Source of the DNA: Escherichia coli O157:H7
Lineage (GTDB): Bacteria; Pseudomonadota; Gammaproteobacteria; Enterobacterales; Enterobacteriaceae
Assembly: GCF_013167455.1 (NCBI RefSeq)
Contig: NZ_CP038328.1
Reading direction: 5' to 3' (one strand)
Length of the DNA stretch: 64,000 nt
Part shown: positions 1 to 64,000 of the stretch, one piece after another
Numbering within the stretch: position 1 is the first letter of the stretch
How the letters are laid out: each line of letters begins with the position of its first letter
Notes under the pieces: model-generated
What the model saw: the letters and a program-made list of their open reading frames with translations, nothing else
Database searches by the model: none
Told to the model about the DNA's origin: nothing
Made by a program: the position numbers and the translations under genes

Positions 1-333
1 TTCGGCACCGTCACCGAAGCGTTAGAACTTGATACAGCCAAGAATGGTTACATCCTCTTGGTTCAGGACGCAGAGCCAAACTTCGATGTAAATGGCAACT
101 CTCCGGGAACTCCGGATAGTTGGATAAGCTGTAGTGATCGAATGCCTGAAAAGGGCCAGAACGTGCTTATTTCAGTGAATTTCGATAGCTCTCTGGTTGA
201 ACCGCTAATATGCTCCGCACGCTATACCGGAAGCACCTTTCGGCGCGGAGATGCAACGATTAAGCCGGGTAATGGTATTGAGCAAGCAACTCACTGGATG
301 CCGCTACCGGAACCGCCGCAGGAGGTGAAGTGA
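1..333 (+). CDS. DUF551-like prophage protein, 5'-partial (reading frame is open to the window edge; track ORF 58..333 begins at TTG)
   Basis: Frame 1 has no stop from position 1; the product contains a W-I-S...SDRMPE motif typical of DUF551 prophage proteins; stop overlaps the next gene start (ATGA). Confidence 0.5.
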   Translation, partial: FGTVTEALELDTAKNGYILLVQDAEPNFDVNGNSPGTPDSWISCSDRMPEKGQNVLISVNFDSSLVEPLICSARYTGSTFRRGDATIKPGNGIEQATHWMPLPEPPQEVK

Positions 334-905
334 TGAACAACTTAATGATCGACCTTGAGACGATGGGGAAAAATAAGGATGCACCGATCGTTTCCATTGG
401 CGCGGTGTTCTTCACTCCAGAAACCGGAGACATCGGACAAGAATTCTATGCGGTTGTCAGCCTAGACAGTGCTATGAAGCAAGGAGCTACACCTGACGGC
501 GATACCATCCTGTGGTGGTTGAAACAAAGCCCTGAAGCGCGAGCTGCAATCTGTATTGATGATACTTTGTCGATCAGCGATGCTCTCTCAGAACTAAACC
601 ATTTCATTAACCGGCACGCAGACAATACGAAATATTTAAAAGTCTGGGGTAACGGGGCCACCTTCGACAACGTAATTTTACGTGGAGCTTACGAGCGAGC
701 AGGACAAATCTGCCCGTGGGCGTACTGGAATGACCACGATGTACGCACGATCGTTACGCTTGGGCGTTCCATCGGATTCGACCCCAAAATGGACATGCCT
801 TTCGATGGCGAACGGCACAACGCCCTGGCTGATGCCCGTCATCAGGCAAAATATGTTTCCGCTATCTGGCAGAAATTAATTCCTGCCACCAGCACAGAAT
901 TATGA
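330..905 (+). CDS. phage-type DnaQ-like 3'-5' exonuclease (about 190 aa)
   Basis: N-terminal MIDLETMG...PIVSIGAV is an Exo I motif of DEDD exonucleases; this size and context are common in lambdoid prophage early regions. Confidence 0.6.
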   Translation: MMNNLMIDLETMGKNKDAPIVSIGAVFFTPETGDIGQEFYAVVSLDSAMKQGATPDGDTILWWLKQSPEARAAICIDDTLSISDALSELNHFINRHADNTKYLKVWGNGATFDNVILRGAYERAGQICPWAYWNDHDVRTIVTLGRSIGFDPKMDMPFDGERHNALADARHQAKYVSAIWQKLIPATSTEL

Positions 906-914
906 TTTTCCCGG

Positions 915-1223
915 GTGCAGCCGGTTTTGATGGAGAAAATTATGAACACCTTGTTTTTACTGATGGCTGAATTCAATACCCCAAACATTGAACTCTCAGC
1001 AGTTAGCCAAAAGTACTTTGGTATGAGTCCAGCCACGGCAGAAGCAAAAGCAAACGCTTGTAAGTTGCCCGTTCCAACATATCGCATCGGCACATCACAA
1101 AAAGCAAAACGTTGCATCAATATTCAGGATCTTGCGGAATACATAGACAAAAGGCGAGAAGAAGGACGTATCGAGTGGGAACAGGTCAGAACAGTCAAAC
1201 AGAAGGGCAAAGAAAATCACTAA
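915..1223 (+). CDS. PrtN/excisionase-like small DNA-binding protein (true start may be an internal Met, MEKIMNTL or MNTLF)
   Basis: Product MNTLFLLMAEF...LPVPTYRIG resembles PrtN-family pyocin activator/excisionase-like proteins; followed by a strong hairpin. Confidence 0.45.
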   Translation: MQPVLMEKIMNTLFLLMAEFNTPNIELSAVSQKYFGMSPATAEAKANACKLPVPTYRIGTSQKAKRCINIQDLAEYIDKRREEGRIEWEQVRTVKQKGKENH

Positions 1224-1258
1224 AGAAAAAACCCGCCTGAAGGCGGGTTTTCAAAAAG
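1224..1258. terminator. intrinsic terminator hairpin (aacccgcctgaaggcgggtttt), potentially bidirectional
   Basis: Perfect GC-rich inverted repeat with flanking A/T tracts, between convergent gene sets. Confidence 0.55.
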
Positions 1259-1270
1259 CACCAGCTATGA

Positions 1271-1444
1271 TCATGCTGCTTTGAGACGACGAAGCTTACC
1301 CTGCTGCTCTTTACCAGAGACAGTAGCGTGAGTGAACGCATTAGGAGCAGCCTTCATCAGAACTTCAACAGCAGCACCCATACCTACGAATGCTTTCATT
1401 GTGTCGAACTTAACCTGTGGCTTGGTTGCTTTTTGATCTTCCAT
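1271..1444 (-). CDS. small hypothetical protein (about 57 aa), not in the ORF track
   Basis: ATG preceded by GGAG at 7 nt spacing; translation MEDQKATKPQVKFDTMKAFVGMGAAVEVLMKAAPNAFTHATVSGKEQQGKLRRLKAA; ends just upstream of the hairpin at 1224..1258. Confidence 0.3.
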   Translation of the reverse strand: MEDQKATKPQVKFDTMKAFVGMGAAVEVLMKAAPNAFTHATVSGKEQQGKLRRLKAA

Positions 1445-1483
1445 AGAAAACTCCAGAAGTTATACCGAAACAATTCCTGTTGT

Positions 1484-1903
1484 TTACTCATCATCAATAG
1501 ATGATACGCAATATTTATTTTTAAATTTAAGGTTCTTTGGCGTAACTTCATCAGAGATATCAAAACCGTCCAGAATTCTATTGAATGTAGCTTCTGGCAT
1601 ATCATCATGAACAGAAATCTCACCCGATCGCTGCTTTCTAACCATGTTATCCACTCGCCAAATTATAGCTTCAGCGTAAACAACATAACTTGGATGCTTG
1701 ATAAAGCGATGATCACCAGAATTCAAGACGCAAGACGGATCGTGGGGGACACCATCCTTGATACTAGAAATATTAACAACTAAAACACAATAACAATCGT
1801 TAACGGGGTAATAAACAGGATCATTACAAATCACATGAAGATGATTGCATGGTCCAGTTGGGGCAAGCACAGTTCCTTTCCTGTATGGCTGATAATCCGT
1901 CAT
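1484..1903 (-). CDS. hypothetical protein (139 aa), candidate toxin/effector partner of the upstream Panacea-like gene
   Basis: Start ATG overlaps the stop of the upstream gene (ATGA at 1900..1903); no recognisable family motif and no predicted TM segment. Confidence 0.5.
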   Translation of the reverse strand: MTDYQPYRKGTVLAPTGPCNHLHVICNDPVYYPVNDCYCVLVVNISSIKDGVPHDPSCVLNSGDHRFIKHPSYVVYAEAIIWRVDNMVRKQRSGEISVHDDMPEATFNRILDGFDISDEVTPKNLKFKNKYCVSSIDDE

Positions 1904-2472
1904 GATAATTGCAAAGAAAATTCCTTAAGTTTCTGAGATTCTTCCATTTTGCCAATTATGCGATTAGCCTCATCCTCGCTTTTACCCTCACTGATCAGCA
2001 TTTCTTTCAGGTCTATAGGCTTACGAGAATTGCCAGGATCGTGCCACTCTGGACAAACGCTTTCTAAATGCGTCATATTTGCGAGATCAAATCGGTTCAT
2101 ATGCCCATACCGAGAATAGATTTCATCTAAAATCCGGATATCTGCACGACTCAATTCATCAAAGACCTCGTCTGCATCCATTTCCCTCGGATCTGAACGC
2201 AACGATACATTATGCCCGTTCGTCTCTATCAAGTTGTACCAGTAGTCACCAATGCCTTCAGCCTTACCGCGAATCAAGTTCAGCGTATTCGACATGACTG
2301 GTCCAAATTTCATAGAGTAAAGGCTATCTTCGCCGATCATCCTGCCATGCTTCAAAATCGACTGGCGGTTAGACAGATAGAGCAGCTTCATCAATTTCAG
2401 ATATGCCATGCGCCCACCTCTCTTAAGAAGTAGGTATGCAGCCATTTGAGCTACTTTTTCTTCGCAAAACAT
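1900..2472 (-). CDS. Panacea (DUF4065; SocA/GepA-like) domain protein, candidate antitoxin
   Basis: N-terminal pattern YLKLMKLLYLSNR...SLYSMKFGPV matches the LKLQKLLYxA...GPV hallmark of Panacea/GepA phage-associated proteins (from memory, not searched); GAGG SD upstream. Confidence 0.5.
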   Translation of the reverse strand: MFCEEKVAQMAAYLLLKRGGRMAYLKLMKLLYLSNRQSILKHGRMIGEDSLYSMKFGPVMSNTLNLIRGKAEGIGDYWYNLIETNGHNVSLRSDPREMDADEVFDELSRADIRILDEIYSRYGHMNRFDLANMTHLESVCPEWHDPGNSRKPIDLKEMLISEGKSEDEANRIIGKMEESQKLKEFSLQLS

Positions 2473-3119
2473 ATAAGAAACCTCAAAGATAGTGAACTTT
2501 ATAATTATTCTCGATACTTCATGGGTTGCTTCATCACCAACATGAGCTTCTTATGGTGTGCCCACTTGGGCCTAAGCAACCAGTTACCTCGTTTGTCAAG
2601 TTTATAGCTGGCTTTAACCATGGTCAATTGAAGTGATGAGCAAATGATGCTTTCTAAGAATAACAGGTTCCCAATAGGCTCCCACAAAGTGCATAACTAG
2701 TTGTTTTTCAAAAACGGTACATCCTATCGAGCATTGGTGCAACGCTAAACCGACCACTCCAGTGAACGTCAGTTTTTTCAGGCATTGCGCTGGTTTGGTT
2801 GATTTTTTGCATTTCAGAATTACCGTGCATTTTCAAATGTAGAGATTATTTTATCGATATATCATGTGGTTATGTTATTCAGCATCACTGTTCAGGAGGC
2901 TCAATAACGGGGTACTATACCATAACAACAGGAAGCGCCTGTCTCATTGCAAAAGAAAATTGAGATCCTCTCAAGGCATGAAGCTCTCACGAAGTGAATA
3001 TCTAATCTTATTAGATGTTAGCGTTGTGAAAAGCAATGATAAACAATACAGATTCGACGATAAATAAAAATCACACATTAAACTCCGGTGATATCTCTCC
3101 CTGCTAATAGCACTGATAG

Positions 3120-3156
3120 AGAAAAAAAGAACCCAATAAACATTGGGTTCTTTTAT
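3120..3156 (-). terminator. intrinsic terminator for the 318-aa gene (gaacccaat-N-attgggttc followed by a T-run on the minus strand)
   Basis: Inverted repeat plus poly-A on the plus strand immediately downstream of the minus-strand stop at 3192. Confidence 0.5.
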
Positions 3157-3191
3157 GTAATACCTTTCATACCATCGAAGAACTTCACATA

Positions 3192-4148
3192 TTATTTCTC
3201 CGATTTAACCCCGAATAAATCATAAATTAATTTAGAAGTGCCTGTATATATTTTAATCTTTTCCTTTGAGTTTGGGTCAAACGACTTAGCAAAGTCAATT
3301 AATTTCGGTGCAGCATCTCGCATTTTGCTTAAAATATCAGGGGCGAGCGTTCCTTCATTCACCAGATGTGACATCTTATCCAGATAGCCATCAAAATTCA
3401 TTTCTCCCCCATCTGCCAGACGCTTCATCTCTCCCAGGTACTTCTTCATATCACGTTGAGATAATTCTTCAAACTGAGCTTTCAGGTAGTTATCATTATA
3501 TTCATTAATATTCACTCTTCCTGCAAAATCTGAGTAGACACTAGAATATGAAAGGGAAATTAACAGCGAAGCAAATAATTTTAAGCTGTTGTCATCATGT
3601 TCCTGGCAGGCATTAACAAACGTTAAGAAACCAGAACCTATTGCTTGCAAATGTATATTCGCTAAAGGTTCATTATCTTTAGATTCCTCATAAAATAGCT
3701 GAACCGTGGAGGGAAGACCATTCTTGGTTTCTACATCAAAAGTACATCGTTCTATGAGTGTCGCATCTTTATTATCCTCGGGATTACATATACTATTAAT
3801 CGCGAAATGAAAAATAGCCCTGTCAACAACTGATGCAATAAATTCACGATCGTTTAATTCCTCATCAGTACAATCTCCAATATACTCATTGACACACATT
3901 TTGAGATCGTTTATTTGCTTAATTAACGTCACATTTTTTTCACGTGCAGTCCATAAATTATGAGTGATTCTTTGAATAAATAAATCTATTTTTGCAATAA
4001 TTATATCCCGATGACGCATCGTTGAATAATCAATAGATTTACCATATATACTATTTACTTTACCTTTGATTGCATCTTCATTATCGAATTGATTTGAATT
4101 GAGTGTTTTATTAAAGTATCCTGTTGCACCGGGTATTATCTTTAACAT
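3192..4148 (-). CDS. hypothetical protein, 318 aa, AT-rich; possibly the intact form of the yjbL+yjbM locus
   Basis: Long uninterrupted ORF with its own terminator and an AT-rich divergent promoter region shared with zur; no family recognised. Confidence 0.6.
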
Positions 4149-4466
4149 GATTCATCTACCTTTTTTGTCGTACCGTGTCCTCCTTATAAGTGTTTTTGGA
4201 ACCGGTAACTATCAAAAATCGCTCATAATTTTCTGAAATTCGGGTATACGATTAGCCACGGTTAAATAAATAGCGAGTTAACTTGAAGCAATTTATTTAA
4301 AAATGAATTATTAATTATTATCGTGTTGATAATGGTACTGCCAGGCAACACAACATCTTACCTACAAAACAGAAAAGCAACATTACGGCAACAATAAGGG
4401 TTCTCGGTGTTTTTCCTGGAACATGGTAAAGTAAGGACATTCTTAACCCCCACTTTGAGGTGCCCG

Positions 4467-4982
4467 ATGGAAAAGACCACAACGCAGGAGTTATTAGCGC
4501 AGGCTGACAAAATCTGCGCGCAGCGTAATGTGCGCCTGACCCCACAGCGCCTGGAAGTGTTGCGCCTGATGAGTCTGCAGGATGGCGCTATCAGCGCTTA
4601 TGATCTGCTTGATTTGCTGCGCGAAGCTGAACCGCAAGCCAAGCCGCCAACGGTTTATCGCGCGCTGGATTTTCTGCTTGAGCAAGGTTTTGTGCATAAG
4701 GTGGAATCCACCAACAGTTATGTGCTCTGCCATCTGTTCGACCAGCCCACCCATACGTCAGCTATGTTTATTTGCGATCGCTGCGGCGCGGTGAAAGAAG
4801 AATGTGCTGAAGGCGTGGAAGACATCATGCATACGCTGGCGGCAAAAATGGGGTTTGCCCTGCGGCATAATGTGATTGAAGCACATGGGCTCTGTGCGGC
4901 ATGCGTGGAAGTGGAAGCGTGTCGTCATCCTGAACAGTGCCAGCATGATCACTCTGTGCAGGTGAAAAAGAAACCGCGTTAA
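4467..4982 (+). CDS. zur: zinc uptake regulator Zur (Fur family)
   Basis: Product MEKTTTQELLAQADKICAQRNVRLTPQRLEVL... recognised as Zur; GAGG SD upstream; start is the internal Met of track ORF 4407..4982. Confidence 0.9.
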   Translation: MEKTTTQELLAQADKICAQRNVRLTPQRLEVLRLMSLQDGAISAYDLLDLLREAEPQAKPPTVYRALDFLLEQGFVHKVESTNSYVLCHLFDQPTHTSAMFICDRCGAVKEECAEGVEDIMHTLAAKMGFALRHNVIEAHGLCAACVEVEACRHPEQCQHDHSVQVKKKPR

Positions 4983-5023
4983 GAGGGCGTACATCCTTGT
5001 ACACGTCGGGCAGGAGGGATTAA

Positions 5024-5233
5024 TTACCAGCGATATTCATTGCGGGTTTCCCAATCCACGACCTCTTTTTCTGCCTGATCTTTCTGATAACCATAACGTT
5101 CCTGGATTTTACCGACCAGTTGATCACGTTTACCTTCAATGATCGTCATATCATCATCGGTCAGTTTGCCCCATTGCTCTTTCACTTTACCTTTAAACTG
5201 TTTCCAGTTACCGCCGGCTTCATCTTTATTCAT
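5024..5233 (-). CDS. yjbJ: CsbD-like stress protein YjbJ
   Basis: 69-aa product MNKDEAGGNWKQFKGKVKEQWGKLTDDD...; position between zur and dinF. Confidence 0.85.
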   Translation of the reverse strand: MNKDEAGGNWKQFKGKVKEQWGKLTDDDMTIIEGKRDQLVGKIQERYGYQKDQAEKEVVDWETRNEYRW

Positions 5234-5348
5234 AATCAAGACCTCATCGTTAGGTTGTGAATGAGAGTACGTTCACTTTTCTTCTGAACGTGAGATTAAG
5301 TGTAGTCAGCAATTTGGCTTAGGATTATTTATTCAGAATTTTTAACCG

Positions 5349-6728
5349 TCACGTTGCGGCAAACCAGGTACCGTTGCGCCAGTGACGCCGCCAGATAGCT
5401 GCCAGAGAAAGCCCGCGCAACGCCAGAAAGACGGTTAACGCCAACCACAAACCATGATTACCCAGCCACGGCAGCGTAAGGAGCGTCAGCGCAAAACCTG
5501 CGGCGGCCACCGCCATACTGTTACGCATTTCAGCAGCACGCGTTGCGCCTATAAACATGCCGTCCAGCAGATAACACCAGACGCCGACCAACGGCAAAAT
5601 CACCTGCCAGATAAGATAGCGGTCGGCCAGCTGCTGAATCTGGGTTAACGACGCCAGTAACGCAATGATGTGTTCCCCTGCCAGCAAATAAACCACCGAA
5701 AACAGTAACGCTACGATCCCCGACTGGCGGCATGCTGCCCGCCAGACATCCAGCAACTGGCTACCGTCGCGCGCACCGTATGCCTGACCGGAATGTGCTT
5801 CAACCGCGTAGGCAAAACCGTCCAGCGCATAGGCGGTAAAGGTGAGTAGCGTCATCAGAACCGCGTTAACAGCGATAATGTCACTCCCCAGTCGCGCGCC
5901 AAGTACGGTGATCGCGCCGAAACAGAGTTGCAACAACAGCGAGCGCAGCATGATATCGCGGTTAAGTGCCAGCAAGCGACGGAAGTTTCCTCGCCAGGAA
6001 GTTTTCAGCATTTCGCCGGAGATTCCGCGTAGTTTGAGGATTTTACGCACCATTAGCAGACCAATCAGCAATGTTGCATATTCCGCAATAACCGTCGCCA
6101 GCGCCGCGCCCCGCACGTTCATATGCAGTCCCATCACCAGCCAGACATCCAGCACAATGTTGAGGATATTGCCGACCACTAACAAAATTACTGGCGCACG
6201 GGCATATTGCACGCCGAGTAACCAACCAAGTAATACCAGATTCGCCAGCGACGCCGGTGCGCTTAACCAGCGGATTTCAAGAAAGCGCCGCGCCTGTTCC
6301 AGGACTGCTTCACTACCGCCAACAATATGCAGCGCCAGATCGATAATCGGCGTACGCAGCAGCGCAATTAACGCCCCAGCCCCCAACGCCAACAGCAAAG
6401 GTTGCACCAGCGCACGGGCTAATGCCTGAGGATTTTTGGCACCATAAGCCTGCGCAGTCAGCCCGGTGGTGCTCATGCGTAAAAACAGCAACAGCATAAA
6501 GAGAAAGCTGGTCGCCGTTGCACCAACCGCCACGCCGCCCAAATAAACCGGACTATCAAGATGACCAATAACCGCCGTATCGACCAGTCCCAGCAACGGA
6601 ACAGTGATATTGGAGAAAATCATGGGTAAGGCGAGATGCCAAAGTGCTTTATCAGATGAAGTGAGGAATGCCATGCAGACAAGCCTGATGAAGAGAGATG
6701 AAAAACAAACCGCGACGCCAAGCGGCAT
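5349..6728 (-). CDS. dinF: MATE-family efflux protein DinF (SOS-induced)
   Basis: 459-aa polytopic membrane protein immediately downstream of lexA on the same strand. Confidence 0.9.
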   Translation of the reverse strand: MPLGVAVCFSSLFIRLVCMAFLTSSDKALWHLALPMIFSNITVPLLGLVDTAVIGHLDSPVYLGGVAVGATATSFLFMLLLFLRMSTTGLTAQAYGAKNPQALARALVQPLLLALGAGALIALLRTPIIDLALHIVGGSEAVLEQARRFLEIRWLSAPASLANLVLLGWLLGVQYARAPVILLVVGNILNIVLDVWLVMGLHMNVRGAALATVIAEYATLLIGLLMVRKILKLRGISGEMLKTSWRGNFRRLLALNRDIMLRSLLLQLCFGAITVLGARLGSDIIAVNAVLMTLLTFTAYALDGFAYAVEAHSGQAYGARDGSQLLDVWRAACRQSGIVALLFSVVYLLAGEHIIALLASLTQIQQLADRYLIWQVILPLVGVWCYLLDGMFIGATRAAEMRNSMAVAAAGFALTLLTLPWLGNHGLWLALTVFLALRGLSLAAIWRRHWRNGTWFAAT

Positions 6729-6746
6729 CGCGGTCTCAGAGATATG

Positions 6747-7355
6747 TTACAGCCAGTCGCCGTTGCGAATAACGCCAACCGCCAGCCCTTCAATGGTGAA
6801 GCTCTGCTGACGAAGGTCAACGACAATTGGTTTAAACTCGCTATTTTCTGGCAACAGTTCGACTTTATTGCCCTGTTTTTTCAGGCGCTTAACGGTAACT
6901 TCGTCATCAATACGTGCGACAACGACCTGACCGTTACGTACATCCTGAGTTTTATGCACTGCCAGCAAGTCGCCATCCATAATGCCGATATCTTTCATCG
7001 ACATCCCGCTGACGCGCAGCAGGAAATCAGCATTCGGCTTGAACAAGGAAGGATCGACCTGATAATGACCTTCAATATGCTGTTGCGCCAGAAGCGGTTC
7101 ACCGGCAGCCACACGACCTACCAGTGGCAACCCTTCTTCCTCTTCCTGCAACAGACGAATCCCGCGTGATGCGCCGGAAACAATTTCAATTACGCCTTTG
7201 CGTGCCAGCGCCTTCAGATGTTCTTCAGCCGCGTTTGGGGAACGGAACCCCAAACGCTGCGCGATTTCCGCACGCGTCGGCGGCATACCTGTCTGGCTGA
7301 TGTGATCACGGATGAGATCAAACACCTCTTGTTGCCTGGCCGTTAACGCTTTCAT
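6747..7355 (-). CDS. lexA: LexA repressor
   Basis: 202-aa product [54 protein letters not shown]... Confidence 0.97.
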
Positions 7356-7363
7356 TCCGCCCC

Positions 7364-7400
7364 CTGGGTGTATATACAGTTATGCTGTGAGTATATACAG
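7364..7400 (-). promoter_or_regulatory. two LexA SOS boxes in the lexA promoter (CTGTATATACTCACAG and CTGTATATACACCCAG on the minus strand)
   Basis: CTGT-N8-ACAG palindromes directly upstream of the lexA start. Confidence 0.85.
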
Positions 7401-7464
7401 CAAAAGGCGATTTTGGAACCATAAACTGCACAATAAACCAGAGATTTATCGAATTCTGGAAGGG

Positions 7465-7833
7465 TTATCCAAAATGCGACCATAACAGGATGCACCAGGT
7501 AATCACGGCGACGATAATCGCAATCAGCACCGCGGCGGATCCCATATCTTTAGCGCGTCCGGAAAGCTCATGGTATTCAGAGCCAATTCGGTCAACCACT
7601 GCTTCGATGGCGCTATTGAGGATTTCCACAATCATCACCAGCATCACGGAGCTGATAAGCAGCACGCGGGTAATCGCGTCCACATCCAGCCAGCAGGCGA
7701 TGACCACCGCCAACAATACCGCTACGCCTTCCTGACGGAATGCCGCTTCGTTGATCCATGCAGCGCGTAAACCTTTCCAGGAATAGCCAGCAGCTTTGAT
7801 TATTCGGGTGAATCCAGTGGTATTATTGGCCAT
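7465..7833 (-). CDS. dgkA: diacylglycerol kinase
   Basis: 122-aa membrane protein MANNTTGFTRIIKAAGYSWKGLRAAWINEAAFRQEG... Confidence 0.9.
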   Translation of the reverse strand: MANNTTGFTRIIKAAGYSWKGLRAAWINEAAFRQEGVAVLLAVVIACWLDVDAITRVLLISSVMLVMIVEILNSAIEAVVDRIGSEYHELSGRAKDMGSAAVLIAIIVAVITWCILLWSHFG

Positions 7834-8003
7834 TGAAAGAACCTTTTTACATTATGAGCGTCAATATCAGTGTACCGTTAAATCCGATGATTCGGGTTTG
7901 CGTAACGCCGCGCGAAACATGAGCGGATACCACAGAATTTCCCATGACTTTCTGCTATCCTTGCCGCGCATTTGCATTATTAACCAGAGGCTTTACATCG
8001 TTT

Positions 8004-22123: not shown

Positions 22124-23599
22124 ATGAATACCCAGTATAATTCCAGTTATATATTTTCGATTACCTTAGTCGCTACATTAGGTGGTTTATTATTTGGCTA
22201 CGACACCGCCGTTATTTCCGGTACTGTTGAGTCACTCAATACCGTCTTTGTTGCTCCACAAAACTTAAGTGAATCCGCTGCCAACTCCCTGTTAGGGTTT
22301 TGCGTGGCCAGCGCTCTGATTGGTTGCATCATCGGCGGTGCCCTCGGTGGTTATTGCAGTAACCGCTTCGGTCGTCGTGATTCACTTAAGATTGCTGCTG
22401 TCCTGTTTTTTATTTCTGGTGTAGGTTCTGCCTGGCCAGAACTTGGTTTTACCTCTATAAACCCGGACAACACAGTGCCTGTTTATCTGGCAGGTTATGT
22501 CCCGGAATTTGTTATTTATCGTATTATTGGCGGTATTGGCGTTGGTTTAGCCTCAATGCTTTCACCAATGTATATTGCGGAACTTGCTCCTGCTCATATT
22601 CGCGGGAAACTGGTTTCATTTAACCAGTTTGCGATTATTTTCGGGCAGCTTTTAGTTTACTGCGTAAACTATTTTATTGCGCGTTCCGGTGATGCCAGCT
22701 GGCTGAATACTGACGGCTGGCGTTATATGTTTGCCTCGGAATGTATCCCTGCACTGCTGTTCTTAATGCTGCTGTATACCGTGCCAGAAAGTCCTCGCTG
22801 GCTGATGTCACGCGGCAAGCAAGAACAGGCGGAAGGTATCCTGCGCAAAATTATGGGCAACACGCTTGCAACTCAGGCAGTACAGGAAATTAAACACTCC
22901 CTGGATCATGGCCGCAAAACCGGTGGTCGTCTGCTGATGTTTGGCGTGGGCGTGATTGTCATCGGCGTTATGCTCTCCATCTTCCAGCAATTTGTCGGCA
23001 TCAATGTGGTGCTGTACTACGCGCCGGAAGTGTTCAAAACGCTGGGGGCCAGCACGGATATCGCGCTGTTGCAGACCATTATTGTCGGAGTTATCAACCT
23101 CACCTTCACCGTTCTGGCAATTATGACGGTGGATAAATTTGGTCGTAAGCCACTGCAAATTATCGGCGCACTCGGAATGGCAATCGGTATGTTTAGCCTC
23201 GGTACCGCGTTTTACACTCAGGCACCGGGTATTGTGGCGCTACTGTCGATGCTGTTCTATGTTGCCGCCTTTGCCATGTCCTGGGGTCCGGTATGCTGGG
23301 TACTGCTGTCGGAAATCTTCCCGAATGCTATTCGAGGTAAAGCGCTGGCAATCGCGGTGGCGGCCCAGTGGCTGGCGAACTACTTCGTCTCCTGGACCTT
23401 CCCGATGATGGACAAAAACTCCTGGCTGGTGGCCCATTTCCACAACGGTTTCTCCTACTGGATTTACGGTTGTATGGGCGTTCTGGCAGCACTGTTTATG
23501 TGGAAATTTGTCCCGGAAACCAAAGGTAAAACCCTTGAGGAGCTGGAAGCCCTCTGGGAACCGGAAACGAAGAAAACACAACAAACTGCTACGCTGTAA
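22124..23599 (+). CDS. xylE: D-xylose:H+ symporter (MFS)
   Basis: 491-aa product MNTQYNSSYIFSITLVATLGGLLFGYDTAVISG... with sugar-porter motifs. Confidence 0.92.
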   Translation: MNTQYNSSYIFSITLVATLGGLLFGYDTAVISGTVESLNTVFVAPQNLSESAANSLLGFCVASALIGCIIGGALGGYCSNRFGRRDSLKIAAVLFFISGVGSAWPELGFTSINPDNTVPVYLAGYVPEFVIYRIIGGIGVGLASMLSPMYIAELAPAHIRGKLVSFNQFAIIFGQLLVYCVNYFIARSGDASWLNTDGWRYMFASECIPALLFLMLLYTVPESPRWLMSRGKQEQAEGILRKIMGNTLATQAVQEIKHSLDHGRKTGGRLLMFGVGVIVIGVMLSIFQQFVGINVVLYYAPEVFKTLGASTDIALLQTIIVGVINLTFTVLAIMTVDKFGRKPLQIIGALGMAIGMFSLGTAFYTQAPGIVALLSMLFYVAAFAMSWGPVCWVLLSEIFPNAIRGKALAIAVAAQWLANYFVSWTFPMMDKNSWLVAHFHNGFSYWIYGCMGVLAALFMWKFVPETKGKTLEELEALWEPETKKTQQTATL

Positions 23600-23608
23600 T
23601 CTTCCTGT

Positions 23609-23640
23609 CCAGCACGCCGCGCCAGTTCGGCGTGCTGTCT
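23609..23640. terminator. bidirectional hairpin between the convergent xylE and psiE genes
   Basis: cagcacgccgcgccagttcggcgtgctg inverted repeat with a T-run. Confidence 0.5.
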
Positions 23641-23642
23641 TT

Positions 23643-24053
23643 TTACTCCCGCTTCAGCCGTTTCGAATTACACAGCCACAGGGTGACCACCAGTAACAGG
23701 ATCGCAGCCGAGTAGATCAACACATCCAGTGGCGATTTATGATCGACGATGATCAAGCGCACAATGGCGGTGATCCCAATATAGACAAAGTAACGTAGCG
23801 GGAAGTGAAAACCGGACTGAAAGTACTTCACAATCAGCGCGATAAATTCGAAATAGAGAAAGTAAACCACCAGTCCTTCTACCAGCTCATATTTGCTGGC
23901 TTGTTCTGGCGCGAACAGCACATCAGCCAGATGCACCGTTTCTTTGCCGAGGAAGACAACCAAAATAAGGCCGAGGCACAGCAGGCCAAGATTGAGTACG
24001 GTCTGCAAAATGGTGGAGATAAACTCCACGCGCGGACGAGAGAGTGACGTCAT
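23643..24053 (-). CDS. psiE: phosphate-starvation-inducible membrane protein PsiE
   Basis: 136-aa product [39 protein letters not shown]... Confidence 0.9.
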
Positions 24054-24322
24054 AGCAGTACCTCCTTCACAGTGGCGAGCTTCCTGTATAACGCAAAAAT
24101 GTGACGGAGATCTATATTTTTTGTGTATGTTTTGTTCAACCTGGATTTGGAGCGCGCCTCCACCAAAGCCGGATATACCTACCCGTAGGCCGGATAAGCC
24201 GCGCCTGGCGGCGCATCCGGCAAGACAAACCGCACCAAAGCCGGTAATTCAAAAATCACCCATTCAGGTGATTCCCAGCCACCAGCAATGCGCGAAAAAT
24301 CGACAATGTTCCTCTGGAACAA

Positions 24323-24601
24323 ATGAAACGTAACCTGATAAAGGTGGTAAAAATGAAGCCTTATTTTGCTGCTTTGATGTTATCAGTCTCTGCTCTTCCT
24401 GCTTATGCTGGTCCGCTCGGTACTGCTGATAAAGCCGACCTACCGCAAAGCAATGTCTCCAGCCCAATGATGGCCCAGTCGCTCAGGCAACCAGACCTGC
24501 AACCGATATCGACGGACAGGAAGACAGAATGTTTTCGCCTTTACACACCAGATCGCAAACCGGGGGTGAACTGCGTTCCTGATGGCTCAACAGGCCATTA
24601 A
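24323..24601 (+). CDS. yjbT: small secreted protein, YjbT-like (true start may be the internal MKPYF at about 24353)
   Basis: Signal-peptide-like N-terminus MKPYFAALMLSVSALPAYAGP; position between psiE and yjbH. Confidence 0.45.
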   Translation: MKRNLIKVVKMKPYFAALMLSVSALPAYAGPLGTADKADLPQSNVSSPMMAQSLRQPDLQPISTDRKTECFRLYTPDRKPGVNCVPDGSTGH

Positions 24602-24647
24602 GAATAAAGGTGCCAGTGATTGCGAAAACTGGCACCTTTCCCATGAC

Positions 24648-26744
24648 TTAGCGGAAATTGACGCTACGGTCGCTGGTCATGTCATACAACTGGAACTTAC
24701 GCCCAAGTTGCTGACCACCGTCACGCGTCAGCGGCGTCCAGCCAATCGCCGCACGGCTGCGTGTCGGGCCAGACGAGAAGAGATCCAACGGTACAGAGAC
24801 ATACACGCCTTTGGTGAAGTCCCCTTCGCCGTACTCCTCTTTCGAAACGTTGGTGATCGTGGCATAGCCGCCCACCACCACGCCGCTGTCAAAGCGTTTA
24901 GCGATCTCCAGCGTGCCGCCTTTATCCCCTGCCAGATACTGCCCGACGCTGGCTTTAACTAACACATCCTGAGCGAAAGATGGCGTCCAGTAGGCGGTCA
25001 GATGTCCGGTTTTCACGCTGTAGTCGGTGAATTTCATCATATCCTTTGCACTACGCCAGTCGCGCTGTTTAACGTAGTTGGCATCCAGACCAAACGCCCA
25101 GTTGCTGTCCAGCGGGCGATACAACACTTCTGCCCCCGCACCGCCAAACATGGTTTCGAGATAACCTCCGTAGACCTGACCGTAGAAGCCGTTGCCCAGA
25201 TGCTGGAAGTAGTTGGCTTGCAGGTTATTCACATAGACATCGTTCTGCACATACTCGCGCACATGGGTACGCACGCGCGGTAAGTGCGAGTCCTGCGGCG
25301 GATTGGTGTAGTTAAACTTGTCGTAGTTGTTGGCAAGATTTGCAAACAGGCTGCCGGTGGTCAGCAGATGGTCCGTCAGCCACAAATCTGCCGTTCCCAT
25401 CACGCCCAGCTGATACATGTAAAAGTTTTCCGGGCCACCGACCGACTGGTTCAGCACCGGATCGATATGGAAATCAAAGCGCGATTTGTCGATATACCAG
25501 CCCTGCTCGGTGGACTTCGGAACCACTGGCTCGACGCGTTTTTGCGCCAGCTTCGTTTCGTGGCCCAACGGCTCTCCGGCGAGATGATTTTTCAGGCTGG
25601 CGACATCCGTTTCCGTCGTCACCTGCGGCATGTTAAGGCGATTTTCCGTAACGCGGATCGTCTTGATCCCATCCGGCAGATCATTCATCACGATCCGATT
25701 AGCACGAACGATCCCTTCGCGCGAATCACGATATTTCACCTGCTCGCCGGTAACATACAGCGTATCGCCTTTCGCCTGGATCTGCGGATCGGCAAGTCCG
25801 GCATTGTATTTCAACAGCGTTAACTGATTCGCCACCACCGAATGCTGCAAAATGGCATCCTGCGGCTGCGGTTGATATTGCGGGCGGGCGTTATCGTTGT
25901 AAGACGGGCGCAGATCGTTAAAGTTGGTGCGCAGCGTGACGCCAAACATAAAGGTGTTGGCACGTTCATAGCTAAGGTTAACGTCGGCCCAATCGGTAAC
26001 GCGATAAATCGCCCCGACGTTAAACTTACTTTTTTGCTCCAGCTTACCGGCAAAATCCTGCTGATAATTATTGCCTTCATACTCCAGTTTCAGGCGCAGC
26101 GGTTGCCAGGGCGTCTGGTATTCCACGCCGCCAAACAGTGAGGCAGGACCGTGGAACATCTGGCTACCGTCGATAGATCCCGCCTGTTTGTAGCTGTTAT
26201 CGCGATAGCAATATTTATCACTGGCTGAACAGAGCGGATTTTTCACATTACCGCTTGTGCCCAAATATCCCCAGCCCAGGCCAAGCGTAAAATCGAACGG
26301 CCCCCAGGCTTTGCTGGCAACAAGATATTCCGCATCAAACAGCCCCGTACCGCCGATATCCCGCGCACCAACCGCCACTTGCGGCAGCCAGTAACTCTCT
26401 TCCCACAAACGCAGTTTGAGATCGAAGGCTTTATCTTTATACGTTTGATCGCCAGAGAACGCTTCGACGCTGCTGTACTGCCGGGTGCGCACGTCGGTGT
26501 AGCGCAGCGTTGTTTCCAGCCACGGGAAGAGTTGCACTGAAGCTGAGTAATAACGGTACTGATCGTTATCGCGATAGTTCAGACTCAACTCCCCTTCCCG
26601 CGCCATGCGAGCCGTGGGCGTTTGTAATAATCCTACGCCACCGAAATCCGACTGCGACGGACCAATGGGCGCAGGATATGTTTCGCCGTAGCAAGCTGTG
26701 CTAATGCCCAGCGCCAGTAAGCTAAGCAGATGTCTTTTTTTCAT
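24648..26744 (-). CDS. yjbH: outer-membrane beta-barrel protein YjbH (exopolysaccharide-associated yjbEFGH operon)
   Basis: 698-aa product with signal peptide [20 protein letters not shown] and C-terminal ...SVNFR. Confidence 0.85.
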
Positions 26745-27481
26745 TATTGAGGTATCCGCTGCGTCAGAGTCTGAAGAATGTCGGCGTTAAGGGCATCAGG
26801 CATCTCACTCCAGACGGAGTCCGCGAGGCCAACATAAATAATGCTGCCGGGCATCGGCTCTACGTGACGCTTGTTCCAGTAAGCCACCGGCGCTTTTTGT
26901 GTGCGTCCGTCCGGGTAAACCACCCACGCGTAGCTACGATCCGCACCGCCAAGCAGACTTTGCCCGGAGAGATAGCTCGCCACGTCGCGACCGGGAGTGA
27001 ATGGCTGATTGCCAGGACGGCTGATAAGCCCGAACAACGTGACCGTGGACGGTGGTGGTCCGACCCACAGCGTGTAGTTGCCCTGCAACGGCGGGTTAGC
27101 GCGTTCAGCAACGCGGACGATATCGGGATCAAGATTGATTTTTTGCCTGCCCGTCACCTTCAACGCCTGAATTTGCTGGCGTAAGGCGTTAATCGCAGCG
27201 GCATCGTCGGCGCTGGAATCTGCGCCCTGTTCTGCCAGCCGTGTCAGCAACGCCTGCTGCTGACGCAATGCTGCCGCCGTTGCCAGCTCTTCGCTAATCA
27301 CCGCACCAGGCCACCAGCTGTTTGCCAGCCGCGGTTGGCCTACCAGATCGATTAAATGCTCTGCGCCCGTTAGCGTTTTGGCCTCACTGCTGCCATTGCT
27401 GAACACCTTGACGGTTCCTGCCGCGAAGACCGATGACGCTCCCACACTCAAAAGCAACGCGACAATAGTTTGTTTAATCAT
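26744..27481 (-). CDS. yjbG: YjbG (yjbEFGH operon)
   Basis: 245-aa product from [20 protein letters not shown] (signal peptide); start overlaps the yjbF stop. Confidence 0.8.
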
Positions 27482-28146
27482 TGTTTTGCCGCCTTGATGA
27501 GAGTGGTTTTCACCGGGAAATAATCCGCGCCGAGATACTGTTCCGACTGGCGAATTTGCCCTCCGCTGTCGATCCAATAGCGGTTATGCCAGCGCGCCTG
27601 GTCGGTGGAGACTTCTTCGTCCAGCACGCGAACCGCGGTTTCATCGCTGCCGACCTTAACGGTACCGGTGCCATCCCATTTGAAGACTGAGCGTGCGGTG
27701 GCGTAGCGTACCTGCTGGTACTCGGTCCAGCCCATCGTGCGCATCCAGGTTGCGCCATCAATGATTTGTGCGGGTTTAATCAGCGGGTCGGCGGCAAGGT
27801 TATTCACTTCAATCAGGTTGTCGCCGCCAAGCAAAGTCTTCACCAGACGACCATGTTGTGTGACGAGAGTGGCCTGATCCTGAGTGACCCATTTTTGTTG
27901 TCCGTCTTCAGCGAAGGCCAGCACCACAAACAACTGCGGCCCACCATTAAGCTGCATGTACTGGCTGGCGTAGGGCATATTTTGAATATCATCGTCCGTC
28001 AGCTGTACGCCTGGCGTGCCGAACAGACTGTCCCACAGTGAATTGCCCAGCTCTTTAGTCGTGGCTGAACAGGCCTGTAATAGCAGGCAGATAAGAATGA
28101 ATGCAGGTCGCTTCACGACTCTTCTCCAGAGGGGCAGAATAACCAC
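27478..28146 (-). CDS. yjbF: lipoprotein YjbF (yjbEFGH operon); exact start uncertain
   Basis: Lipobox LLQAC near the N-terminus; position between yjbE and yjbG. Confidence 0.8.
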   Translation of the reverse strand: MVILPLWRRVVKRPAFILICLLLQACSATTKELGNSLWDSLFGTPGVQLTDDDIQNMPYASQYMQLNGGPQLFVVLAFAEDGQQKWVTQDQATLVTQHGRLVKTLLGGDNLIEVNNLAADPLIKPAQIIDGATWMRTMGWTEYQQVRYATARSVFKWDGTGTVKVGSDETAVRVLDEEVSTDQARWHNRYWIDSGGQIRQSEQYLGADYFPVKTTLIKAAKQ

Positions 28147-28229
28147 ACCGGAGTGTGGTTATGGTAAATCCCTTCATACTTCTAGCCACAGATGCAATGA
28201 CTCGAATTATTTTGGGGATACATACTTTA

Positions 28230-28472
28230 TTACTGGGTACTGGTGGTCGTGGTTGTGGTGGTCCCGGTATTAGAACCATCACCGCCACCGGTTGCCGCGA
28301 GCGCGACACCCACCGCCGAGCTTACGGTGCTGACGCTGGTCGCGGAGGAACTCCCCGCCGAAACCGACGTTGCTGCCGACCCTGCCGCTTCGCCCACCTG
28401 TACAGGTGCAGCCCACGCAGAAGTCGCCGCAAGCGCAGATATGGCAAAAATGCCATACAGAACTTTTTTCAT
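28230..28472 (-). CDS. yjbE: small secreted Ser/Thr/Gly-rich protein YjbE
   Basis: 80-aa product [23 protein letters not shown]... ending in a poly-Thr tract. Confidence 0.8.
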
Positions 28473-28869
28473 AACAATTTCCCTTCATTGAATGAATGGA
28501 GATTTACCCAAAAACATTTCGGGCGGGATCGAGTATACACAACTAAAGCATGCGAATTACGGCGCGGGGAATTAGAGATGGGGTTTTAGGATAATTGGAA
28601 TGAATATCAAATATAAGCTACAACCTATATATAAATAACATTAAAAATCATAGTGTTAAAATAAAAGTAAAAGTAATTAATCTGAGTATTTTCCGAAATC
28701 AATCACGATTAAAAATCTATTTTAGGATTAACCTCACGGTATGATTTCCGTTAAATCACAGACAAGGGGATTTATCTGATAAAACAATGCCGACTTATAG
28801 TCGGCATTGTTTTTAAGGTTATTTAATTAATCGTGCTATGCATTAATTGCCGAATACGATGTACATATC

Positions 28870-28978
<109 letters not shown>

Positions 28979-28984
28979 CGATGA

Positions 28985-30634
28985 TTAACCGCGCCACGCT
29001 TTATAGCGGTTAATCAGACCATTGGTCGAGCTATCGTGGCTGCTGATTTCTTTATCATCTTTCAGCTCTGGCAGAATACGGTTCGCCAGCTGTTTACCCA
29101 GTTCCACGCCCCACTGGTCGAAGGTGAAGATGTTCAGGATCACGCCCTGAGTAAAGATTTTGTGCTCATACAGCGCAATCAACGCACCCAGGCTGAACGG
29201 AGTGATTTCGCGCAACAGGATAGAGTTGGTCGGGCGGTTACCTTCGAACACTTTGAACGGCACCACGTAGTCAAGCGTTGCCGGATCTTTACCCTGATCG
29301 CGATATTCCTGCTCAACCACTTCGCGGGATTTACCAAACGCCAGCGCTTCGGTCTGGGCGAAGAAGTTAGACAGCAGTTTCTGGTGGTGATCAGAGAGCG
29401 GGTTATGGGTGATAGCCGGAGCGATGAAATCGCACGGTACCATTTTGGTTCCCTGGTGGATCAGCTGGTAGAACGCGTGCTGACCGTTAGTGCCTGGTTC
29501 ACCCCAGATAATCGGGCCAGTCTGGTAATCCACAACGTTACCGTTACGGTCAACATACTTACCGTTGGACTCCATATTGCCCTGCTGGAAGTACGCCGCG
29601 AAACGGTGCATATACTGGTCATACGGCAGAATCGCTTCAGTTTCCGCACCAAAGAAATTGTTGTACCAGATGCCAATCAGCGCCAACAGTACAGGCAGGT
29701 TTTTCTCGGCAGGCGTGGTGGAGAAATGCTTGTCCATCGCGTGTGCGCCAGAAAGCAGTTCAACGAAGTTATCAAAGCCGATGGAGAGAACAATCGACAG
29801 GCCAATCGCTGACCACAAAGAGTAACGACCGCCGACCCAGTCCCAGAACTCGAACATGTTGGCAGTATCAATACCAAACTCGCCAACGGCTTTGGCATTG
29901 GTTGAGAGCGCCGCAAAGTGTTTCGCAACGTGTTTTTCATCACCTGCCGCTTTCAGGAACCAGTCACGCGCGCTATGGGCGTTGGTCATGGTTTCCTGAG
30001 TGGTGAAGGTTTTAGATGCTACCAGGAACAGCGTGGTTTCCGGGTTTACTTTTTTCAGCACTTCAGCGATGTGAGTCCCATCGACGTTAGAAACAAAGTG
30101 CATGTTCAGGTGATTTTTGTACGGACGCAGTGCTTCGGTCACCATGTACGGGCCGAGGTCAGAACCGCCGATCCCGATGTTCACTACGTCAGTGATTGCT
30201 TTGCCGGTATAACCCTTCCACTCACCGGAGATAATCGCTTCCGAGAAGGTTTTCATCTTCTCCAGCACCGCGTTGACTTCTGGCATAACATCTTTGCCAT
30301 CAACCAGAATCGGGGTATTGCTACGATTACGCAGCGCTACGTGCAGCACGGCGCGGTTTTCAGTGCGGTTGATCTTCTCGCCAGAGAACATCGACTTAAT
30401 CGCGCCCGCCAGATCGCACTCTTTCGCCAGATCTTGTAATTTCGCCAGCGTCTCTTCAGTGATGCGGTTTTTGGAGTAATCCACCAGCATCTGATCGTCG
30501 AAGGTTGCGGAGAACTTAGAAAAACGATCGCCGTCTTTAGCAAAAAGATCGGCGATCGTAACGTCTTTCATTTCATCGAAGTGTTTCTGTAGTGCCTGCC
30601 AGGCAGCGGTCTGCGTTGGATTGATGTTTTTCAT
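28985..30634 (-). CDS. pgi: glucose-6-phosphate isomerase
   Basis: 549-aa product from [34 protein letters not shown]... Confidence 0.97.
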
Positions 30635-30859
30635 TAGCAATACTCTTCTGATTTTGAGAATTGTGACTTTGGAAGATTGTAGCGCCAGTCACAGAAAAAT
30701 GTGATGGTTTTAGTGCCGTTAGCGTAATGTTGAGTGTAAACCCTTAGCGCAGTGAAGCATTTATTAGCTGAACTACTGACCGCCAGGAGTGGATGAAAAA
30801 TCCGCATGACCCCGTCGTTGACAACCGCCCCGCTCACCCTTTATTTATAAATGTACTAC

Positions 30860-31100
30860 CTGCGCTAGCGCAGGCCAGAAGAGGCGCGTTGCCCAAGTAA
30901 CGGTGTTGGAGGAGCCAGTCCTGTGATAACACCTGAGGGGGTGCATCGCCGAGGTGATTGAACGGCTGGCCACGTTCATCATCGGCTACAGGGGCTGAAT
31001 CCCCTGGGTTGTCACCAGAAGCGTTCGCAGTCGGGCGTTTCGCAAGTGGTGGAGCACTTCTGGGTGAAAATAGTAGCGAAGTATCGCTCTGCGCCCACCC
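30860..31100 (+). promoter_or_regulatory. lysine riboswitch (L-box) in the lysC 5' leader
   Basis: Long structured leader (...agaggcgcgttgcccaagtaacggtgttggaggagccagtcctgtgataacacctgaggggg...) upstream of lysC, recognised as the E. coli lysC leader; the overlapping minus-strand track ORF is non-coding. Confidence 0.7.
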
Positions 31101-31158
31101 GTCTTCCGCTCTTCCCTTGTGCCAAGGCTGAAAATGGATCCCCTGACACGAGGTAGTT

Positions 31159-32508
31159 ATGTCTGAAATTGTTGTCTCCAAATTTGGCGGTACCAGCGTA
31201 GCTGATTTTGACGCCATGAACCGCAGCGCTGATATTGTGCTTTCTGATGCCAACGTGCGTTTAGTTGTCCTCTCGGCTTCTGCTGGTATCACTAATCTGC
31301 TGGTCGCTTTAGCGGAAGGACTGGAACCTGGCGAGCGATTCGAAAAACTCGACGCTATTCGCAACATCCAGTTTGCCATTCTGGAACGTCTGCGTTACCC
31401 GAACGTTATCCGTGAAGAGATTGAACGTCTGCTGGAGAACATTACTGTTCTGGCAGAAGCGGCGGCGCTGGCAACGTCTCCGGCGCTGACAGATGAACTG
31501 GTCAGCCACGGCGAGCTGATGTCGACCCTGCTGTTTGTCGAGATCCTGCGCGAACGCGATGTTCAGGCACAGTGGTTTGATGTACGTAAAGTGATGCGTA
31601 CCAACGACCGATTTGGTCGTGCAGAGCCAGATGTAGCCGCGCTGGCGGAACTGGCCGCGCTGCAGCTGCTCCCACGTCTCAATGAAGGCTTAGTGATCAC
31701 CCAGGGATTTATCGGTAGCGAAAATAAAGGTCGTACAACGACGCTTGGCCGTGGAGGCAGCGATTATACGGCAGCCTTGCTGGCGGAGGCTTTACACGCA
31801 TCTCGTGTTGATATCTGGACCGACGTCCCGGGCATCTACACCACCGATCCACGCGTAGTTTCCGCAGCAAAACGCATTGATGAAATCGCGTTTGCCGAAG
31901 CGGCAGAGATGGCAACTTTTGGTGCAAAAGTACTGCATCCGGCAACGTTGCTACCCGCAGTACGCAGCGATATCCCAGTCTTTGTCGGCTCCAGCAAAGA
32001 CCCACGCGCAGGTGGTACGCTGGTGTGCAATAAAACTGAAAATCCGCCGCTGTTCCGCGCGCTGGCGCTTCGTCGCAATCAGACTCTGCTCACTTTGCAC
32101 AGCCTGAATATGCTGCATTCTCGCGGTTTCCTCGCGGAAGTTTTCGGCATCCTCGCGCGGCATAATATTTCGGTAGACTTAATCACCACGTCAGAAGTGA
32201 GCGTGGCATTAACCCTTGATACCACCGGTTCAACCTCCACTGGCGATACGTTGCTGACGCAATCTCTGCTGATGGAGCTTTCCGCACTGTGCCGGGTGGA
32301 GGTGGAAGAAGGTCTGGCGCTGGTCGCGTTGATTGGCAATGACCTGTCAAAAGCCTGCGGCGTTGGCAAAGAGGTATTCGGCGTACTGGAACCGTTCAAC
32401 ATTCGCATGATTTGTTACGGCGCATCCAGCCATAACCTGTGCTTCCTGGTGCCCGGCGAAGATGCCGAGCAGGTGGTGCAAAAACTGCATAGTAATTTGT
32501 TTGAGTAA
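31159..32508 (+). CDS. lysC: lysine-sensitive aspartokinase III
   Basis: 449-aa product MSEIVVSKFGGTSVADFDAMNRSADIVLSDANVRLVVLSASAGITNLL... Confidence 0.97.
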   Translation: MSEIVVSKFGGTSVADFDAMNRSADIVLSDANVRLVVLSASAGITNLLVALAEGLEPGERFEKLDAIRNIQFAILERLRYPNVIREEIERLLENITVLAEAAALATSPALTDELVSHGELMSTLLFVEILRERDVQAQWFDVRKVMRTNDRFGRAEPDVAALAELAALQLLPRLNEGLVITQGFIGSENKGRTTTLGRGGSDYTAALLAEALHASRVDIWTDVPGIYTTDPRVVSAAKRIDEIAFAEAAEMATFGAKVLHPATLLPAVRSDIPVFVGSSKDPRAGGTLVCNKTENPPLFRALALRRNQTLLTLHSLNMLHSRGFLAEVFGILARHNISVDLITTSEVSVALTLDTTGSTSTGDTLLTQSLLMELSALCRVEVEEGLALVALIGNDLSKACGVGKEVFGVLEPFNIRMICYGASSHNLCFLVPGEDAEQVVQKLHSNLFE

Positions 32509-32760
32509 ATACTGTATGGCCTGGAAGCTATATTTCGGGCCGTATTGATTTTCTTGTCACTATGCTCATCAATAAACGAGCCTGTACTCTGTTAACCAGC
32601 GTCTTTATCGGAGAATAATTGCCTTTAATTTTTTTATCTGCATCTCTAATTAATTATCGAAAGAGATAAATAGTTAAGAGAAGGCAAAATGAATATTATC
32701 AGTTCTGCTCGCAAACGAATTCCCGTACACTGAACTCTCTGGCTCACTGAGGGCACCATC

Positions 32761-33033
32761 ATGGCACTCCCCCGTATTACCCAAAAAGAGATGACTGAAC
32801 GCGAGCAGCGTGAACTTAAAACACTGCTGGATCGGGCGCGGATTGCGCATGGTCGCGTACTGACCAACTCCGAAACCAACAGCATTAAGAAAGAGTACAT
32901 CGATAAATTAATGGTCGAGCGTGAGGCTGAAGCGAAAAAAGCCCGCCAGTTAAAGAAAAAGCAGGCTTATAAACCGGATCCTGAAGCGTCATTTAGCTGG
33001 TCAGCAAATACGTCGACGCGCGGCAGGCGCTGA
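32761..33033 (+). CDS. yjbD: DUF3811 protein YjbD
   Basis: 90-aa basic protein between lysC and rluF. Confidence 0.75.
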   Translation: MALPRITQKEMTEREQRELKTLLDRARIAHGRVLTNSETNSIKKEYIDKLMVEREAEAKKARQLKKKQAYKPDPEASFSWSANTSTRGRR

Positions 33034-33906
33034 TTAGCGCCCCTTCTTTTTTCGCCCCGGCGAGGTAAAACGCTTACCGTTGGACGCCGGGCGACCGCCT
33101 TTTTCCGCCGTTTTTTCCATCTTAACGACTGGACGTTTGATGCCCGCTGTTTTCGGTTTGGCCTTCGCTTTAGGTTTTGCCTCGGAAGAGGAATTTTCGA
33201 TGAGCTTAAAGAGGTCGATTAACTCATCGTCGGTTAAATCGCGCCACTCCCCCAGCGGAATGCCGCTTAAGCTGACGTTCATAATGCGCGTACGTTCCAG
33301 CTTTTTCACTTCATAGCCGAAATGCTCGCACATGCGCCGGATCTGACGGTTCAGCCCCTGCACCAGGGTAATGCGGAAGACAAACGGCGCTTCTTTTTTG
33401 ACTTTGCACTTTTTAGTCACCGTCCCGAGGATCGGCACCCCCGCCCCCATACCACGAATAAATTCATCGGTAATCGGTTTATCGACCGTCACCAGATACT
33501 CTTTCTCATGATCGTTACCCGCACGGAGGATCTTATTCACCAGATCGCCGTGATTGGTGAGGAAAATCAGCCCCTGGGAGTCTTTATCCAGGCGGCCAAT
33601 CGGGAACACGCGTTTGCTGTGGTTAACGAAATCGACAATGTTATCGCGCTCGCCATCTTCGGTGGTGCTGACAATGCCTACGGGCTTGTTCAGGGCGATA
33701 AGTACCAAATCTTCGGCTTCCCGAGGCTCAATCAACTGACCGTTTACTTTCACAACGTCGCCGGGTTTCACCTGATCGCCAATGGTGGCTCGCTTGCCAT
33801 TAAGGAACACATTGCCTTGCTCGATATAGCGATCCGCTTCGCGGCGTGAGCAAATTCCGCTTTCGCTGATGTATTTATTTAAACGGACTGATGAGTCGGG
33901 CAGCAT
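33034..33906 (-). CDS. rluF: 23S rRNA pseudouridine synthase RluF
   Basis: 290-aa product with S4 domain N-terminus ([21 protein letters not shown]) and a basic C-terminal tail. Confidence 0.9.
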
Positions 33907-34253
33907 AAATTCTCCTGTAAAACGCGGAATATACCGTACCTCTTAGCGGGGAAAAACAGGGTTATGCGGCAACGTCGAAATTAAATGTGATCTGCCACGC
34001 CTTTTATCACAAAAGTGTCTCCGGAAGTACAATGCAAATTTGCGTGGCAAAATAAGGATAATCAACATATTACGAATCGCTGCACACCTGTGCTGATAAC
34101 TACTGCGCAGAGAAACAAATGTGCAAGAGAAAGCGCTATTTCTCCCCATGCAAAGAGTGAAAAATCGCTTTGAAAGGCCATCATGATGGGGTTATATCAG
34201 ATCAAGCGGTGAGAAAGCGTATTTGCACAAATGTGCAGAACCAGGAGGCGGCA

Positions 34254-35201
34254 ATGGAAAACAGTGACGATATCCGTTTGATTGTGAAGATTGCCCAACT
34301 CTATTACGAACAGGATATGACGCAGGCGCAAATCGCGCGCGAACTGGGTATTTACCGCACCAACATCAGCCGCTTGCTTAAACGAGGCCGCGATCAGGGA
34401 ATTGTCACCATCGCCATCAACTATGACTACAACGAAAATCTCTGGCTGGAGCAGCAACTGAAGCAAAAGTTTGGCCTGAAAGACGTTGTGGTGGTGTCGG
34501 GAAATGATGAGGATGAAGAGACTCAACTGGCGATGATGGGGTTACACGGCGCGCAACTGCTGGATCGCTTGCTGGAGCCTGGCGATATTGTCGGTTTTTC
34601 CTGGGGTCGCGCGGTGAGCGCACTGGTTGAAAACTTGCCGCAGGCGGGGCAATCGCGGCAGTTAATCTGCGTACCAATTATTGGCGGACCGTCCGGTAAA
34701 CTCGAAAGCCGCTATCACGTAAACACATTAACCTACAGCGCGGCAGCGAAGCTGAAAGGGGAATCGCATCTCGCGGATTTTCCGGCTCTACTGGATAACC
34801 CATTAATTCGTAATGGGATCATGCAGTCTCAGCACTTTAAAACCATCTCTGCCTACTGGGATAATCTGGATGTCGCCCTGGTGGGAATTGGCTCACCGGC
34901 CATTCGCGACGGCGCTAACTGGCATGCGTTTTATGGTGGTGAAGAGAGTGACGACCTGAATGCCCGCCAGGTTGCTGGCGATATTTGCTCGCGCTTTTTT
35001 GATATTCACGGCGAAATGGTTGAAACGAATATGAGCGAAAAAACACTCTCTATCGAAATGAATAAATTAAAGCAGGCACGATATTCCATTGGCATTGCCA
35101 TGAGTGAAGAAAAATACAGCGGAATTATTGGTGCACTGCGTGGAAAATATATTAATTGTCTGGTAACGAATAGCAGCACAGCTGAACTATTACTGAAATA
35201 A
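34254..35201 (+). CDS. sorC: SorC-family transcriptional regulator of the sorbose operon
   Basis: HTH N-terminus (MTQAQIARELGIYRTNISRLLKRGRDQGIV) and sugar-binding C-domain; first gene of a sorCDFBAME-like cluster; start taken at MENSDDIRL inside the track ORF. Confidence 0.7.
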   Translation: MENSDDIRLIVKIAQLYYEQDMTQAQIARELGIYRTNISRLLKRGRDQGIVTIAINYDYNENLWLEQQLKQKFGLKDVVVVSGNDEDEETQLAMMGLHGAQLLDRLLEPGDIVGFSWGRAVSALVENLPQAGQSRQLICVPIIGGPSGKLESRYHVNTLTYSAAAKLKGESHLADFPALLDNPLIRNGIMQSQHFKTISAYWDNLDVALVGIGSPAIRDGANWHAFYGGEESDDLNARQVAGDICSRFFDIHGEMVETNMSEKTLSIEMNKLKQARYSIGIAMSEEKYSGIIGALRGKYINCLVTNSSTAELLLK

Positions 35202-35270
35202 AAATCTTCCCGATGTTTATCGTAATAAAAATTACGGCGGGTCCCTATTATCTAAAATCAGGAGTCTGTT

Positions 35271-36077
35271 ATGCAAACGTGGTTAAATTTGCAGGATAAA
35301 ATCATTATCGTCACCGGCGGCGCATCCGGTATTGGTCTGGCGATTGTAGAGGAATTATTAGCACAAGGCGCAAACGTACAGATGGTAGATATTCACGGTG
35401 GCGATGGACAATATGAAGGTCATAAAGGCTATCAGTTTTGGCCGACCGATATTTCCAGCGCCAAAGAGGTAAATCATACGGTAGCGGAAATTATCCAGCG
35501 TTTTGGTCGCATCGACGGTCTGGTCAATAACGCCGGGGTCAATTTCCCGCGTCTGCTGGTCGATGAGAAAGCGCCTGCCGGGCAGTATGAACTCAACGAA
35601 GCTGCATTCGAAAAAATGGTCAATATCAACCAGAAAGGCGTTTTTCTGATGTCGCAGGCGGTGGCGCGACAGATGGTCAAACAACATGATGGCGTGATTG
35701 TGAATGTTTCCTCAGAAAGTGGGCTGGAAGGCTCAGAAGGCCAAAGCTGTTACGCCGCTACCAAAGCCGCGCTCAATAGCTTCACGCGCTCCTGGTCGAA
35801 AGAGCTGGGTAAACACGGTATCCGTGTGGTCGGTATCGCGCCGGGGATTCTGGAAAAAACCGGGCTACGCACGCCGGAATATGAAGAGGCGCTGGCGTGG
35901 ACGCGCAATATCACCGTCGAGCAGCTGCGTGAAGGCTATACCAAAAACGCCATTCCTATTGGGCGCGCCGGAAGATTAGCAGAAATCGCTGATTTTGTTT
36001 GTTATCTGCTGTCTGAACGCGCCAGCTATATCACCGGAGTAACCACTAACATTGCGGGCGGCAAAACGCGCGGCTAA
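35271..36077 (+). CDS. sorD: SDR-family dehydrogenase (D-glucitol-6-phosphate dehydrogenase SorD-like)
   Basis: TGGASGIG Rossmann motif and YxxxK catalytic motif. Confidence 0.7.
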   Translation: MQTWLNLQDKIIIVTGGASGIGLAIVEELLAQGANVQMVDIHGGDGQYEGHKGYQFWPTDISSAKEVNHTVAEIIQRFGRIDGLVNNAGVNFPRLLVDEKAPAGQYELNEAAFEKMVNINQKGVFLMSQAVARQMVKQHDGVIVNVSSESGLEGSEGQSCYAATKAALNSFTRSWSKELGKHGIRVVGIAPGILEKTGLRTPEYEEALAWTRNITVEQLREGYTKNAIPIGRAGRLAEIADFVCYLLSERASYITGVTTNIAGGKTRG

Positions 36078-36086
36078 GGAGGCTTT

Positions 36087-36494
36087 ATGGTCAACGCCAT
36101 TTTTTGTGCCCACGGCAAATTAGCTTGCGCCATGCTGGAATCGGTTCAGATGGTTTACGGCAACGCCAATGTTGAAGCCGTTGAATTTGTGCCCGGTGAA
36201 AACGCCGGAGACATCGTAGCAAAGCTGGAAAAATTAGTAAGCATTCACAATCAAAATGAGTGGCTGATTGCCGTGGATTTACAGTGCGGCAGCCCGTGGA
36301 ATGCGGCAGCGATGCTTGCGATGCGCAATCCTCGTCTGCGGGTAATCAGCGGACTTTCTCTGCCGCTGGCGCTCGAACTGGTTGATAACCAGGACAGCAT
36401 GAATGTTGATGAACTGTGTGAACACCTGACGCAAATCGCAAAGCAAACCTGCGTTGTCTGGAAACAACTGGCAACGACAGAGGAGGATTTCTGA
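36087..36494 (+). CDS. sorF: PTS mannose/sorbose-family EIIA
   Basis: 135-aa product MVNAIFCAHGKLACAM...; EIIA-Man fold signature. Confidence 0.7.
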   Translation: MVNAIFCAHGKLACAMLESVQMVYGNANVEAVEFVPGENAGDIVAKLEKLVSIHNQNEWLIAVDLQCGSPWNAAAMLAMRNPRLRVISGLSLPLALELVDNQDSMNVDELCEHLTQIAKQTCVVWKQLATTEEDF

Positions 36495-36988
36495 TGAACA
36501 TTACGCTCGCCCGCATTGATGACCGCCTGATCCACGGTCAGGTCACTACCGTCTGGTCGAAAGTGGCTAACGCCCAGCGCATTATTATCTGCAATGACGA
36601 AGTTTATAACGATGAAGTTCGCCGGACATTATTGCGTCAGGCTGCGCCACCGGGAATGAAGGTTAACGTGGTCAATATTGAAAAAGCCGTCGCGGTTTAT
36701 CACAACCCGCAATATCAGGACGAAACCGTTTTTTATCTTTTCACTCGCCCACAGGATGCCTTAGCGATGGTTCGCCAGGGGGTAAAAATAGGCACCCTGA
36801 ATATTGGCGGCATGGCCTGGCGGCCCGGTAAAAAACAGTTAACCAAAGCGGTTTCATTAGATGATGATGATATTAACGCATTTCATGAGTTAAATAATCT
36901 AGGCGTCATACTGGATTTACGCGTCGTAGCGTCAGATCCCTCAATCAATATTATCTACAAAATAAACGAACAGTTAATCGCAAATTAA
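36494..36988 (+). CDS. sorB: PTS mannose/sorbose-family EIIB
   Basis: 164-aa product with RIDDRLIHGQV phosphorylation motif; start overlaps the sorF stop. Confidence 0.75.
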   Translation: MNITLARIDDRLIHGQVTTVWSKVANAQRIIICNDEVYNDEVRRTLLRQAAPPGMKVNVVNIEKAVAVYHNPQYQDETVFYLFTRPQDALAMVRQGVKIGTLNIGGMAWRPGKKQLTKAVSLDDDDINAFHELNNLGVILDLRVVASDPSINIIYKINEQLIAN

Positions 36989-37053
36989 ATAATAGCGCCT
37001 GTGTACATATGCTTTAACAGGCAGGGATGACGACACTTAAAAGGTGACAAATC

Positions 37054-37851
37054 ATGGAAATAAGTACCCTACAAATCATTGCTATATTTCTTTTTTCCTG
37101 TATTGCCGGAATGGGCAGCGTGCTGGATGAATTTCAGACTCATCGCCCGTTAATTGCCTGTACGGTGATTGGTTTAATTCTCGGTGATTTAAAAACCGGA
37201 ATAATACTCGGTGGTACGCTGGAATTGATAGCTCTCGGCTGGATGAACGTCGGCGCGGCGCAATCTCCGGATTCTGCACTCGCCAGCATAATCTCCGCCA
37301 TTCTGGTTATCGTTGGTCAGCAAAGCATCGCCACCGGAATCGCCATCGCGTTGCCTGTGGCTGCGGCAGGCCAGGTGCTGACGGTGTTTGCCCGTACCAT
37401 CACCGTAGTGTTCCAGCACGCGGCGGATAAAGCAGCGGAAGAAGCACGGTTTCGCACTCTCGATATTCTGCATGTCTCCGCGCTTGGCGTGCAGGCGCTG
37501 CGCGTCGCCATTCCGGCACTGATTGTCTCGCTGTTCGTCAGCGCCGATATGGTGAGCAATATGTTAAACGCCATTCCCGAATTTGTGACCCGAGGTCTGC
37601 AAATTGCTGGCGGTTTTATCGTGGTAGTCGGTTACGCCATGGTGCTACGTATGATGGGCGTGAAATATTTGATGCCTTTCTTTTTCCTCGGTTTCCTCGC
37701 AGGTGGCTACCTCGATCTCAGTCTGCTGGCGTTCGGTGGCGTCGGCGTGATCATGGCCCTGGTCTACATCCAGCTAAATCCACAGTGGCGTAAAGCTGAA
37801 CCTCAACTCCTGGCCCCCGCTTCCACCGCCCTTGACCAACTTGACGATTAA
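37054..37851 (+). CDS. sorA: PTS mannose/sorbose-family EIIC
   Basis: 265-aa polytopic membrane protein. Confidence 0.7.
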   Translation: MEISTLQIIAIFLFSCIAGMGSVLDEFQTHRPLIACTVIGLILGDLKTGIILGGTLELIALGWMNVGAAQSPDSALASIISAILVIVGQQSIATGIAIALPVAAAGQVLTVFARTITVVFQHAADKAAEEARFRTLDILHVSALGVQALRVAIPALIVSLFVSADMVSNMLNAIPEFVTRGLQIAGGFIVVVGYAMVLRMMGVKYLMPFFFLGFLAGGYLDLSLLAFGGVGVIMALVYIQLNPQWRKAEPQLLAPASTALDQLDD

Positions 37852-37861
37852 CGGAGCCATC

Positions 37862-38686
37862 ATGGAACAGAGAAAAATTACACGCGGCGATCTGGTGAGC
37901 ATGTTTCTGCGCTCCAACCTGCAACAGGCGTCCTTTAACTTTGAACGTATTCACGGGCTGGGTTTTTGCTACGACATGATCCCCGCCATCAAGCGACTTT
38001 ACCCAGTAAAAGAGGATCAGGTTGCGGCGCTCAGGCGACACCTGGTGTTCTTTAATACCACGCCAGCCGTATGTGGCCCGGTCATCGGCGTCACTGCCGC
38101 CATGGAAGAGGCGCGGGCCAACGGCGCGGAAATTGATGACGGCACCATTAACGGCATCAAAGTCGGTCTGATGGGACCATTGGCAGGGGTTGGCGATCCA
38201 CTGGTCTGGGGAACGCTGCGCCCGATTACCGCCGCGCTCGGCGCATCGCTGGCGCTGTCTGGCAACATTCTCGGCCCGCTGCTGTTCTTCTTTATTTTCA
38301 ACGCGGTGCGTCTGGCGATGAAGTGGTATGGCCTACAGCTCGGCTTTCGCAAAGGGGTGAATATCGTCAGCGATATGGGCGGGAATGTGCTGCAAAAACT
38401 CACCGAAGGCGCGTCGATTCTCGGACTGTTTGTGATGGGCGTGCTGGTCACCAAATGGACGTCAATCAACGTACCGTTGGTGGTTTCACAAACGCATGCC
38501 GCCGATGGCTCCACCGTCACCATGACCGTGCAGAACATTCTCGATCAACTTTGCCCTGGTTTGCTGGCGCTCGGTCTGACGCTACTGATGGTTCGTCTGC
38601 TCAACAAAAAAATTAACCCGGTATGGCTGATTTTCGCCCTGTTTGGCTTAGGGATTATCGGCAATGCGCTGGGCTTCCTGTCCTGA
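37862..38686 (+). CDS. sorM: PTS mannose/sorbose-family EIID
   Basis: 274-aa membrane protein from MEQRKITRGDLVSMFLRSNLQQASFNFERIHGLGF. Confidence 0.7.
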   Translation: MEQRKITRGDLVSMFLRSNLQQASFNFERIHGLGFCYDMIPAIKRLYPVKEDQVAALRRHLVFFNTTPAVCGPVIGVTAAMEEARANGAEIDDGTINGIKVGLMGPLAGVGDPLVWGTLRPITAALGASLALSGNILGPLLFFFIFNAVRLAMKWYGLQLGFRKGVNIVSDMGGNVLQKLTEGASILGLFVMGVLVTKWTSINVPLVVSQTHAADGSTVTMTVQNILDQLCPGLLALGLTLLMVRLLNKKINPVWLIFALFGLGIIGNALGFLS

Positions 38687-38737
38687 TTCTTCGCCCCGGC
38701 ACGACTGCCGGGGCCATCGTTCAACATGAGGTGGTTT

Positions 38738-39967
38738 ATGAAAACAACAGCTCTGCGTCTTTATGGTAAACGTGATTTACGCCTGGAAACCTTTGACCTT
38801 CCTGAAATGCAGGAGGATGAAATCCTCGCGACGGTGGTCACTGACAGCCTGTGCCTCTCTTCCTGGAAAGAGGCCAATCTGGGTGAAAACCATAAAAAAG
38901 TACCCGACGATGTGGCGACCAACCCAATCATCATCGGCCACGAGTTTTGCGGCGATATTCTGGCCGTGGGTAAAAAGTGGCAGCACAAATTCCAGCCGGG
39001 TCAGCGTTATGTGATTCAGGCCAACCTGCAACTCCCCGACCGCCCGGACTGCCCCGGCTACTCCTTCCCGTGGGTAGGCGGCGAGGCCACGCATGTGGTT
39101 ATTCCCAACGAGGTCATGGAACAAGATTGCCTGCTGGCATACGACGGCGAAACCTATTTTGAAGGCTCGCTGGTTGAACCGCTTTCCTGCGTGATTGGCG
39201 CGTTCAACGCCAACTATCATCTTCAGGAAGGTAGTTATAACCACACGATGGGGATTCGCCCGCAAGGGCGCATGCTGATCCTCGGCGGCACCGGACCAAT
39301 GGGACTGTTGGCGATTGATTATGCGCTACATGGACCCGTTAACCCGTCGCTGCTCGTCATTACCGATACCGACAACGATAAATTGAGTTATGCGCGCAAG
39401 CACTATCCATCAGAACCGCAAACACTGATTCATTATCTCAATGCCGCCGATGCAGCATTTGATACGCTAATGGCGCTGAGTGGCGGTCACGGCTTCGATG
39501 ATATTTTCGTCTTTGTGCCTAATGAAGGACTGGTGACTCTCGCCTCTTCCTTGCTGGCGACAGATGGTTGCCTGAATTTCTTCGCCGGACCGCAGGATAA
39601 ACATTTCAGCGCGCCAATTAATTTCTACGATGTGCATTATGCATTTACCCACTACGTGGGCACGTCAGGCGGCAATACCGACGACATGCGCGCAGCGGTC
39701 AAATTGATTGAAGAGAAAAAAGTGCAGGCCGCAAAAGTGGTAACACATATTCTTGGGCTGAATGCCGCGGGCGAAACCACGCTTGAATTGCCTGCCGTCG
39801 GCGGCGGCAAAAAGCTGGTGTATACCGGGAAATACCTGCCGCTGACGTCACTCACGCAGATTCAGGATCAAGCACTGGCGGCGATTCTGGCGCGTCATCA
39901 GGGGATCTGGTCCGGTGAGGCGGAGCAATATCTGCTCACTCATGCAGAGGCAATTTCCCATGATTAA
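38738..39967 (+). CDS. sorE: zinc-dependent dehydrogenase (L-sorbose-1-phosphate reductase SorE-like)
   Basis: About 409-aa MDR-family ADH with a Zn-binding segment (GHEFCGDIL); last gene of the cluster. Confidence 0.7.
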   Translation: MKTTALRLYGKRDLRLETFDLPEMQEDEILATVVTDSLCLSSWKEANLGENHKKVPDDVATNPIIIGHEFCGDILAVGKKWQHKFQPGQRYVIQANLQLPDRPDCPGYSFPWVGGEATHVVIPNEVMEQDCLLAYDGETYFEGSLVEPLSCVIGAFNANYHLQEGSYNHTMGIRPQGRMLILGGTGPMGLLAIDYALHGPVNPSLLVITDTDNDKLSYARKHYPSEPQTLIHYLNAADAAFDTLMALSGGHGFDDIFVFVPNEGLVTLASSLLATDGCLNFFAGPQDKHFSAPINFYDVHYAFTHYVGTSGGNTDDMRAAVKLIEEKKVQAAKVVTHILGLNAAGETTLELPAVGGGKKLVYTGKYLPLTSLTQIQDQALAAILARHQGIWSGEAEQYLLTHAEAISHD

Positions 39968-40127
39968 TCGCGCTACTTAACTCTGCATGTCGCTGGCTGG
40001 TCACCGCGGCAACTTCGCGACCTGATGTGCGGCTGATTGCTGAAGCGGCCCAATGTGCACGAGAAGGATAAAAAAACATCAGCGCCTTAAGGGGCGCTCA
40101 AATTGGTGGCAAAGTACACATTGTTTA

Positions 40128-40232
40128 TGCCGGATGCGGAATAAAGCCTTATTCGGCCTACATAATCTCGAAAATTCAATATATTGCAGTTATCTGGTAG
40201 GCCTGGTAAGCGTAGCGCATCAGGCAATGCTG
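40128..40232. repeat. REP elements between sorE and pepE
   Basis: gccggatgcgg...ccttattcggcctac and gtaggcctggtaagcg...catcaggca motifs. Confidence 0.6.
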
Positions 40233-40349
40233 TGTTTGTCATCAGTCTCAGCGCCCGGTGCAATACGTGACATCGTGAGCCATGTCAGTAAGTGGTTAAA
40301 TTCGCAGTGGTAGCATGCCTTCCGTGATTTCTTACTAACCGGAGAAGTA

Positions 40350-41039
40350 ATGGAACTGCTTTTATTGAGTAACTCGACGCTGCCGGGTAAAGCCTGGCTG
40401 GAACATGCACTGCCGCTGATTGCTGAACAGTTGCAGGGTCGCCGCTCAGCGGTGTTTATCCCTTTCGCTGGCGTAACGCAGACCTGGGATGATTACACAG
40501 CGAAAACGGCTGCGGTTCTCGCTCCGCTGGGTGTTTCTGTCACCGGTATTCATAGCGTTGTCGATCCCGTTGCCGCGATTGAAAATGCGGAAATTGTGAT
40601 TGTCGGCGGCGGTAATACTTTCCAGTTGCTGAAACAGTGCCGCGAGCGCGGGCTGCTGGCTCCAATTACTGACGTGGTTAAACGTGGCGCGCTGTATATT
40701 GGCTGGAGCGCAGGCGCTAACCTTGCTTGCCCAACCATTCGTACCACCAACGATATGCCGATTGTCGATCCGCAAGGTTTCGATGCGCTAAATCTGTTCC
40801 CGTTGCAAATCAACCCGCACTTCACCAACGCGCTGCCGGAAGGCCATAAAGGTGAAACCCGTGAGCAGCGTATTCGCGAACTGCTGGTCGTCGCGCCAGA
40901 ACTGACGATTATTGGTCTACCGGAAGGTAACTGGATCACAGTGAGTAAAGGTCACGCAACGCTGGGTGGCCCGAATACCACCTATGTGTTTAAGGCCGGT
41001 GAAGAAGCGGTTCCGCTGGAAGCTGGTCACCGTTTTTAA
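40350..41039 (+). CDS. pepE: alpha-aspartyl dipeptidase (peptidase E)
   Basis: 229-aa product [28 protein letters not shown]... Confidence 0.9.
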
Positions 41040-41043
41040 GTGA

Positions 41044-41116
41044 ATTGCCGGATGCATGATCCGGCATCTTGTTCATAGTGCCTGATGCGACGCTTGACGC
41101 GTCTTATCAGGCCTAC
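41044..41116. repeat. terminator hairpin (gccggatgcatgatccggc) plus REP element between the convergent pepE and yjbB genes
   Basis: Inverted repeat followed by a canonical REP (gcctgatgcgacgc...gtcttatcaggcctac). Confidence 0.55.
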
Positions 41117-41129
41117 AGGATTCACAATA

Positions 41130-42761
41130 TTAATACTCGTCCCGTCCCTCATCTTCATCAGGCTGTTCCAGCACACTGTAAGCCACCGAACAAAACAGCG
41201 AGTTCAGACGCTGCATATCTCCCAGTAAGCCTAAATGTAGCGAACTGGTTTCAATGCTTTGCACGTTTTGCTGATGCAGGCGATCGACGTGGGCGTGGGA
41301 ATAGCGGCGATTAAGAATGCGAAAGCGATGCTTGCTGCGGCGCAAACGACGAGCGCTGGTGACATCGCCAGAGAAGAACACCGACATTGCCAGCTTTAAA
41401 TTACTGAGCAATTGCTCATAGAGCGCATCCAGTTCCTTCAAGCCATCAAGCGAAAATGCTCGCCTTGCAGCCAGCGATTTGTCGGCAATTTCACTACTCA
41501 TGCGCTCGACGATATCGGAGGCCTGTTCAAGGTTGAGCGACATTTCGATGATCTCCGCCCAGCGGCGCGACTCTTCTTCTGCCAGTTCCTCTTTTGGCAT
41601 CCGCGCCAGATACAGCTTAATGGCGGTATAGAGAACGTTGATATCATCTGCCAGCTTACGCAGCTCTTTCTCCTGCCTTGGCTCGCCGTGCATCACTTTA
41701 TTCAGCCCTTCCATCATCTGTTCCATGGCGTCGCCAATGCGCAGGGTTTCGCGCGCGGCGTTCGCCAGAGCAAGCGTGGGCGTATCCAGCGCGCTGACAT
41801 CCAGATGTTTAGGCCGTAGCTGGGTATCCAGTTCCGGTTCATCGCGAATAATCGTTTTGCAAAACCGTGCCATCGGGTCAACAAATGGCAGCATGGCCAG
41901 GCAACGTACAAGGTTGTAGAAGACGTGGAAATAGATCACCAGTTCCGCTTTTGGCAATGACAACTTCCCCATTGTCTCTGCCAGCAAATGGACAAACGGC
42001 AGGATAATCAGGCTACCCACCAGCTTAAACAGCAGACTACCCAGCGCGACACGGCGGGCTGCGGCATTGGCGGCACTGTTGTTGAGCATCGCCAGCAGGC
42101 CGGAACCGAGGTTAGCACCAATCACCAGACAGAGCGCCACGGGGAAGGAGATAATGCCTGCGGCGGTCAGAGTCGCGGTCAGCAGTACAGCAGCAAGGCT
42201 GGAGTAGCTGATAATGGCGAACATCGCGCCAATCAGCGCATCCAGCAGAATATCGCCGGTCAGCGAGGCAAAGATCACCTGAACGCCGTTTGCCTGGGTG
42301 ATCGGCGTTACGGCCTGCACAATCAACTCCAGCGCCAGCAAAATCAGCCCAAGACCAATACCGACGCGGCCCAGTTGCCCGGCGCGTGACTGTTTGCGTC
42401 CGAGGAAAAAAATCACGCCGATAAAAATAAGTAACGGTGACAGCCAGGATAAGTCGAAGGTGAGAATACGCGCCATTAGCGCCGTCCCGACATCTGCCCC
42501 CAGCACAATGACCAGAGCCGGTGCGAGGGCTACCAGATCCTGAGCGACGAACGAGGTCACCAGCATGGTGGTGGCATTACTGCTCTGTACCAGTGCGGTA
42601 ACGCCGATCCCCGCGCAAAAGGCGAGCGGCTTTTTTTCGACGCTCCGGCTAAGGACAGTACGCAAACGCGCGCCGAAGACGCGCATTACGCCGGTTCGAA
42701 CAATATGAGTCCCCCAGACCAGCAGGGCGACGGCAGAAAGCAGGTTAAGCAGCGTTAACAC
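41130..42761 (-). CDS. yjbB: Na+/phosphate cotransporter-like membrane protein with PhoU-like domain
   Basis: 543-aa product MLTLLNLLSAVALLVWGTHIVRTGVMRVFGA... Confidence 0.85.
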   Translation of the reverse strand: MLTLLNLLSAVALLVWGTHIVRTGVMRVFGARLRTVLSRSVEKKPLAFCAGIGVTALVQSSNATTMLVTSFVAQDLVALAPALVIVLGADVGTALMARILTFDLSWLSPLLIFIGVIFFLGRKQSRAGQLGRVGIGLGLILLALELIVQAVTPITQANGVQVIFASLTGDILLDALIGAMFAIISYSSLAAVLLTATLTAAGIISFPVALCLVIGANLGSGLLAMLNNSAANAAARRVALGSLLFKLVGSLIILPFVHLLAETMGKLSLPKAELVIYFHVFYNLVRCLAMLPFVDPMARFCKTIIRDEPELDTQLRPKHLDVSALDTPTLALANAARETLRIGDAMEQMMEGLNKVMHGEPRQEKELRKLADDINVLYTAIKLYLARMPKEELAEEESRRWAEIIEMSLNLEQASDIVERMSSEIADKSLAARRAFSLDGLKELDALYEQLLSNLKLAMSVFFSGDVTSARRLRRSKHRFRILNRRYSHAHVDRLHQQNVQSIETSSLHLGLLGDMQRLNSLFCSVAYSVLEQPDEDEGRDEY

Positions 42762-42980
42762 GAGTTCAGGTTCTCCTTATCGTTATATGTTCCTGAAGCA
42801 ATTGAATGACCAAAGGACCGGAAACACGCTGACTGGCATCTTTACTGTGCCTTTTGACATTCGTTTTTCCGGCTAAGATTATTCCAGCCTGTTTCCAGTA
42901 TAAGTGTTTCATATTAATAAAGAGACAGGGCACTCATTGAGCGCCCTGTTTGTTGTAAGGAAAAGTGACAGATTTGTGAA

Positions 42981-45900
42981 TCAGTCCGCGTCATACCCCA
43001 GATTCGGTGCCAGCCAGCGCTCAACATCGGAGACGCTCATACCTTTACGGCGGGCATAGTCTTCAACCTGATCGCGCTGAATTTGCGCCACCGCGTAGTA
43101 CTTGCTGTCCGGGTGGCTGAAATACCAACCCGAAACCGATGCACCGGGCCACATGGCGAAAGATTCTGTGAGTTTCATGCCGGTATGTTTTTCCACTTCC
43201 AGCAGCTCCCAGATGGTGGCTTTTTCCGTATGTTCCGGGCAGGCCGGGTAGCCCGGTGCCGGACGGATGCCCTGGTAGTTTTCGCGGATCAGTTCTTCGT
43301 TGCTGAGGTTCTCGTTCGGCGCATAGCCCCAGTAGACTTTACGCACACGCTCATGGAGATACTCCGCAAAGGCTTCGGCTAAACGGTCGGCAAGCGCTTT
43401 CACCATGATTTTGTTGTAATCATCGTGCTGCGCTTCAAAGGCATCAGCCAGTGCGTCCTCTTCCAGCCCGCCAGTCACGGCAAATGCGCCGATGTAATCT
43501 GCTTTACCAGAAAGCTTCGGCGCAACGAAGTCAGCGAGACAGTAGTTAGCGAATCCCGTTTTTTCGGTCTGTTGACGCAGATGGTGGCTGACGTTGATCA
43601 CATGGGTGCGCGTTTCGTCACGGTAGATTTCAATGTCATCGCCCACACGGTTTGCCGGGAACAGGCCCACCACGCCACGCGGATTCAGCGTTTTCTCGGC
43701 GCTTAATTTATCCAGCATGTCGTTGGCGTCTTTAAACAGCCGCTGCGCCTCAACGCCCACCACTTCATCTTCCAGAATGCGCGGATACTTCCCGGCCAGC
43801 GACCAGGTCATAAAGAACGGTGTCCAGTCGATGTAATTACGCAGAGTTTCGATGCTGGCTTCAACTTCCTGCACGCCGAGACGGTGCGCCACCGGCGGCG
43901 TGTAAGCCTGCCAGTCAAAAGCGAAGTCGTTATCGCGCGCCGCTTCCAGCGTGACCGGTGGTGTGCGTGGTTTCTTGCGCCCGTGCTGAATACGTACGGT
44001 TTCGTACTCCTTGCGGGTACGAGCGACAAAATCATCGCGCTGAGTATCGGAAAGCAGCGCCGCCACCACACCAACGGTGCGCGAGGCATTCTGCACATAC
44101 ACCGTCGGGCCGCTGTAGTTCTGCTCGATTTTCACCGCCGTGTGCGCTTTTGAGGTCGTCGCGCCACCGATCAGTAACGGAATGGTGAAGCCCTGACGCT
44201 CCATCTCTTTCGCCACGTTAACCATCTCGTCCAGCGACGGCGTGATAAGCCCCGAAAGTCCAATCAGATCAGCATTCACTTCTTTAGCGGTACGGAGAAT
44301 TTTTTCCGCAGGCACCATAACGCCGAGATCGACAATTTCGTAGTTGTTACATTGCAGCACCACACCAACGATATTTTTACCGATGTCGTGGACGTCGCCC
44401 TTCACGGTGGCGATCACCATCTTGCCGTTGGTTTTGCCCTGCTCTTTGCTGGCTTCAATAAACGGTTCGAGGTAGGCCACTGCCTGCTTCATCACACGCG
44501 CCGATTTGACCACCTGTGGCAGGAACATTTTCCCTTCGCCGAACAGATCGCCGACCACGTTCATGCCGTCCATTAGCGGGCCTTCAATCACTTCAATCGG
44601 GCGCGTAGCCTGCTGGCGGGCTTCTTCGGTATCCTGCTCGATAAACTCAGTAATGCCTTTGACCAGCGAGTATTCCAGACGTTTATTCACTTCCCACGAG
44701 CGCCACTCCGCCTGCTGGGCGTTAGCGGTGTCGTCGGTTTTGCTGCCGCGATATTTCTCGGCAAGCTCCAGTAAACGCTCAGTGCCATCATCGCGACGAT
44801 TAAGAATCACATCTTCCACCGCGTCGCGCAGTTCAGCGGGCAGGTCGTCGTAAATCGCCAGTTGCCCGGCGTTGACGATCCCCATATCCATGCCATTGCG
44901 AATAGCGTAGTAGAGGAACACCGCGTGAATGGCTTCGCGCACCGGATCGTTGCCACGGAATGAGAAAGAAACGTTAGATACGCCGCCGGAAATCAGCGCG
45001 TGCGGCAGTTCGCGTTTGATGTCTTCGCAGGCGCCGATAAAGTCCTGCGCATAGTTGTTGTGCTCTTCAATGCCGGTGGCGACCGCGAAGATGTTCGGGT
45101 CGAAGATGATATCTTCTGGCGGGAAGCCAACCTCTTCGGTGAGGATTTTGTACGCCCGACGGCAAATCTCAATTTTCCGTGCGCGGGTATCGGCCTGCCC
45201 CTGTTCGTCAAAGGCCATTACCACCACCGCTGCACCGTAACGACGCAACAGTTTCGCATGATGGATAAAGGCGTCGACGCCCTCTTTCATTGAGATAGAG
45301 TTAACAATGCCTTTGCCCTGAATACACTTCAGCCCCTTTTCGATGACCTCCCATTTTGAGGAGTCGATCATAATCGGCACGCGAGCGATATCCGGTTCAC
45401 CGGCAATCAGATTGAGAAAACGCACCATCGCCGCTTCGGCATCGAGCATCCCTTCATCCATGTTGATATCGATAATCTGCGCGCCGTTTTCCACCTGCTG
45501 ACGCGCTACATCCAGCGCCTCGCTGTATTTCTCTTCTTTGATCAGGCGCTTGAACTTAGCGGAACCGGTGACGTTGGTGCGTTCACCCACGTTCACAAAC
45601 AGGCTATCGTCGCCAATGTTCAGCGGCTCCAGGCCGGACAAACGGCAGGCTACGGGAATTTCAGGCAGTTTGCGCGGCGCTAATCCTTCTACTGCACGAC
45701 TCATCGCTGCAATATGTTGTGGCGTGGTGCCACAGCAGCCGCCGACGATATTGAGAAAACCCGCTTGCGCCCATTCACGTATCTGTTTTGCCATCGTGTC
45801 GGCGTCGAGATCGTACTCACCAAAGGCGTTGGGTAGCCCGGCGTTCGGGTGCGCGGTGACGTAGCATTCCGCAATCCGTGATAGTTCCTGCACGTACTGG

Positions 45901-64000: not shown

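Follow-up and report, generated by a model that had tools for sequence, protein, structure and literature searches.

An early-left gene block without an integrase in Escherichia coli O157:H7: the probable attR-proximal end of a dusA-inserted lambdoid prophage

A block of phage-type genes that closes with an excisionase-like gene and has no integrase beside it raises the question of what it once belonged to, or still belongs to. Such a block lies at the left edge of the 64,000-nucleotide stretch of Escherichia coli O157:H7 DNA analysed here (assembly GCF_013167455.1, contig NZ_CP038328.1), which we call the window. A preliminary description saw in it a prophage early region ending at a strong terminator, and offered two origins: a decayed cryptic prophage, or an element whose integration module lies to the left of the window. 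Based on our comparisons, we propose that positions 1–2734 are very probably the right (attR-proximal) end of a lambdoid prophage of the mEp460/Lys8385Vzw type inserted in dusA (Table 1). The comparative evidence favours the second of the two origins, and nothing visible supports decay. The dusA-specific integrase/RdfN system to which this end would belong is already described (PMC4482086, PMC8409611), for phage 1720a-02 experimentally (PMC6328086).

Table 1. Features at the left end of the window, with the evidence for each.
Feature	Position	Strand	Evidence
DUF551-domain early-left gene, 3' part	1–333	+	Pfam PF04448 (E = 4.2e-22); phrog_60 (E = 3.3e-32)
DEDDh 3'-5' exonuclease, 190 aa, Rv2179c-like	333–905	+	PF16473 (E = 1.4e-75); phrog_255 "exonuclease" (E = 1.3e-93)
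PrtN-domain gene, rdfN-type	942–1223	+	PF11112 (E = 5.1e-23); phrog_1300 "excisionase" (E = 8.4e-40)
Putative bidirectional intrinsic-terminator hairpin	1227–1252		terminator scan and folding
57-aa phage ORF	1271–1444	-	phrog_2741 (E = 1.1e-34, full length); CDS in mEp460 and Lys8385Vzw
Putative toxin PanT, 139 aa	1484–1903	-	predicted MazF/Kid/CcdB-like fold
Panacea-domain antitoxin PanA, 190 aa, first gene of bicistron	1900–2472	-	SocA_Panacea PF13274 (E = 3.7e-19)
Weak sigma-70-like promoter match upstream of panA (TTGACC-17-TAAACT)	2599–2627	-	consensus scan, 9/12 matches
Two tandem AGGYTCCCA repeats, 11 bp apart	2665–2684	+	43–62 bp from core; attR phage arm
Orphaned host dusA 5' end	2708–2830	-	translation against K-12 DusA
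attR crossover core TCGAGCAT	2727–2734		four-way att alignment and empty-site comparison
DUF2713 gene, 318 aa, chromosomal flank	3192–4148	-	100% identical in O157:H7 genomes with empty dusA
zur	4467–4982		ORF listing

Early-left genes and the place of the integrase

The earlier reading of the left edge as prophage early-left DNA was borne out, since near-identical DNA with the same gene order is found in sequenced lambdoid phages; near-identity and gene order together place the locus with the lambdoid temperate siphoviruses of the mEp460/Lys8385Vzw type. A megablast of positions 1–1300 against phage records gave 98.5% identity to Lys8385Vzw (MT225100) and 97.8% to mEp460 (NC_019716). Direct comparison with Lys8385Vzw extends the match over positions 1–2833 at 98.45%, and mEp460 is 97.9% identical over 1–1454. 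Lys8385Vzw is a Stx1-converting phage induced from an O103:H11 strain, reported as an inducible siphovirus that lysogenises K-12 strains (PMC6986202). The right end of the lambdoid Stx2d phage 1720a-02 (Phi-stx2dact, KF030445), which has the DUF551 (annotated EaA), exonuclease and PrtN genes in common with the window, is 98.0% identical over 1–1192, where its homology ends. The E. coli genome KH_005 is 99.3% identical over 1–2900.

The ORF listing and Pfam confirmed the three plus-strand genes named in the preliminary description (DUF551-like, exonuclease, PrtN/excisionase-like). NCBIfam gave no usable name for any of the eight ORFs. The start of the DUF551 gene lies at least 234 bp beyond the left edge, judged by phage comparison, its homologues in Lys8385Vzw and mEp460 being 567–753 bp long. 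The exonuclease, an early-left accessory gene, shows DLE (residue 7) and HNALAD (residue 162) as its DEDDh motifs. The tight packing described for these genes holds for the DUF551/exonuclease junction (TGATG, 1 nt overlap) but not for the exonuclease and PrtN genes, which are 36 nt apart, or 9 nt if the latter starts at GTG 915; its likeliest start is ATG 942 behind GGAG, with ATG 930 as another alternative. Going by homologues and gene order, the three genes would close the leftward early operon, with the PrtN gene last. The PrtN-family protein is identical to that of the inducible phage Lys8385Vzw. Durand and colleagues found in 2021 that the PrtN-family protein RdfN is a recombination directionality factor (RDF), necessary for excision and sufficient with Int (PMC8409611); by analogy, the product of 942–1223 would be an RdfN.

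Between the convergent rdfN gene and 57-aa ORF stands a hairpin, which is kept in KH_005. Its stem has 10–11 bp with six G-C pairs (11 pairs in the minus-strand scan), and its fold energy is -16.2 kcal/mol on the plus strand (z = -3.9) and -19.0 kcal/mol on the minus strand (z = -3.3). The hairpin of the preliminary description is thus real, but the terminator call was made on the minus strand only, where a T6CTTT tail follows the 57-aa ORF; the plus-strand tail is just TTTT. From these sequence features we take it for a bidirectional terminator, one that would be stronger for the opposite-strand cargo, with uncertain efficiency on the plus strand given the TTTT tail. The element itself does not stop there: phage homology runs on to about 2833, and the element ends at 2726/2734.

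The ORF listing of positions 1–6000 contains no integrase. An excisionase gene had been expected to be followed by an integrase and an att site, a rule from which this phage type departs, its order being rdfN, cargo, attP, int. In the free-phage records of both Lys8385Vzw and mEp460, the DUF551, exonuclease and PrtN genes are followed by the 57-aa ORF and the cargo (both on the opposite strand), attP, int (1,098 bp in each), dinI and the tail fibre gene. With attP placed between them, the PrtN gene and int come to stand at opposite ends of the prophage on integration; the lack of int in the window is what normal integration leaves behind and is no sign of decay. The phage records show the free form, attP then int, whereas the window shows the integrated form with attR. 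This phage type shares with phage lambda a tyrosine integrase, a small DNA-binding RDF made together with the early-left genes, and arm repeats flanking a short core. In lambda, however, xis and int adjoin, attP lies beyond int and both genes stay at one prophage end, whereas here attP separates the RDF gene from int; and the RDF belongs with PrtN rather than with the family of lambda Xis. The window accordingly has no lambda-type int-xis-attP cassette, with no int within 6 kb of the excisionase-like gene.

What the rest of such a prophage looks like can be seen in KH_005, in which a complete prophage of about 45 kb lies between dusA and zur. Its order is pspG, full-length dusA, int (divergent), dinI, tails, heads, terminase, lysis, Q, replication, cro/S24-type repressor, early-left genes, PrtN gene, cargo, truncated dusA, DUF2713 and zur. 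There int (L004 12193–13290) diverges from a dusA (11067–12104) whose chimeric product begins MHDNPEIQKTNQTSVMPEKTGAYWSSRFSIAPMLD; this stretch is phage-supplied and in frame, and agrees with the native N-terminus at 25 of 35 residues. The integrases of the window's relatives are 98–99% identical to that of 1720a-02.

The junction in dusA and the chromosomal flank

Among the targets that the preliminary description had suggested checking, dusA gave the answer: the attR core TCGAGCAT lies inside the 5' end of this gene. A tRNA target is rejected, the window's only tRNA being a tRNA-Glu in an rrn operon at 60.2 kb. We aligned attR (window), attB (K-12), attP (two phages) and attL (KH_005), and this four-way alignment shows a clean reciprocal exchange of arms at TCGAGCAT, 100 bp into dusA. 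Sequence is phage-specific up to 2726 and chromosomal from 2727. Comparison with related strains, likewise suggested earlier, places the switch from phage to chromosome at the same step, 2726/2727, in PA20 and K-12: PA20, an O157:H7 genome with intact dusA, matches positions 2727–9400 with 0 mismatches in 6,674 bp (100.000%), the match beginning exactly at TCGAGCAT, and K-12 homology likewise begins at 2727. The core agrees with the published dusA attB TCCAGTCGAGCATGGGAGC (PMC6328086). An att site is thus present after the PrtN gene, where it had been thought absent, only 1.5 kb further right.

The host gene has been cut accordingly. Codons 1–35 of dusA (2830 to 2726, minus strand) are identical to those of K-12 DusA and are followed by five phage codons and a stop, so that the orphaned end reads MHGNSEMQKINQTSAMPEKTDVHWSGRFSVAPMLD and then RMYRF. 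PGAP labels its equivalent in KH_005 [quoted passage not shown]. In the phage arm, the two AGGYTCCCA repeats of Table 1 are the only exact matches to this motif in the 64-kb window; the phage attP has five copies within 243 bp around the core, a cluster with a Poisson probability of about 2e-8. By their position, these repeats are candidate arm-type sites for the integrase or RdfN.

This arrangement agrees with what is known of dusA-specific elements. In more than 200 bacteria, Escherichia prominent among them, Farrugia and colleagues (2015) described integrases whose target in dusA is a conserved site in the gene's 5' end; the elements bring a replacement for this end and leave the original one as a remnant at the far junction, and a prtN homologue is found in 64% of dusA islands (PMC4482086). 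Such elements have no xis beside int (PMC8409611). In these elements (PMC4482086, PMC8409611), as here, insertion is at the dusA 5' end, the remnant is at the far junction and the PrtN gene is near attR, with int at the opposite end by the rebuilt dusA. The window has both hallmarks that it can show, the native 5' remnant at the distal junction and a PrtN-family gene away from int, 1.5 kb from attR, whose RDF activity we assign by analogy. For 1720a-02, integration 100 bp into dusA at attB TCCAGTCGAGCATGGGAGC and regeneration of attP on induction were shown experimentally; it uses the same attB and core as the window's prophage, and has int at attL together with a phage-encoded dusA 5' end (PMC6328086). 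Of 5,426 complete E. coli genomes, 662 have an attR-type dusA junction and 741 an attL-type one (about 12–14%); the arrangement is common.

Beyond the junction lies ordinary chromosome. The 318-aa DUF2713 gene, which the preliminary description had counted as cargo, is chromosomal: it stands beside an unoccupied dusA in O157:H7 PA20 and, in split form, in K-12, and the empty-site comparison rules out the cargo reading. In PA20, intact dusA directly adjoins the DUF2713 gene and zur. The gene is the intact form of K-12 yjbL plus yjbM, the K-12 copy being frameshifted and split. Since this flank shows zero divergence from the empty-site O157:H7 chromosome of PA20, the insertion appears to be recent. 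Taking this together with the intact ORFs and the intact attR, we conclude that it is a recent and probably complete insertion; the lengths of the visible ORFs equal those in the phages, with no visible decay, and the source strain probably carries the whole prophage, int and attL being located beyond the window's left edge. The combination of an O157:H7-type flank with this prophage end was found in 0 complete RefSeq E. coli genomes, the best match being 96.8% over positions 1–4400.

We suggest a plausible scheme for how this prophage would leave the chromosome. In the integrated state, int would occupy the left end at a distance of about 45 kb and diverge from a dusA in which the phage supplies the first 35 codons; a complete left end would carry AGGTTCCC repeats in the spacer between dusA and int. 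An SOS signal would cause self-cleavage of an S24-type repressor and so open the early-left operon, of which RdfN (942–1223) would be the last product before the hairpin. RdfN may then bend or assemble the attR arm and direct the integrase, which would be made at the prophage's other end from a promoter of its own; a Pint homologue is constitutive in IMEVchUSA3 (PMC8409611). Recombination of attL with attR within TCGAGCAT would release the phage and restore native dusA. The scheme differs from IMEVchUSA3 in the control of rdfN, which there is expressed from an AcaCD-dependent promoter of the helper plasmid, whereas in the window it closes a lambdoid early-left operon, presumably under SOS/CI control. 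The two proteins also differ in length (93 aa in the window versus 76 aa in IMEVchUSA3).

The cargo slot between rdfN and attP

The ORF listing contains everything that the preliminary description had reported on the opposite strand: the 57-aa ORF, the coupled pair and the 318-aa ORF, followed by zur. Because the homology with Lys8385Vzw spans the 57-aa ORF and the coupled pair (to 2833), these are phage-borne cargo. The slot between rdfN and attP varies from phage to phage. In the window and in Lys8385Vzw, which has an identical RdfN, it is filled by the 57-aa ORF together with the PanA/PanT pair; mEp460, with which the window shares the attP arm, has the 57-aa ORF with a 177-aa gene in place of the toxin-antitoxin pair; and 1720a-02 differs in having a single 182-aa gene. 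Both mEp460 and Lys8385Vzw keep the 57-aa ORF along with rdfN and the terminator; 1720a-02 lacks this ORF.

The coupled pair is a putative toxin-antitoxin module, also found in prophages besides Lys8385Vzw. A Panacea (DUF4065) antitoxin stands in a two-gene operon with a small putative toxin, the organisation of type II PanA-PanT systems, and the junction of panA with the 139-aa ORF is an ATGA overlap. The 139-aa protein had no significant match in Pfam, NCBIfam, PADLOC or PDB sequence searches and, by Pfam PemK_toxin, is not a sequence member of the MazF/PemK family. The only informative family evidence comes from structure prediction, in which the protein has a MazF/Kid/CcdB SH3-like barrel fold. 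Residues H20, H22, C25, C57 and H64 are invariant in its family. Pairs of PanA with MazF-like toxins that lack domain matches have been validated elsewhere: Kurata and colleagues (2022; PMC8832971) described systems that likewise have the Panacea antitoxin upstream and an overlapping small toxin, and in their pairs from P. moraviensis and B. ruminantium the toxin also has no sequence domain match and a MazF/PemK-like predicted structure. Those pairs were validated, whereas the putative pair here is known from its sequence and predicted fold. By analogy, it may act as addiction or defence cargo.

The exact PanA protein occurs in 10,997 index blocks of a public assembly collection. We read 33 contigs, and in all ten of the loci displayed zur adjoins the PanA locus, and lambdoid immunity and replication modules lie leftward within the 10-kb flank, with a mosaic early-left region. 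The ten contigs with identical PanA protein are 97–99.8% identical to the window, none of them 100%.

How the cargo is transcribed can be suggested only from positions, and those of pL, the panA promoter and the dusA promoter are putative. Promoter scans gave matches no more frequent than in shuffled sequences, including the weak match upstream of panA (Table 1). The stranded dusA promoter would lie upstream of 2830 on the minus strand and point at the cargo, and the scan predicted no terminator between it and panA; read-through into the cargo slot is possible. We raise two further ideas, both of which we hold to be doubtful. The stranded dusA promoter might drive the operon of PanA, the MazF-fold toxin and the 57-aa ORF specifically in lysogens; if this were true, capture of the dusA promoter would confine addiction or defence to lysogeny. 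The other idea concerns the 139-aa toxin: with its invariant His and Cys residues and no family at the sequence level, it might represent a branch of the MazF fold whose mechanism is distinct and possibly depends on a metal.

Other possible origins and what the locus means

The main competitor of a prophage with its left end beyond the window is a decayed cryptic remnant, immobile, in which only the early-left tail, the cargo and attR survive and int has been deleted with most of the phage. The left 40–50 kb, with int, attL and the phage-supplied dusA 5' end, do lie outside the window, and losses at such loci occur: one relative, L009, lacks the equivalent of positions 2743–4399, beside this prophage end, some relatives carry IS insertions, and the unequal numbers of attL and attR junctions (741 versus 662) imply that some genomes have just one detectable junction. 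What can be seen here, however, is undamaged. All six visible genes have their full length and share 98–99% identity with their counterparts in inducible phages, the attR core is intact, as are the arm repeats, and a flank 100.000% identical to the empty-site O157:H7 chromosome implies recent acquisition. KH_005, the sole close relative read from end to end, has the complete 45-kb prophage, and the other sampled loci (10/10) continue leftward through the repressor and replication modules up to the limit of the 10-kb flank. We therefore consider a remnant unlikely.

Another possibility is a non-phage integrative or mobilizable element of the kind of IMEVchUSA3 or the Acinetobacter GEI, specific for dusA and bearing phage-like early genes. 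About half of dusA-specific elements are not prophages (PMC4482086), and RdfN is common to both kinds (PMC8409611). Yet the whole visible part is 98% identical to tailed lambdoid phages that form plaques or are inducible, the lambdoid immunity and replication modules stand leftward of PanA in all ten sampled loci with the identical protein, and KH_005, at 99.3% over positions 1–2900, has a full lambdoid prophage; such an origin is very improbable. Least credible of all, to the point of being negligible, is that the three plus-strand genes are a conserved core operon of the chromosome, the outcome that the preliminary description had itself named as its refutation. We found no support for it, and the empty-site comparison refutes it: PA20 and K-12 have dusA beside the DUF2713 gene and nothing of positions 1–2726. 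At least 80% of positions 1–2900 is present in only 128 of the 5,426 complete genomes, and the same DNA occurs in isolated phage genomes.

The prophage end at dusA is thus our preferred reading, and its main value is correct annotation, with little significance beyond that. For delimiting dusA-integrating prophages, the boundary to use is the TCGAGCAT core in the truncated dusA rather than the terminator that follows the excisionase-like gene. Of additional note, the close relatives of this prophage end include the Stx1- and Stx2-converting phages Lys8385Vzw and 1720a-02, and for this reason a dusA-borne prophage in a chromosome of the O157:H7 lineage merits a check for stx.

Host flank and prophage end

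The chromosomal flank (window 2727-9400) matches E. coli O157:H7 PA20, in which dusA is unoccupied, over 6,674 bp with 0 mismatches, which places the host in the O157:H7 lineage. The combination of this flank with the prophage end of the window was found in no complete RefSeq E. coli genome. Among the close relatives of the prophage end are Stx-converting phages.

Beside the prophage, the window and O157:H7 carry a single intact DUF2713 gene of 318 aa; compared with it, the K-12 copy is frameshifted, its halves being annotated as yjbL (84 aa) and yjbM (235 aa). In one genome whose prophage end is 99.8% identical (GCA_900448265.1), the dusA 5' remnant and the entire DUF2713 gene are gone, and in the counterpart of window 2743-4399 (9530-10000 of locus L009) the prophage arm adjoins zur directly.

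Features and their coordinates
Feature	Location	Strand	Remark
DUF2713 gene	window 3192-4148	-	intact
yjbL/yjbM	K-12 locus L005 2322-3307		frameshifted
PanT-like putative toxin gene	window 1484-1903	-	
Native dusA promoter region	window 2837-3190, into 2472	-	
Hairpin	window 3125-3154	-	
Tandem cores	Lys8385Vzw (L002) 8727-8742		
rrn operon with tRNA-Glu and StyR-44	window 56930-61940	-	ordinary chromosomal RNA feature
Lysine riboswitch	window 30871-31067	+	ordinary chromosomal RNA feature
naRNA4/REP-type repeats (3)	window 19213, 28884, 51976	-	ordinary chromosomal RNA features
STnc430	window 28669-28818	+	ordinary chromosomal RNA feature

Attachment core and dusA promoter region

The record of phage Lys8385Vzw contains two tandem copies of the crossover core TCGAGCAT. 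The doubling is probably no true part of attP but an artefact that arose when the prophage ends were used to close the phage sequence.

The native dusA promoter region has the same orientation as the PanA, toxin and 57-aa cargo genes, and no terminator was predicted between it and them. The sole hairpin there lies upstream, following the DUF2713 gene.

The PanT-like toxin family

Members of the PanT-like family, which matched no Pfam family, occur in Enterobacterales, Vibrio and Shewanella and share invariant H20, H22, C25, D54, C57 and H64. The fold of the putative toxin is predicted to be MazF-like.

Follow-up and report, generated by a model that had tools for sequence, protein, structure and literature searches.

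Directly downstream of two overlapping genes at the left end of the window (the whole 64,000-nucleotide stretch of Escherichia coli O157:H7 DNA, contig NZ_CP038328.1, that was analysed) lies a short open reading frame, and its placement raises the question of what its 57-residue product, here called s57, is for. An earlier note on this DNA saw in it either a third operon member, such as a chaperone or regulator in a tripartite system, or an independent small phage protein. A lambdoid prophage of the Lys8385Vzw/mEp460 type, inserted in the 5' end of dusA, has its attL end at the left end of the window. From attL inward the order is the PanA gene, the 139-residue protein gene, s57, a terminator, a convergent PrtN-family gene and the exonuclease gene of the early-left operon:

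2708..2830, minus strand: displaced 5' fragment of dusA, chromosomal, on the attL side, adjoining a DUF2713 gene and zur
1900..2472, minus strand: gene for the 190-residue Panacea (DUF4065)-domain protein (PanA), a putative antitoxin; part of an incoming cassette described below
1484..1903, minus strand: gene for a 139-residue putative toxin (PHROG 19071), overlapping the PanA gene by 4 nt; same incoming cassette
1445..1483, minus strand: spacer of 39 nt between the 139-residue protein gene and s57
1451..1454, minus strand: Shine-Dalgarno (SD) sequence GGAG, separated by 6 nt (TTTTCT) from the ATG at 1444
1271..1444, minus strand: s57 gene, 57 aa with an ATG start, encoding a small basic protein (PHROG 2741, WP_000390073.1)
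1251..1284, minus strand: weaker first hairpin overlapping the s57 stop codon, followed by UUUUUG
1227..1252, both strands: strong G+C-rich hairpin with U-runs on each strand, an intrinsic terminator directly 3' of the s57 stop codon
915..1223, plus strand: PrtN-family gene (PHROG 'excisionase'), convergent to s57; prophage backbone

The length of the reading frame is by itself little proof that it is coding, because the first 5 kb of the window hold 53 ORFs of at least 30 aa. Its conservation is a different matter and argues that it is not a chance ORF. The product (MEDQKATKPQ...RRLKAA) matches the PHROG 2741 profile from end to end (residues 1-57 against 1-57 of 57, E 1.1e-34) and is thus a full-length member of that family, and a search of 5.8 billion proteins returned homologues in 48 cluster representatives, mostly of exactly 57 aa, from Escherichia, Salmonella, Enterobacter, Atlantibacter, Cronobacter, Franconibacter and Hafnia. 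In a 23-sequence alignment the near-invariant parts are the core FDT.KAF.GMGAAVEVLMKAAPNAF and a C-terminal QGK.R.RKAA. Pairwise dN/dS between g177-linked copies from different genera (g177 being the partner gene introduced below) is 0.04-0.25, and variable sites fall at codon positions 1, 2 and 3 in the numbers 26, 25 and 48. The ATG and the SD are conserved in every context compared, with an SD-like GGAG, GAGG or GGGG at the same spacing in all homologous loci. Comparison of the homologues thus shows s57 to be a genuine protein-coding phage gene under purifying selection. The earlier description of a 57-residue frame with a good SD holds (GGAG 6 nt before the ATG, 39 nt after the 139-residue protein gene), as does the placement of its end just before a hairpin, the terminator at 1252..1227 following directly on the stop codon; the conservation of the frame extends across Enterobacterales. 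The gene had been taken to be unannotated, which is not the case: public entries are RefSeq WP_000390073.1 ('hypothetical protein'), Lys8385Vzw_30, mEp460_024 and an unnamed hypothetical-protein CDS in phage SKA5, and E. coli O103 RM8385, which carries WP_000390073.1, matches a 301-base stretch around s57 (window 1200-1500) at 100%.

None of these records assigns a function; s57 is a direct member of PHROG 2741 and of WP_000390073.1, both of which are catalogue entries without one. Searches of Pfam with the single sequence and with the 23-member alignment gave nothing beyond chance matches, and those of NCBIfam, PADLOC and PDB sequences gave no match or chance matches only. A literature search on the accessions, the peptide motif and the PHROG identifier found no paper, and the accessions of the locus are not listed in the supplements of the study of PanA systems (PMC8832971).

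In other genomes s57 keeps different company. A total of 113 loci (from RefSeq, GenBank phages, IMG/VR, GTDB genomes and metagenome assemblies) were classified by the gene upstream of s57 and fall into two classes only, with either PanA and the 139-residue protein gene or a gene of 177-179 codons (g177; mEp460_023) in that place, the latter on the same strand and 142-196 nt upstream of s57 in these loci (142-249 nt when all lineages compared are taken together). The PanA class is confined to E. coli, and its s57 copies are 95-100% identical to that of the window; the g177 class spans Escherichia, Salmonella, Enterobacter, Buttiauxella, Pseudescherichia, Franconibacter and Hafnia. Within E. coli, s57 is present in 561 of 5,426 complete genomes, 358 with g177 (g177, spacer and s57 all at ≥99% identity to mEp460) and 204 with PanA and the 139-residue protein gene (match to mEp460 from the SD onward only, together with the PanA pair).

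The association with g177 extends well beyond close relatives. Homologues of g177 in Edwardsiella, Photorhabdus, Brenneria and Serratia are each followed by an s57 homologue 49-64% identical, and in phage Eeyore, whose g177 is 42% identical, an unannotated 53-residue s57 homologue lies downstream (HMM E 1e-9). Four still more distant relatives of g177 all have an ORF of 50-59 aa immediately downstream (4/4), built alike from a Lys-rich N-terminal part, a helix, an E.SG.K+ motif and a basic tail. The g177 family is a small one, a search of 1.84 billion proteins yielding 85 representatives at E <= 1e-3, and every one of its loci examined has an ORF of 50-59 aa just 3' of g177. Outside the PanA class the s57 homologues were in turn always found with g177 in the loci examined. 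The pairing is asymmetric in one respect: s57 without g177 occurs, in the PanA class, and g177 without s57 was never seen. As judged from this conservation of gene neighbourhood, g177 is shown to be the conserved partner of s57.

The g177-s57 pair behaves as a mobile cassette and is found in at least four positions of phage genomes:

E. coli and Salmonella dusA prophages: the pair separates attL from the PrtN gene
Enterobacter, Hafnia, Serratia and Edwardsiella phages: it is flanked by the Q/DUF968 region and the lysis genes
Brenneria: it comes immediately behind a cI-like repressor gene
Photorhabdus: it lies within a block of tail genes

In most of these contexts -10-like TAnAAT elements lie 35-45 nt upstream of g177, often preceded by the terminator of the preceding unit; a promoter consensus scan of the region upstream of g177 did not rise above background. 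An equivalent of the G+C-rich terminator hairpin stands 3' of s57 in every context examined, and the first hairpin likewise travels with s57 in the other contexts examined, being weakest in the Hafnia locus. Self-contained, found at several positions and furnished with its own terminator and with -10-like elements upstream, the pair resembles the phage morons; the term describes an architecture and not a function, and in the window only the 3' half of the cassette is left.

The spacer between g177 and s57 forms conserved hairpins with some compensatory change: 7 pairs have changed on both sides (3 of 500 shuffles reach 7), and 89.8% of cells are paired as against 22-41% when the partners are slid. 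Rfam returned no family for the spacer or for the s57 region in five g177-class loci, and in the window it gave no family for the s57 region, only sub-threshold matches that lie on the terminator. The sRNA-17 of mEp460-like prophages (PMC7719688) was suspected from its size to be this spacer (193 nt against 196 nt) and was ruled out, since its primer sequences map to the early region, about 3 kb from the spacer; the window does not contain it. A structured spacer of 140-250 nt with the small gene downstream is atypical for type II toxin-antitoxin pairs, which counts against reading s57 as a neutraliser.

The partner protein has no match in Pfam, NCBIfam or PADLOC, and its PDB profile matches to engineered gp41 constructs were dismissed as due to Gly-rich linkers. 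Its AlphaFold2 (AF2) model is nevertheless confident (pLDDT 90.7 and pTM 0.88, from a 42-sequence alignment), and when this model was compared with the PDB by Foldseek the top matches were all GNATs (E about 1e-6, TM 0.5-0.6), including the tRNA-acetylating toxins AtaT, KacT and TacT as well as RimI, RimJ, SpeG, NatD and a lasso-peptide acetyltransferase. The predicted structure thus shows g177 to have an acetyltransferase-like GNAT fold. An invariant tyrosine (Y147, in PEL..YY.SFGF) sits at what we take to be the usual place of the GNAT catalytic Tyr. The CoA-pyrophosphate loop motif presumably is degenerate, as it looks so in the alignment, and for this reason enzymatic activity is not assured.

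In a fused g177-linker-s57 AF2 chain s57 forms a single confident helix (residues 15-39) between low-confidence tails, the confidence of the helix being uninformative about contact with g177. The protein is basic (10 K+R against 5 D+E), with eight lysines in the window copy; three of them, K5, K31 and K50, do not vary across the 23 aligned sequences. A membrane peptide of the Hok or holin type was considered and rejected, as the best 19-residue hydropathy window reaches only 1.13 and charged residues lie within the helix. The C-termini of the family (RRRKAA, RSRKAVA, RRRVREAA; consensus ...GKLRRRKAA) consist of a basic cluster followed by AA, VA or AAA. Degrons recognised by ClpX include the NRRKKAI of MuA and the YALAA of ssrA (PMC12723719). 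The tail of the s57 family resembles these, the C-motif-2 and C-motif-1 types respectively, in a likeness of sequence only; relative to the MuA-type motif the window tail RRLKAA is a weaker match, and the most distant partners end differently, for example in ...VNYG.

How s57 came to lie beside PanA can be read from the junctions of the locus, which together with the sigma-70-like site between them are as follows:

2663..2668, minus strand: left-hand swap junction, some 40 nt past the stop of the displaced 5' fragment of dusA
2599..2627, minus strand: sigma-70-like site TTGACC-17-TAAACT, the only such site upstream of the PanA cassette and inside DNA specific to the PanA class
1455..1458, minus strand: right-hand swap junction, where identity with mEp460 begins

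Relative to mEp460, near-identity starts at the s57 SD (GGAGTTTTCTATG) and persists across s57, the terminator and the PrtN gene, while all sequence upstream of the SD is unrelated. Relative to a g177-class prophage that occupies the same dusA site in E. coli, identity covers the chromosomal side and the dusA fragment and lasts as far as ...GGGAGCCTATTGGGAACC (about 2666), beyond which the two diverge. The PrtN-family gene is common to the PanA-class and the dusA-integrated g177-class prophages. Since identity with the g177-class loci stops at about 2666 and resumes at about 1455, window positions 1455-2666 are an incoming cassette of 1.2 kb, containing the promoter-like site (2627..2599), PanA, the 139-residue protein gene and the 39-nt tail, that replaced a promoter, g177 and the spacer. 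The link between s57 and the PanA pair is most simply explained by this single cassette replacement, and s57 is older at the site than PanA, because the junction with unrelated DNA falls at the s57 SD.

The replacement leaves s57 with no promoter that we could find directly upstream in the window. The 39-nt spacer (1445..1483) yielded no terminator, promoter-like site or notable RNA structure, and the translation initiation region of s57 is unstructured; s57 is thus presumably transcribed by read-through from the PanA cassette and possibly also from the dusA promoter, the native direction of which is into the cassette. The site at 2599..2627 is a candidate promoter for PanA, the 139-residue protein gene and s57 alike. 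At the other end the terminator is bidirectional and ends both the s57 unit and the convergent transcript from the PrtN/xis side.

The copies of s57 left behind by the swap differ from the others. All PanA-class copies begin MED and all other homologues MK, so that K2E is fixed in the class. PanA-class polymorphism comprises 7 nonsynonymous against 3 synonymous changes, with the near-invariant A20 and R54 among the changed sites (the window copy has both A20V and R54L), as compared with 1 nonsynonymous and 5 synonymous changes in the g177 class of E. coli. The excess is not significant (Fisher p = 0.12) and has the direction expected for relaxed selection. At least six disrupted MED alleles (frameshifted, deleted or fused) are present in the protein collection. 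Taken together the substitutions and broken alleles point to relaxed constraint on PanA-class s57, and in the window s57 is probably a passenger. The ORF is intact in all 63 PanA-class loci sampled, an observation that also fits continued usefulness.

On balance, and with no great margin of confidence, we favour the reading that s57 is an orphan in the PanA lineage, left by the swap, and that its native role is that of a labile neutraliser, or regulator, which binds the GNAT-fold g177 protein. The argument for a labile neutraliser is built on the strict pairing with g177, the asymmetry between s57 and g177 and the degron-like tail. The native unit would consist of a promoter, g177, the structured spacer of about 140-250 nt, s57 and the two hairpins ending in the terminator. 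Its protein would bind and restrain g177 through the conserved helix in the manner of an antitoxin (we infer both the binding and the neutralisation), and would be kept short-lived by a ClpXP-type C-terminal degron, this lability likewise being deduced from the tail. Recombination has put the cassette of PanA and the 139-residue protein in place of the promoter, g177 and spacer, with the SD, s57 and terminator kept. As an orphan, s57 would ride on a read-through transcript of the PanA cassette, its translation starting at its own SD, and the PanA system would have no need of it.

By analogy, the g177-s57 pair is most like the GNAT/RHH type II toxin-antitoxin systems (AtaT-AtaR, TacT-TacA, KacT-KacA) in its working. 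It shares with them a GNAT-fold partner, a mobile two-gene module and a small partner that is always present, and the helix and flexible tails predicted for s57 are similar to the toxin-binding C-terminal segments of AtaR and TacA, as these are described in PDB entry titles. However the antitoxins of those systems carry an RHH/DUF1778 domain, whereas s57 has no RHH and is a single helix in the model; their antitoxin gene lies upstream, adjacent to or overlapping the toxin gene, whereas s57 lies downstream after a structured spacer of 142-249 nt; and, as distinct from their toxins, g177 escapes the Pfam, NCBIfam and PADLOC models, the window itself being without a GNAT gene. Because it lacks an RHH domain and has a reversed gene order with a long structured spacer, the pair should not be filed as a member of these systems.

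Among the alternatives to a labile neutraliser the one that survives best, though we think it unlikely, is that s57 is an effector acting on a target of its own in host or phage, that g177 is only its modifier or regulator, and that s57 was kept in the swap as useful alone; it could for example neutralise g177 from superinfecting mEp460-like phages, and so counter addiction or give cross-immunity. The swap junction leaves precisely the s57 SD untouched, all 63 of the sampled PanA-class loci retain SD and terminator along with the intact 57-codon ORF, and g177-class phages are common enough in the same species (358/5,426 genomes) for encounters to be plausible. However s57, the terminator and the PrtN gene may merely have served as the homology arm of the swap, and the PanA-class copies are young (<=5% divergence) so that their intactness is weak evidence. 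Several MED alleles are in any case disrupted and others carry substitutions at near-invariant residues, and outside the PanA class s57 homologues always had g177 beside them, which speaks for s57 depending on it.

We give still less credence to a second alternative, in which s57 is a substrate or cofactor of the GNAT-fold protein, either a peptide that becomes active on acetylation or a targeting adaptor. The protein and peptide N-acetyltransferases among the top fold matches (RimI, RimJ, NatD and the lasso-peptide enzyme) and the number of lysines in s57, three of them invariant, are consistent with this, and the strict pairing fits a substrate as well as an inhibitor. The occurrence of s57 without g177 fits an antidote better, but it derives from one event. 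Slightly more doubtful again is an extension of the neutraliser reading, in which the pair would be an undescribed phage toxin-antidote or abortive-infection module, combining a cryptic GNAT-fold enzyme with a leader of structured RNA and a 57-residue neutraliser labile to ClpXP, and in which the orphan s57 would disarm the GNAT protein of mEp460-type phages in trans. No PADLOC-DB 2.0 defence model matches s57, g177, PanA or the 139-residue protein at E <= 1.

A third accessory role (chaperone, regulator or second antitoxin) in a tripartite system with PanA and the 139-residue protein is the reading that the locus first suggests, and we consider it very unlikely. The gene lies on the same strand 39 nt downstream of the pair, with its own SD, a shared terminator and no terminator or promoter-like site in between, and the arrangement recurs in 204 complete E. 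coli genomes; to this extent the earlier suggestion of a third operon member stands, as s57 is probably on the transcript of the upstream pair. Accessory third genes are moreover allowed for PanA systems, and the 39-nt gap falls within the 100 nt used to define them (PMC8832971). The same study finds such genes in small subsets of genomes only and deems them unlikely to act in neutralisation (PMC8832971). What does not stand is the tripartite role. Pairs of PanA and 139-residue protein homologues occur in Yersinia phage YeP1, Klebsiella phage phi12.5 and Pseudomonas phage Sirocco, and in all three they consist of the two genes alone, none of the reading frames holding an s57-like ORF (HMM E > 2), so that the conservation beside such homologues which the earlier note had named as a check is not found there; conversely, s57 homologues outside the E. 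coli PanA class never adjoin PanA and pair with g177. The junction of unrelated DNA at the s57 SD places s57 there before the PanA cassette. With its Panacea-domain protein, small putative toxin and overlapping genes the window pair is like the described PanA-PanT pairs (PMC8832971), and s57 would qualify as a 'third gene within 100 nt', but it is not conserved with homologous pairs and belongs historically to the other module. The weakest alternative, that the ORF is untranslated and that what is conserved is a DNA or RNA function at the cassette end (the terminator region, or antisense control of the convergent early transcript), has in its favour the shortness of the ORF and the two conserved hairpins that abut or overlap its stop codon, and can be set aside as most improbable given purifying selection at the protein level with variation highest at third codon positions, a small ORF that stays at 50-59 aa while s57 identity drops to 36% and, at the most distant loci, can no longer be detected, and its retention where no convergent gene is present.

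The labile-neutraliser reading thus gives a divided answer to the opening question. The suggestion of an independent small phage protein was right in that s57 is a genuine small phage gene, and wrong in that s57 belongs to a conserved pair of genes of which the window lacks the other member. For the prophage this means that PanA and the 139-residue protein are to be treated as a two-gene system, with s57 the leftover of an earlier cargo next to attL, and that the locus illustrates cleanly how cargo is exchanged at the end of a prophage, its breakpoints mapped to within a few bases. The main interest lies outside the window, in the uncharacterised pair of a GNAT-fold protein and its small partner. 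The comparison brings out a small, strictly paired family, in which a GNAT-fold protein invisible to the Pfam, NCBIfam and PADLOC profiles is joined through a structured spacer to a partner of about 50-59 aa, and which is present in about 7% of complete E. coli genomes, O157:H7 and O111 strains included, and in many other Enterobacterales prophages. If the pair is a toxin-antidote or defence module, it would represent a GNAT system with an unusual layout, and the PanA-class prophages would offer a natural case of an orphan antidote.

The slot adjoining the dusA att site behaves, in sequence comparison, as an exchangeable cargo position. The features at issue are:

Window 1455-2666: 1.2-kb cassette of PanA (190-aa Panacea protein, putative antitoxin) and the 139-aa gene (putative toxin), beside attL
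Window 1484-1903: the 139-aa gene
Window 2708-2900: displaced dusA promoter and first ~35 codons
L113:1444-2408: PanA/139-aa homologue pair, Yersinia phage YeP1

The cassette has replaced the cargo gene g177, which precedes the 57-aa ORF s57 in other lineages, and both junctions are resolved to a few bases. Records disagree on where the 139-aa gene starts: the RefSeq version gives a 128-aa product (L001:5631-6017), while the Lys8385Vzw and SKA5 records carry the 139-aa form, with a 4-nt overlap (ATGA) with the PanA stop. The YeP1 pair lies between dinI and the integrase gene, not on the side of the integration module where the E. coli cassette is found; this placement shows the PanA pair itself to be a mobile two-gene unit of int-proximal cargo slots.

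The loci for g177, s57 homologues and neighbouring features are:

L003:4271-4804 (mEp460_023) and L117:822-1355 (WP_000956557.1): g177
L003:4805-5000 (mEp460), with equivalents L005:4808-5000, L011:4823-5000, L015:4859-5000 and L101-L105: g177-s57 spacer
L004:8032-8052 and nine IMG/VR loci: sRNA-17, early region of some mEp460-like prophages
L015:3150-4109, L016:3051-4109 and L017-L019: RelA_SpoT-domain gene, Hafnia phage contigs, directly upstream of g177-s57
L115:2795-2956 (PP925821.1): unannotated 53-aa s57 homologue, Escherichia phage Eeyore

The g177 family (177-179 aa) is predicted with confidence to adopt a GNAT fold and went undetected in Pfam, NCBIfam and PADLOC searches. In a set of 5,426 complete E. 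coli genomes, 358 carry it, O157:H7 EC4115 and O111:H8 strains among them, and a search of 1.84 billion representative proteins at E <= 1e-3 gave only 85 cluster representatives. The Hafnia RelA_SpoT-domain gene is probably a toxic small alarmone synthetase, and with g177-s57 forms a toxin-like cargo cluster between antiterminator and holin genes. The Eeyore homologue of s57 (HMM E 1e-9; MEMKKERLFDTIQ...RRRVREAA) sits 3' of a g177 homologue with 42% identity, at a place where the submitted record annotates in its stead a number of short ORFs that overlap.

The spacer, absent from the window, is 142-196 nt long and contains conserved hairpins (CCAATCG/CGATTGG, TTACCT/AGGTAA, AAGGnTAGC/GCTAnCCTT, and TAGAC paired with GTCTC immediately 5' of the s57 SD). 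Both-sided changes occur at 7 base pairs of the alignment, in which 89.8% of cells are paired, versus 22-41% in slid controls. The spacer may act as a leader with a regulatory role or as a processing element; an Rfam search matched no family. The published, ArcA-regulated sRNA-17 of mEp460-like prophages (PMC7719688) is similar in length, yet it maps ~3 kb from s57, is not present in the window and is unrelated to the spacer.

Six s57 alleles in the protein collection (P0026, P0030, P0032, P0039, P0041, P0048) are frameshifted, internally deleted or upstream-fused, and because all bear the 'MED' N-terminus typical of loci with PanA/139-aa before s57, they suggest that the orphan s57 copy decays occasionally.

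Finally, the displaced dusA promoter and codons are directed into the prophage cargo cassette, and therefore host dusA transcription may drive or boost prophage cargo expression in lysogens.

Follow-up and report, generated by a model that had tools for sequence, protein, structure and literature searches.

What is the pair of overlapping genes that stands near the edge of a prophage in Escherichia coli O157:H7, and is the second of its two products a toxin of a kind not described before? The question arises from a 64,000-nt stretch of contig NZ_CP038328.1 (assembly GCF_013167455.1), here called the window. For this locus, the initial annotation had proposed a coupled antitoxin-then-toxin module, with a Panacea/DUF4065 hallmark in the upstream protein and a downstream partner that matched no recognisable fold and was taken as a plausible new toxin family. 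We call the upstream gene panA and the downstream gene panT. The features that bear on the question are the following:

1227..1252, minus strand: strong intrinsic terminator (11-bp stem with 6 GC pairs, followed by a T-run), situated after the 57-aa ORF
1271..1444, minus strand: 57-aa ORF downstream of panT (WP_000390073.1; ORF and RefSeq annotation)
1484..1903, minus strand: panT, ORF for a toxin assigned to Kurata cluster T6, its predicted fold MazF/Kid/CcdB-like and extended by C-terminal helices
1868..1870, minus strand: GTG at which PGAP opens panT, giving a 128-aa product (RefSeq CDS coordinates)
1900..1903, minus strand: ATGA overlap of panA and panT, read from the sequence; a -4 overlap occurs in 9/15 related loci and a -1 overlap in 2/15
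1900..2472, minus strand: panA, ORF with a PF13274 match (RefSeq WP_000458584.1, "Panacea domain-containing protein")
2481..2484, minus strand: GAGG, a putative Shine-Dalgarno-like motif that precedes the panA ATG by 8 nt, read from the sequence
2599..2627, minus strand: weak candidate sigma-70-like promoter upstream of panA (TTGACC-17-TAAACT, 9/12 matches)
2726..2833, minus strand: displaced dusA 5' remnant (partial dusA CDS 2726..2830) and prophage/chromosome junction, the att site (RefSeq; blastn against Lys8385Vzw)

The gene pair and its junction

The two genes are panA (1900..2472, minus strand, 190 aa) and panT (1484..1903, minus strand, 139 aa), both with ATG starts, and they share the tetranucleotide ATGA at 1900-1903 as a stop/start overlap, as the initial annotation had read it. 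The RefSeq annotation made by PGAP differs: it opens panT at GTG 1870 and yields a 128-aa "hypothetical protein" (WP_014640052.1), a start from which the overlap is absent. In an alignment of 25 homologues, the nearly invariant P6 and the invariant G10 of PanT both lie before this GTG, which corresponds to V12. Among 15 related loci, the junction is ATGA in nine and TAATG (-1) in two, and in another three the genes are 1-2 nt apart; the junction is overlapping in 11 of the 15, and the full range of spacing is -4 to +14 nt. Because conserved residues precede GTG 1870 and the overlap recurs in other genera, ATG 1903 is assigned as the true start of panT, with predicted translational coupling to panA, and the GTG annotation is probably a mis-start.

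Both motifs to which the Panacea/DUF4065 hallmark had been attached are present in PanA (YLKLMKLLYL at residues 24-33 and FGPV at residues 56-59), and the comparison with Pfam that had been proposed as a check returned a significant match to PF13274 SocA_Panacea (E 3.7e-19, 70.2 bits, model positions 1-109 of 113). By its sequence, the 190-aa protein is thus a Panacea/DUF4065 protein. Its Panacea domain occupies residues 27-137, an N-terminal accessory domain is absent, and a conserved C-terminal extension of ~50 residues ends in a long helix (~166-190).

The relatives of the two genes speak for a conserved unit. A Panacea homologue lies directly upstream of a PanT homologue in 16/16 informative loci, all from other genera; judged by the FlaGs criteria that Kurata et al. 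applied (a spacing of at most 100 nt, conservation in two or more species), the two-gene architecture is found at every one of these 16 loci, with gaps of -4 to +14 nt. Such pairing is far beyond chance. Both proteins have diverged in parallel (38-86% identity for PanA and 43-87% for PanT), and dN values of 0.09-0.12 against the Pluralibacter and Kosakonia orthologues, with saturated synonymous sites, indicate strong purifying selection on both genes. Gene order, overlap, and co-occurrence in 16/16 loci bear out the coupled antitoxin-then-toxin module of the initial annotation. A fused PanA-(G4S)6-PanT chain, modeled with AlphaFold2 from 15 paired sequences, reached a pTM of 0.83 with a disordered linker (pLDDT about 30), and in it the C-terminal helix of PanA (166-190) stays confident (pLDDT about 90). 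This pTM weakly suggests a docked PanA-PanT complex.

Sigma-70-like sites in the region number four against 5.2 expected by shuffling and are not above chance, and neither an operator-like palindrome nor a convincing promoter was found above chance upstream of panA. On the downstream side, the 57-aa ORF may be co-transcribed with panT, and the terminator at 1227..1252 is likely the 3' end of the transcription unit. This ORF was considered as a third gene of the module and rejected, its tblastn matches being confined to the identical phage, with none in the other loci.

Family and fold of the 139-residue partner

The Panacea domain has been surveyed as an antitoxin before. Kurata et al. (2022, PNAS 119:e2102212119, PMC8832971) described 88 toxin clusters paired with it. 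One of these, cluster T6 of their Dataset S1, has the antitoxin-then-toxin order and -4 or -1 junctions, and its hosts include Proteus, Pluralibacter, Pantoea septica LMG 5345, Yersiniaceae strain 2016Iso4, Salinivibrio socompensis S35, Methyloprofundus, and Beggiatoa, among others (PMC8832971). T6 also contains the experimentally validated pair of Pseudomonas moraviensis BS3668, whose PanT is toxic in E. coli and is neutralised by its PanA, whose two proteins form a stable complex in pull-downs, whose toxin specifically blocks translation as judged by 35S-methionine incorporation, and whose antitoxin needs neither ClpXP nor Lon for neutralisation (PMC8832971).

Several observations connect the E. 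coli locus to this cluster. A scan of species-representative genomes with the PanT alignment recovered Pantoea septica LMG 5345, 2016-Iso4, and Salinivibrio socompensis S35, three strains listed under T6. The published cloning primers define the termini of the validated toxin as MPGNIL... and ...IRQNNF (PMC8832971), and these were not found among the first 251 retrieved proteins. The connection runs through Pseudomonas phage Sirocco, which encodes a PanT homologue of 48% identity and a PanA that begins with MIFSEQKVAQ, the very decapeptide restored on the P. moraviensis PanA by Kurata et al. (PMC8832971). A search with the Sirocco toxin led to a P. moraviensis protein (P0286, SDU72800.1) with exactly the primer-encoded termini; its gene in GCA_900105805.1 (BS3668) stands directly behind a SocA_Panacea gene, with the -1 junction that had been published. 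E. coli PanT is 43% identical to this protein over 120 aa (BLASTP, E 6e-34), and the two PanA proteins are 44% identical over 183 aa (BLASTP, E 3e-49). Since both proteins of the E. coli pair show 43-44% identity to the P. moraviensis pair, the 139-aa partner falls into a described and validated toxin family and is assigned to the T6 toxins. The idea of a plausible new toxin family is accordingly to be given up, as T6 had already been described and a 43%-identical member had been validated in 2022.

Profile searches place PanT in a large family that bears no model name. There was nothing meaningful for it in Pfam, NCBIfam, or PADLOC, and its sole match in the profile libraries is the uncharacterised phrog_19071 of PHROG (E 3.4e-31), while the family profile, run against 1.84 billion cluster representatives (clusters at 50% identity), retrieved at least 2,694 relatives at E <= 0.001. 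In an alignment of 126 diverse relatives, H21 is invariant and L22, V43, D55, C58, G63, H65, F67, S72, Y76, G113, and S117 are conserved in at least 90%; E. coli PanT carries all of the nearly invariant residues of the family.

The fold had been called unrecognisable in the initial annotation, which had also proposed structure prediction and a Foldseek search as the means of looking further, and here prediction gives a specific answer. An AlphaFold2 model built from the 126-sequence alignment (pLDDT 95.6, pTM 0.89) is a soluble five-strand beta-barrel followed by three helices, in agreement with the earlier view that the protein has no membrane segment. The best 50 Foldseek matches to this model are all MazF/Kid chains, with probabilities up to 1.00, and the predicted fold is clearly a MazF/Kid/CcdB-like SH3-like barrel. 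Because Foldseek returns MazF/Kid chains, the HHpred-based label "EndoA/PemK/MazF" that was given to the T6 toxin in the published survey (PMC8832971) receives independent confirmation.

Comparison at the level of sequence draws the boundary of this likeness. PF02452 (PemK_toxin) was found in 0/126 members of the PanT family, and an hmmsearch of the PanT family profile against PDB sequences gave chance matches only. An hhalign comparison of the PanT family with a MazF profile returned a probability of 0.2%, a weak negative, since that profile is narrow (E. coli-type homologues of at least 58% identity). Because no sequence-level link was reproduced, PanT is filed as a protein that shares the MazF fold and not as a member of the PF02452 PemK/MazF sequence family. 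The catalytic residues of MazF are Arg29 and Thr52. Inspection of the strand pattern would put H21 of PanT near the position of the former and S46/S47 near that of the latter.

Prophage carriage and the role of the module

The initial annotation had set the pair at the junction of a prophage fragment and zur. That the DNA is prophage cargo holds; zur itself (4407..4982) is not adjacent, as the dusA remnant (2726..2830) and a DUF2713 gene (3192..4148) intervene, and the prophage is no fragment, the locus being the end of an intact inducible Stx1a phage. The pair lies ~360 bp inside the end of the dusA-integrated prophage, whose boundary is near 2833; in a blastn comparison of the window with the free genome of Lys8385Vzw, the two sequences cease to be identical at ~2833. 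The DNA is 100% identical to that of E. coli O103 RM8385 and identical to the induced phage Lys8385Vzw (MT225100), where the pair stands just across attP from the integrase. Lys8385Vzw is an inducible Stx1a-converting phage integrated in dusA, and a toxin-antitoxin module goes unmentioned for it by its describers (Zhang et al. 2021, PMC7946995).

Across complete E. coli genomes, the pair is found in 207 of 5,426 (~4%), always on the chromosome, and 205 of these 207 have it at full length; the carriers include STEC O103 and ETEC H10407. The pair is also carried by temperate phages of Escherichia, Yersinia, Klebsiella, Vibrio, and Pseudomonas. Its positions within prophages vary: in Pantoea the repressor is its neighbour, in Citrobacter and Xenorhabdus tail genes are close by, and in Serratia it is surrounded by primase, methylase, and lysin genes. 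The Salinivibrio pair adjoins an intact dusA, whereas the pairs of an Enterobacter sp. and of P. moraviensis are bare islets between core genes. The initial annotation had reckoned with the pair being part of the conserved structural or replication equipment of a phage; with its unrelated prophage positions and chromosomal islets, it behaves instead as a mobile cassette. In one phage, PhiR5_2, PanA is an orphan with no toxin.

Taken together, these data lead us to favor, with a probability of about 0.82, a type II PanAT module that combines a stand-alone Panacea antitoxin with a coupled T6 toxin and rides as cargo close to the att site of an inducible lambdoid Stx1a prophage that integrates in dusA. 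By analogy with the P. moraviensis homologue, PanT would block translation and arrest growth, and PanA would neutralise it by direct binding, without recourse to ClpXP or Lon. The modeled fold and the phenotype of the homologue together suggest that E. coli PanT may be an endoribonuclease acting on mRNA, tRNA, or rRNA. Catalysis would probably proceed through the invariant His21 and the conserved loop of Asp55, Cys58, and His65, and PanA could mask the toxin, possibly through its conserved C-terminal helix. In the lysogen, a module of this kind might serve in prophage-borne defence, superinfection exclusion, or prophage stabilisation.

Readings that involve the same molecules differ in what has selected for them. 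One is anti-phage defence or superinfection exclusion, whereby an incoming phage would perturb PanA as a sensor, PanT would be released or activated, and the infected lysogen would abort. In the free phage genome the pair adjoins attP and the integrase, where cargo genes are classically found; this is consistent with such a role, as are the mobility of the cassette, which turns up at unrelated places in prophages and as chromosomal islets, and its carriage by temperate phages of five genera. Ernits et al. (2023, PMC10440598) have proposed a sensory role for Panacea and a linkage of toxin-antitoxin networks to defence, and a phage with an orphan PanA is what would be expected of an anti-toxin-antitoxin gene. 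However, PADLOC-DB v2 holds no families that match either protein at E <= 1, published phage-protection data were not found for any T6 pair, and location can only be suggestive. We regard selection for defence as quite possible, though short of probable. A more elaborate version would join the chemistry to the role: T6 PanT would be a MazF-fold toxin in which the invariant His and the Asp-Cys-His loop replace the Arg/Thr chemistry, the module on the Stx1a phage would act as an abortive-infection or superinfection-exclusion system with the Panacea protein sensing the incoming phage, and orphan PanA proteins such as that of PhiR5_2 would then be counter-defence antitoxins. This version is speculative and, taken as a whole, somewhat doubtful.

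Addiction offers another account of the PanAT module, whose main effect would then be to kill cells post-segregationally, or to halt their growth, once they lose or excise the prophage. A classic type II layout, placed at the extreme end of an element that can excise, would suit such a function, and so would the near-universal retention of full length among the carrier genomes. Yet neutralisation of the PanA type is independent of Lon and ClpXP, which lends no support to the usual labile-antitoxin logic of addiction, and the pair is also found as a bare islet between core genes; we consider stabilisation by addiction unlikely. It is still less probable that PanT has the MazF/CcdB fold without being an RNase, whether as a CcdB-like gyrase poison or through His/Asp/Cys/His chemistry on a component of translation. 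Such a reading could draw on the failure of PemK/MazF models to match the family and on the difference of H21, D55, C58, and H65 from the Arg/Thr pair of MazF, but it has to contend with a 43%-identical homologue that inhibits translation rather than replication or transcription and with best structural matches that are all endoribonucleases.

Inertness in E. coli, either as a non-toxic or as a decayed module, has a precedent in the T1 pairs, as the PanA partners of E. coli MOD1 and Salmonella phage Emek are non-toxic (PMC8832971). T1 is, however, a different cluster, Emek is undetected by either protein, all of the nearly invariant residues are present in E. coli PanT, both genes appear to be under strong purifying selection, and the T6 representative is toxic in E. 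coli itself, so we hold inertness to be very improbable. Membership in Kurata cluster T1 was considered separately and rejected, since Emek was detected by neither protein. We note that phage-borne T1 pairs count against the PanAT reading in a general way: they are non-toxic, so toxicity cannot be assumed for every PanA partner. Finally, a SocAB-like type VI mechanism, in which PanA would serve ClpXP as an adaptor and deliver the toxin for degradation, is hardly credible and was rejected on profile score and literature: SocA does have the same domain, and there is a weak match to the NCBIfam SocA_antitoxin model (E 0.022), but this match reaches 14.4 bits where the cut-off is 190 (NF047745), PanT is unrelated to SocB, and the P. 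moraviensis pair forms a direct complex with neutralisation independent of ClpXP and Lon (PMC8832971).

The PanAT module could have some consequence for its carrier, an inducible Stx1a-converting phage that bears these genes close to where it attaches. Such a module could affect the stability and induction of the prophage and the resistance of the lysogen to other phages, which is of practical relevance for STEC ecology.

Comparison with known systems

The closest known system is the PanAT pair of P. moraviensis BS3668 (PanT WP_083201923.1 / SDU72800.1; PanA WP_083354365.1). It has the same antitoxin-first order and an overlapping junction, its PanA likewise lacks an N-terminal accessory domain, and its toxin and antitoxin are 43% and 44% identical, respectively, to those of the E. 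coli pair over essentially their full length. The differences are in carriage and detail. The P. moraviensis pair is flanked by yggX and metabolic genes at a chromosomal site that is not phage-borne, whereas the E. coli pair is carried by a dusA prophage; the junction is -1 in the former and -4 (ATGA) in the latter. E. coli PanT has an N-terminus longer by seven residues and a short acidic tail, and the loop residues that are G63/D64 in it are E/C in the P. moraviensis toxin.

More distant is the likeness to MazF, Kid (PemK), and EndoA (PF02452). The fold is shared with the predicted structure of PanT, and inhibition of translation is found in its homologue, but identity to PanT is only 8-15%, and PanT has extra C-terminal helices. 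Its antitoxin is a Panacea protein, in contrast to the MazE, Kis, and PemI antitoxins of MazF, Kid, and PemK, and its conserved residues are His/Asp/Cys/His as against Arg29/Thr52 of MazF. On the antitoxin side, the parallel is with SocAB of Caulobacter crescentus, a type VI system whose antitoxin has the same Panacea/DUF4065 domain. There, however, the unrelated toxin SocB blocks the replication clamp, and the mechanism is based on a proteolytic adaptor. Other Panacea pairs depart in the nature of the partner: the toxin of E. coli STEC O31 PanAT (PanT WP_000019185.1, cluster T3) is a small membrane-depolarising peptide, and in the T1 pairs of E. coli MOD1 and Salmonella phage Emek the partner is a non-toxic predicted 'mRNase'.

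Against this background, what was published in 2022 already covers the domain and how it pairs with toxins, as well as the toxin cluster and its phenotype, and the E. coli pair is no new class. What the present locus adds is a name and, by analogy with the P. moraviensis toxin, a likely function for a gene that RefSeq calls a "hypothetical protein" and probably mis-starts; and it brings into view the T6 PanT proteins as a very large toxin family that stands outside the models of Pfam and NCBIfam, next to the MazF-like toxins whose fold it is predicted to share.

The toxin gene and its surroundings in the window

The start of the toxin gene panT is placed by RefSeq/PGAP at a GTG codon at 1870 (window 1868-1903, minus strand), giving a product of 128 aa (WP_014640052.1). 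The conservation seen among homologues instead supports the ATG at 1903 as the probable start, which would extend the protein to 139 aa. Public annotation of this gene is inconsistent, as both the 128-aa and the 139-aa forms of PanT are present in a single database cluster. The genes flanking the panA-panT pair are as follows, with those of the final prophage segment ahead of it (window 1-1240) named through the annotation of the E. coli O103 strain RM8385, whose DNA is identical.

Genes flanking the pair
Within 1-1240, strand opposite to the pair: DUF551 protein (RM8385 annotation)
330..905, strand opposite to the pair: 3'-5' exonuclease (RM8385 annotation)
915..1223, strand opposite to the pair: PrtN-family (pyocin activator-like) protein (RM8385 annotation)
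1227-1444, minus strand: 57-aa ORF (WP_000390073.1) and terminator, directly 3' of panT
3192-4148, minus strand: 318-aa ORF of the DUF2713 family, between the prophage end and zur

A strong intrinsic terminator comes after the 57-aa ORF, which is restricted to this phage lineage and was not found in any other PanAT locus examined. The 318-aa ORF has no NCBIfam match at E <= 1e-5, and its counterpart in RM8385 is labelled by RefSeq as a frameshifted DUF2713 family pseudogene.

Related modules in other phages and genera

Homologous loci (local coordinates)
L023, 1528-2052: PanA homologue, 40% identical, Escherichia phage PhiR5_2 (PV340546.1)
L013, 3430-5812: PanAT pair and dusA, Salinivibrio socompensis S35
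L019, 929-3388: PanAT pair and a 139-aa ORF, Pseudomonas phage Sirocco (Peduoviridae, P2-like)

In PhiR5_2, no toxin gene lies downstream of the PanA homologue, the next gene being a convergent ibrB; this orphan antitoxin could be a counter-defence gene directed against host PanT toxins. One identical Proteus toxin sequence (protein cluster of the PanT homologue P0017) carries three GenBank accessions (AYY81064, AYY81154, AYY82117), and their shared prefix hints that one Proteus genome may hold several copies of the module.

Genomic settings of the pair

In S. socompensis S35, a full-length dusA (NCBIfam DusA, E 8e-166) lies immediately downstream of the pair; a link between the pair and the dusA integration hotspot is thus seen both in E. 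coli and in a distant genus. In Sirocco, the pair and its accompanying 139-aa ORF, hydrophobic in appearance as judged by eye, are situated just before the portal gene, a position at which P2-like phages keep variable defence cargo.

What the first reader, a model, noticed from the sequence alone, without database searches (positions are those of the whole stretch)
2473..3191. About 0.7 kb non-coding gap between the Panacea-like gene and the 318-aa gene
No convincing ORF occupies this stretch. The only candidates are a TTG-initiated 60-codon frame without SD and a 67-codon plus-strand frame. It must hold the promoter of the coupled operon, and it is the most likely place for the junction between mobile and core DNA (att remnant), a decayed gene, or a small RNA. 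I see no tandem repeats in it.
Basis: seen in the sequence. Interest (0 to 1): 0.3.

Follow-up and report, generated by a model that had tools for sequence, protein, structure and literature searches.

The report
Prophage junction inside the dusA gene
The "empty" 0.7 kb stretch is the well-known scar left where a lambda-like phage inserted into the start of the E. coli dusA gene; this kind of junction is ordinary and has already been described.

Summary
The gap at 2473-3191 is real and holds no intact gene, but it is fully explained. It is the integrase-distal junction of a lambdoid prophage inserted in the 5' end of dusA (tRNA-dihydrouridine synthase A).

Parts, from right to left on the minus strand:
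- Terminator of the 318-aa DUF2713 gene (K-12 yjbL+yjbM as one gene), 3125-3154.
- The native yjbM-dusA intergenic region, which should carry the displaced dusA promoter, 2831-3124.
- The original first 35 codons of dusA, 2830 down to 2726. They are 100% identical to K-12 and are now fused to 5 phage codons and a stop at 2708.
- The 8-bp crossover core TCGAGCAT, 2727-2734.
- A 64-bp conserved phage attachment arm, 2663-2726, with two tandem AGGYTCCC integrase-type repeats.
- A 190-bp leader, 2473-2662, that belongs to the Panacea cargo module.

Four-way alignments of the window, an empty site (K-12), attP (phages Lys8385Vzw and mEp460) and the opposite junction (ETEC H10407) show a clean reciprocal exchange. 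The same junction occurs in 661 of 5426 complete E. coli genomes, and PGAP annotates the dusA fragment as a pseudogene. No structured RNA or extra gene was found. The promoter claim remains an inference. Novelty: already known. Interest: low.

The parts
3125..3154 (-). Intrinsic terminator of the 318-aa DUF2713 gene (the K-12 yjbL+yjbM equivalent). It is a 13-bp perfect stem with a 4-nt loop and a U-run, and it has A/T runs on both sides.
   Evidence: Terminator scan, inverted repeat I2 and the dominant hairpin in the fold. The element is also present in K-12. The weak sub-threshold Rfam AgrB hit at 3078-3155 (25.6 bits against a gathering score of 40) is this hairpin.
2831..3124 (-). Native chromosomal yjbM-dusA intergenic region, which should carry the displaced dusA promoter and leader. 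The best promoter candidates are overlapping extended -10 elements (TGtTATGGT / TGgTATAGT) at about 2914-2927. A variable patch with an imperfect hairpin lies at 2987-3035.
   Evidence: The region is collinear with K-12 L002 2808-3169 at 91.7% identity. By segment, identity is 98.2% for 2831-2995, 68% for 2996-3035 and 90-92% beyond that. Extended -10 candidates come from my own loose scan. The standard scan finds none here, so the promoter position is an inference.
2708..2830 (-). dusA' remnant. It comprises the original start codon and the first 35 codons of dusA (2830 down to 2726, 100% identical to K-12). These are fused at the crossover to 5 phage-encoded codons (RMYRF) and a TGA stop at 2708-2710, giving a 40-codon chimeric ORF.
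   Evidence: Translation is MHGNSEMQKINQTSAMPEKTDVHWSGRFSVAPMLD|RMYRF*, against K-12 DusA MHGNSEMQ...APMLDWTDRHCRYF. PGAP annotates the same 105 bp as 'tRNA-dihydrouridine synthase, incomplete, missing C-terminus' in H10407 and RM8385.
2727..2734 (.). Crossover core (overlap region) of site-specific recombination. It reads TCGAGCAT on the plus strand and ATGCTCGA on the dusA strand (codons Met-Leu-As(p)).
   Evidence: This is the only segment identical in attB (K-12), attP (Lys8385Vzw, mEp460), the window junction and the opposite junction in H10407. To its right the window follows K-12 and to its left it follows the phage. H10407's integrase-side junction shows the reciprocal pattern.
2663..2726 (.). 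Conserved phage attP arm. It holds two tandem 11-nt arm-type repeats (ACAGGTTCCCA at 2663-2673, ATAGGCTCCCA at 2674-2684) and an IHF-like match (AAACAACTAGTTA, 2706..2694, minus strand) between those repeats and the core.
   Evidence: This arm is shared by phages with different cargo (mEp460 against Lys8385Vzw). The repeat family includes a third copy on the integrase-side arm. The AGGTTCCC motif, allowing one mismatch, occurs 5 times in about 240 bp of attP against 26 times in the whole 64-kb window on both strands. The IHF match has one mismatch to WATCAANNNNTTR. Protein binding is an inference.
2473..2662 (-). Leader and upstream region of the Panacea cargo operon. It is specific to the cargo module and is not part of the conserved att arm. 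It contains a promoter-like site (TTGACC-17-TAAACT, 2627..2599), a 14-bp palindrome (TTGACCATGGTTAA, 2614-2627) that overlaps the -35 hexamer, and a Shine-Dalgarno GAGG at 2482-2485.
   Evidence: The stretch is identical in Lys8385Vzw, but mEp460 carries unrelated sequence here because it has different cargo. See the promoter scan and palindrome I6. The putative leader folds with z = -0.74. The whole gap including this stretch is present in 164 E. coli genomes.

Best explanation
The gap is the integrase-distal (excisionase-proximal) attachment junction of a lambdoid prophage of the Lys8385Vzw/mEp460 type. [quoted passage not shown]

Recombination occurred in an 8-bp core (ATGCTCGA, codons Met-Leu-Asp of the conserved APMLDWTDRH segment of DusA). 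As a result, the host's own dusA promoter, leader and first 35 codons were left behind at this end of the prophage (2726-3124). The phage's own substitute dusA 5' end, which sits next to int, was joined to the rest of dusA at the other end. That end lies to the left of position 1, outside the window.

The left 255 bp of the gap is phage DNA. It consists of a 64-bp conserved att arm with two tandem integrase arm-type sites and a probable IHF site, followed by the 190-bp upstream region of the Panacea-domain / 139-aa cargo operon.

Shown here: the breakpoint, the reciprocal junction pattern, the remnant, the repeats and the population frequency. Inferred: that Int and IHF bind the listed sites; that the cargo operon is transcribed from the sigma-70-like site at 2627..2599; and that it may also be transcribed by read-through from the displaced dusA promoter, since no terminator is predicted between them.
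For: - Synteny with K-12: the plsB-dgkA-lexA-dinF-yjbJ-zur-yjbLM order is kept, and homology runs through the yjbM-dusA spacer and 104 nt of dusA, then stops abruptly at about 2727. Identity is 100% for 2727-2830 and 25-40% to the left of that.
- Window 1-2741 is 99.2% identical to the induced phage Lys8385Vzw, where the same sequence continues directly into attP and an integrase gene. mEp460 shares only the 64-bp arm and the core.
- Four-way alignments show reciprocal exchange. attB is GCACCAATGCTCGACTGGACGGAC. attP is GCTCCtATGCTCGATAGGATGTACCG. The window has the attB left half joined to the attP right half. The H10407 integrase-side junction has the attP left half joined to the attB right half.
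- In H10407 the other prophage end carries a tyrosine integrase 88 bp from an intact 345-aa dusA. The first 35 residues of that DusA are the phage version, 26 of 35 identical to K-12.
- PGAP annotates the remnant as a partial dusA pseudogene.
- A 126-bp junction probe is covered at 80% or more in 661 of 5426 complete E. coli genomes. The rest match only its dusA half, inside an intact dusA.
- Published work describes exactly this arrangement for dusA-specific integrases: original 5' end at the outer island boundary, element-supplied new 5' end, semi-conserved 21-bp att repeats (PMC4482086). It also states that the Stx1a phage Lys8385Vzw is integrated in dusA (PMC7946995).
Against: Nothing contradicts the junction itself. 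There are three limits:
- The integrase-side end is not in the window, so I cannot tell whether this particular prophage is complete or still excisable. At least one O157:H7 genome with the same junction carries a degraded element.
- Promoter assignments are weak. The region has 3 promoter-like hits against 3.1 expected by chance.
- Integrase and IHF binding to the proposed sites rests on sequence pattern only.
Confidence: 0.95

Rival explanations
1. The gap encodes a small regulatory RNA or a cis-regulatory structured RNA, either phage- or host-encoded.
For: The spacer is long, and the 165 nt upstream of dusA are 98% identical to K-12. The fold z-scores are mildly negative: -2.1 for the putative dusA leader and -2.1 for 2960-3160.
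Against: - An Rfam E-value scan of 1-6000 gives nothing at gathering score. The only hit in the gap (AgrB, 25.6 bits against 40, E = 0.44) is the terminator hairpin.
- The -2.1 z-score for 2960-3160 is explained by that terminator.
- The Panacea leader folds no better than shuffled sequence (z = -0.74).
- K-12 annotates no RNA in this spacer.
- Within-species conservation carries no covariation information.
Confidence: 0.05
2. The gap holds an unannotated small protein gene. Candidates are the 60-codon TTG frame (2505-2687, minus), the 67-codon frame (2864-3067, plus) and the 40-codon dusA'-phage chimera (2708-2830, minus).
For: The ORFs exist. The 40-codon chimera keeps the genuine dusA start region, and the same 5 extra codons plus stop are conserved in attP of both Lys8385Vzw and mEp460. 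It is therefore probably translated as a by-product.
Against: - The 67-codon frame is frameshifted in K-12 and lies antisense to the dusA promoter and leader.
- The 60-codon frame straddles the cargo/arm boundary at 2662/2663, so it is not conserved in mEp460. It also lacks a Shine-Dalgarno sequence.
- None of the three has a Pfam, PADLOC or PHROG match.
- PGAP calls none of them in three genomes.
Confidence: 0.07
3. The dusA fragment is a relic of an old deletion or rearrangement rather than a product of site-specific integration, so the adjacent phage genes would be an unrelated remnant.
For: Only 2.7 kb of phage DNA is visible in the window. Some genomes with this junction carry decayed elements.
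Against: The breakpoint coincides to the base with the attP core of inducible phages and with the reciprocal junction in H10407. The same exact junction recurs in 661 genomes of diverse serotypes. The phage Lys8385Vzw, which carries this arm, was obtained by induction (PMC7946995).
Confidence: 0.03

Closest known systems
dusA-specific integrative elements and prophages with DusA-associated integrases (Farrugia et al. 2015, NAR 43:4547, PMC4482086)
   Same: Insertion is in the conserved 5' part of dusA. The original dusA 5' end is left as the outer boundary of the element. The element supplies a replacement 5' end. The junctions carry semi-conserved imperfect direct repeats: here 17 of 23 positions match between the two junctions, with an 8-bp perfect core. 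A tyrosine integrase lies next to the restored dusA.
   Different: Nothing essential differs. This is a lambdoid E. coli phage version. I did not place the integrase in the published phylogeny, and I could not compare the repeats with the published logo because figures are not held.
Phages Lys8385Vzw (Stx1a-converting, MT225100) and mEp460 (NC_019716): their attP regions
   Same: Window 1-2741 is 99.2% identical to Lys8385Vzw, including the Panacea cargo, its leader, the att arm and the core. mEp460 shares the arm-type repeats, the core and the substitute dusA 5' end.
   Different: In the window the arm is joined to chromosomal dusA' rather than to the phage's substitute dusA 5' end and int. 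The deposited Lys8385Vzw attP has the 8-bp core duplicated. mEp460 carries a different cargo gene.
Phage lambda attL/attR architecture (core plus arm-type Int sites plus IHF sites)
   Same: A short identical core is flanked by arms that carry repeated arm-type motifs on both sides, with an IHF-like site between arm sites and core.
   Different: attP lies between xis (plus cargo) and int, so int and xis end up at opposite ends of the prophage. The target is inside a protein-coding gene, which is repaired by a phage-borne 5' end and promoter. No binding data exist.
Integrases that target the 3' ends of tRNA/tmRNA genes and restore them with element-borne copies
   Same: The logic is the same: the element integrates into a conserved gene and carries a surrogate copy of the displaced part, so the host gene stays functional.
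   Different: Here the displaced part is the 5' end. The element must therefore also bring a promoter and start codon, and the host promoter is left pointing into the prophage.

Membership tests
dusA-specific integrative element junction (Farrugia et al. 2015) | Insertion within the 5' end of dusA | tested here: met
   Homology to K-12 dusA covers codons 1-35 and stops at 2727.
dusA-specific integrative element junction (Farrugia et al. 2015) | Original dusA 5' end retained at the outer boundary of the element | tested here: met
   The remnant at 2726-2830 is 100% identical to K-12 and adjoins phage DNA. PGAP annotates it as a pseudogene in H10407 and RM8385.
dusA-specific integrative element junction (Farrugia et al. 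2015) | Element supplies a replacement 5' end that restores the dusA reading frame | tested here: met
   This is seen in attP of Lys8385Vzw and mEp460, and in the integrase-side junction of H10407, where dusA is intact at 345 aa with a phage-type N-terminus. It cannot be seen in the window itself because that end lies outside it.
dusA-specific integrative element junction (Farrugia et al. 2015) | Semi-conserved imperfect direct repeats of about 21 bp at both junctions | tested here: met
   CCAATGCTCGATAGGATGTACCG (window) against CCTATGCTCGACTGGACGGACAG (H10407 integrase side): 17 of 23 identical, with an 8-bp perfect core. Not compared with the published logo.
dusA-specific integrative element junction (Farrugia et al. 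2015) | Tyrosine integrase gene adjacent to the restored dusA, belonging to the DAI clade | tested here: inconclusive
   The adjacent tyrosine integrase is seen in H10407 and in both phages. It is not in the window, and clade membership was not tested phylogenetically.
Lambda-type attP arm | Repeated arm-type integrase-binding motifs on both arms, distinct from the core | tested here: met
   The AGGYTCCC motif occurs twice in tandem on this arm (2665-2672, 2676-2683) and three times on the integrase-side arm of attP. The background rate is about 0.3 per 800 bp. Binding itself cannot be tested with these tools.
Known structured RNA family (Rfam 15) | Covariance-model score at or above the family's gathering threshold | tested here: not met
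   No hit in 2473-3191 reaches threshold. The best is AgrB at 25.6 bits against 40.
Panacea-domain toxin-antitoxin pair (the flanking operon whose leader lies in the gap) | SocA/Panacea domain protein encoded next to, and translationally coupled with, a partner gene | tested here: met
   PF13274 matches at E = 2.2e-19. The 139-aa ORF overlaps the Panacea stop by 4 nt.
Panacea-domain toxin-antitoxin pair (the flanking operon whose leader lies in the gap) | Partner is a growth-inhibiting toxin that the Panacea protein neutralises | not testable with these tools
   The partner has no Pfam or PADLOC match and only an unknown-function PHROG, phrog_19071.

The most novel reading that the evidence does not exclude
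Integration places the displaced host dusA promoter, leader and start codon directly upstream of the phage's accessory operon (Panacea domain plus 139-aa partner) and in the same orientation. No terminator is predicted in between. In the lysogen this TA/defence-like cargo could therefore be driven partly by a host housekeeping promoter. In the free phage, the phage's own substitute dusA promoter occupies the equivalent position. Every cargo variant I looked at in this hotspot has the same orientation (Panacea, CoiA, a 177-aa protein, and a pair deposited as 'YafO/YafM'). That is consistent with a selected arrangement in which cargo is expressed from a dusA-type promoter across the att site.
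Probability: 0.2. Interest if true: 0.4.

Novelty: already known. Interest (0 to 1): 0.1.

Why it matters
The value is mainly housekeeping. The result fixes the right-hand boundary of the prophage to the base (core at 2727-2734) and explains all 719 bp of an apparently empty stretch. It also shows that the DNA to the right, from 2727 onwards, is core chromosome.

It gives a simple probe for typing. The 126-bp junction at 2665-2790 detects occupancy of dusA by this phage family and finds it in 12% of complete E. coli genomes, including Stx-converting phages.

The only point with some further biological interest is that accessory toxin-antitoxin/defence-like modules sit in a hotspot immediately inside the att arm. 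There they lie downstream of, and point the same way as, the displaced host dusA promoter.

Tried and rejected
- Rfam E-value scan of 1-6000: only sub-threshold hits. The one in the gap (AgrB-like) is the yjbLM terminator hairpin, so it was rejected.
- RNA folds of the putative Panacea leader, the dusA leader and the distal spacer: z-scores were -0.7, -2.1 and -2.1. The last is due to the terminator, so there is no case for a structured RNA.
- Pfam, PADLOC and PHROG searches of the small ORFs in the gap: no matches.
- The 67-codon plus-strand ORF was rejected because K-12 has a frameshift in it.
- The 60-codon TTG ORF was rejected because it crosses the boundary between cargo and conserved arm.
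- Standard promoter scan: the number of matches does not exceed shuffled controls, so promoters are reported only as candidates. My looser scan adds extended -10 candidates upstream of dusA.
- Tandem Repeats Finder: nothing found.
- A literature search for 'yjbM' returned only Bacillus (p)ppGpp synthetase papers, which are irrelevant.

Full report
**Observation**

The gap is real. The Panacea-domain gene (PF13274, E = 2.2e-19) starts at 2472 on the minus strand. The 318-aa gene (DUF2713, E = 1e-143) ends at 3192. No intact gene lies between them. PGAP annotation of near-identical genomes shows only a 105-bp partial 'tRNA-dihydrouridine synthase' pseudogene (H10407, RM8385, O157:H7 7636). Tandem Repeats Finder finds nothing.

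**Context**

The right side of the window is E. coli core chromosome in the K-12 order plsB-dgkA-lexA-dinF-yjbJ-zur. The 318-aa gene corresponds to K-12 yjbL plus yjbM as a single reading frame. In K-12 the next gene is dusA, 362 bp downstream.

**Breakpoint**

- Aligning the window with K-12 gives continuous homology from the end of the DUF2713 gene, through the whole yjbM-dusA spacer, into dusA.
- Identity is 90-92% for 3036-3260, 68% for a variable patch at 2996-3035, 98.2% for the 165 nt upstream of the dusA ATG, and 100% for 2727-2830. It then collapses to 25-40%.
- The retained coding part reads MHGNSEMQKINQTSAMPEKTDVHWSGRFSVAPMLD, identical to K-12 DusA residues 1-35. It is followed by RMYRF and a stop, where K-12 has WTDRHCRYF.

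**The other partner**

Window 1-2741 is 99.2% identical to phage Lys8385Vzw. In that phage the same sequence (excisionase-like PrtN gene, a 57-aa gene, the 139-aa gene, the Panacea gene) runs straight into an intergenic attP region and then an integrase gene. Phage mEp460 has the same layout with a different cargo gene.

**Reciprocal exchange**

Four-way alignments give these sequences:
- attB (K-12): GCACCAATGCTCGACTGGACGGAC.
- attP (mEp460): GCTCCTATGCTCGATAGGATGTACCG.
- Window junction: GCACCAATGCTCGATAGGATGTACCG.
- H10407 integrase-side junction: GCTCCTATGCTCGACTGGACGGAC.

The only segment common to all four is ATGCTCGA, which is window 2727-2734. This is the signature of conservative site-specific recombination.

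In attP the sequence on the integrase side of the core is a diverged copy of the dusA 5' end with its own ATG. In H10407 the far end of a roughly 40-kb prophage carries a tyrosine integrase 88 bp from an intact dusA. The first 35 residues of that DusA are the phage version, 26 of 35 identical to K-12.

**Anatomy of the phage side**

- Only 2663-2726 is shared between Lys8385Vzw and mEp460, so this 64-bp stretch is the conserved att arm.
- The arm begins with two tandem 11-nt repeats, ACAGGTTCCCA and ATAGGCTCCCA. The same family recurs on the integrase-side arm of attP.
- Allowing one mismatch, the 8-nt motif AGGTTCCC occurs five times within about 240 bp of attP. It occurs 26 times in the whole 64-kb window on both strands. 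I read these as arm-type integrase-binding sites (inference).
- An IHF-like match with one mismatch lies between these repeats and the core.
- The remaining 190 bp (2473-2662) travels with the Panacea cargo. It contains the only decent sigma-70 match on the right strand (TTGACC-17-TAAACT, 2627..2599), and a 14-bp palindrome overlaps the -35 hexamer. A GAGG Shine-Dalgarno sequence lies 8 nt before the ATG.
- The promoter scan finds no more sites than shuffled sequence does, so this is only a candidate promoter.

**Host side**

- The DUF2713 gene ends in a strong intrinsic terminator at 3125-3154.
- The displaced dusA promoter should lie in the 98%-conserved 165 nt upstream of the ATG. The best candidates are overlapping extended -10 elements around 2914-2927 (inference).
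- No terminator is predicted between this region and the Panacea gene. Transcription from the orphaned dusA promoter could therefore run across the core into the cargo operon. This is untested.

**Alternatives**

- Structured RNA: no Rfam family reaches threshold and the folds are unremarkable.
- The 67-codon plus-strand ORF is frameshifted in K-12.
- The 60-codon TTG ORF crosses the cargo/arm boundary.
- Neither ORF, nor the 40-codon chimera, matches Pfam, PADLOC or PHROGs.

**Frequency**

The whole gap is covered at 80% or more in 164 of 5426 complete E. coli genomes. A 126-bp probe that spans only the conserved arm and the dusA remnant is covered at 80% or more in 661 genomes. Almost all others match only its dusA half, inside an intact dusA.

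**What is known**

Farrugia et al. 2015 (PMC4482086) described this system. Their account covers integrases targeting the 5' end of dusA, the new 5' end supplied by the element, the original 5' end forming the outer boundary, and semi-conserved 21-bp att repeats. Zhang et al. 2021 (PMC7946995) state that the Stx1a prophage Lys8385Vzw sits in dusA.

The finding is therefore an instance of a known arrangement. What I add is base-level mapping for this phage group, the candidate arm-type repeats, and the observation that the 190 bp next to the Panacea gene belongs to the cargo module rather than to the att arm.

**Verdict**

There is no evidence for a small RNA, and the promoter claim remains inferred. 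Novelty: already known. Interest: low (0.1).

Noticed in passing
window 1271-2472 (minus strand); compare L001 3626-6000, L004 4771-5674, L007 3011-3914, L008 3420-4629: The segment between the PrtN-like excisionase gene and attP is a cargo hotspot in this phage group. The cargo varies: Panacea plus a 139-aa partner (window, Lys8385Vzw); CoiA plus the Panacea pair (H10407); a 177-aa hypothetical protein (mEp460, O157:H7 7636); and a pair the depositor labelled 'YafO/YafM' (PhiR40_1). In every case the genes point away from attP, in the same direction as the dusA promoter that lies across the core.
   Followed up: partly
window 3192-4148 (minus strand): The 318-aa DUF2713 gene is a single intact frame here. 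K-12 annotates it as two genes, yjbL (84 aa) and yjbM (235 aa), and RM8385 has it frameshifted. The K-12 pair therefore looks like a split version of one gene.
   Followed up: partly
window 2987-3035: There is a short hypervariable patch in the otherwise conserved yjbM-dusA spacer. It is 68% identical to K-12, against 98-100% next to it, and it coincides with an imperfect 20-nt-arm hairpin. Its cause is unknown.
   Followed up: no
L003 6225-6245 (Lys8385Vzw attP): The deposited Lys8385Vzw genome has the 8-bp core duplicated (CGAGCATT CGAGCATG). The duplication is absent from mEp460 attP and from the window junction. It could be a real variant or an assembly artefact at the circularisation point.
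   Followed up: no
L005 33723-33812 (ETEC H10407, other prophage end): int and the restored dusA are divergently transcribed, only 88 bp apart, with three arm-type repeats in between. Integrase binding there could affect both its own expression and dusA expression.
   Followed up: no
window 1484-1903 (minus strand): The 139-aa partner of the Panacea gene has no Pfam or PADLOC match and only an unknown-function PHROG (phrog_19071, E = 3e-31). PGAP starts it 11 codons later, which removes the 4-nt overlap with the Panacea gene.
   Followed up: partly
window 1097-1322: A cluster of sub-threshold Rfam hits (sroH, RNAI, rnk leader, P9; 19-30 bits, all below gathering score) lies across the 3' end of the PrtN-like gene and the convergent 57-aa gene. 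It is probably a shared terminator.
   Followed up: no

Follow-up and report, generated by a model that had tools for sequence, protein, structure and literature searches.

The closest described counterparts of the gene reported here are the Escherichia coli K-12 genes yjbL (b4047) and yjbM (b4048), the Pfam family PF10897 (DUF2713), and ECs_5030 of the O157:H7 strain Sakai, which is listed as "yjbM" with a shorter annotated product of 298 aa. All represent one gene at a shared position between zur and dusA. Our literature search found no mention of DUF2713, queries by locus tag produced nothing but noise, and most papers naming yjbL or yjbM concern unrelated genes of Bacillus subtilis. What exists for E. 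coli comprises promoter and H-NS data, mentions of a prophage site, one non-fixed laboratory-evolution mutation of negligible effect, and one TraDIS line. The K-12 zur/yjbL spacer is one of 78 listed "promoter islands", which are bound by H-NS and RNA polymerase yet have low transcriptional output (PMC3661553) and are associated with genes predicted to be foreign (Panyukov and Ozoline 2013; PMC3661553). The yjbI and yjcF regions are on the same list (PMC3661553), and an RpoD promoter has been reported for yjbLM (PMC3946193). Our locus shares the control region with this work, but the work covers that region only, in K-12 with its broken gene, and does not treat the protein; its data on H-NS occupancy and low transcription are thus data for K-12 and not for the strain analysed here.

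Two further kinds of described system resemble the locus in part. The first is the homopolymer-tract contingency locus (phase-variable gene) of Neisseria, Haemophilus, and Campylobacter, which it resembles in that a poly-A tract of strain-dependent length, early in the ORF, sets the reading frame. The second is a group of backbone-encoded, effector-like E. coli genes that are AT-rich and lie among core genes, namely the pentapeptide "SopA family" of EspX and YjbI, together with EspY, EspL, and EspR. EHEC tends to carry intact genes of the EspX, EspY, EspL, and EspR type, K-12 decayed ones.

An intact allele of a gene split in K-12

We analysed a window of 64,000 nucleotides from E. coli O157:H7, in which a 318-aa ORF lies divergently beside zur (Table 1). 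The ORF runs uninterrupted on the minus strand from an ATG at 4148 to 3192, stop included, with a Shine-Dalgarno-like AGGT 9 nt upstream of the ATG (about 4158..4161, minus strand). The other two sense frames carry a stop every 10-20 codons across its length, and this, together with a dN/dS of 0.40-0.53 between alleles and intact annotated orthologues in thousands of genomes, makes it a real gene rather than a chance ORF.

Table 1. Features of the DUF2713 locus, with positions in the window.
Feature	Position	Strand	Basis or remark
DUF2713 family CDS, 318 aa	3192..4148	-	ORF call; PF10897; RefSeq; Sakai annotation
Intrinsic terminator (13-bp stem, 4-nt loop, T-run)	3118..3154	-	Terminator scan, folding
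A-run in codons 70-72 (CGT GAA AAA AAT)	3934..3940	-	Allele alignments
30-bp (10-aa, DAxKDKLDNxG-like) variable-number tandem repeat, N-terminal tail	4055..4085	-	
AT-rich divergent control region common to zur and the DUF2713 gene, 318 bp	4149..4466	.	
zur	4467..4982	+	Conserved core neighbour; right-hand boundary of hypervariable segment
Initial 104 nt of dusA, the remnant at the insertion (2726/2727) of a prophage-like element; left-hand context of the gene	2727..2830	-	

The sequence is 100% identical to genes that RefSeq names "DUF2713 family protein" in O157:H7 genomes, and residues 84-318 match PF10897 over model positions 1-235 of 235 (E = 1.8e-143). The gene is present at the corresponding position of a K-12-type genome (L001), where PGAP calls it a "DUF2713 domain-containing protein, frameshifted". 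In alignments with the window protein, the 84-aa ORF of this genome (YjbL) covers residues 1 to about 74; everything after that is covered by a 246-aa ORF, of which YjbM is the 235 aa that start at the first ATG. Nucleotide identity between the two copies is about 90%, and the alignment shows one 1-bp deletion in the A-run and one in-frame 30-bp repeat unit; intact alleles of the same class are 85-88% identical in protein sequence. The reading frame is lost for the final three residues of YjbL, and an internal methionine serves as the start of YjbM. The window gene occupies the same chromosomal position, between zur and dusA and divergent from zur, and is colinear with both K-12 fragments. These data show that the 318-aa ORF is the intact O157:H7-type allele of an E. 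coli-restricted DUF2713 family, and that K-12 yjbL and yjbM are two halves of one gene, split by an A8 to A7 contraction at codons 80-82 of the K-12-type allele. Compared with the K-12 allele, that of the window is uninterrupted, has one 10-aa repeat unit fewer, and carries G followed by A7 where intact K-12-class alleles carry A8.

The preliminary description had suggested that yjbL and yjbM might be a frameshifted remnant of this gene, and the alignments, which show similarity from end to end with the N-terminus matching YjbL and the rest YjbM, support it. It had also argued from length, since 84 and 235 residues add up to 319 against 318; the agreement is partly coincidence, the repaired K-12 protein having 328 aa. 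The split itself is not a new finding, and on this point we add nothing beyond RefSeq, which already marks the K-12-type copy as a frameshifted DUF2713 pseudogene and annotates the intact gene in thousands of genomes.

Because K-12 databases show a pair of genes, and the 235-aa YjbM served Pfam as the basis of DUF2713, yjbL and yjbM might be taken for two genuine genes and the 318-aa ORF for a derived fusion. We give this reading a negligible probability, and comparisons of alleles, paralogues, and the A-run refute it. Three deep allele classes and paralogues of only 20-27% identity are all single ORFs, colinear over their full length; the split form is one homopolymer base away from intact alleles; YjbL ends in its out-of-frame residues; and the best-conserved motif of the wider family (A52, K53, D55, W66) falls in the "YjbL" part. 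The Pfam model is limited to residues 84-318, the YjbM part, because it was drawn on the truncated YjbM. Its boundaries are inherited from the K-12 truncation, and it misses the N-terminal third, where that motif lies.

A bounded hypervariable locus with repeated gene loss

The DUF2713 gene has a GC content of 34.1% and a GC3 of 28.8%, compared to 52-55% and 54-64% for zur, dinF, lexA, and plsB, and to a GC content of 50.4% for the whole window. AT-richness and third codon positions that are atypical beside neighbouring genes are what H-NS-silenced, horizontally acquired genes display. The hairpin and T-run of its terminator lie at 3154..3125 (minus strand), 38 nt past the stop codon; the terminator is the sole terminator-like site within 2900..4600, and folds with an energy of -19.8 kcal/mol (z = -2.6 versus shuffles). 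An Rfam scan gave nothing at gathering score, and its weak matches fall on the terminator hairpin. The control region contains a single sigma-70-like -35/-10 pair at 4344..4317 (minus strand), which remains a candidate because promoter-like sites near the gene number as many as shuffles predict. The gene is shown to be a single-gene unit with its own terminator, divergent from zur. Four statements of the preliminary description accordingly stand: the single uninterrupted ORF, its own intrinsic terminator, the AT-rich region divergent from zur, and the composition atypical for the flanking core genes. Its proposal of horizontal acquisition is supported by that composition and by the promoter-island work (PMC3661553), but the acquisition would be old, the locus being occupied in 79% of complete E. 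coli genomes (4,274 of 5,426 matched).

Two origins or identities suggested by the neighbours were rejected. The promoter region holds no Zur box, and a search of the window with up to three mismatches to the palindromic core gave one match, at 56336, which is chance level; we therefore rejected membership in the Zur regulon or identity as a zinc gene. We also rejected the idea that the gene is ancient cargo of a dusA-integrating element, as no second dusA 5' fragment or att-like repeat lies between it and zur. Separately, the gene is adjacent to a known (Stx-)prophage insertion site at dusA, and in the window a prophage-like element abuts it; the dusA fragment and prophage-like layout are annotated likewise in two other genomes (L004, L018).

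The locus carries three allele classes of about 50% protein identity between flanks that are 97-100% identical. The drop in nucleotide identity, to 55-80%, is confined to about 3000 to 4350, a segment that reaches into the control region. Between allele classes dS is 0.70-0.82, compared to 0.03-0.11 for zur, and dN/dS is about 0.45, compared to 0-0.06 for zur. These values show a sharply bounded hypervariable spot that encodes a fast-evolving protein under some constraint. The N-terminal tandem repeat varies as well: the window allele is the shortest, K-12 has one additional unit, BL21-type alleles have two, and TRF counts 3.4 copies in the longest allele (L026).

In the window allele the A-run is in frame, whereas the commoner "HARKK" alleles are intact with A8 and frameshifted with A7 or A6, the frameshifted state being that of K-12, BL21, and many wild isolates. 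Two intact alleles (L020 and L026) have A8; the frameshifted ones comprise nine with A7 and one with A6, all at the same run. Of 131 variable sites, 38-65 distinguish the three backgrounds on which they occur, although a single A7 event could have spread over these backgrounds by recombination and an independent origin on each is not proven. We sampled 60 of 4,283 genomes at even spacing, from a RefSeq complete set biased towards laboratory K-12 derivatives and outbreak clones, and 32 of 54 main-class copies (about 59%) had a length not divisible by three. Long-read assemblies may miscount homopolymers, but A7 is argued to be real by K-12, by BL21, and by protein clusters from ENA, NCBI, and Logan assemblies, in which the GTG-start ORFs that follow the frameshift ("MFLIEQI...") form two clusters of 647 and 186 member sequences. 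Lesions elsewhere include truncated forms of 242 and 261 aa with hundreds of member sequences, 991-nt alleles with two independent extra indels, and IS1 in place of the gene in two genomes (L005, L019). The gene has been inactivated many times, as these comparisons show, mostly at the A-run but also by truncation elsewhere and by IS1-associated loss. The five O157:H7-type copies that were sampled are all intact, as is the gene in O145:H28. The frameshift also occurs in some large, pathogen-sized genomes such as the 5.7-Mb 2010C_5028, and many apparently commensal strains keep intact copies.

The same A-run could instead be a switch, a phase-variable (contingency) or recoded locus and not a scar, which we regard as improbable. 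At the DNA level, slippage between A8, A7, and A6 would turn the gene on and off within populations. A7 strains would still yield some full-length protein if the ribosome slipped by -1 on CGT AAA AAA ATG or if RNA polymerase added an A. Poly-A runs are known slippage sites both for the ribosome, as in dnaX, and for RNA polymerase. The tract length is polymorphic at one site and changes the reading frame in at least three backgrounds, as in contingency loci, and past the tract the frame is otherwise open in K-12, BL21, and most sampled A7 alleles. In K-12 the -1 frame after AAA AAA would read AAT GTG TTT, corresponding to the ...HARKKNVF... of intact alleles. For phase variation or transcriptional slippage to be efficient in E. 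coli, however, seven or eight A's make a short tract, and in the 0 frame the run reads T AAA AAA, which departs from the classic A AAA AAG heptamer. The second-site lesions (the 991-nt indels, A6, the 242- and 261-aa truncations, and the IS1-associated loss) point to decay rather than reversible switching. The DUF2713 tract differs from contingency loci in its length of 6-8 nt, in the common occurrence of additional irreversible lesions, and in a mechanism that would be unusual for E. coli.

Family range, predicted structure, and possible role

A profile search of 1.84 billion representative proteins returned 58 matches, which consist of E. coli-type sequences, fragments, and fewer than ten distant full-length paralogues, and no relatives were found among 100,044 species-representative genomes. 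By these searches the family is essentially E. coli-only. The distant paralogues (20-27% identical) lie on IS-rich contigs. A gene that combines a SopD2-like N-terminus with PipB/PipB2-like pentapeptide repeats lies 1.5 kb from one of them, with a KfrA gene also near; others adjoin AIDA/Ag43-type autotransporter genes, hok/gef, and IS elements. The DNA of these paralogues is absent from the 5,426 complete E. coli genomes and from PLSDB, where only IS and group II intron pieces matched.

The protein is soluble and acidic, of about 36 kDa, with a maximum 19-residue hydropathy of 1.39 and neither signal peptide nor membrane segment. Structure prediction gave a model of moderate confidence (pLDDT 73.9, pTM 0.71) from a shallow alignment of 24 sequences. 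Residues 1-43, which include the 10-aa repeat, are polar and disordered with pLDDT below 50, compatible with a secretion signal but not specific to one. The body is predicted to comprise helices at 47-120, a three-stranded sheet at 135-166, and a helical bundle at 172-312. Conserved residues include K53, D55, W66, D109, R110, and D207. We found no fold relatives of the predicted structure outside the family, no match in NCBIfam, nothing in Pfam beyond DUF2713, only hits with E > 0.4 in a PDB sequence search, and no PADLOC defence family at E <= 1. In line with the preliminary view that no functional motif is recognisable, none of the four sequence searches gave a clear match to a characterised family.

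Taken as a whole, the locus is very probably explained as follows: the window carries the intact O157:H7-type DUF2713 allele of a gene that is split in K-12, hypervariable, and repeatedly inactivated; it would be a horizontally acquired, normally silent gene, with a proposed niche-specific, outward-directed role. The acquisition would precede the diversification of E. coli, and the gene would normally be silent. A benefit confined to some niches could explain why intact alleles have been retained long-term yet the gene has repeatedly been lost. Composition, variability, and neighbours suggest that the role would most likely be an interaction outside the cell, with a host, a competitor, or a phage. 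Our best guess is that DUF2713 is a silenced, horizontally acquired accessory protein for particular niches, possibly secreted.

Delivery of an effector-like kind, by secretion or type III translocation, is unlikely, although no other specific role is more probable. Stated for type III secretion in particular, the protein would be an effector or former effector of the LEE or ETT2, comparable to the AT-rich, H-NS-silenced, effector-like backbone genes EspX, EspY, EspL, and EspR, and we hold this to be unlikely to a similar degree. The disordered, polar N-terminal 43 residues of a protein that lacks a signal peptide or membrane segment would fit such a substrate, as would its intactness in the sampled O157:H7-type and O145:H28 copies set beside the frameshifts in K-12 and BL21. 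The SopD2- and PipB-like neighbour of one paralogue points the same way, as does an EspX-like SopA-family gene (a yjbI homologue) 8 kb away in the window, the yjbI and yjcF regions being listed as H-NS islands themselves; host-interaction proteins typically evolve fast and have deeply diverged alleles, as this one does. This case depends, however, on one neighbour of one distant paralogue and on N-terminal features that are not specific. We found no sequence or fold similarity to known effectors. Unlike the EspX, EspY, EspL, and EspR group, the DUF2713 protein has no pentapeptide, LRR, or SopD-like module. The gene is not known to appear in published O157 effector lists, and a literature search for yjbM with "type III" returned only prophage-insertion-site mentions. 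The frameshift in 2010C_5028 and the intact copies of apparently commensal strains also count against an effector, and most E. coli with an intact copy may lack a working injectisome.

A broader proposal would join this idea to the A-run: a species-specific protein of new fold, which E. coli would direct at another organism or deploy on it, perhaps as a translocated effector, might be toggled by A8/A7 slippage at the DNA, RNA, or ribosome level. On that view, what looks like a "pseudogene" in K-12, in BL21, and in about half of wild strains would represent a contingency gene switched OFF or leaking, and balancing or diversifying selection would maintain the deep allele classes. We think this combination quite improbable.

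Position and variability could also suit a single-gene defence against phages or mobile elements, or a toxin-like gene, beside the dusA prophage hotspot. The gene adjoins that insertion site and its prophage-like element, and it is AT-rich, hypervariable, and polymorphic for presence and absence, as genes at defence hotspots are. It has, however, no PADLOC family match, no nuclease, NTPase, TIR, Sir2, or membrane domain, and no partner gene; its PHROG matches are the yjbL and yjbM fragments themselves; and at its fixed site a single gene varies through divergent alleles, with no exchange of one system for another. We judge a defence role very improbable.

The main practical use of these results lies in correcting existing resources. 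Users of K-12 data sets should count yjbL and yjbM as a single broken gene; they appear as a two-gene "new operon" in one phylostratigraphy paper, and yjbL is scored by itself in a transposon screen. The Pfam DUF2713 boundaries carry over the K-12 truncation and leave out the N-terminal third with the best-conserved motif. A gene that is specific to E. coli, has no fold relatives, varies at about 50% identity between near-identical flanks, and is hit repeatedly at the same homopolymer offers a small, clean system, and it invites the question why an orphan gene should be retained, diversified, and time and again discarded within one species. The intact alleles of O157:H7 are suitable for functional tests of a kind that K-12 could never have answered.

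The DUF2713 gene and its K-12 counterparts

The preliminary description of this gene, made from sequence alone, was confirmed in all particulars: a single uninterrupted ORF of 318 aa, its own intrinsic terminator, an AT-rich region divergent from zur, and a composition atypical for the flanking core genes. The terminator hairpin (-19.8 kcal/mol, z = -2.6) is the region's only terminator-like site. The gene has a GC content of 34.1% and a GC3 of 28.8%, compared to 52–55% and 54–64% for the neighbouring zur, dinF, lexA and plsB. Its product is soluble and acidic (pI 5.2, 36.2 kDa), and no membrane segment or signal peptide was found in the 318 residues.

Features of the DUF2713 locus and of other genes in the window
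Feature	Position	Strand	Remarks
DUF2713 CDS	4148 -> 3192	-	ATG start, 318 aa, uninterrupted
Shine-Dalgarno-like AGGT	9 nt upstream of DUF2713 ATG	-	
Terminator	3154..3125	-	13-bp hairpin + T-run, 38 nt past DUF2713 stop
zur	4467..4982	+	divergent from DUF2713 gene across a 318-bp AT-rich spacer
dusA 5' remnant	2727..2830	-	
3'-5' exonuclease	330..905		prophage-like element
PrtN/excisionase-like gene	915..1223		prophage-like element
139-aa protein	1484..1903	-	prophage-like element; phrog_19071
Panacea-domain protein	1900..2472	-	prophage-like element; 190 aa
"SopA family" pentapeptide protein	12187..13767	-	intact, 526 aa; NF007264, 1172 bits

A Pfam search assigned the protein to DUF2713 (PF10897, E = 1.8e-143), the match spanning only residues 84-318, which is the entire 235-position model. 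Of 5,426 complete E. coli genomes, 4,274 have a match to the 1.3-kb locus, and their annotation calls the gene "DUF2713 family protein"; copies in O157:H7 genomes do not differ from the window allele (100% identity), and gene order in genomes lacking an insertion is dusA, DUF2713 gene, zur, yjbJ, dinF, lexA. The Sakai equivalent, ECs_5030 "yjbM" (3632..4528 of the Sakai locus, L010), is annotated as 298 aa. This product is 20 codons shorter than the ORF called by PGAP in identical sequences, though the window ORF has TTC (Phe) as its codon 21.

In the K-12-type strain, PGAP gives the orthologous stretch as one pseudogene, "frameshifted", with two ORFs of 84 aa (YjbL) and 246 aa from a GTG, the latter being 235 aa (YjbM) when counted from its first ATG. 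Window and K-12-type DNA align colinearly from end to end, the differences being a 30-bp unit that keeps the frame and the loss of a single base from an A-run, and the 318-aa protein aligns with YjbL at its N-terminus and with YjbM over the remainder. Because of this colinear alignment, and because one A restored to the K-12 sequence yields a 328-aa protein without a stop, the earlier proposal that yjbL and yjbM are the frameshifted remnant of this gene is right: K-12 yjbL and yjbM are shown to be A8-to-A7 frameshift products of one gene, a split already recorded in RefSeq and not new. The length argument offered for it holds only in part, since the near-equality of 84 + 235 aa and 318 aa is real but partly accidental, the repaired K-12 protein having 328 aa. 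We rejected a fusion of two genuine genes in the window, as the three deep allele classes and the distant paralogues are single ORFs, colinear from end to end, and the split form differs from intact alleles by one base of the A-run. Because PF10897 and PHROG models 29005 and 28007 were drawn from K-12 fragments (YjbM of 235 or 246 aa and a 40-aa YjbL start), they split one protein and leave out residues 33-83, which hold the motif best conserved in distant relatives.

Recurrent loss of the gene

Intact alleles of the common "...HNLWHARKKNVF..." type (L020 and L026) read CGT AAAAAAAA TGTG, with a run of A8. Of the ten frameshifted alleles read, one is from the K-12-type laboratory strain, one from BL21 and eight from wild isolates, of which five are human and three animal or environmental; at this common run nine carry A7 and one A6. 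They represent three backgrounds with mutual differences at 38-65 of 131 variable sites, and their closest intact relatives are different too, the K-12 group lying nearest L020 and the BL21 group nearest L026. In the O157/O145 allele, which is in frame, the run reads G+A7. Among 60 evenly spaced genomes out of 4,283 matched, 32 of the 54 full-length main-class copies had a length not divisible by three (986 nt in 21 copies, 992 nt in 4, 1022 nt in 3, 991 nt in 3 and 985 nt in 1). The PGAP "frameshifted" flag was present on all ten frameshifted copies checked, including the K-12-type copy, and on none of three in-frame copies. Two clusters, of 647 and 186 member sequences, consist of ORFs whose first codon is the post-frameshift GTG ("MFLIEQI..."); as their sources include ENA, NCBI and Logan assemblies, the data argue against A7 being a homopolymer error of long-read assembly.

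If a -1 slip occurred at the A7 run of K-12, the exact intact sequence would be restored, as expected of a contingency or recoded gene controlled by slippage; second-site lesions indicate decay instead, and we consider such control improbable. Among the 991-nt alleles there are two independent indels besides the A-run change, and truncated forms of 242 and 261 aa have hundreds of member sequences. In two unrelated strains, IS1 occupies the gene's position (L005 3288..3985, swine, China; L019 3092..3789, human, Indonesia), and no more than 76-102 nt of the query, from the gene start or the part of the spacer near zur, can still be matched, a pattern suggesting that IS1-mediated deletion is a second way in which the gene is repeatedly lost. 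Taking together the frameshifts, other lesions, IS1 and the ~21% of the 5,426 genomes without any match to the locus, many lineages can do without the gene, and its loss has occurred many times, most frequently at a single run prone to slippage.

Allele classes, distant relatives and predicted fold

The locus holds at least three allele classes. Main-class proteins are 85-100% identical and carry zero, one or two extra copies of a 10-aa repeat, and two divergent classes at the same locus (L003- and L004-type) are 50-52% identical to the window protein. Sliding-window identity falls to 55-80% only between ~3000 and 4350, covering the gene and its upstream region, with flanks at 97-100%. Between classes, dS is 0.70-0.82 and dN/dS 0.40-0.53; the window allele versus repaired K-12, both of the main class, gives 0.13 and 0.46, and zur from the same strains 0.03-0.11 and 0-0.06. 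For main-class alleles, dS is thus close to the zur value, but dN exceeds that of zur more than 20-fold. The protein is constrained enough for a real gene, yet evolves much faster than its neighbours. Two origins come into question for the deep classes: old balanced alleles, or import by recombination through conserved flanks.

Of 1.84 billion representative proteins, a profile search picked out only 58: E. coli-type sequences or fragments and a few full-length proteins, 300-430 aa long and 20-27% identical. No relatives were found in 100,044 species-representative genomes. The distant full-length proteins align over the whole length and have common motifs (window numbering): AKxDxF...W (A52, K53, D55, W66), the best conserved, located in the "YjbL" portion that the Pfam model does not cover; DRxIFxF (D109, R110, F113); an LLxSLLIS.SY.S..AD segment; and a C-terminal I..LLG. 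These paralogues are rare (1-2 members per cluster, from E. coli assemblies or gut metagenomes) and lie on short IS-rich contigs; their DNA occurs in none of the 5,426 complete E. coli genomes, nor in PLSDB. One adjoins a KfrA gene and a gene that combines a SopD2-like N-terminus with PipB/PipB2-like pentapeptide repeats, and others adjoin AIDA/Ag43-type autotransporter genes, hok/gef and transposases. Assembly GCA_009015175.1, labelled E. coli, carries two different paralogues (P0150 and P0186, at L009 and L011) with no DNA match in the complete genomes; this may point to an unusual host lineage or to a mixed assembly.

An AlphaFold2 model from a 24-sequence alignment (pLDDT 73.9, pTM 0.71) predicts disorder at residues 1-43, repeat included, helices at 47-120, a three-stranded sheet at 135-166 and a helical bundle at 172-312.

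Regulation, surroundings and possible roles

The zur/yjbL spacer in K-12 is one of 78 "promoter islands", sites to which RNA polymerase and H-NS bind, which yield hardly any full-length transcript and which are linked to genes predicted to be foreign (PMC3661553); according to the K-12 literature, the upstream region is silenced by H-NS. Genomic SELEX lists an RpoD promoter for yjbLM (PMC3946193). No Rfam element was found at the gene, and a zinc-related role was rejected, as no Zur box was found near it. A search for DUF2713 gave zero literature hits, and no paper found addresses its function. Functional data located for yjbL or yjbM come down to two results: in laboratory evolution, a yjbM mutation that did not become fixed had a fitness effect of 1%, and in a TraDIS-Xpress screen, K-12 yjbL insertions were depleted ~5-fold (logFC ~ -2.4) at 0.25-1x MIC colistin, as were those in several other AT-rich orphan genes (ybbC, ybcV, ygeN, yjbS) (PMC9687012). 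The cause of this depletion may be the gene itself, a polar effect on zur or some feature of DNA bound by H-NS.

A prophage-like element is inserted in the 5' end of dusA (window 1..2726, junction 2726/2727), and annotations of other E. coli show this arrangement too (L004, L018). Published work names yjbM-dusA as a site where Stx prophages insert; the window holds only the last 2.7 kb of this element, which may or may not be of Stx type. At the prophage edge, the Panacea-domain gene overlaps the downstream 139-aa gene by 4 nt, an arrangement that resembles Panacea-type antitoxin-toxin pairs. The pentapeptide gene is the K-12 yjbI homologue, of a family labelled "T3SS effector-like protein EspX" in Sakai (ECs_5048); like the DUF2713 gene 8 kb away, it is AT-rich and associated with an H-NS "promoter island".

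A secreted or type-III-translocated effector-like protein would fit the disordered polar N-terminus, the intact copies in O157 and O145, the effector-like neighbour of one paralogue and the resemblance to EspX-type backbone genes such as this yjbI homologue; we regard it as possible, if unlikely. An anti-phage or toxin-like gene, for which PADLOC gave no match, is very doubtful, and the remaining probability is spread over roles that cannot be named. The gene would be an old, horizontal acquisition whose value may depend on the niche and whose role would face outward from the cell.

Observation and interpretation, confirmed and supported respectively, are both already in public annotation. The window ORF is shown to be the intact allele of a single-gene unit that is AT-rich and restricted to E. 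coli, at a hypervariable locus where the gene is recurrently inactivated, and its interest now lies in an orphan fold, deep allelic classes and a repeatedly struck homopolymer.

Follow-up and report, generated by a model that had tools for sequence, protein, structure and literature searches.

The window analysed here, a 64,000-nt stretch of the Escherichia coli chromosome, contains the 5' end of the already known, Rcs-regulated exopolysaccharide operon yjbEFGH. Within it, the short exported protein YjbE ends in an evolutionarily constrained run of seven threonines, and the operon is preceded by a composite upstream region that includes a predicted RcsAB box. A probability of about 85% is assigned to this overall reading.

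The identity of the locus is supported by protein family matches, gene order and annotation. The window lies in reverse orientation relative to the chromosome, with psiE, yjbH, yjbG, yjbF, yjbE and pgi encoded in that order on the minus strand and lysC following on the plus strand (Table 1). The YjbE product matches PF11106 over positions 1-79 of 79 with a score of 113.6 bits against a cut-off of 27.9, and all four yjb products far exceed their Pfam cut-offs. Downstream of yjbE, and in the same orientation, lie overlapping or abutting genes for YjbF, a GfcC-family protein and YjbH, the arrangement of a YjbE-family operon; this remainder of the operon spans 24648-28116 (minus strand). Genes identical to yjbE carry the RefSeq name 'exopolysaccharide production protein YjbE', and PMC5461412 and PMC8117528, both of which cite Ferrieres 2007, give the system a role in exopolysaccharide production. 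The name yjbEFGH, which an earlier note on this DNA had proposed from the letters and open reading frames alone, is therefore correct.

Table 1. Positions of the genes, protein motifs and upstream elements in the 64,000-nt window.
Feature	Position	Strand	Basis and remarks
yjbH	24648-26744	-	ORF; Pfam PF06082 YjbH; YjbH/GfcD outer-membrane protein
yjbG	26744-27481	-	ORF; GfcC family, N- and C-terminal domains (PF20616 and PF06251)
yjbF	27478-28116	-	ORF; Pfam PF11102 YjbF; lipoprotein
Hairpin in yjbE-yjbF spacer (AUAACCACAC-loop-GUGUGGUUAU)	28139-28162	-	Inverted repeat I7, perfect 10 bp, without U-run
yjbE	28230-28472	-	80 aa and stop; ORF list, Pfam PF11106, RefSeq annotation of identical genes
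Conserved C-terminal motif, GSNTG-T7-STQ region, aa 62-80	28233-28289	-	76 orthologues and 13 distant relatives aligned
Seven-Thr run, aa 71-77	28242-28262	-	ACC ACC ACA ACC ACG ACC ACC
Proximal leader	28473-28544	-	Near-invariant across genera (68-species conservation profile); Shine-Dalgarno AAGGGAAA
-10-like block GTTGTGTATACT	28532-28543	-	Start of leader; 68-species conservation profile
Box 3, conserved half-site ATCCTAAAA	28584-28592	-	About -120; conservation profile and alignment
AT-rich spacer	28603-28687	-	G+C about 19-26%; poorly conserved between species, hypervariable within E. coli
STnc430 match	28669-28818	+	Covariance model Rfam RF02053; predicted enterobacterial sRNA antisense to yjbE and pgi
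Box 2, weaker inverted RcsAB-like TGAGTATTTTCCGA	28683-28696	+	Centred 40 bp from box 1
Box 1 with AAA, TGAGGTTAATCCTAAAA	28720-28736	-	-264 to -248 from yjbE ATG
Box 1, RcsAB-box match TGAGGTTAATCCTA	28723-28736	-	14 bp, about 264 nt upstream of yjbE ATG
pgi intrinsic terminator	28781-28813		I2; perfect 15-bp inverted repeat, 3-nt loop, T/A runs on both sides
REP-containing segment	28827-28984		About 158 nt, directly after the pgi stop codon; variably present among E. coli strains
Inverted REP pair	28880-28959		Rfam naRNA4/REP match; inverted repeats I1, I5 and I6
pgi	28985-30634	-	ORF upstream of yjbE

YjbE is predicted to be a small protein, exported by Sec and disordered over most of its length, with an abundance of Ser, Thr, Ala and Gly. 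A Sec-type signal peptide (residues 1-21, ending ...SAWA/AP) precedes a mature part of 59 residues, composed of 22% T, 20% S, 19% A, 15% G and 12% V. AlphaFold, given 23 sequences, produced a low-confidence model (pLDDT 55.7) with helices only in the signal peptide and in a Gly/Ala/Val-rich segment at residues 44-61; the model was dropped as a query for structure searches because its confidence was too low. The poly-Thr end of the protein, which had been noticed in the initial reading, is real and consists of a run of seven Thr codons. In alignments of 76 orthologues and 13 distant relatives, the C-terminal motif containing this run is the best-conserved part of YjbE. Neither the signal peptide nor the central part of YjbE is as well conserved, even where overall identity is 45-60%, and the form GS(N/Q/S)TG-T7 is still present in library representatives at only that level of identity.

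The constraint on the tail becomes clearer when its residues are compared with its codons across species. A YjbF-based scan returned 80 loci, one per species, from many genera of the Enterobacteriaceae, and a YjbE gene was present in 76 of them. Exactly seven threonines in the same motif are encoded in 71 of these 76 species, at YjbF identities as low as 62%, and the Kluyvera group carries the tail variant TTTTTSTTT. As many as 46 different synonymous codon strings encode the seven-Thr run, which indicates saturation of synonymous sites against a constant residue and length. The order of the codons is not random either: the longest run of identical codons has a mean of 2.30, against 2.89 when codon order is permuted, and none of 2,000 permutations gave a value as low (scan loci L012-L091). 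Identical codons are thus adjacent less often than expected by chance, making the DNA a poor substrate for slippage. This interleaving, counted in related species that are not independent of one another, is consistent with selection against a slippery template.

Within E. coli, the tract was surveyed in 5,426 complete genomes using an 82-nt segment centred on the tract as the query, followed by versions with the +6 or the -6 allele; the three queries gave identity bands that agree with one another. The yjbE gene was matched in 5,420 genomes, with no match in the other six. The window's tract length is found in 5,317 of the 5,420 (at least 95% identity across the 82-nt segment), so that about 98% of genomes encode seven threonines. 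An allele longer by 6 nt (nine Thr) occurs in 85 genomes and one shorter by 6 nt (five Thr) in 18; the latter has three different DNA forms, implying at least three independent origins. One genome carries a 15-nt tandem duplication (twelve Thr), and strain FCI56 has a 2-nt deletion inside the tract (locus L008, 522-762) that is annotated as a frameshifted pseudogene. Tract-length variants therefore total 105 of 5,420 (85 + 18 + 1 + 1), a single one of which is out of frame. The slippage steps track the ACCACN hexamer pattern, being rare and nearly always in frame, and in the E. coli alleles read, every substitution within the tract is synonymous. Among the +6 carriers listed there are several sets of near-identical clinical isolates, which suggests that this allele is inherited within lineages rather than switched repeatedly.

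A separate lesion was seen in strain EC25, where an IS1A insertion splits yjbE (locus L002, 1665-2684); FCI56 and EC25 can both be regarded as natural yjbE knock-outs. An exact-sequence look-up of the YjbE proteins with 7, 9, 5 and 12 threonines gave no match in the protein collection, and a word-indexed protein search with YjbE was set aside as a source of tract lengths since it returned mostly frameshifted or truncated outlier clusters.

These data bear directly on the possibility that the tract is a slippage-prone simple repeat whose length changes diversify or switch the secreted product, in the manner of a contingency locus. Length variants of +6, -6 and +15 nt do exist, the -6 allele arose at least three times, and one 2-nt deletion has produced a pseudogene. 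Contingency loci, however, are marked by a long uninterrupted repeat and by frequent length polymorphism that includes frameshifts. The tract of yjbE is an interrupted repeat whose longest perfect run never exceeds two ACC units (Tandem Repeats Finder, minimum score 30, 78% matches), and its length differs in only the 105 genomes noted above. The near-identical isolates among the +6 carriers listed and the conservation of seven threonines across genera in 46 interleaved codon strings also argue against this view, and on/off switching is contradicted by the fact that all variants but one are in frame. The contingency interpretation is therefore highly improbable. The earlier note had described a slippage-prone ACC/ACG tract and proposed that variation in repeat length could alter the secreted product; neither suggestion is supported, given an interrupted repeat with codons interleaved more than by chance and seven threonines in about 98% of E. 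coli genomes and 71 of 76 species. That note had also named an invariant tract length across isolates as evidence against itself, and the length is indeed nearly invariant, although the rare in-frame alleles show that it is not entirely so.

It could alternatively be argued that the poly-Thr tail is a neutral, low-complexity appendix, kept only because it belongs to a short and slowly evolving gene. The predicted disorder of most of YjbE would fit this idea, as would the persistence in lineages of the rare 5-, 9- and 12-Thr alleles without obvious gene loss. Against it, the synonymous sites of the tract are saturated, yet neither substitution nor length change is tolerated in 71 of 76 species, and the tail outranks both the signal peptide and the central part of YjbE in conservation down to 45-60% identity. 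This explanation is accordingly given very little credence. On comparative sequence grounds, the tract is best described as a conserved functional peptide element, a constrained motif and not a contingency repeat. Purifying selection on residue identity and length holds the C-terminal T7-ST(Q/R) motif in place, and the underlying DNA is maintained as an interrupted mix of synonymous codons that slips rarely, in in-frame steps of 6 or 15 nt. A homopolymeric run of exactly seven threonines is conserved across a bacterial family, with a codon order that resists slippage.

The conserved tail is the best handle on what YjbE and its counterpart GfcA do. One speculative and rather unlikely proposal is that the GSNTG-T7-ST tail, together with the analogous tail of GfcA, is the working end of the system, acting as an O-glycosylation or polysaccharide-attachment site or as an export signal. 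If this were true, YjbE would be the cargo or primer moved by YjbF, YjbG and YjbH through the FapF-like N-terminal barrel of YjbH. It would then be no passive accessory, and exactly seven threonines would represent a length requirement of the machinery.

The upstream region was analysed in the same comparative way. The pgi-yjbE intergenic region comprises 512 nt (28473-28984), and G+C per 100-nt window ranges from 0.19 to 0.44 across 28450-28900, compared with about 0.5-0.6 in the flanking genes. The earlier note's description of AT-rich non-coding DNA at 28480-28860 is accurate as far as it goes, but the non-coding DNA reaches 28984 and includes a G+C-rich REP pair past 28860. Read from pgi to yjbE, the region is built from an optional REP pair, the pgi terminator, the RcsAB-box match, the AT-rich spacer and an invariant leader of about 70 nt. 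The REP pair consists of inverted imperfect palindromes after a stop codon, as is characteristic of REP/BIME elements, and the REP-derived naRNA4 model matches it with 81.3 bits versus 59.5. The pgi-yjbE spacer measures 512 or 498 nt in strains with the REP segment and 354 nt in E. coli strains without it. The stem of the pgi terminator is maintained by compensatory changes across species in the alignment, and the same hairpin could also terminate a plus-strand transcript.

The form of box 1 was found in 67 of 68 distinct species sequences, at -249 to -277 from the ATG; the species are phylogenetically related, so that neither this count nor those for the tract represent independent events. 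T1, A3, G4, T10, C11 and A14 are invariant in the 67, and these are precisely the capital letters of the RcsAB-box consensus TaAGaatatTCcta, as given in PMC4325325, which cites Wehland & Bernhard 2000. None of 18 sites at box 1 varies among 12 E. coli strains. A matrix derived from the box-1 set picks out the rcsA box TAAGGATTATCCGA, 264 nt before the K-12 rcsA ATG, with 14.0 bits and a next-best match of 7.2; the Salmonella rcsA box also lies at -264 (PMC7913699). Upstream of K-12 wza, the same matrix gave no strong match (best 3.9 bits), indicating that it is not general to every RcsAB target.

A match to the motif was not accepted as evidence by itself, and phylogenetic footprinting was used instead. 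The 64-kb window contains 22 copies of the degenerate core TNAGN5TCNNA, as many as shuffled sequence does, and the generic RcsAB consensus with three mismatches is no commoner in the window than in shuffles. The case for box 1 hence rests on its conservation and not on the match. Box 2 is the second-best match to the box-1 matrix in the 64-kb window (13.5 bits) and the best of those not used to build it, scoring above 8 bits in 37 of the 68 species. The half-site in box 3 has exactly the sequence of the right half of box 1, on the RcsB side. Box 1 is also flanked symmetrically by the arms of a 21-nt imperfect inverted repeat with 71% complementarity (28681-28701 and 28742-28762); these arms contain TGATTTC(C/G)G, and only the yjbE-proximal arm is conserved across species.

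Published work places yjbEFGH among the operons activated by RcsA-RcsB (PMC5651002, PMC5461412) and reports an induction of about 50-fold by envelope damage (PMC3599342). Induction by osmotic stress and a negative effect of RpoS are published as well, as cited in PMC3599342. Judged by its sequence and conservation, box 1 is the obvious candidate operator for RcsA-RcsB activation, and binding of an RcsA-RcsB~P heterodimer at this site would account for the published RcsA-dependent induction. The Rcs-type regulation that the earlier note had anticipated is thus supported by the box found at 67 of 68 species sequences and fits the published activation; a search for such sites upstream did recover one, so that a lack of any regulatory signal, which that note had set as evidence against its reading, does not apply.

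The position of the promoter is less easily placed. The only -10-like block with strong conservation is about 190 nt downstream of box 1, a long distance for direct activation unless the AT-rich spacer harbours a further promoter. No conserved -35 element was found ahead of GTTGTGTATACT in the 68-species profile, and no promoter on the strand of yjbE emerged from a simple sigma-70 scan. A distal candidate, TTAATC-16-AATACT, was discarded: in most E. coli strains the second hexamer reads AATACG, so that the final T is lost. The leader itself has zero to six variable sites within E. coli, and its predicted fold is no better than that of shuffled sequences (z = -1.16).

The AT-rich spacer evolves in a markedly different manner. 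Among 12 E. coli strains, 30.6% of its sites are variable, compared with 7.2% at third codon positions of yjbE. The 171 nt around it (28575-28745) are at least 99% identical to the window in only 331 of 5,414 genomes and 80-90% identical in 1,839, whereas for the yjbE gene itself 5,002 of 5,420 genomes reach at least 99% identity. The spacer alleles resemble discrete haplotypes, and candidate causes of the hypervariability include relaxed constraint, AT-biased mutation, recombination and selection on expression. Mechanistically, the spacer may act as a bendable, possibly H-NS-bound stretch between operator and core promoter. Its fast divergence within E. coli could underlie strain differences in the expression of the Yjb exopolysaccharide.

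A different interpretation of this region is offered by the Rfam match to STnc430, according to which 28669-28818 on the plus strand would be an sRNA gene, divergent from yjbE and ending at a bidirectional hairpin. The covariance score of 67.5 bits exceeds the gathering score of 47, a promoter-like ATAACA-16-TAAAAT, preceded by a TG, ends at 28662, immediately ahead of the start of the match, and T runs follow the 28781-28813 hairpin on the plus strand as well. One promoter-like match nevertheless falls within the shuffle expectation of 1.8, and the cmscan alignment contains many non-canonical pairs in the 5' helices. RNAalifold on 30 species returned 0 pairs and no consensus structure from an alignment that is ragged at its ends, and covariation was not found over the model, compensatory changes being visible, by eye, only in the terminator stem. 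The source study lists STnc430 (pgi/yjbE) among its class V bioinformatic predictions, with read counts of 0 for both the control and the Hfq co-IP libraries and a Northern entry of 'np' (Sittka 2008, Table S3). Where the model is conserved, its blocks overlie box 1, box 2 and the pgi terminator, and the RcsAB box and the terminator account for this conservation. An sRNA gene at this position is consequently quite improbable; what Rfam STnc430 models is probably a transcription-factor site and the adjoining terminator, not an RNA gene.

On the other side of yjbE, the yjbE-yjbF spacer (28117-28229) has a stable predicted fold (z = -2.78). Its length varies by strain (63, 113 or 186 nt), and an IS1 insertion in this spacer has been reported to activate colanic acid production (PMC8117528). 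One possible role of the hairpin in the spacer is to determine how strongly yjbE is expressed relative to yjbFGH.

The closest known system is the yjbEFGH operon of K-12 (Ferrieres et al. 2007; Ionescu & Belkin 2009), which lies immediately downstream of pgi and has the same genes and gene order. The K-12 yjbE gene (b4026) likewise measures 243 nt and is preceded by a 498-nt spacer. Differences are at the strain level only: the AT-rich spacer of the window is about 90% identical to the K-12-type allele, and its REP-containing segment is 14 nt longer. Regarding regulation, the RcsAB box (Wehland & Bernhard 2000), for example that of the rcsA promoter, is a 14-bp pseudo-palindrome, and box 1, as a predicted site, matches all of its conserved consensus positions. 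Box 1 is identical at 11 of 14 positions to the Salmonella rcsA box TAAGGTTTATCCGA and shares its -264 distance from the start codon (PMC7913699). It differs from the RcsB-homodimer box TN(G/A)GAN4TC(T/C)NA in having G and not A at position 5, and the rcsA box likewise differs.

GfcA (YmcD), encoded at the head of the group 4 capsule operon gfcABCDE-etp-etk, is the positional paralogue of YjbE. It has the same layout, with a signal peptide, a Thr/Gly/Ala-rich body, a hydrophobic Gly/Val/Ala segment and a tail, ...SGDGGSHNTSTTTSTTR, resembling that of YjbE, and its gene is followed by paralogues of YjbF, YjbG and YjbH. Published descriptions give GfcA a Thr content of 30%, a probable lack of structure and no known function (PMC8592465, PMC8346858). 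It has been speculated that this Ser/Thr-rich protein might be O-antigen-modified and passed to GfcD (PMC8592465), and GfcA is called natively unstructured in PMC8346858, which also assigns the YjbH/GfcD N-terminal barrel to the FapF family. In K-12, where gfcA lies at 2440-2745 of locus L096, an IS1 element was observed immediately upstream of the gene. The two proteins show no significant similarity to each other (BLASTP E = 65) and GfcA has no Pfam YjbE match; it contains several shorter Thr runs, unlike the single run of seven in YjbE, and the gfc operon, unlike yjbEFGH, continues into paralogues of wza/wzb/wzc. With contingency loci such as those of Neisseria and Haemophilus, yjbE has in common a short repeat in a gene for a surface-related product and some length polymorphism. 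It is unlike them in having an interrupted repeat, a length conserved across genera, and variation that is in frame and confined to about 2% of genomes.

What the first reader, a model, noticed from the sequence alone, without database searches (positions are those of the whole stretch)
34170..40232. L-sorbose PTS operon inserted between rluF and pepE
Seven co-directional genes match the sor operon layout known from Klebsiella and some E. coli: regulator, SDR dehydrogenase, mannose-family PTS EIIA, EIIB, EIIC, EIID, and Zn-dependent dehydrogenase, in that order. In K-12, rluF and pepE are neighbours, so this block of about 6 kb is strain-variable accessory DNA. REP elements at its right border (40128..40232) may mark the insertion scar.
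Basis: partly seen in the sequence, partly recalled or inferred. Interest (0 to 1): 0.45.

Follow-up and report, generated by a model that had tools for sequence, protein, structure and literature searches.

The report
Known L-sorbose operon of E. coli
This is the well-known seven-gene operon that lets many E. coli strains take up and burn the sugar L-sorbose; it sits at its usual, ancient chromosomal place, and K-12 lacks it because its lineage lost it, not because this strain gained it.

Summary
Seven intact, co-directional genes, sorC-D-F-B-A-M-E (34254..39967), lie between rluF and pepE, followed by two inverted REP elements (40127-40161, 40197-40231). The window is 100% identical to two E. 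coli chromosomes. It is 96.9% identical, without gaps, to the CFT073 fragment that was cloned and shown to confer growth on L-sorbose. SorC and SorB are about 86-87% identical to the Klebsiella proteins with solved structures. So the system is already known.

The "insertion" reading is not supported. The operon occupies the same rluF | sor | pepE-yjbB-metH slot in other Escherichia species, Pseudocitrobacter, Citrobacter, Klebsiella, Raoultella, Enterobacter and Cedecea. Its divergence tracks that of the flanking genes. It has no mobility genes, no flanking repeats and no unusual G+C. 2865 of 5426 complete E. coli genomes carry it. 2557 carry instead a nearly invariant, unrelated 86-bp filler, as in K-12. 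The variable segment is 33942..40259, and K-12 is best read as a loss. The REPs are ordinary, variable elements downstream of the operon, not a scar.

One addition: 39960-40071 is the remnant of an eighth gene, a shikimate-dehydrogenase-like gene that overlaps the sorE stop codon. It is intact in most other enterobacterial sor loci and in 177 E. coli genomes. Here a 701-bp deletion has removed it.

The parts
33942..40259 (.). Strain-variable segment of 6318 bp. It is replaced in K-12-type genomes by an unrelated 86-bp filler.
   Evidence: Homology to sor-minus E. coli (L002, L003) stops at 33941 and resumes at 40260. K-12 MG1655 has the identical 211-bp spacer.
33942..34253 (+). Regulatory region between rluF and sorC. 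Blocks conserved across genera include an invariant TGTGATC at 33986-33992. Three TGCACA..TGTGCA-type sites lie at 34081-34094, 34112-34125 and 34224-34237 and are candidate SorC operators. A candidate promoter has -35 TTGAAA at 34170-34175 and -10 TATATC at 34193-34198. These functional roles are inferred.
   Evidence: Alignment of 11 taxa. Pattern search: three of the four distinct matching sites in 64 kb fall in this region, although the total count is not above chance.
34254..35201 (+). sorC, the SorC-family regulator (N-terminal HTH plus sugar-binding domain), 315 aa.
   Evidence: It aligns over its full length with Klebsiella SorC, PDB 2W48, at E 1.5e-182 and 86.7% identity. The RefSeq CDS has the same coordinates.
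35271..36077 (+). sorD, an SDR-type D-glucitol (sorbitol)-6-phosphate dehydrogenase, 268 aa.
   Evidence: NF004817 sorbitol-6-phosphate dehydrogenase, 501 bits against a cut-off of 304. The TGGASGIG, NNAG and YAATK motifs are readable in the translation.
36087..36494 (+). sorF, PTS EIIA of the mannose family, 135 aa.
   Evidence: TIGR00824, 148 bits against a cut-off of 98. His9 is present in MVNAIFCAHG.
36494..36988 (+). sorB, PTS EIIB, 164 aa. Its start overlaps the sorF stop.
   Evidence: Best PDB hit is 1NRZ, the 'sorbose-specific IIB component', at E 9.5e-90 and 86% identity. TIGR00854 scores 223 bits. The RIDDRLIHGQ active-site His motif is present.
37054..37851 (+). sorA, PTS EIIC, 265 aa.
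   Evidence: TIGR00822 EII-Sor, 421 bits against a cut-off of 340. It is 93-96% identical to the Klebsiella and Raoultella loci.
37862..38686 (+). sorM, PTS EIID, 274 aa.
   Evidence: TIGR00828, 471 bits against a cut-off of 293. RefSeq start.
38738..39967 (+). sorE, a Zn-dependent MDR-family L-sorbose-1-phosphate reductase, 409 aa.
   Evidence: RefSeq names it sorE. Pfam finds ADH_N and ADH_zinc_N. The GHE and GGTGPMG motifs are in the translation. It differs from CFT073 SorE by 4 substitutions.
39960..40071 (+). Remnant of an eighth gene, shikimate-5-dehydrogenase-like (sdhL). The first ~58 nt and last ~54 nt are joined by a 701-bp deletion at about 40017|40018. An in-frame TAA is also present at codon 7.
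   Evidence: blastn against L007, L004 and L044 shows the break. The intact 270-aa gene scores 461 bits on NF009202. It follows sorE in 28 loci and in 177 E. coli genomes. Sequence.
40081..40098 (.). G+C-rich hairpin (AGCGCC-loop-GGCGCT) just after the sdhL remnant. The T-run is on the minus strand only, so any terminator role for the + strand operon is uncertain.
40127..40231 (.). A pair of inverted REP elements, BIME-like: 40127-40161 on + and 40197-40231 on -. An AT-rich spacer containing a palindrome lies between them.
   Evidence: Fuzzy match to REP consensus sequences that I supplied from memory.

Best explanation
This is the chromosomal L-sorbose utilisation operon sorCDFBAME of E. coli, at its ancestral enterobacterial position between rluF and pepE.

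The mechanism follows established knowledge of the Klebsiella and E. coli sor system. The four-part mannose-family PTS transporter takes up L-sorbose and phosphorylates it to L-sorbose-1-phosphate. Its parts are SorF (IIA), SorB (IIB), SorA (IIC) and SorM (IID). SorE reduces the product to D-glucitol-6-phosphate. SorD oxidises that to D-fructose-6-phosphate, which enters glycolysis. SorC, the first gene, represses the operon without sorbose and activates it with sorbose. I infer that it acts through the conserved TGCACA..TGTGCA palindromes upstream of and overlapping the 5' leader of sorC.

The presence/absence polymorphism within E. coli is best explained by loss of the operon in the lineage leading to K-12 (mostly phylogroups A and B1). 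There a single 86-bp replacement allele has spread. The strain in the window has kept the operon but, like most sor+ E. coli, has lost a translationally coupled eighth gene (sdhL) through a 701-bp deletion. That gene is not needed for growth on sorbose.
For: Gene content, order and domain families come. SorC is 86.7% identical over its full length to Klebsiella SorC (2W48), and SorB is 86% identical to Klebsiella IIB-Sor (1NRZ). All seven proteins are 73-96% identical, at full length, to the syntenic genes of Klebsiella and Raoultella.

Function of the same operon has been shown experimentally. The primers used to clone the CFT073 operon map to 33908-33935 and 39968-39997. The window is 96.9% identical to CFT073 over those 6090 bp with no gaps, and all seven proteins have equal length with 1-10 substitutions. 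That fragment let DH5alpha grow on L-sorbose (PMC2831201). In ST131, a sorE deletion abolished growth on sorbose; a sorAM deletion did not. A knock-in into an ST10 strain conferred growth, and the seven genes were the most strongly sorbose-induced genes (PMC12817954).

The position looks ancestral. The same rluF | sor | pepE-yjbB-metH order occurs in E. whittamii and a cryptic-clade Escherichia. E. albertii shows the same right-hand half; its contig ends inside sorA. The order also occurs in Pseudocitrobacter, Citrobacter, Klebsiella, Raoultella, Enterobacter and Cedecea. Nucleotide identity of the sor genes tracks that of the flanks in each comparison. G+C is ordinary. No flanking repeats or mobility genes were found.

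Allele counts: 2865 sor+ genomes at 95-100% identity, against 2557 filler genomes of which 2545 are at least 99% identical.
Against: Growth of this particular strain on L-sorbose was not and cannot be tested here. The direction of the event (loss versus gain) is inferred from distribution and divergence, not from a reconstructed phylogeny. Homologous recombination through the conserved flanks could also place an acquired operon at the same site. I could not trace the 86-bp filler to any sequence, so the event that made the sor-minus allele is not a simple deletion. Salmonella carries a different gene (DUF2058) at this site, so the slot is variable among genera. The SorC operators and the promoter are inferred only from conservation. 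The palindrome pattern as such is not more frequent in the window than chance.
Confidence: 0.9

Rival explanations
1. One reading: a ~6 kb accessory block was horizontally inserted between rluF and pepE in the lineage of this strain, and the REP elements are the scar of that insertion.
For: There is a sharp presence/absence polymorphism within E. coli, with abrupt homology breaks at 33941/33942 and 40259/40260. The slot is variable among genera: Salmonella has a DUF2058 gene there, and other taxa have extra cargo between sdhL and pepE. Pseudocitrobacter sor genes are somewhat closer to E. coli than its flanks are, so some lateral exchange of this locus may occur.
Against: The operon sits at the same site in many genera, with divergence matching the flanks. 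It has no mobility genes, no target-site duplication and no terminal repeats, and its G+C is typical. It is present in over 86% of genomes in all phylogroups except A and B1 (PMC12817954) and in non-coli Escherichia. The sor-minus allele holds 86 bp of unrelated DNA rather than a clean empty site, and that allele is nearly invariant. The REPs are variable in number and are separated from sorE by the remnant of another gene.
Confidence: 0.08
2. The PTS belongs to another mannose-family system, such as glucosaminate, fructoselysine or mannose, and the sorbose assignment is wrong.
For: NCBIfam subfamily models do not separate sorbose from mannose or fructose specificity. For example, the ManZ-type model NF008315 also passes its cut-off with SorM.
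Against: The best structural-database hits are the Klebsiella sorbose proteins, well ahead of ManX (302 against 168 bits for IIB). The transporter genes are embedded between sorC/sorD and sorE, and the whole block is near-identical to the CFT073 operon shown to confer growth on L-sorbose (PMC2831201). Sorbose induces these genes (PMC12817954).
Confidence: 0.02
3. The operon is present but silent or defective in this strain, for example because of regulatory changes or the loss of sdhL.
For: Decay does occur at this locus. sdhL is deleted here, and there are apparent frameshifts in sorD or sorE in L007, L044 and E. albertii. Published surveys report sor+ pathotypes with variable phenotypes (PMC2831201, citing Lehmacher and Bockemuhl).
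Against: All seven ORFs are full length, with catalytic motifs intact. The regulatory region keeps every block conserved across genera. CFT073 and ST131 strains carry the same sdhL deletion and grow on sorbose (PMC2831201; PMC12817954, which reports sdhL absent from ST131).
Confidence: 0.08

Closest known systems
Klebsiella pneumoniae sor operon (sorCDFBAME; Sprenger & Lengeler 1984, Wohrl et al. 1990, as cited in PMC2831201 and PMC12817954; structures 2W48 SorC and 1NRZ IIB-Sor)
   Same: The seven genes are the same and in the same order. SorC is 86.7% and SorB 86% identical to the crystallised Klebsiella proteins. Klebsiella species have the operon at the same chromosomal slot next to rluF.
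   Different: The Klebsiella loci examined keep an intact shikimate-dehydrogenase-like gene overlapping the sorE stop, plus extra DNA before pepE. In the window that gene is deleted.
E. coli CFT073 operon c4981-c4987 (PMC2831201) and the ST131/ST648 sor operons (PMC12817954)
   Same: The two are collinear: 96.9% nucleotide identity over the cloned fragment, no gaps, the same sdhL deletion and the same REP pair.
   Different: Only 1-10 amino-acid substitutions per protein, including a run of seven at SorA 251-257 in the C-terminal tail.
E. coli ManXYZ mannose PTS
   Same: The same transporter family (TC 4.A.6) with IIA, IIB, IIC and IID parts. IIB-Man is the next-best PDB hit.
   Different: ManX is a fused IIAB, whereas here IIA and IIB are separate genes. 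The man operon has no linked SorE or SorD enzymes and no SorC regulator.
SorC/DeoR(Bsu)/CggR/LsrR regulator family (PMC11229326)
   Same: The same two-domain architecture. Bacillus DeoR and E. coli LsrR are clear homologues. Operators of this family are paired palindromic half-operators bound by tetramers, which matches the conserved palindromes seen here.
   Different: The SorC operator has not been defined in what I could read. The sites proposed here are inferred.

Membership tests
sor operon (sorCDFBAME) for L-sorbose catabolism | Seven genes in the order regulator, SDR dehydrogenase, IIA, IIB, IIC, IID, Zn-dependent reductase, all co-directional | tested here: met
   The same order is seen in the syntenic loci of more than 25 enterobacterial genomes.
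sor operon (sorCDFBAME) for L-sorbose catabolism | Orthology to the characterised Klebsiella proteins | tested here: met
   SorC against 2W48: 86.7% over 315 aa. SorB against 1NRZ: 86% over 160 aa. All seven are 73-96% identical to Klebsiella and Raoultella species loci. PMC2831201 Table 3 reports 82-97% similarity between CFT073 and K. pneumoniae.
sor operon (sorCDFBAME) for L-sorbose catabolism | Confers growth on L-sorbose and is induced by L-sorbose | not testable with these tools
   [quoted passage not shown] Not shown for this strain.
sor operon (sorCDFBAME) for L-sorbose catabolism | Intact reading frames and catalytic motifs | tested here: met
   Protein lengths equal those of CFT073. 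IIA His9, the IIB RIDDRLIHGQ motif, the SDR TGxxxGxG/NNAG/YxxxK motifs and the MDR GHE and GxGxxG motifs can be read.
Mannose-family PTS (IIA, IIB, IIC, IID) | All four components present and above the curated model cut-offs | tested here: met
   TIGR00824 148/98, TIGR00854 223/164, TIGR00822 421/340 and TIGR00828 471/293 bits (score/cut-off).
Horizontally inserted genomic island | Integrase or transposase genes, flanking direct repeats or a tRNA target, atypical composition, absence from related species at that site | tested here: not met
   No such genes. No flanking repeats. G+C is 0.41-0.58, similar to the flanks. The operon is present at the same site in many genera.
REP/BIME intergenic repeats | Imperfect palindromic units of ~35 nt matching the REP consensus, occurring in inverted pairs outside coding regions after the 3' end of an operon | tested here: met
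   40127-40161 (+) and 40197-40231 (-) match the consensus. Similar units occur elsewhere in the window.

The most novel reading that the evidence does not exclude
The enterobacterial sor operon is ancestrally an eight-gene unit. Its last gene, a shikimate-dehydrogenase-like oxidoreductase (sdhL), starts 8 nt inside sorE and has no known role in sorbose catabolism. Most E. coli, including this strain, removed it by one 701-bp deletion. The literature treats it as an ST648-specific insertion. The rluF-pepE spacer would also be an old hot spot where whole alleles are swapped: sor, the 86-bp filler, DUF2058 in Salmonella, or efflux cargo.
Probability: 0.7. Interest if true: 0.25.

Novelty: already known. 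Interest (0 to 1): 0.1.

Why it matters
It matters little as a discovery. The operon, its function, its map position near metH and its patchy distribution in E. coli have all been published, and recent work links it to fitness of pathogenic lineages (PMC2831201, PMC12817954, PMC13410766). The check adds three corrections. K-12 is the derived, sor-less state. The variable segment is 33942-40259 and is replaced in K-12 by an unrelated 86 bp. An eighth, uncharacterised gene belongs to the ancestral operon and survives here only as a remnant. That gene would be a reasonable target for anyone studying sorbose metabolism in Klebsiella, Citrobacter or phylogroup F E. coli.

Tried and rejected
- **Origin of the 86-bp K-12 filler.** blastn-short against all 83 sor loci and against the Salmonella and unnamed enterobacterial loci gave no match. 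In E. coli genomes it is single-copy and found only in sor-minus genomes. Its origin stays unexplained.
- **Flanking repeats.** I looked for direct or inverted repeats at the borders as signs of a mobile element and found none.
- **Rfam.** A scan of 32500-41200 found no known RNA family.
- **Promoter and terminator scan.** Counts were at or below the chance level. The one + strand promoter-like hit upstream of sorC (34004-34033) is not conserved in other genera. I therefore prefer the conserved TTGAAA/TATATC pair, though without proof.
- **CRP site.** A clear site was not found. An invariant TGTGATC exists, but the second half-site is poor at the canonical spacing (read).
- **SorE family model.** NCBIfam has no equivalog model that SorE passes. 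Its name rests on the RefSeq annotation and on orthology.
- **Deletion junction.** The exact microhomology at the sdhL deletion junction could not be fixed because the sequences have diverged.
- **Outgroup search.** I therefore reached outgroups without sor only indirectly, through PepE homologues. E. fergusonii was not identified among them.
Full report
**What is there**

The region 31-47 kb of the window is E. coli chromosome, with the gene order lysC, yjbD, rluF(-), seven + strand genes, pepE, yjbB(-), metH(-). The stretch 33000-41100 is 100% identical to the chromosomes of E. coli 2017C-4109 and NCCP 14541. RefSeq annotates the seven genes as follows:

- a sugar-binding transcriptional regulator
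- an SDR oxidoreductase
- PTS IIA, IIB, IIC and IID of the mannose/fructose/sorbose family
- sorE, L-sorbose 1-phosphate reductase

In window coordinates these are sorC 34254-35201, sorD 35271-36077, sorF 36087-36494, sorB 36494-36988, sorA 37054-37851, sorM 37862-38686 and sorE 38738-39967.

The finding's start, 34170, is merely the first TTG of the longest ORF. The start at 34254 gives the 315 aa of Klebsiella SorC. NCBIfam places SorD in the sorbitol-6-phosphate dehydrogenase family (501 bits, cut-off 304). It places the four PTS parts above the cut-offs of the family models. SorE has the two domains of Zn-dependent medium-chain dehydrogenases. Catalytic motifs are readable in the translations: IIA His9, the IIB RIDDRLIHGQ motif, the SDR TGxxxGxG/NNAG/YxxxK motifs, and the MDR GHE and GxGxxG motifs.

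**Is it the sorbose system?**

The best matches among solved structures are the Klebsiella sorbose proteins themselves.

- SorC matches 2W48 over all 315 residues, with 86.7% identity.
- SorB matches 1NRZ ("sorbose-specific IIB component") with 86% identity. It scores 302 bits, against 168 for IIB-Man.
- Against the syntenic loci of Klebsiella and Raoultella, all seven proteins align at full length with 73-96% identity.

The decisive link to function is published. [quoted passage not shown] The two cloning primers map to window 33908-33935 and 39968-39997. Over that 6090-bp stretch the window and CFT073 are 96.9% identical with no gaps. All seven proteins have the same length and differ by 1-10 substitutions.

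A second study gives supporting genetics (PMC12817954):

- The seven genes are the most strongly sorbose-induced genes in ST131 and ST648.
- A sorE deletion abolishes growth on sorbose. A sorAM deletion did not, which the authors attribute to uptake through other PTS transporters.
- A knock-in into an ST10 strain confers growth.

The rival idea of a different mannose-family PTS can therefore be set aside.

**How it works**

These steps come from established knowledge of the Klebsiella and E. coli sor pathway, not from tests made here.

1. SorF, SorB, SorA and SorM take up L-sorbose and deliver L-sorbose-1-phosphate.
2. SorE reduces it to D-glucitol-6-phosphate.
3. SorD oxidises that to fructose-6-phosphate.
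4. SorC represses the operon without sorbose and activates it with sorbose (Wohrl et al. 1990, as cited in PMC12817954).

An alignment of the rluF-sorC spacer from 11 taxa shows invariant blocks:

- TGTGATC at 33986-33992
- three TGCACA..TGTGCA-type sites at 34081-34094, 34112-34125 and 34224-34237, the last a perfect palindrome just upstream of the sorC ribosome-binding site
- an invariant GGTTATATCAGATCA block, preceded by TTGAAA

Three of the four distinct sites in the 64-kb window that match the palindrome within three mismatches lie in this 160-bp stretch. The total count is not above chance, however.

By analogy with the paired palindromic half-operators of the SorC family (PMC11229326), I propose these sites as SorC operators. 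I propose TTGAAA (34170-34175) and TATATC (34193-34198) as the promoter. Both proposals are inference.

**Borders and direction of the event**

Against sor-minus E. coli, homology stops at 33941 and resumes at 40260. The variable segment is therefore 6318 bp. It begins 35 bp from the rluF start codon and ends 90 bp before pepE.

K-12 MG1655 has rluF and pepE 211 bp apart. The middle 86 bp of that spacer are unrelated to anything in the sor segment or in any sor locus fetched, so this is not a clean empty site.

Among 5426 complete E. coli genomes:

- 2865 carry the operon, at 95-100% identity.
- 2557 carry the filler, always in single copy. It is at least 99% identical in 2545 of them.

A scan of one genome per species with SorE showed the operon in the same slot (rluF | sorCDFBAME | ... 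pepE-yjbB-metH) in these taxa:

- E. whittamii and a cryptic-clade Escherichia
- E. albertii, where the contig begins inside sorA, so only sorA-sorM-sorE-pepE-yjbB-metH is seen
- Pseudocitrobacter, several Citrobacter species and five Klebsiella species
- Raoultella, Enterobacter and Cedecea

Nucleotide identity of the sor genes to the window tracks that of the flanking genes in each comparison. For example, Klebsiella michiganensis gives 73-85% for sor against 80-85% for the flanks, and E. whittamii gives 89-95% against 84-92%. G+C is unremarkable. There are no mobility genes, and no repeats bracket the segment.

The published distribution is over 86% in every phylogroup except A (9.6%) and B1 (12.1%) (PMC12817954). 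Together these data make the operon ancestral at this site. The K-12 state is then a derived loss that spread as one allele. The word "inserted" in the finding is thus the wrong way round, although "strain-variable" is right.

I could not exclude that recombination through the flanks has also moved the locus between lineages. Pseudocitrobacter sor genes are slightly closer to E. coli than its flanks are. Salmonella has a DUF2058 gene in this slot, so the site is a variable one on a longer time scale.

**The right end: REPs and a lost eighth gene**

The two REPs are real: 40127-40161 (+) and 40197-40231 (-). They resemble other REPs in the window. They lie inside the variable segment, 28 bp from its end.

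Between sorE and the REPs, the stretch 39960-40071 turned out to be the two ends of a gene that is intact elsewhere. In L007, L004, L044, L084 and 24 other enterobacterial loci, a 270-aa shikimate-5-dehydrogenase-family gene starts 8 nt before the sorE stop (ATGATTAA overlap). It scores 461 bits on NF009202.

The window lacks 701 bp of this gene, with the junction near 40017|40018. CFT073 shares the deletion. Only 177 of 5426 E. coli genomes keep the gene.

PMC12817954 noticed this gene (sdhL) in ST648. It reported the gene as expressed with sorbose and described it as an ST-specific insertion. The comparative data here argue instead that it is the ancestral state and that most E. coli deleted it. 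The deleted form supports growth on sorbose, so the gene is dispensable for that trait. Its role is unknown.

The REP segment is itself variable. It is missing in L084 and repeated about four times in E. albertii. REPs are normal elements downstream of operons, and nothing suggests a scar.

**Verdict**

The identification as the sor operon is correct and already well known. The insertion and scar interpretation is not supported. Interest is low. The only mildly new points are the ancestral eight-gene form of the operon, its remnant here, and the unexplained 86-bp replacement allele of K-12.

Noticed in passing
window 39960-40071: This is the remnant of a shikimate-5-dehydrogenase-like gene (sdhL) that overlaps the sorE stop by 8 nt. 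A 701-bp internal deletion and an early TAA disrupt it. The gene is intact in 28 other enterobacterial sor loci and in 177 of 5426 E. coli genomes. Its function in the operon is unknown.
   Followed up: yes
window 33033|33034 (compare L003 1378-1510 and K-12 L085 4728-4859): K-12-type genomes carry a 132-bp element between the convergent stop codons of yjbD and rluF. It has terminal inverted repeats (AACGCCTGAG...CTGAGGCGTT) and an internal G+C-rich palindrome. The window has no spacer there at all. It looks like a small non-autonomous mobile element.
   Followed up: partly
L003 2418-2503 (K-12 spacer, the counterpart of window 33942-40259): The 86-bp filler of sor-minus E. coli has no detectable relative in any sor locus, in Salmonella, or elsewhere in E. 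coli genomes. Its origin is unexplained.
   Followed up: yes
L086 5240-5779 (Salmonella enterica); L088 1-5909: The rluF-pepE slot holds different cargo in other taxa. Salmonella has a DUF2058 gene instead of sor. An unnamed enterobacterium has a TetR regulator plus an outer-membrane factor, a membrane-fusion protein and an MFS efflux gene between sdhL and pepE. Citrobacter and Klebsiella have 1-9 kb of extra DNA there.
   Followed up: partly
L041 3526-4377 (E. albertii); L084 8274-8395: The REP/BIME segment downstream of the operon is repeated about four times in E. albertii. It is absent in an sdhL+ E. coli (NRZ105822).
   Followed up: partly
L007 4068-4880 (sorD); L044 10001-11226 (sorE); L041 1517-2760 (sorE): tblastn splits these genes into two pieces. 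This suggests frameshifts, and so decay of the operon, in some Escherichia lineages. Sequencing errors in draft assemblies are an alternative.
   Followed up: no
window 37804-37824 (SorA residues 251-257): Seven consecutive amino-acid differences from CFT073 SorA (QLLAPAS against HPQTTTI) lie in the C-terminal tail, with no gap in the DNA alignment. It is a local hypervariable patch.
   Followed up: no
L033, L035 (Enterococcus); L036-L047 (Gilliamella): Related sorbose-type clusters exist outside the Enterobacteriaceae. Enterococcus keeps the C-D-F-B-A-M-E order at 31-73% protein identity. Gilliamella has F-B-A-M-E followed by the regulator, with no adjacent close SorD.
   Followed up: no
hits H4 and H10: A few E. 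coli genomes match the region in two pieces that span about 750-880 bp more than the query. That is consistent with an insertion sequence somewhere in the locus.
   Followed up: no
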